From Escherichia coli (lineage in GTDB: Bacteria; Pseudomonadota; Gammaproteobacteria; Enterobacterales; Enterobacteriaceae): a stretch of DNA of 773 nucleotides. Location: the NCBI RefSeq assembly GCF_003334405.1, contig NZ_QOWM01000053.1; one strand, 5' to 3'. This document shows positions 1-773 of this stretch, in pieces (the stretch's first letter is position 1; the number at the start of each line of letters is the position of its first letter). The notes under the pieces are model-generated. The model ran no database searches. It saw only the letters and a list, made by a program, of their open reading frames with translations, and had not been told where the DNA came from. The position numbers and the translations under genes are program-made.

Positions 1-773
1 CACATGCTGAGGGTGCTGTCCGGGTGCAGCTCCGGGTCGGGCAGGCGGTTACCTGCCGGGTCTGTGGCATACGGGATGCGGATATCCAGATTCGCTGCGG
101 TGGTGTGAACGCCGGTCAGCCTGCCGGTGGTGCTGTAGCTGTAACTCCGGGTCTGGCGCGGGCTGCTGATGCGGATGAGTTCGCCGTTGTCGTTCCAGGT
201 GTAATCGCGGTCAGACAGCAGGCTGTTCAGGTGCTGGCTCTGTAACTGCCCGGCAGGGGTATAAGCGGTGGTGAGTTCATAACGGCCGAAGCTGCGCAGC
301 GTTTCCCGGTGCAGGCGGTCGCGGGTGTACTCCACCAGCGGTGTGTCGCCGAGTTTCATGCCTGCCAGGTAACCGCTGCCGTAGGTCAGCCATTCCACGG
401 CGGGCAGGCTGTCCGGTATACAGCGGTTCGCCAGCCCCTGCGCGTTGTACGCATGTCTGGTCTCATGCTGCCAGAGCAGTGCTTCCGTCTGCGGGTGATG
501 CACCGTCTGACGCTCACCGGTCAGCCGGCCTTTCTCATCATACCTGTAATGCACCGCCACCCGGTGCCCTTCGCTGATATGGCTGATGTCTGTCAGCCAG
601 CCACGTTCGTCATACTGCCACCGCTCTGCGGTTTCACCCTTCACGGTGCGGTGCGTGAGGCGGTCTGCTTCGTCATAGTGCCAGTGGGTGACCAGACCCT
701 CATCCTCGCTGCGGATAAGTTTGCCGGTCAGGTCGTGGTGATAACGCTGTGTGCGGCCGTCAAAGCCGGTTTC
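1..773 (-). CDS. rhs: Rhs-family YD-repeat protein, internal core fragment (partial at both ends; polymorphic toxin scaffold)
   Basis: Seen in sequence: reverse-complement frame with first full codon at 773..771 (GAA) and last full codon at 5..3 (ATG) is open for 257 codons with no stop; positions 2..1 are the first two bases of the next codon. Translation contains canonical YD-repeat motifs (RTQRYHHDLTGKL, THWHYDEADRLT, ERWQYDERGWLT, VHYRYDEKGRLT, RDYTWNDNGELI, RSYSYSTTGRLT) at about 21-24 residue spacing. Leucine codons are dominated by CTG and third positions are G/C-rich, as in enterobacterial genes. Established knowledge (from memory, not a database search): the stretch GFDGRTQRYH.DLTGKL ... 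WQYD..GWLTDISH.SEGHRVAVHY.YD.KGRLTGE ... LLWQHET.HAYN.QGLANR..PDSLP.VEWLTYGSGYLAGMKLG.TPLVEYTRDRLHRET.RSFG ... TYTPAGQLQSQHLNSL ... IRIPYATDPAGNRLPDPELHPDSTL is the conserved core of E. coli-type Rhs proteins. The specific paralog (rhsA/B/C/D/E or other) cannot be assigned from this fragment. Confidence 0.93.

Follow-up and report, generated by a model that had tools for sequence, protein, structure and literature searches.

Reading Frame and Coding Signal

The question raised by this locus is whether a stretch of Escherichia coli DNA whose list of open reading frames (ORFs) holds only seven entries of 20–78 aa is part of a larger gene, and if so, of which one. The stretch, referred to here as the window, comprises 773 nt of assembly GCF_003334405.1 (contig NZ_QOWM01000053.1), was analysed over its full length and has a G+C content of 62.6%. 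Six-frame translation found frame 0 of the minus strand (window 3–773, with bases 1–2 left over) to be open across 257 codons with no stops, while the remaining five frames contain 1, 8, 9, 12 and 14 stops. At the base composition of the window, the chance of one given 257-codon frame being open is approximately 9e-4. As at least one of the six frames stayed open in only 0.44% of mononucleotide shuffles, the open frame exceeds what chance would provide. The G+C contents at codon positions 1, 2 and 3 of this frame (64/47/77%) are the pattern of a genuine GC-rich coding frame.

The first-pass annotation had claimed one uninterrupted 257-codon frame on the minus strand, belonging to a gene to which the ORF track was blind. 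Re-translation bears out the former claim, and the composition of the ORF list the latter: the list omits ORFs running off either end of the window, which is why the 257-codon frame is missing from it. Both the start and the stop of the gene lie outside the window.

Little else was detected in the 773 nt. A repeat search returned only short two-copy families of 14–19 nt and weak inverted repeats, and the short repeats were dismissed as separate features, being expected from the reiterated codons of YD repeats. No promoter-like site emerged when the window was scanned for promoters and terminators, and the one terminator-like site compares with an expectation of 0.5, a count from which nothing follows. 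An Rfam scan at a permissive E-value gave only a sub-threshold match to a C/D-box snoRNA (16.3 bits, gathering score 40; E 0.079), which was treated as chance.

Assignment to the rhsA/rhsB Core

Megablast of the minus strand of the window against 5426 complete E. coli genomes produced matches in 3901 of them, at a median of 5 places per genome; the best match was at least 99% identical in 1146 records. The top matches listed are all 100% identical over 773/773 nt and lie under genes annotated as rhsA, rhsB or "RHS element core protein", with "RHS element protein RhsA" and "rhs element protein RhsB" among the annotations of the 100% matches listed. A full-length, high-identity match to Rhs core genes on the minus strand, which had been anticipated from the translation, was thereby obtained at the DNA level. 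The accompanying description of the locus as accessory is fair, with the qualification that the element is a common one, as the number of matching genomes and of places per genome indicates.

In one MG1655 record, the window corresponds to nt 1999–2771 (codons 667–923) of both rhsA (4134 nt; locus yibF-rhsA-yibA) and rhsB (4236 nt; locus nikR-rhsB-yhhH), with 100% identity to each. The two genes are separated by 42 substitutions in their first 3741 nt and then continue into unrelated toxin tips. The window is contained in a perfect rhsA/rhsB identity block of 1,214 nt (nt 1894–3107; in rhsA, positions 8896–10109 of locus L001), and because this block is identical in both genes, the window is not assignable to rhsA or rhsB alone. 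That copies about 140 kb apart are perfectly identical over such a length suggests that gene conversion is ongoing. Upstream, a second identical block of 1,811 nt (nt 82–1892) is parted from the 1,214 nt block by a single substitution at nt 1893.

The products of the other K-12 genes, RhsC, RhsD and RhsE, belong to the same family and share the core region, but their sequences have diverged from that of the window. Identity to the window is 95.7% for rhsC (33 mismatches), 77.9% for rhsD and 78.8% for the rhsE fragment, values that rule out these three K-12 genes as the source copy. K-12 RhsA (WP_000015300.1) and RhsB (WP_000015298.1), members of the RhsABCF subfamily (clade I), share all 773 nt with the window at the same offset and differ from each other only outside it. 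The window is almost certainly an internal segment (codons 667–923) of a clade-I E. coli Rhs core gene, indistinguishable in sequence from K-12 rhsA/rhsB.

Repeat Content and Architecture of the Complete Proteins

The 257 aa translation matches the NCBIfam model NF041261 (RHS_core) with 535 bits (E 3.3e-160), collinear with model positions 675–937 of 1261. This model, "RHS element core protein", is an equivalog with a curated cut-off of 2000 bits, below which the window fragment falls because it represents only one fifth of the protein. Three RHS/YD repeat units are recognized in the translation by Pfam PF05593, all with E < 1e-3 and all encoded on the minus strand: residues 14–46 (window 636–734; i-E 1.1e-4), residues 54–88 (window 510–614; i-E 8.9e-4) and residues 193–226 (window 96–197; i-E 6.6e-5). 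The last of them is also detected by TIGR01643 (YD_repeat_2x; residues 193–227), with 30.3 bits against a cut-off of 15.8.

The first-pass annotation had recognized a YD-repeat/Rhs-like protein in the translation and named four models by which this could be verified. NCBIfam, Pfam and a PDB sequence search agree with it, as does the 100% DNA match to annotated rhsA/rhsB, and of the models named, PF05593 and TIGR01643 both match within the window. For PF03527 and TIGR03696, the outcome depends on where one looks: neither matches the window translation, and both are found in the full genes that carry the window sequence. Their absence from the window is expected, since the domain occupies codons 1143–1247, downstream of codons 667–923.

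The complete RhsA and RhsB proteins reach 2647 and 2644 bits on NF041261, above the cut-off of 2000, and are also matched by TIGR03696 and TIGR01643. Within residues 1–1200 of RhsA, Pfam identifies DUF6531, ten RHS_repeat (PF05593) matches at E ≤ 0.001 and PF03527. The Rhs-associated core (TIGR03696/PF03527) lies at residues 1143–1247 in rhsA and rhsB, outside the window, and the motif PxxxxDPxGL occurs at residue 1238 in both proteins. The tips differ: that of RhsA is Ntox34 (E 2.5e-43) and that of RhsB is DUF4329 (Pfam). The full genes are thus ordered as an N-terminal DUF6531/plug-like region, YD repeats, the Rhs-associated core up to PxxxxDPxGL, an AT-rich variable tip and a small immunity gene.

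Base composition follows the same division, with G+C contents of 61.6% and 61.7% in the two cores and 40.2% and 36.6% in the tips, against 53% in the flanking chromosome. In the published description of E. coli Rhs elements (Hill; Jackson et al. 2009, PMC2935791), a conserved core of high G+C content is followed by a divergent C-terminal extension rich in AT, and the GC-rich core and AT-rich tip of rhsA and rhsB are this classical Rhs element architecture. Immunity-type genes lie directly downstream, yibA after rhsA and yhhH after rhsB; the regions following the two rhs genes contain these immunity genes, N-terminally truncated orphan tips and ISAs1-family elements. According to the account of Vlazny and Hill (1995) given in PMC3150448, the C-terminus of RhsA blocks the recovery of cells from stationary phase and is neutralised by yibA.

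Two strains differ from K-12 in the region behind the core. In the rhsA locus of strain FORC 064 (L007 6005–10705), the rhs gene is annotated as frameshifted and is followed directly by yibG, encoding a sel1-repeat protein, while the yibA and the first orphan fragment of K-12 are missing. The tip that K-12 carries as a silent orphan appears to be the one attached to rhs in FORC 064, and the locus would be a case of between-strain tip exchange. In the rhsB locus of strain 300709 (L006 10210–11370), IS1A is inserted just past the start of the yhhH-type gene overlapping the end of rhsB, leaving a 66 nt stub and a separately annotated ORF of the YbbC/YhhH family. Provided that yhhH confers immunity to RhsB, strain 300709 may have an intact rhsB toxin gene beside a disrupted immunity gene.

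Predicted Cocoon and Toxin Release

In a PDB sequence search, residues 1–246 of the translation align to residues 577–825 of the Tse5 shell (chain 8cp6_B; E 1.1e-20). Full-length RhsA matches Tse5 with E 6.9e-128, and several other solved Rhs effectors were also matched. The open frame, the exact DNA match, the NF041261 alignment and the Tse5 alignment together mark window positions 3–773 (minus strand) as codons 667–923 of an rhsA/rhsB-type Rhs core gene, encoding a predicted part of the YD-repeat shell.

In Rhs proteins of solved structure, the YD repeats form a closed beta-spiral cocoon, and an aspartyl autoprotease cuts the toxin at PxxxxDPxGL, the toxin remaining enclosed until delivery (PMC8765631). 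By analogy, the YD repeats of the E. coli protein, those encoded in the window included, would wind into a closed beta-sheet cocoon around the C-terminal toxin, which would be cut at PxxxxDPxGL by the aspartyl autoprotease and freed upon delivery into a neighbouring cell. Judged by homology, the window would encode the cocoon wall of a polymorphic toxin rather than the toxin itself.

The known systems resemble the E. coli proteins to different degrees. Tse5 of Pseudomonas aeruginosa (8cp6) and RhsA of P. protegens (cryo-EM, PMC8765631) have the YD cocoon, the C-terminal autoprotease and the enclosed toxin as family features, but are distant homologues with other N-terminal modules and other toxins. 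The BC components of Tc toxins (YenC2, TccC2) and the metazoan teneurins have the Rhs-associated core in common with RhsA and match it at residues of about 1147–1247; they give no significant match to the window region, their shells being too divergent for sequence search, and they differ in delivery and biology.

Genomic Context and the Type VI Connection

A link to type VI secretion through PAAR and VgrG had also been proposed for the locus. It holds as a statement about the family. Five genomes, among them the non-K-12 strains 300709, FORC 064 and H9Ecoli, were inspected for 6–9 kb to either side of the 100%-identical rhsA and rhsB copies, and neither vgrG nor hcp nor any other type VI gene was found there. 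The flanks in the five genomes consist only of housekeeping genes (yibF/selAB, nikABCDER), immunity genes, orphan tips and IS elements. Laboratory K-12 is not known to have a type VI apparatus; a literature search with the phrase used returned no explicit statement that K-12 is without a type VI system. For Tse5 and P. protegens RhsA, dependence on type VI secretion has been shown by experiment; none of the rhsA and rhsB loci inspected in E. coli, by contrast, has type VI genes next to it. Since no type VI gene stands beside rhsA or rhsB, type VI delivery of their products would follow from the family as a whole, and we infer it at that level.

The N-terminus was considered in the same connection. 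Pfam listed no PAAR family at E ≤ 10 in residues 1–1200 of RhsA, and residues 2–29 resemble weakly the last repeat only of PAAR proteins (4jiv_D, E 0.65; 9rce_c, E 0.023). For residues 48–145, the alignment is to the beginning of Tse5 chain 8cp6_B as deposited (E 3.6e-16). RhsA and RhsB possess about 45 residues before the DUF6531 region (RhsA residues 1–45; L001 7003–7140), with the literal letters PAAR at positions 5–8. Long rhs genes of EHEC carry a PAAR domain (PMC7216683).

Recombination and the Identical Core

The name "rearrangement hot spot" goes back to recA-dependent unequal crossing-over between rhsA and rhsB, which duplicates the glyS region (PMC2935791; PMC3150448). The window lies within the perfect rhsA/rhsB identity that would enable such an exchange, as the 1,214 nt block implies. 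In the model of PMC2935791, the same identical core block doubles as the homology used for displacement of C-terminal tips.

A trace compatible with this model is present in K-12. Window positions 1–77, the gene-distal end, are 100% identical to the very start of an N-terminally truncated orphan Rhs fragment located after rhsC-ybfB (L003 9149–9225) and annotated as a pseudo-CDS (L003 9134–10654). The 77 nt match represents the rhsA/rhsB version and not the 95.7%-identical rhsC core. This is consistent with a tip brought in together with a stretch of core of its own, as C-terminal displacement would have it.

Alternative Interpretations

The copy from which the window derives could be other than an intact toxin gene: a frameshifted pseudogene, a long orphan core fragment or an rhsA/rhsB recombinant junction. 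The FORC 064 rhs gene annotated as frameshifted contains the same 773 nt, several N-terminally truncated core fragments are present at the K-12 rhs loci, and window 1–77 (plus-strand coordinates) perfectly matches the first bases of the orphan fragment that follows rhsC. We nevertheless regard a decayed or rearranged source as unlikely, as the frame is intact throughout the window, most of the listed records with 100% identity annotate rhsA or rhsB as intact, and the K-12 orphan fragments start downstream of most of the window and overlap it at high identity by no more than 77 nt. A still smaller chance, one that we would call slim, attaches to a source genome with an rhsA/rhsB recombination across the identical block, which classically duplicates or deletes the interval of about 140 kb, or with a copy bearing an undescribed tip. 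Either, if true, would be a fresh instance of well-described Rhs behaviour.

A further possibility concerns function, namely that the protein serves mainly another role, such as assembly of the group 2 capsule export complex or host colonisation, with the tip being secondary in strains lacking type VI secretion. Reports as summarised in PMC2935791 describe cross-linking of RhsA to KpsD, reduced group 2 capsule in an rhsA mutant and poor colonisation of calves by an rhsA mutant of O26:H-, and neither rhsA nor rhsB is flanked by type VI genes. Against this stand the toxin and immunity architecture (Ntox34 and DUF4329 tips, the PxxxxDPxGL cleavage motif and downstream immunity genes), the finding related in PMC3150448 that the RhsA tip is toxic and that yibA neutralises it, and the close structural homologues, which are type VI effectors; a mainly non-toxin role is accordingly improbable, although the window itself is silent on this choice. 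Even less credible, to the point of being negligible, is a genuine overlapping gene on the plus strand. Frame 2 of that strand has a single stop (TAA at 243–245) in 257 codons, and the ORF list contains plus-strand ORFs at 24–245 (73 aa) and 341–577 (78 aa). Long antisense frames are, however, expected opposite a gene with a G+C content of 77% at third codon positions, and the near-open frame is the usual shadow of such a gene and no evidence for an overlapping one; the window moreover has no promoter-like site and no RNA family above threshold, and the plus strand is without annotation in any record examined.

Significance

The reading of the window as an interior piece of an rhsA/rhsB-type core gene is an ordinary finding, the identification being already known. 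The rhs core is a textbook element that belongs to one of E. coli's best-known accessory gene families and is annotated in thousands of genomes, and it was reportedly described in E. coli K-12 in 1984. The result accordingly carries little weight for discovery, and its value is practical only. It is a caution that ORF lists demanding both a start and a stop will overlook any gene that fills a short window. Since a genome contains two perfect copies of the stretch and several diverged ones, a read or window derived from it has no unique placement, and these copies are a known substrate of large chromosomal rearrangements in E. coli.

Follow-up and report, generated by a model that had tools for sequence, protein, structure and literature searches.

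The cage function of YD repeats has been structurally established since 2013. The motif itself, YDxxGRL[I/T], was defined on the Rhs proteins of E. coli (Wang, Zhao and Hill 1998, as cited in PMC10684867). [quoted passage not shown] The toxin of P. protegens RhsA is enclosed by 76 antiparallel strands, and the eukaryotic teneurins carry their toxin-like domain outside the shell (PMC8765631). At the DNA level, rhs genes are known for long near-identical cores, the 'rearrangement hot spots' from which the family takes its name (PMC3150448). A GC-rich core followed by an AT-rich tip is the classical Rhs signature, and arrays of displaced orphan toxin tips with immunity genes have been described for rhs loci (PMC2935791).

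The window analysed here, a stretch of 773 nucleotides of E. coli DNA, is almost certainly an internal piece of an E. coli Rhs polymorphic-toxin core that contributes about 11 YD hairpins to the sheet of the cage wall. One minus-strand frame runs through 1..773 as 257 codons with zero stops and is open at both window ends, and the other five frames contain 1-14 stops each. Megablast against the complete E. coli genomes finds 100% identity across 773/773 bases to rhsA and rhsB of E. coli K-12 (including MG1655), with a match in 3901 of the 5426 genomes at a median of 5 and a maximum of 10 places per genome; since rhsA and rhsB are identical over the window, its locus of origin is ambiguous between the two. 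The window product corresponds to residues 667-923 of the 1377-aa RhsA, inside the conserved GC-rich Rhs core, and to the same segment in RhsB, and in MG1655 it lies inside the 4134-nt rhsA (4003..8136 of a 12.8 kb region), which is flanked by yibF and yibA. The NCBIfam profile RHS_core is matched by the fragment over positions 675-937 of 1261 (E 3e-160); the score of 535 bits falls under the 2000-bit whole-protein cut-off, as expected because only 257 of the 1261 positions are present, and the full gene holding the window sequence passes this equivalog cut-off with 2647 bits.

The plus strand was also considered for antisense genes. Its ORFs of 73 and 78 aa were rejected, nothing being annotated there, as was the frame 3..773, whose A/V/G-rich product has no repeat matches and no annotation. 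This last frame, antisense to the coding frame and in register with it, contains a single stop in 257 codons; a stop in it requires a TTA, CTA or TCA codon on the sense side, codons that the GC-rich gene seldom uses, and the near-open frame is most likely a composition artefact.

Outside the window, the full protein contains the RHS repeat-associated core domain (TIGR03696, Rhs_assc_core) at residues 1170-1247, a DPIGL-x18-DPLG aspartyl autoprotease motif at 1221-1246 and the core/tip boundary PVTNTDPLGL at 1238-1247. The GC content of the core is 59-66% (about 62%), that of the tip and downstream cassettes 33-47% and that of the flanking selAB about 55%, with a sharp break between 4001..7500 (core) and 7501..12000 of the rhsA region. 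The neighbours of rhsA are selA, selB, yibF, yibA, yibG and yibH; yibA lies downstream of rhsA and is reported to neutralise the growth inhibition caused by the C-terminal region of RhsA (PMC3150448). Further downstream of rhsA-yibA are two annotated pseudogene fragments with RHS repeat-associated core domains (9029..9985 and 10492..10710); the first is followed by yibG, which encodes a sel1 repeat protein, the second by an Imm57 immunity gene with a frameshift. The annotation shows no vgrG or hcp in the 6 kb to either side of the window. E. coli K-12 is not known to have a type VI secretion system, and the export and activity of this K-12 copy are therefore uncertain.

The established cage-wall mechanism is the best supported one for this gene because of the RHS_core match, the autoprotease motif, the GC break and yibA. 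Each unit of about 22 residues would form one beta-hairpin, composed of a strand whose last residue is aromatic (usually Tyr), a five-residue D-x-x-G-R turn and a second strand started by Leu; tight two-residue links, often x-G, would join the hairpins, and together the units are predicted to build a continuous antiparallel sheet. By homology, this sheet would spiral in the whole protein and close into a cage that surrounds the variable C-terminal toxin; judging from the homologues, the cage may shield the producer cell and carry the toxin during export. Release of the toxin would probably be the work of the aspartyl autoprotease located where the core ends, by analogy with Tse5 and P. protegens RhsA. 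The identity of the gene, the reality and significance of the repeat, the predicted hairpin sheet and its likeness to solved Rhs cages are the demonstrated part of this picture. Older literature ties the YD repeat to carbohydrate binding and a role at the cell surface (PMC2935791), in line with which the repeats would mainly serve as a carbohydrate- or ligand-binding array and not as a toxin cage; this is very improbable here, given that all solved homologues found by sequence or fold are closed cages and that the gene has an autoprotease motif, a toxin tip and a downstream immunity gene.

The original prediction, made from the sequence alone, had named nine repeat peptides, six described as 'canonical' YD copies and three as degenerate. 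Each translates as written at its plus-strand coordinates in one minus-strand frame, and all nine are real units, but two further units were missing from the list, WLTYGSGYLAG (351..398) and IPYATDPAGNRL (42..77). The complete set emerges from the family: a scan of 1.84 billion representative proteins yielded 5332 relatives at E <= 0.001, and an alignment of the orthologous segment from 27 of these, which share 29-76% identity with the query, has eleven units in its consensus, where the repeat is plainer than in the E. coli sequence. The three degenerate copies are consensus units 5, 7 and 8, and the missed ones are units 6 and 11. The eleven units are given below with residue numbers of the 257-aa window product, the family consensus and the evidence for each, comprising profile matches, an AlphaFold2 (AF2) model calculated from the family alignment ('model') and the score in a position-specific matrix (PSSM) that was trained on 12 RhsA units, all outside the window, with the 99.9th percentile of shuffles as its threshold.

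Unit 1, 702..752, minus strand: residues 8-24, TQRYHH, turn DLTGK, LIRSED, with His in place of Tyr at the YD position; consensus RYxYDxxGxL; Pfam RHS_repeat 14-46; PSSM 7.5; model.
Unit 2, 642..695, minus strand: residues 27-44, LVTHWHY, turn DEADR, LTHRTV; consensus YxYDxxGRL; Pfam; PSSM 11.5; model.
Unit 3, 573..635, minus strand: residues 47-67, ETAERWQY, turn DERGW, LTDISHIS; consensus YDxxGRL; Pfam; PSSM 7.4; model.
Unit 4, 498..566, minus strand: residues 70-92, HRVAVHYRY, turn DEKGR, LTGERQTVH; consensus YDxxGRL; Pfam; PSSM 14.0, the top score in the window; model.
Unit 5, divergent, 414..479, minus strand: residues 99-120, LLWQHETRHAY, turn NAQGL, ANRCIP; consensus HxYDxLGNR; PSSM 5.3 (per-position p 0.0008); model.
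Unit 6, divergent, 351..398, minus strand: residues 126-141, VEWLTY, turn GSG, YLAGMKL; consensus WLTYGSGHLHG; model.
Unit 7, divergent, 288..344, minus strand: residues 144-162, TPLVEYTR, turn DRLHR, ETLRSF; consensus FERDxLHRE; PSSM 1.6, not significant; placed by the consensus, by conservation and by strand, five-residue turn and strand in the model.
Unit 8, 228..281, minus strand: residues 165-182, YELTTAY, turn TPAGQ, LQSQHL; consensus YDxxGRL; PSSM 11.5; model; hhalign.
Unit 9, 165..209, minus strand: residues 189-203, RDYTW, turn NDNGE, LIRIS; consensus YxYDxxGQL; Pfam 193-226; TIGR01643 193-227; PSSM; model.
Unit 10, 96..155, minus strand: residues 207-226, QTRSYSY, turn STTGR, LTGVHTTA; consensus YxYDxxGRL; TIGR01643; Pfam; PSSM 8.2; model.
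Unit 11, 42..89, minus strand: residues 229-244, LDIRIPYATDPAGNRL, with its core at residues 233-244 (42..77); consensus FDPAGNRL; PSSM weak, -0.5; first strand only in the model.

The spacing from turn to turn across the whole window is 20, 21, 24, 31, 22, 20, 20, 22, 20 and 24 residues (mean 22.4), and the roughly 21-24 residues claimed for the first four Tyr anchors hold up, with 20-24 measured. Pfam RHS_repeat (PF05593) has three matches in the fragment (E 6.6e-5, 1.1e-4 and 8.9e-4), and all six 'canonical' copies are covered by them because each match spans two successive motifs; a literal Y-D is present in only three of the six, with H-D, W-N and Y-S in the rest. TIGR01643, whose cut-off is 15.8 bits, scores 30.3 bits on the fragment and 137.5 bits on the full protein. 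The PSSM identifies 8 non-overlapping units where 0.24 are expected, namely the six canonical copies, AYTPAGQL and HAYNAQGL; the shuffle maximum is 3, none of 5000 shuffles reaches 8, and the other five frames give zero PSSM repeat matches. The supposedly degenerate copies are unequal: AYTPAGQL scores like a canonical unit and HAYNAQGL moderately, but EYTRDRLHRET is at chance level on the E. coli sequence alone, its score being reached by 63% of shuffles. Neither EYTRDRLHRET nor the core of unit 11 has a significant PSSM score on that sequence. That EYTRDRLHRET is a genuine unit is nonetheless supported by the family consensus FERDxLHRE and by the predicted structure. In unit 11, D238, A240 and N242 are invariant in the family and the unit aligns to YRYDAAGNRL of Tse5; the confidence of the model drops there, near the end of the fragment.

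Comparison of alignment slices adds evidence of another kind for an internal repeat. Three non-overlapping slices with canonical pairs match one another in hhalign with a probability of 98.0-98.4% (E 5.5e-15 to 1.9e-13), while the two central slices reach 24-78%, the alignment of unit 5 onto canonical units being weak, and WLTYGSGHLHG is aligned onto YxYDxxGRL with a probability of 77.5%. The pattern [YWF]x[YWF][DNS]xx[GDNS][RKQENW][LIVM] occurs 5 times against 0.004 expected (0 of 20000 shuffles), a count that is descriptive only because the pattern was written with the sequence already in view. BLOSUM62 autocorrelation of the single 257-aa sequence has no significant lag, the best z being 3.0 (lag 42) against a shuffle 95th percentile of 3.46; a fixed lag is too blunt here because the unit length varies from 20 to 31 residues. 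At the DNA level there are just two direct repeats of 14-15 nt, each 93% identical (606..620/669..683 and 112..125/517..530), which encode WQYDE/WHYDE and GRLTG. As the DNA retains only such 14-15 nt remnants, the repeat is an old one, preserved in the protein sequence. The autocorrelation result and these DNA remnants, together with the shortness and degeneracy of the motifs, are what could speak for chance matches in a GC-rich coding region rich in Tyr, Asp, Gly and Arg, with no true repeat. The odds of this are negligible: it is refuted by the independent Pfam and TIGR01643 matches, by the PSSM units that no shuffle reproduced and by the 98% profile-profile probability between non-overlapping segments, and every motif falls at a hairpin turn of the AF2 model.

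The predicted structure agrees with a repeat of beta-hairpins. The AF2 model has a mean pLDDT of 91.8, with 200 of the 257 residues at 90 or above, and is all beta, its 21 strands forming about 11 hairpins in a continuous antiparallel sheet in which five-residue turns alternate with tight two-residue links. At all nine motifs named beforehand it has a strand, a five-residue turn and a strand, the turn falling on the D-x-x-G-R position; the additional unit WLTYGSGYLAG is predicted with a three-residue GSG turn. The hairpin pattern of the model agrees with what has been published on the Tse5 barrel. In a Foldseek search of the PDB, Tse5 (8cp6, E 3.9e-14) comes first, followed by Tse15 (8uy4), Advenella VgrG-Rhs (8qja) and P. 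protegens RhsA (7q97), these top four having E 4e-14 to 3e-13 and TMq 0.55-0.58. Rhs proteins of Salmonella bongori, Photorhabdus and Vibrio come next, and then Tc BC components (4igl, 5kis, 6h6f) and teneurins. Superimposed on the Rhs cages, the isolated fragment reaches a TM-score of about 0.55-0.58 with an rmsd near 7 A, so that a model of the fragment by itself does not recover how the sheet curves in the full protein; values this modest can be expected when a strip of the sheet is modelled in isolation from the remaining cage. The fold of the window segment is a prediction, because no solved E. coli RhsA or RhsB structure is among the matches of a sequence search of the PDB. The assignment of the YD repeats to the beta-hairpin shell of an Rhs/Tc-type toxin, which the original prediction had put forward, is supported both by the position of the window in the rhsA/rhsB core and by its alignment to solved Rhs barrels. 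The two checks that could have overturned that prediction, detection of internal repeats and structure prediction, both came out in its favour. A segment from a Tc TcB/TcC or teneurin-like YD shell, in place of a T6SS-type Rhs effector, can practically be dismissed: YenB/C, TcdB2-TccC3 and teneurins do appear in the fold search at probability 1.00, but their matches (E 1e-9 to 1e-7, 10-17% identity) are weaker than those of the Rhs cages (E about 1e-13, 22-30%), the gene scores above the equivalog cut-off of RHS_core, and the annotation of the 12.8 kb around rhsA contains no gene of TcA or TcB type.

Within the Rhs cage wall so identified, residues 126-162 (window 288..398, minus strand; units 6 and 7) show the strongest conservation within the segment among 28 Rhs homologues, exceeding that of the canonical YD units. 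R151, D152 and E157 are invariant in the family alignment, and Y131, G132, G134, L154, H155, R156 and R160 are each retained in 90% or more of the aligned sequences. The structural papers on Tse5 (PMC10684867), P. protegens RhsA (PMC8765631) and Tse15 give no account of this conservation. It is unlikely, though worth considering, that the block is a specific functional site of the cage and more than wall; it could then act as a lock between spiral turns, as a docking site for the unfolded toxin or for a plug, or as the opening point for toxin release. Its conservation may reflect packing constraints only.

Overall, the window belongs to the founding member of the Rhs family, and the finding is correct and already known; these same E. 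coli proteins served to define the YD repeat in the 1990s, so nothing in it is new. Its value is that of a positive control, in which raw sequence alone gave the frame, the motifs, the periodicity and the structural role correctly. The map of 11 hairpins with their turn positions could aid the design of RhsA and RhsB constructs, and the central block 126-162 is the one region that could still hold something not covered by the textbook picture.

Among the known systems, Tse5 is the top match by sequence (E 1e-20, Tse5 residues 577-825) as well as by fold, with 30% identity in the latter, and the matched segment lies within its barrel since it falls between the two plugs. Tse5 and the window share the YDxxGRL hairpin units and the conserved block WLTYGxGHLHG...ERDxLHRE; at about 30% identity they differ in their N-terminal and toxin domains, and the surface protrusions are Tse5's own. 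The same spiral beta-hairpin cage is found in A. baumannii Tse15 (8uy4/8uxt), Advenella VgrG-Rhs (8qja), P. protegens RhsA (7q97), V. parahaemolyticus RhsP (8h8a) and P. laumondii Rhs1 (7pq5). These cages are matched with E 6e-17 to 3.5e-9 by sequence and E 1e-13 to 6e-10 by fold, Rhs1 (7pq5) being absent from the sequence-search matches and present by fold; they are 14-25% identical to the window and differ from it in their N-terminal plugs or clade domains and in their toxins. The Tc BC complexes (YenB/YenC2 4igl, TcdB2-TccC3 6h6f) and the teneurin shells (6fb3 and others) have the same YD hairpin-shell architecture at 10-17% identity. Tc toxins divide the shell over two proteins whereas rhsA is a single 1377-aa gene, and membership of the TcB/TcC group fails on gene organisation, with no Tc partner genes at the rhsA locus and a likeness of fold only. 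Teneurin fold matches have 11-17% identity and TMq 0.24-0.50 (counting the teneurin-like 9ifo), and membership fails on the host, teneurins being eukaryotic transmembrane proteins with EGF, NHL and FN-plug domains and the window gene lying on the E. coli chromosome. The closest system of all is RhsA/RhsB of E. coli K-12 itself (RHS element core protein, NCBIfam NF041261), from which the window does not differ over its 773 bases.

Follow-up and report, generated by a model that had tools for sequence, protein, structure and literature searches.

A 773-nt Escherichia coli window, very probably internal to a conserved Rhs core, is joined to at least three toxin/immunity modules

To which gene does a 773-nucleotide stretch of Escherichia coli DNA (hereafter the window) belong, and what follows where its reading frame runs off the edge at position 1? 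A first-pass annotation had placed a gene of the Rhs type on the minus strand, running past position 1, with the variable toxin tip and its cognate immunity gene just outside the window, where any new biology was to be sought. Six-frame translation of the whole window confirmed the direction. The minus-strand frame beginning at base 773 is open over all 773 nt, with no stop in 257 codons, and each of the other five frames contains 1-14 stops. Given the base composition of the window, 257 stop-free codons would arise by chance with a probability of ~9e-4. The translation ends in ...IRIPYATDPAGNRLPDPELHPDSTLSM, exactly the last residues that had been quoted. The Met codon occupies nt 3-5, leaving nt 1-2 to open the following codon, which is Trp in RhsA and RhsB. 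The frame exits at position 1 because the window ends there, and for no other reason.

The window is identical to E. coli K-12 MG1655 rhsA over 773 of 773 nt (locus L001 6001-6773; gene L001 4003-8136), and equally to K-12 rhsB (773/773 nt; locus L002 6001-6773; gene L002 4003-8238). In both genes it corresponds to gene nt 1999-2771 and codes for residues 667-923, of 1377 aa in RhsA and of 1411 aa in RhsB. Against the RHS_core model (NCBIfam NF041261), the window protein scored 535 bits (E=3.3e-160) over profile positions 675-937 of 1261, leaving 324 profile positions after the match. The whole-protein cut-off of this equivalog model is 2000 bits; full-length RhsA and RhsB score 2647 and 2644 bits, and the window falls below the cut-off because its protein is only a 257-aa fragment. 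Pfam RHS_repeat matches within the window cover RhsA aa 680-712 (window nt 636-734, minus strand; E=7.4e-4), aa 720-754 and aa 859-892 (window nt 93-197, minus strand; E=4.6e-4). The last of these RHS/YD repeat units is also matched by TIGR01643 (YD_repeat_2x), at residues 193-227 of the window protein.

Megablast located the window in 3,901 of the 5,426 complete E. coli genomes searched (median, 5 places in a genome), and 1,146 records in this set match it at 99% or better. From the open frame, the nucleotide identity to rhsA and rhsB and the NF041261 match, we conclude with high confidence that positions 1-773 (minus strand) lie wholly inside an Rhs core ORF that continues past both ends of the window, and that the gene encodes an E. 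coli Rhs polymorphic toxin of the RhsA/B/C/F subfamily, with the window in its conserved, GC-rich core. The same high confidence attaches to the explanation as a whole, with core, boundary, tip and downstream immunity gene taken as one reading. The window thus belongs to an already-known gene family; rhs was described in 1984 and is among the E. coli repeat families known longest.

The segment singled out for attention, nt 1-60 on the minus strand, consists of the codons for ...PAGNRLPDPELHPDSTLSM plus the two bases that begin the Trp codon after them. As had been stated, this segment still belongs to the conserved core, with 58-60 of 60 positions identical in all 19 sampled E. coli loci; it carries no special feature and nothing new. 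Overlapping it, a regex scan of RhsA and RhsB picked out PYATDPAGN (nt 48-74, minus strand), a YD-repeat-type DPxG element at aa 904 and one of four DPxG in the protein. We do not take this element for a hidden end-of-core motif: only three residues stand between P and DP, where the motif has four, it ends in N, and the core continues past it.

Where, then, does the core end? The annotation had seen neither a stop nor the PxxxxDPxGL demarcation motif in the window, and both absences hold. The same regex scan found PxxxxDPxGL in the two K-12 proteins at aa 1238-1247 only, as PVTNTDPLGL in RhsA and PISDIDPLGL in RhsB. The core therefore runs for 324 more codons (972 nt) beyond position 1 to the end of the motif, and the immunity gene begins ~1.4 kb past position 1, so that the tip and its partner do not lie just outside the window as had been proposed.

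We inferred the downstream anatomy from 19 loci that carry the window at 95-100% nucleotide identity, sampled out of ~20,000 matching places. Judged by their flanks, these loci come from four chromosomal sites: yibF/selA for rhsA, nikR for rhsB, ybfA/kdp for rhsC and rpmE/priA for rhsF. The motif ends at exactly +324 aa in 16 of the 19. In K-12 rhsA, the core has a GC content of 0.59-0.66, which drops to 0.38 immediately past the boundary (L001 7600-7999, with the drop at L001 7800), and at matched loci the boundary is followed by an AT-rich tip of 130-164 aa. A small ORF comes after each tip at the sampled loci; yibA, yhhH, yibG, ybfB, ybfC and others are the candidate immunity genes. The predicted order of DPxGL motif, GC drop, short divergent tip and small ORF is thus seen at the matching loci. 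The earlier interpretation is partly supported: it was right on direction and architecture and wrong on proximity.

One sampled locus departs from the usual motif. In strain UTAK-14 (L010, ~4714-4743), a variant boundary, PVQYIDSMGL, stands at the usual offset before a ybfC-partnered tip, with DSMGL in place of DPxGL. This variant would be of interest if C-terminal autocleavage needs the aspartate/proline context of DPxGL.

The window could instead derive from a truncated or pseudogenised core copy, broken soon after position 1 by a frameshift, an IS element or a deletion, and left without a functional tip. Damage of this kind is known in the family. One sampled locus (L018) is frameshifted 340 codons after the window start, with the motif at the boundary place in another frame; one megablast match (H102) aligns to the window in two pieces at 92% coverage; and IS elements lie in or beside tips and immunity genes in L003, L004 and the top matches of the three module searches described below. 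A further locus, L005, is annotated as frameshifted, yet its translation reads through to the tip. Against this explanation, 17 of the 19 loci read in frame from the window to a tip, including all seven that carry the exact 773-mer. Furthermore, the orphan core fragments downstream of rhsA hold only the last few hundred bases of the core (in the orphan at L001 9029-9985, high GC extends only to ~9400) and are therefore not the source of aa 667-923. We consider a broken copy very improbable, and return to the intact core as the origin of the window.

Next comes the question of which rhs locus the window represents. At the nucleotide level, rhsA equals rhsB over gene nt 1894-3107 (1,214 nt), and the first difference downstream lies at gene nt 3108, 337 nt past position 1. 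Assignment to a single locus was rejected: the window is shared without a difference by rhsA, by rhsB and by strains other than K-12 that carry a third tip. Since rhsA and rhsB are identical across it, the locus is not identifiable from the window. K-12 RhsA (WP_000015300.1), paired with YibA, has the same core and boundary offset and shows no difference in the window, matching at 773/773 nt over aa 667-923; K-12 RhsB (WP_000015298.1), paired with YhhH, likewise matches fully and differs from rhsA outside the window only. Comparing the two K-12 genes, we observed only five differences before nt 3108; from there on, differences grow steadily more frequent up to the tip boundary. This pattern fits gene conversion and recA-dependent crossover between rhsA and rhsB. 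Such recA-dependent crossover is the origin of the family's name.

Among the seven loci that match all 773 nt (L001-L007), three unrelated tip/immunity modules occur. The first, T1 (L001 and L004), combines an Ntox34 tip (PF15606, E=6.5e-44) with the HEAT-repeat immunity gene yibA. The second, T2 (L002, L003 and L006), has a DUF4329/Tox-JAB-2 tip (PF14220, E=9.9e-40) and the immunity gene yhhH. The third, T3 (L005 and L007), has a 162-aa tip with GGHG...FSC residues and the immunity gene yibG, which encodes Sel1 repeats. Counted at 80% coverage or more among the 5,426 complete E. coli genomes, T1 occurs in 1,757, T2 in 2,684 and T3 in 3,429. Because the same 773-mer is joined to three different modules, the window does not determine the tip: what follows the exact sequence is T1, T2 or T3, and the window does not show which. 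Any stretch taken from within the rhs core is likewise uninformative about the tip, with at least three toxin/immunity modules found on one 773-mer.

Two of these modules correspond to published pairs. Zhang et al. 2012 (PMC3482391) paired the all-alpha Ntox34 domain (GNxxD...WxCxH) with Imm-HEAT, and Tox-JAB-2 (=DUF4329; H[ST]H) with Imm-NTF2 family 2. The RhsA tip shows RGNVAD and WNCRH, bearing the GNxxD and WxCxH signatures, and together with HEAT-repeat YibA it reproduces the first pairing. The RhsB tip shows YHTHG, with the HTH motif. One downstream protein of the sampled set matches Imm-NTF2-2 (E=3.4e-26); because of the published pairing we read this match as presumably YhhH, and the RhsB tip with presumed Imm-NTF2-2 YhhH would then fit the second. 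For the first module there is also functional background: as summarised by Poole et al. 2011 (PMC3150448), Vlazny & Hill 1995 found that the RhsA C-terminal region blocks recovery from stationary phase and that yibA neutralises it. The tips behind the sampled exact-window loci are not new, given that all three modules are common in E. coli and the first two pairings are catalogued.

Tip and immunity genes do lie beyond position 1, but at exact-match loci they are common modules already in public genomes, which undercuts the expectation of new biology there. The outcome that the annotation itself had named as counting against it, a core continuing into a known, characterised tip, is largely what is seen: T1-T3 are widespread, T1 and T2 are catalogued, and RhsA-CT/YibA was tested in 1995, as that summary gives it. 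The sequence pointed to lies outside the window, and all of the matching loci that we examined have it in a common form that already carries annotation. The earlier inference was a correct textbook reading of a known gene, and its significance is small.

Across all 19 loci, tips vary far more widely. We counted nine distinct tips in seven mutually unrelated classes, at window identities of 95-100%. The Pfam domains among the nine are Ntox34, DUF4329 (in two tips), Ntox16 and Peptidase_M91; four of the nine had no Pfam match at E<=0.001, and NCBIfam matched none of the nine. T3 is presumably among the four. Such free exchange of tips on one core, and the share of tips that these two libraries leave unmatched, favour the idea that the window's own locus joins the common core to a tip/immunity pair unseen in public data, that is, to a new toxin. 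This idea is set against the seven exact-window loci, all of which carry modules found in 1757-3429 of 5426 genomes. Many of the 100% window matches are moreover K-12 laboratory derivatives, and the window itself says nothing about the tip. We regard an unseen pair as slightly less probable even than a broken core copy, and give equally little credence to a new toxin fold, or an uncharacterised activity, ~1-2.3 kb beyond position 1 in the window's own genome. An ordinary core followed by one of the common modules is the reading that we retain.

Exchange of tips can be followed directly for T3. In K-12, the T3 tip is an orphan (a silent cassette) downstream of rhsA. It is fused to a full-length core in L005 and L007 (4744-5705), and also in L012 and L016; strains with the T3 tip fused to the main core are FORC 064 and YZ_2_2. 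In L005 and L007, where the T3 tip sits on the core, the Ntox34/yibA module is absent. The fusion is a clear natural case of C-terminal displacement (Jackson 2009, PMC2935791) in which the core has retained all 773 nt of the window. The GGHG and FSC residues of the tip are suggestive of a putative His/Cys enzyme. The orphan copy of T3 in L009 is labelled 'DUF8616' by PGAP.

Two further tips are found on somewhat more divergent cores. In L017 (4744-5142; window identity 96.4%), the tip contains HEMGH and is likely the source of the single weak Peptidase_M91 match (E=9e-4). In L019 (4744-5651; window identity 95.5%), the tip is a Cys-rich 136-aa domain. Each of these tips is followed by an ORF annotated 'hypothetical protein', a candidate immunity gene.

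To place the window in the whole protein, we searched RhsA aa 1-1200 against Pfam, which returned DUF6531 at aa 46-123, many RHS_repeat units (three of them in the window) and an RHS domain at aa 1143-1179. The Rhs-associated core domain (Rhs_assc_core, TIGR03696) lies at aa 1170-1247. Among solved structures, the relatives of full-length RhsA include Tse5 (8cp6; E=7e-128 over RhsA aa 286-916, spanning the window region) and several other T6SS Rhs cocoons. In solved homologues, YD repeats wind into a closed beta-shell, one end of which is plugged by the conserved C-terminal region. This region is also an aspartyl autoprotease, dependent on PxxxxDPxGL, and the cleaved tip stays in the shell until delivery while an immunity protein guards the producer (PMC8765631).

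Residues 667-923 are YD repeats and, by analogy, would form part of the wall of a beta-shell, or cocoon, around the C-terminal toxin. At every intact matching locus the core continues for 324 codons, through the Rhs-associated core domain (aa 1170-1247), to PxxxxDPxGL; by analogy, this domain would serve as aspartyl autoprotease and plug. The AT-rich tip and the adjoining candidate immunity gene follow this boundary at the matching loci; the tip is predicted to be cut off after the motif and kept encapsulated, and the immunity protein would neutralise it in the producer.

The likeness to the solved systems (P. aeruginosa Tse5, 8cp6; the Rhs family protein 7q97; P. protegens RhsA, PMC8765631; and the TcB/TcC cocoon) consists of the YD-repeat shell, the C-terminal Rhs-associated core domain with PxxxxDPxGL, and the encapsulated tip. 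However, the solved T6SS Rhs effectors are distant paralogues with other N-terminal delivery domains, whereas DUF6531 occupies aa 46-123 of the E. coli protein, and no PAAR Pfam match was obtained at the RhsA N-terminus at the thresholds used. Nor was an adjacent vgrG seen for the K-12 genes. Their neighbours are yibF/selAB for rhsA and nikA-R for rhsB, with yibF and nikR upstream; no vgrG, PAAR or T6SS gene was found beside either gene in the stretches examined, and no vgrG in the 4 kb upstream.

Other features of the window were also considered. Rfam (E<=1) returned nothing above threshold, its single match, sR32, scoring 16 bits against a gathering score of 40. No promoter-like sites were found in the window, and one terminator-like site was present versus 0.5 expected. 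Plus-strand ORFs (e.g. 24-245 and 341-577) were rejected as chance: they are antisense to a gene 100% identical to rhsA/rhsB, in DNA of 62% GC.

Several records show local damage around the tips. In strain ECCHD184 (L004, 5744-7188), the Ntox34 tip is truncated by the IS5-family element ISKpn26. The last 25 aa of the tip, including WNCRH (WxCxH), are replaced by read-through sequence, and yibA is missing along with the stretch up to mtlA; toxin tip and immunity gene appear to have been lost together. In strain 300709 (L003, 6210-7370), an IS1 is inserted in yhhH, just after an intact rhsB with the DUF4329 tip. For each of the three tip/immunity modules, the records that score best also have an IS1A copy within the module, and IS1 insertion in rhs tip/immunity regions seems recurrent.

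Finally, the plasmid collection gave two very short records assigned to Klebsiella, H32 (NZ_CP069926.1; 5.2 kb) and H37 (NZ_CP069827.1; 2.3 kb), in which this E. coli rhs core is present at 96-99% identity. Rather than genuine plasmids, these seem to be pieces of chromosome that were misassembled or mislabelled.

Follow-up and report, generated by a model that had tools for sequence, protein, structure and literature searches.

That the Rhs cores of Escherichia coli K-12 are G+C-rich, multi-copy and recombinogenic has been established since the 1980s. Like rrn operons and IS elements, they occur as kilobase-scale near-identical copies that give collapsed or fragmented contigs in assemblies and mediate duplications and inversions by homologous recombination. 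Unlike these elements, Rhs cores encode protein, do not move and have a G+C content far above that of their host, and their copies differ by 1-22%, creating many partial branch points in an assembly graph rather than one clean repeat. The recA-dependent unequal crossing-over between rhsA and rhsB was discovered in 1984 (recounted in Jackson et al. 2009, PMC2935791), and a 139-kb rhsB-rhsA amplification was later found in five sequenced isolates of a 2015 K-12 evolution experiment (PMC4340650). Jackson et al., who described a 'Clade I' rhs lineage found mainly in E. coli and Shigella, argued against a role of rhs elements as rearrangement hot spots in natural genomes. The genomes completed by then had yielded no report of a chromosomal rearrangement mediated by rhs, and core-guided displacement of the tips was proposed instead (PMC2935791).

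The window studied here is the whole 773-nt stretch of DNA that was analysed. The closest described genes are K-12 rhsA (b3593) and rhsB (b3482), from which it shows no sequence difference and with which it has the reading frame and the YD repeats in common. The window covers 21% of their core, with neither start nor tip, immunity gene or flanks. Solved structures of Rhs proteins and Tc toxins show the YD repeats as a beta-shell that surrounds the variable C-terminal toxin as a cage. Among solved structures, those closest to the window product in sequence are Rhs cage proteins (Tse5 8cp6, Rhs-Vgr 8qja, Tse15 8uy4, 8h8a and 7q97; E values of 1e-20 to 4e-9). The YD-repeat shell of these effectors, which include Tse5 of P. 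aeruginosa and Tse15 of A. baumannii (also 8uxt), is homologous to nearly the whole fragment, and residues 577-825 of Tse5 align with residues 1-246 of the window product (E=1.1e-20). The relationship is nonetheless distant, and the fragment itself carries no toxin or delivery information. K-12 is not known to possess a type VI secretion system, and the function in K-12 is therefore uncertain.

We consider it highly probable that, taken as a whole, the window is best explained as a fragment of an rhsA/rhsB-type core that was assembled as a collapsed-repeat contig and whose genomic copies are substrates for homologous recombination. According to this explanation, the window corresponds, in reverse complement, to nt 1999-2771 of the conserved RhsA/RhsB-type core of ~3.7 kb, and the contig ends where rhsC exits the common path and where the ybfO fragment enters it. 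The long exact tracts of the core serve as recombination substrates, and unequal crossing-over between rhsB and rhsA gives rise to the recurrent 139-kb amplification. In strain J53, in which an IS5 inversion has put rhsA and rhsB in inverted orientation, reciprocal exchange between the cores would then have inverted ~742 kb around the replication origin.

Coding content and composition of the window

Only one of the six reading frames is free of stop codons. It lies on the minus strand, starts at window base 773 and runs through 257 codons (Table 1). The translation matched the NCBIfam profile NF041261 (RHS_core) at positions 675-937 of 1261 (E=3.3e-160, 535 bits), a score below the 2000-bit full-length cut-off because the query is only a 257-residue fragment. 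Tandem YD repeats were evident from three PF05593 matches with i-E below 1e-3 and from a TIGR01643 match of 30.3 bits against a cut-off of 15.8, and about ten xYxYDxxGRL-like units can be recognized by eye. Together with the identity to K-12 rhsA and rhsB, these matches bear out the identification of the segment as Rhs core in the earlier note. On grounds of homology, the 257 residues are expected to belong to the YD-repeat shell enclosing the C-terminal toxin. The PxxxxDPxGL motif at the core/tip boundary occupies residues 1238-1247 in RhsA, RhsB and RhsC, ~970 nt past the end of the window. No RNA family reached the Rfam gathering score in the window, and a search for internal DNA repeats returned only short, weak pairs of 14-30 nt, with nothing beyond the diverged YD repeats.

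Table 1 Features of the window and of the rhs joints in J53-type genomes. Intervals given without an accession are window positions; a dot indicates that no strand applies.
Feature	Position	Strand	Description
Partial Rhs ORF, open from end to end	3..773	-	257 codons, aa 667-923 (nt 1999-2769) of K-12 RhsA and RhsB; YD-repeat shell
First two bases of the next codon	1-2	-	Abuts the partial Rhs ORF
YD (RHS) repeat, residues 14-46	636..734	-	Pfam PF05593 RHS_repeat, i-E 1.1e-4
YD (RHS) repeat, residues 54-88	510..614	-	Pfam PF05593, i-E 8.9e-4
YD (RHS) repeat, residues 193-226	96..197	-	Pfam PF05593, i-E 6.6e-5; TIGR01643 YD_repeat_2x at residues 193-227
Terminal 77-mer, one contig end	697..773	.	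Gene nt 1999-2075; junction vertex, in-degree 1, out-degree 2
Terminal 77-mer, other contig end	1..77	.	Gene nt 2695-2771; junction vertex, in-degree 2, out-degree 1
Stretch distinguishing rhsA/rhsB-type from rhsC	365..696	.	31 of 33 differences, gene nt 2076-2407
Tract identical in K-12 rhsA, rhsB and rhsC	69..364	.	296 nt, gene nt 2408-2703
nikR::core::rhsA-tip-yibA hybrid	CP034595 117,414-121,547	-	J53-derived genome
yibF::core::rhsB-tip-yhhH-yhhI-yhhJ hybrid	CP034595 4,058,041-4,062,276	+	Reciprocal of nikR::core::rhsA-tip
yibF-rhsA-yibA parental joint	CP028702 117,414-121,547	-	Published J53 reference
nikR-rhsB-yhhH parental joint	CP028702 4,054,079-4,058,314	+	Published J53 reference

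The plus strand also has a long open frame, frame 3, with a single stop in 257 codons, which could be read as an overlapping antisense gene. It runs antisense to the Rhs frame in codon-aligned register. Antisense stops are few because they need TTA, CTA or TCA in the sense strand, codons that a G+C-rich gene avoids, and every one of 2,000 synonymous-codon shuffles likewise gave exactly one stop. As the plus-strand ORFs listed for the window do not exceed 78 aa, we give an antisense gene practically no credence and retain the minus-strand Rhs frame as the coding content of the window.

The G+C content is 62.6% over the 773 nt and varies between 60.0 and 65.8% in sliding 120-nt windows. The hand count of about 79 G+C in the first 120 nt, made in the earlier note, proved exact (79, or 65.8%). 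As background we used the non-rhs DNA around the five K-12 rhs loci, which has 52.7% G+C over 52,052 nt. None of the 1,026 windows of 773 nt from these flanks was as G+C-rich as 62.6% (mean 52.6, sd 4.9, maximum 61.6). The whole genome of the K-12 strain J53 has 50.8% G+C (PMC5968721), so the comparison with the genome average also came out on the G+C-rich side. In K-12, the rhs cores have 61.3-63.3% G+C (61.6% for the rhsA/rhsB core), compared with 52.7% in the flanks and 36.5-41.3% in the tips, the tip values being those of the K-12 genes and the window itself having no tip; the general claim that Rhs cores are G+C-rich relative to the chromosome thus holds in K-12. In the Rhs frame of the window, the G+C content of the first, second and third codon positions is 63.8, 47.5 and 76.7%. 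With third positions at 76.7% and second positions at 47.5%, the G+C excess is therefore largely at silent sites, which would agree with the classical idea that a more G+C-rich background was the origin of the cores.

Copies of the segment and the ends of the contig

The reverse complement of the window is 100% identical to gene nt 1999-2771 in both K-12 rhsA and rhsB. Identity falls to 95.7% in rhsC (33 mismatches), 77.9% in rhsD and 78.8%, over a partial match, in the rhsE pseudogene. In addition, the first 77 nt of the window are 100% identical to the start of ybfO, an orphan core fragment downstream of rhsC, bringing the matching places in K-12 to six (rhsA, rhsB, rhsC, rhsD, rhsE and ybfO). 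At megablast sensitivity, 3,901 of 5,426 complete E. coli genomes contained 20,157 matching places in all, the median genome having 5 and the richest 10, and in 1,146 records the best place had at least 99% identity to the window. For K-12 records this survey likewise gave six places, in agreement with the local search of the five MG1655 rhs loci. The rhsA and rhsB cores differ at only 42 of 3,741 positions, and in MG1655 the window falls within 1,214 nt (gene nt 1894-3107) over which rhsA and rhsB show no difference; the window is not assignable to rhsA rather than rhsB because of this identity. Being identical in the three genes, the tract shared by rhsA, rhsB and rhsC (Table 1) would be three copies deep in a K-12 assembly. 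These counts answer in the affirmative both the suggestion that the segment is multi-copy and the suggestion that near-identical copies extend over a kilobase or more.

It could be argued that the segment is a single-copy, uniquely placed rhs sequence whose high G+C content is a property of foreign genes and raises no assembly issue. The 1,525 of 5,426 complete genomes in which no match was found at megablast sensitivity, and others with a single place, do make a single-copy host possible. However, this reading is difficult to reconcile with the 100% identity to two K-12 genes and the median of five places per genome, or with the occurrence of a free-standing 773-nt contig in many assemblies, which is unlike the behaviour of unique sequence at normal coverage. 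We therefore regard it as very improbable.

The window is an entire short-read contig of 773 nt and not a slice of a finished locus. From the K-12 rhs loci we constructed a de Bruijn graph with k=77, and we also scanned k from 14 to 300. At k=77, 37 branching vertices are found along rhsA, and both ends of the window are among them. The window ends are not divergence points of rhsA and rhsB, a possibility that was considered and rejected since the window lies within the exact tract 1894-3107. It is rhsC and ybfO that determine where the contig stops. On one side, rhsC equals rhsA and rhsB from gene nt 1984 to 2075 and diverges at 2076 (window 696), so that 1999-2075 is the last common 77-mer. 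On the other side, the homology of ybfO to the core starts exactly at gene nt 2695 (window 77), ybfO being unrelated up to 2694, and 2695-2771 is the first common 77-mer. Within the scanned range, k=77 is the sole value that makes the left end a junction, and independently it is the sole value for the right end. A k of 77 is a standard top value of SPAdes for 150-nt reads.

The alternative is that the window is an arbitrary tile of a longer sequence and that its 77-nt spacing from the branch points is coincidental. With 37 junction vertices in the core at k=77, some coincidences are to be expected. However, only 2 of the 2,969 possible 773-nt windows of the core begin as well as end at a k=77 junction (0.07%), and the fraction rises only to 19 of 2,969 (0.64%) when any odd k from 21 to 127 is allowed. 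Furthermore, each end picks k=77 on its own, and there are public contigs with the same extent and sequence that bear SPAdes-style names. Coincidental ends are thus scarcely credible, and we return to a contig bounded by graph junctions.

The public records confirm this conclusion directly. Every contig recorded as encoding exactly this 257-aa product is shorter than 2 kb, and the four that were read each measure exactly 773 nt. One of them, NODE_2065_length_773_cov_23.3 of ENA ERZ508620, is identical to the window and has been seen in '20 or more' samples, and the three 773-nt contigs from NCBI draft genomes have one SNP each relative to the window. NCBI names the product 'RHS repeat protein, partial' under several accessions, including one from Escherichia sp. 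C600e-pL53T-2e, a name that points to C600, a K-12 strain. The protein cluster at 90% identity comprises 411 members; of the 15 that are listed, 14 are partial Rhs proteins encoded on contigs 324-830 nt long. An exact-pattern scan of genome contigs gave two matches, both contaminant or mis-binned and consisting entirely of rhs core. In the same kind of scan, 113 longer metagenome contigs matched and none was 773 nt long. At most 26 of 115 metagenome stretches end inside an rhs gene, in a collection made up mostly of longer contigs and with some of the stretches partial, which is a suggestive but not a decisive sign of fragmentation. As a side observation, rhs core fragments were seen as contaminant contigs in a Frankia assembly and an Oscillospiraceae MAG.

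The window is not a pure unitig of the MG1655 graph. At k=77 it contains internal branch points, with rhsC joining at 2408-2484 and leaving at 2627-2703. Since rhsC is identical over 2408-2703, a k=77 unitig in its raw form would be split at two places within the window. This implies either that the 773-nt contig consists of three graph edges bridged across the 296-nt tract by paired-read repeat resolution, or that the rhsC of the source strain differs.

Identical copies of rhsA and rhsB cannot be separated by a short-read assembler. A contig that stops at the exit of rhsC and the entry of ybfO, with k=77 counted from its ends, would therefore stand for at least two genomic copies, and judging from the identity of the K-12 sequences we take this contig to be a collapse of at least two. 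The risk of assembly collapse raised in the earlier note is accordingly well founded, given that the whole contig is bounded by k=77 junctions and recurs in many independent assemblies.

Exchange between rhsA and rhsB in K-12 and hybrid joints in natural isolates

On the plus strand of MG1655, rhsB (at 3,619,192) and rhsA (at 3,762,183) form direct repeats with a start-to-start distance of 142,991 nt. To look for exchange between them, we composed a chimeric query from 3.3 kb upstream of rhsA and 3.3 kb from the rhsB tip and required that a matching place cover at least 80% of it. Such a place, in which the upstream flank of rhsA leads through a core into the rhsB tip, was present in 126 of the 5,426 complete genomes, and the matches of 100% identity to the chimera were mostly K-12 genomes derived from J53. 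The hybrid arrangement is carried by 14 records named J53 or J53-derived. In one of these genomes (CP034595), both reciprocal hybrids are present, whereas the published J53 reference (CP028702) has the two parental joints (Table 1).

J53 carries an 825,667-bp inversion flanked by IS5, one end of which lies inside the rhsB-rhsA interval (PMC5968721). As a result of this inversion, rhsA and rhsB become inverted repeats on either side of dnaA and oriC, with ~742 kb between them. The genomes of the CP034595 type would be explained by a reciprocal exchange of rhsA with rhsB that inverted these ~742 kb. The IS5 x IS5 inversion (PMC5968721) and the rhsA x rhsB exchange would thus have acted in series. 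The J53 genome announcement does not mention the rhsA x rhsB inversion (PMC5968721).

The marker alleles of the cores agree with such an exchange and also reveal gene conversion. The J53 rhsA has rhsB alleles at eight markers between 1893 and 3231 (AAAA-BBBBBBBB-A...), unlike rhsA of MG1655 and C600, and this B-type patch is an rhsB-to-rhsA gene conversion that contains the whole window. One of the hybrids reads AAAA and then B throughout; the other has B at the first 12 markers and A from 3468 onward. Because the patch leaves the J53 rhsA and rhsB cores identical over nt 82-3467, the crossover is placed no finer than this 3,386-nt tract. In principle, a mistake in hybrid assembly at a 4-kb inverted repeat could account for the J53 hybrids, but 14 records show the arrangement. 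We lean slightly towards a broader proposal, in which the exact tract that holds the window (1,214 nt in MG1655 and 3,386 nt in J53) is kept identical by ongoing rhsB-to-rhsA conversion and was also the crossover site, in J53, of a ~742-kb origin-spanning inversion that separates widely used stocks from the reference.

Hybrid joints were also seen in natural isolates. At the yibF locus of strain M1, a core interrupted by ISAs1 is followed by a B-type tip and yhhH and then by yibA. This is a different tip cassette at the same locus, with no chromosomal rearrangement, in line with the decoupling of core and tip (PMC2935791). In VTB97420v and FDAARGOS_1249, yibF is joined via a core to yhhH-yhhI-yhhJ-rbbA, and additional breaks are present, with an IS1 adjoining selB in VTB97420v. 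A tandem rhsB-rhsA duplication was considered for FDAARGOS_1249 (5.05 Mb) and rejected, as the expected parental joints are absent 139 kb to either side of the hybrid joint.

These observations bear on a different view, namely that the repeat matters for assembly and not for natural rearrangement, that the hot-spot behaviour is an artefact of laboratory selection, and that the cores mainly serve tip replacement. The statement of Jackson et al. 2009 (PMC2935791) on the lack of rearrangement among completed genomes speaks for it, as do the M1 hybrid joint, with its other tip cassette at an unchanged locus, and the restriction of the unambiguous exchange cases to K-12 laboratory lineages. On the other hand, the same exchange recurs in independently evolved K-12 lines (PMC4340650) and moved 742 kb in J53 derivatives, and VTB97420v and FDAARGOS_1249 link yibF to chromosomal genes normally 139 kb away, for which tip replacement alone does not account, albeit in contexts that also contain IS1 and other breaks. 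We regard a role confined to tip replacement as a substantial possibility, although the less probable one, and continue to favour cores that act as recombination substrates. The description of the segment as a rearrangement substrate in the earlier note is upheld by the 139-kb amplifications (PMC4340650) and, in J53, by the gene conversion and the putative inversion, the clear-cut cases all being from laboratory lineages.

Implications for rhs sequences and for J53

The segment itself is a textbook Rhs core fragment combined with an assembly artefact, both already known; only the J53 rhsA x rhsB inversion, together with the conversion patch, is mildly new. For curation, the 773-nt sequence and its hundreds of sibling fragments in the protein cluster are debris of collapsed-repeat assembly. 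Such fragments should not serve as a locus with flanks or be used for gene counts, toxin-tip assignment or taxon assignment.

The J53 observations are of practical relevance wherever J53 serves as recipient in conjugation and the reads of transconjugants are mapped to CP028702. If the inversion is real and can be reversed, the chromosome may be present in both orientations within a J53 culture. If true, it would also be a sequence-documented rhs-mediated rearrangement of the kind that Jackson et al. 2009 described as never reported.

Probable reciprocal exchange between rhsA and rhsB in J53 derivatives

Reciprocal hybrids of rhsA and rhsB, nikR::core::A-tip and yibF::core::B-tip, are present in 14 J53-derived complete genomes. 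In contrast, the published J53 reference (NZ_CP028702.1) retains the parental joints in the stretches that we compared. This difference implies that a ~742-kb inversion between the two cores, spanning dnaA and oriC, would have arisen in the J53 derivatives. In J53 the two cores face each other as inverted repeats owing to a known IS5 inversion, which the J53 genome announcement reports (PMC5968721); the announcement makes no mention of the ~742-kb rhsA × rhsB inversion.

The rhsA gene of J53 also carries rhsB-type alleles at eight markers that distinguish the two paralogs, from gene nt 1893 to 3231 and including T1042S; rhsA of MG1655 and of C600 lacks the rhsB-type alleles at these eight positions. 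Judged from the alleles, this run is a gene-conversion patch of 1.3-3.4 kb. The window region falls inside the patch, which extends the exact tract shared by rhsA and rhsB in J53 to 3,386 nt.

Coordinates of the rhs features, within the stretch named or, for VTB97420v, within the accession
Feature	Sequence	Position	Strand
rhs hybrid	NZ_CP034595.1 104000-134000	13415-17548	
rhs hybrid	NZ_CP034595.1 4042741-4077081	15301-19536	
J53 rhsA	NZ_CP028702.1 115000-126000	2415-6548	minus
VTB97420v yibF-rhs region	NZ_CP178690.1	110144-138485	
M1 rhs gene region	NZ_CP010180.1 2641199-2664635	10302-16928	
yrhC	L002 (MG1655 stretch)	11888-12133	

Core fragments in draft genomes and databases

The cluster at 90% identity around the product of the window contains 411 members. 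Of the 15 that are listed, 14 are partial Rhs proteins on contigs of 324-830 nt. E. coli draft genomes repeatedly yield tiny contigs, and with them "partial protein" database entries, from this stretch of the rhs core. Matches also occur under other taxon names: a 433-nt contig of a "Frankia tisae" draft (NZ_JANEZT010000833.1, coverage 0.80) matches nt 2351-2783 of E. coli rhsA at 100% identity, and a 2726-nt contig of an "Oscillospiraceae" MAG (JAETOQ010000140.1) matches nt 85-2810 of rhsA at 98.6% identity. Each of the two contigs is rhs core from end to end and nothing else, and appears to stem from contamination with E. coli DNA or from mis-binning.

Among the 20,157 places matching the window in complete E. 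coli genomes, 7 are plasmid-borne rather than chromosomal. On the plus strand of the window (1-773), frame 3 has a single stop in 257 codons; this near-open antisense frame is a trivial consequence of sense codon usage, since synonymous shuffles of the sense frame gave exactly one antisense stop in 2,000 of 2,000 cases.

Hybrid rhs joints in other isolates and a possible origin of the rhsB locus

The yibF::core::B-tip joint is also found in natural isolates. In the chicken isolate VTB97420v, the gene order is yibH - IS1 - selB - selA - yibF - rhs (B tip) - yhhH - yhhI - yhhJ - rbbA. A core links the rhsA upstream flank to genes whose K-12 position is 139 kb distant, and an IS1 lies on the other side; the arrangement may be a natural rearrangement in which an rhs core took part. 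The human isolate FDAARGOS_1249 (NZ_CP069459.1, 5.05 Mb) has a yibF::core::B-tip-yhhH-yhhJ joint 100% identical to K-12. A simple tandem duplication is ruled out here, because the regions 139 kb to each side of the hybrid joint, both of which we examined, contain no parental joints.

In the mouse isolate M1, an ISAs1 element interrupts the rhs gene of the yibF locus. This gene carries the B-type tip and yhhH, and yibA comes immediately after. RefSeq annotates a truncated HEAT-repeat (yibA-like) gene past yhhH at the rhsB locus of K-12 type, where MG1655 has yrhC. Taken with the order in M1, this remnant suggests that the rhsB locus may have arisen by duplication of an rhsA locus resembling that of M1.
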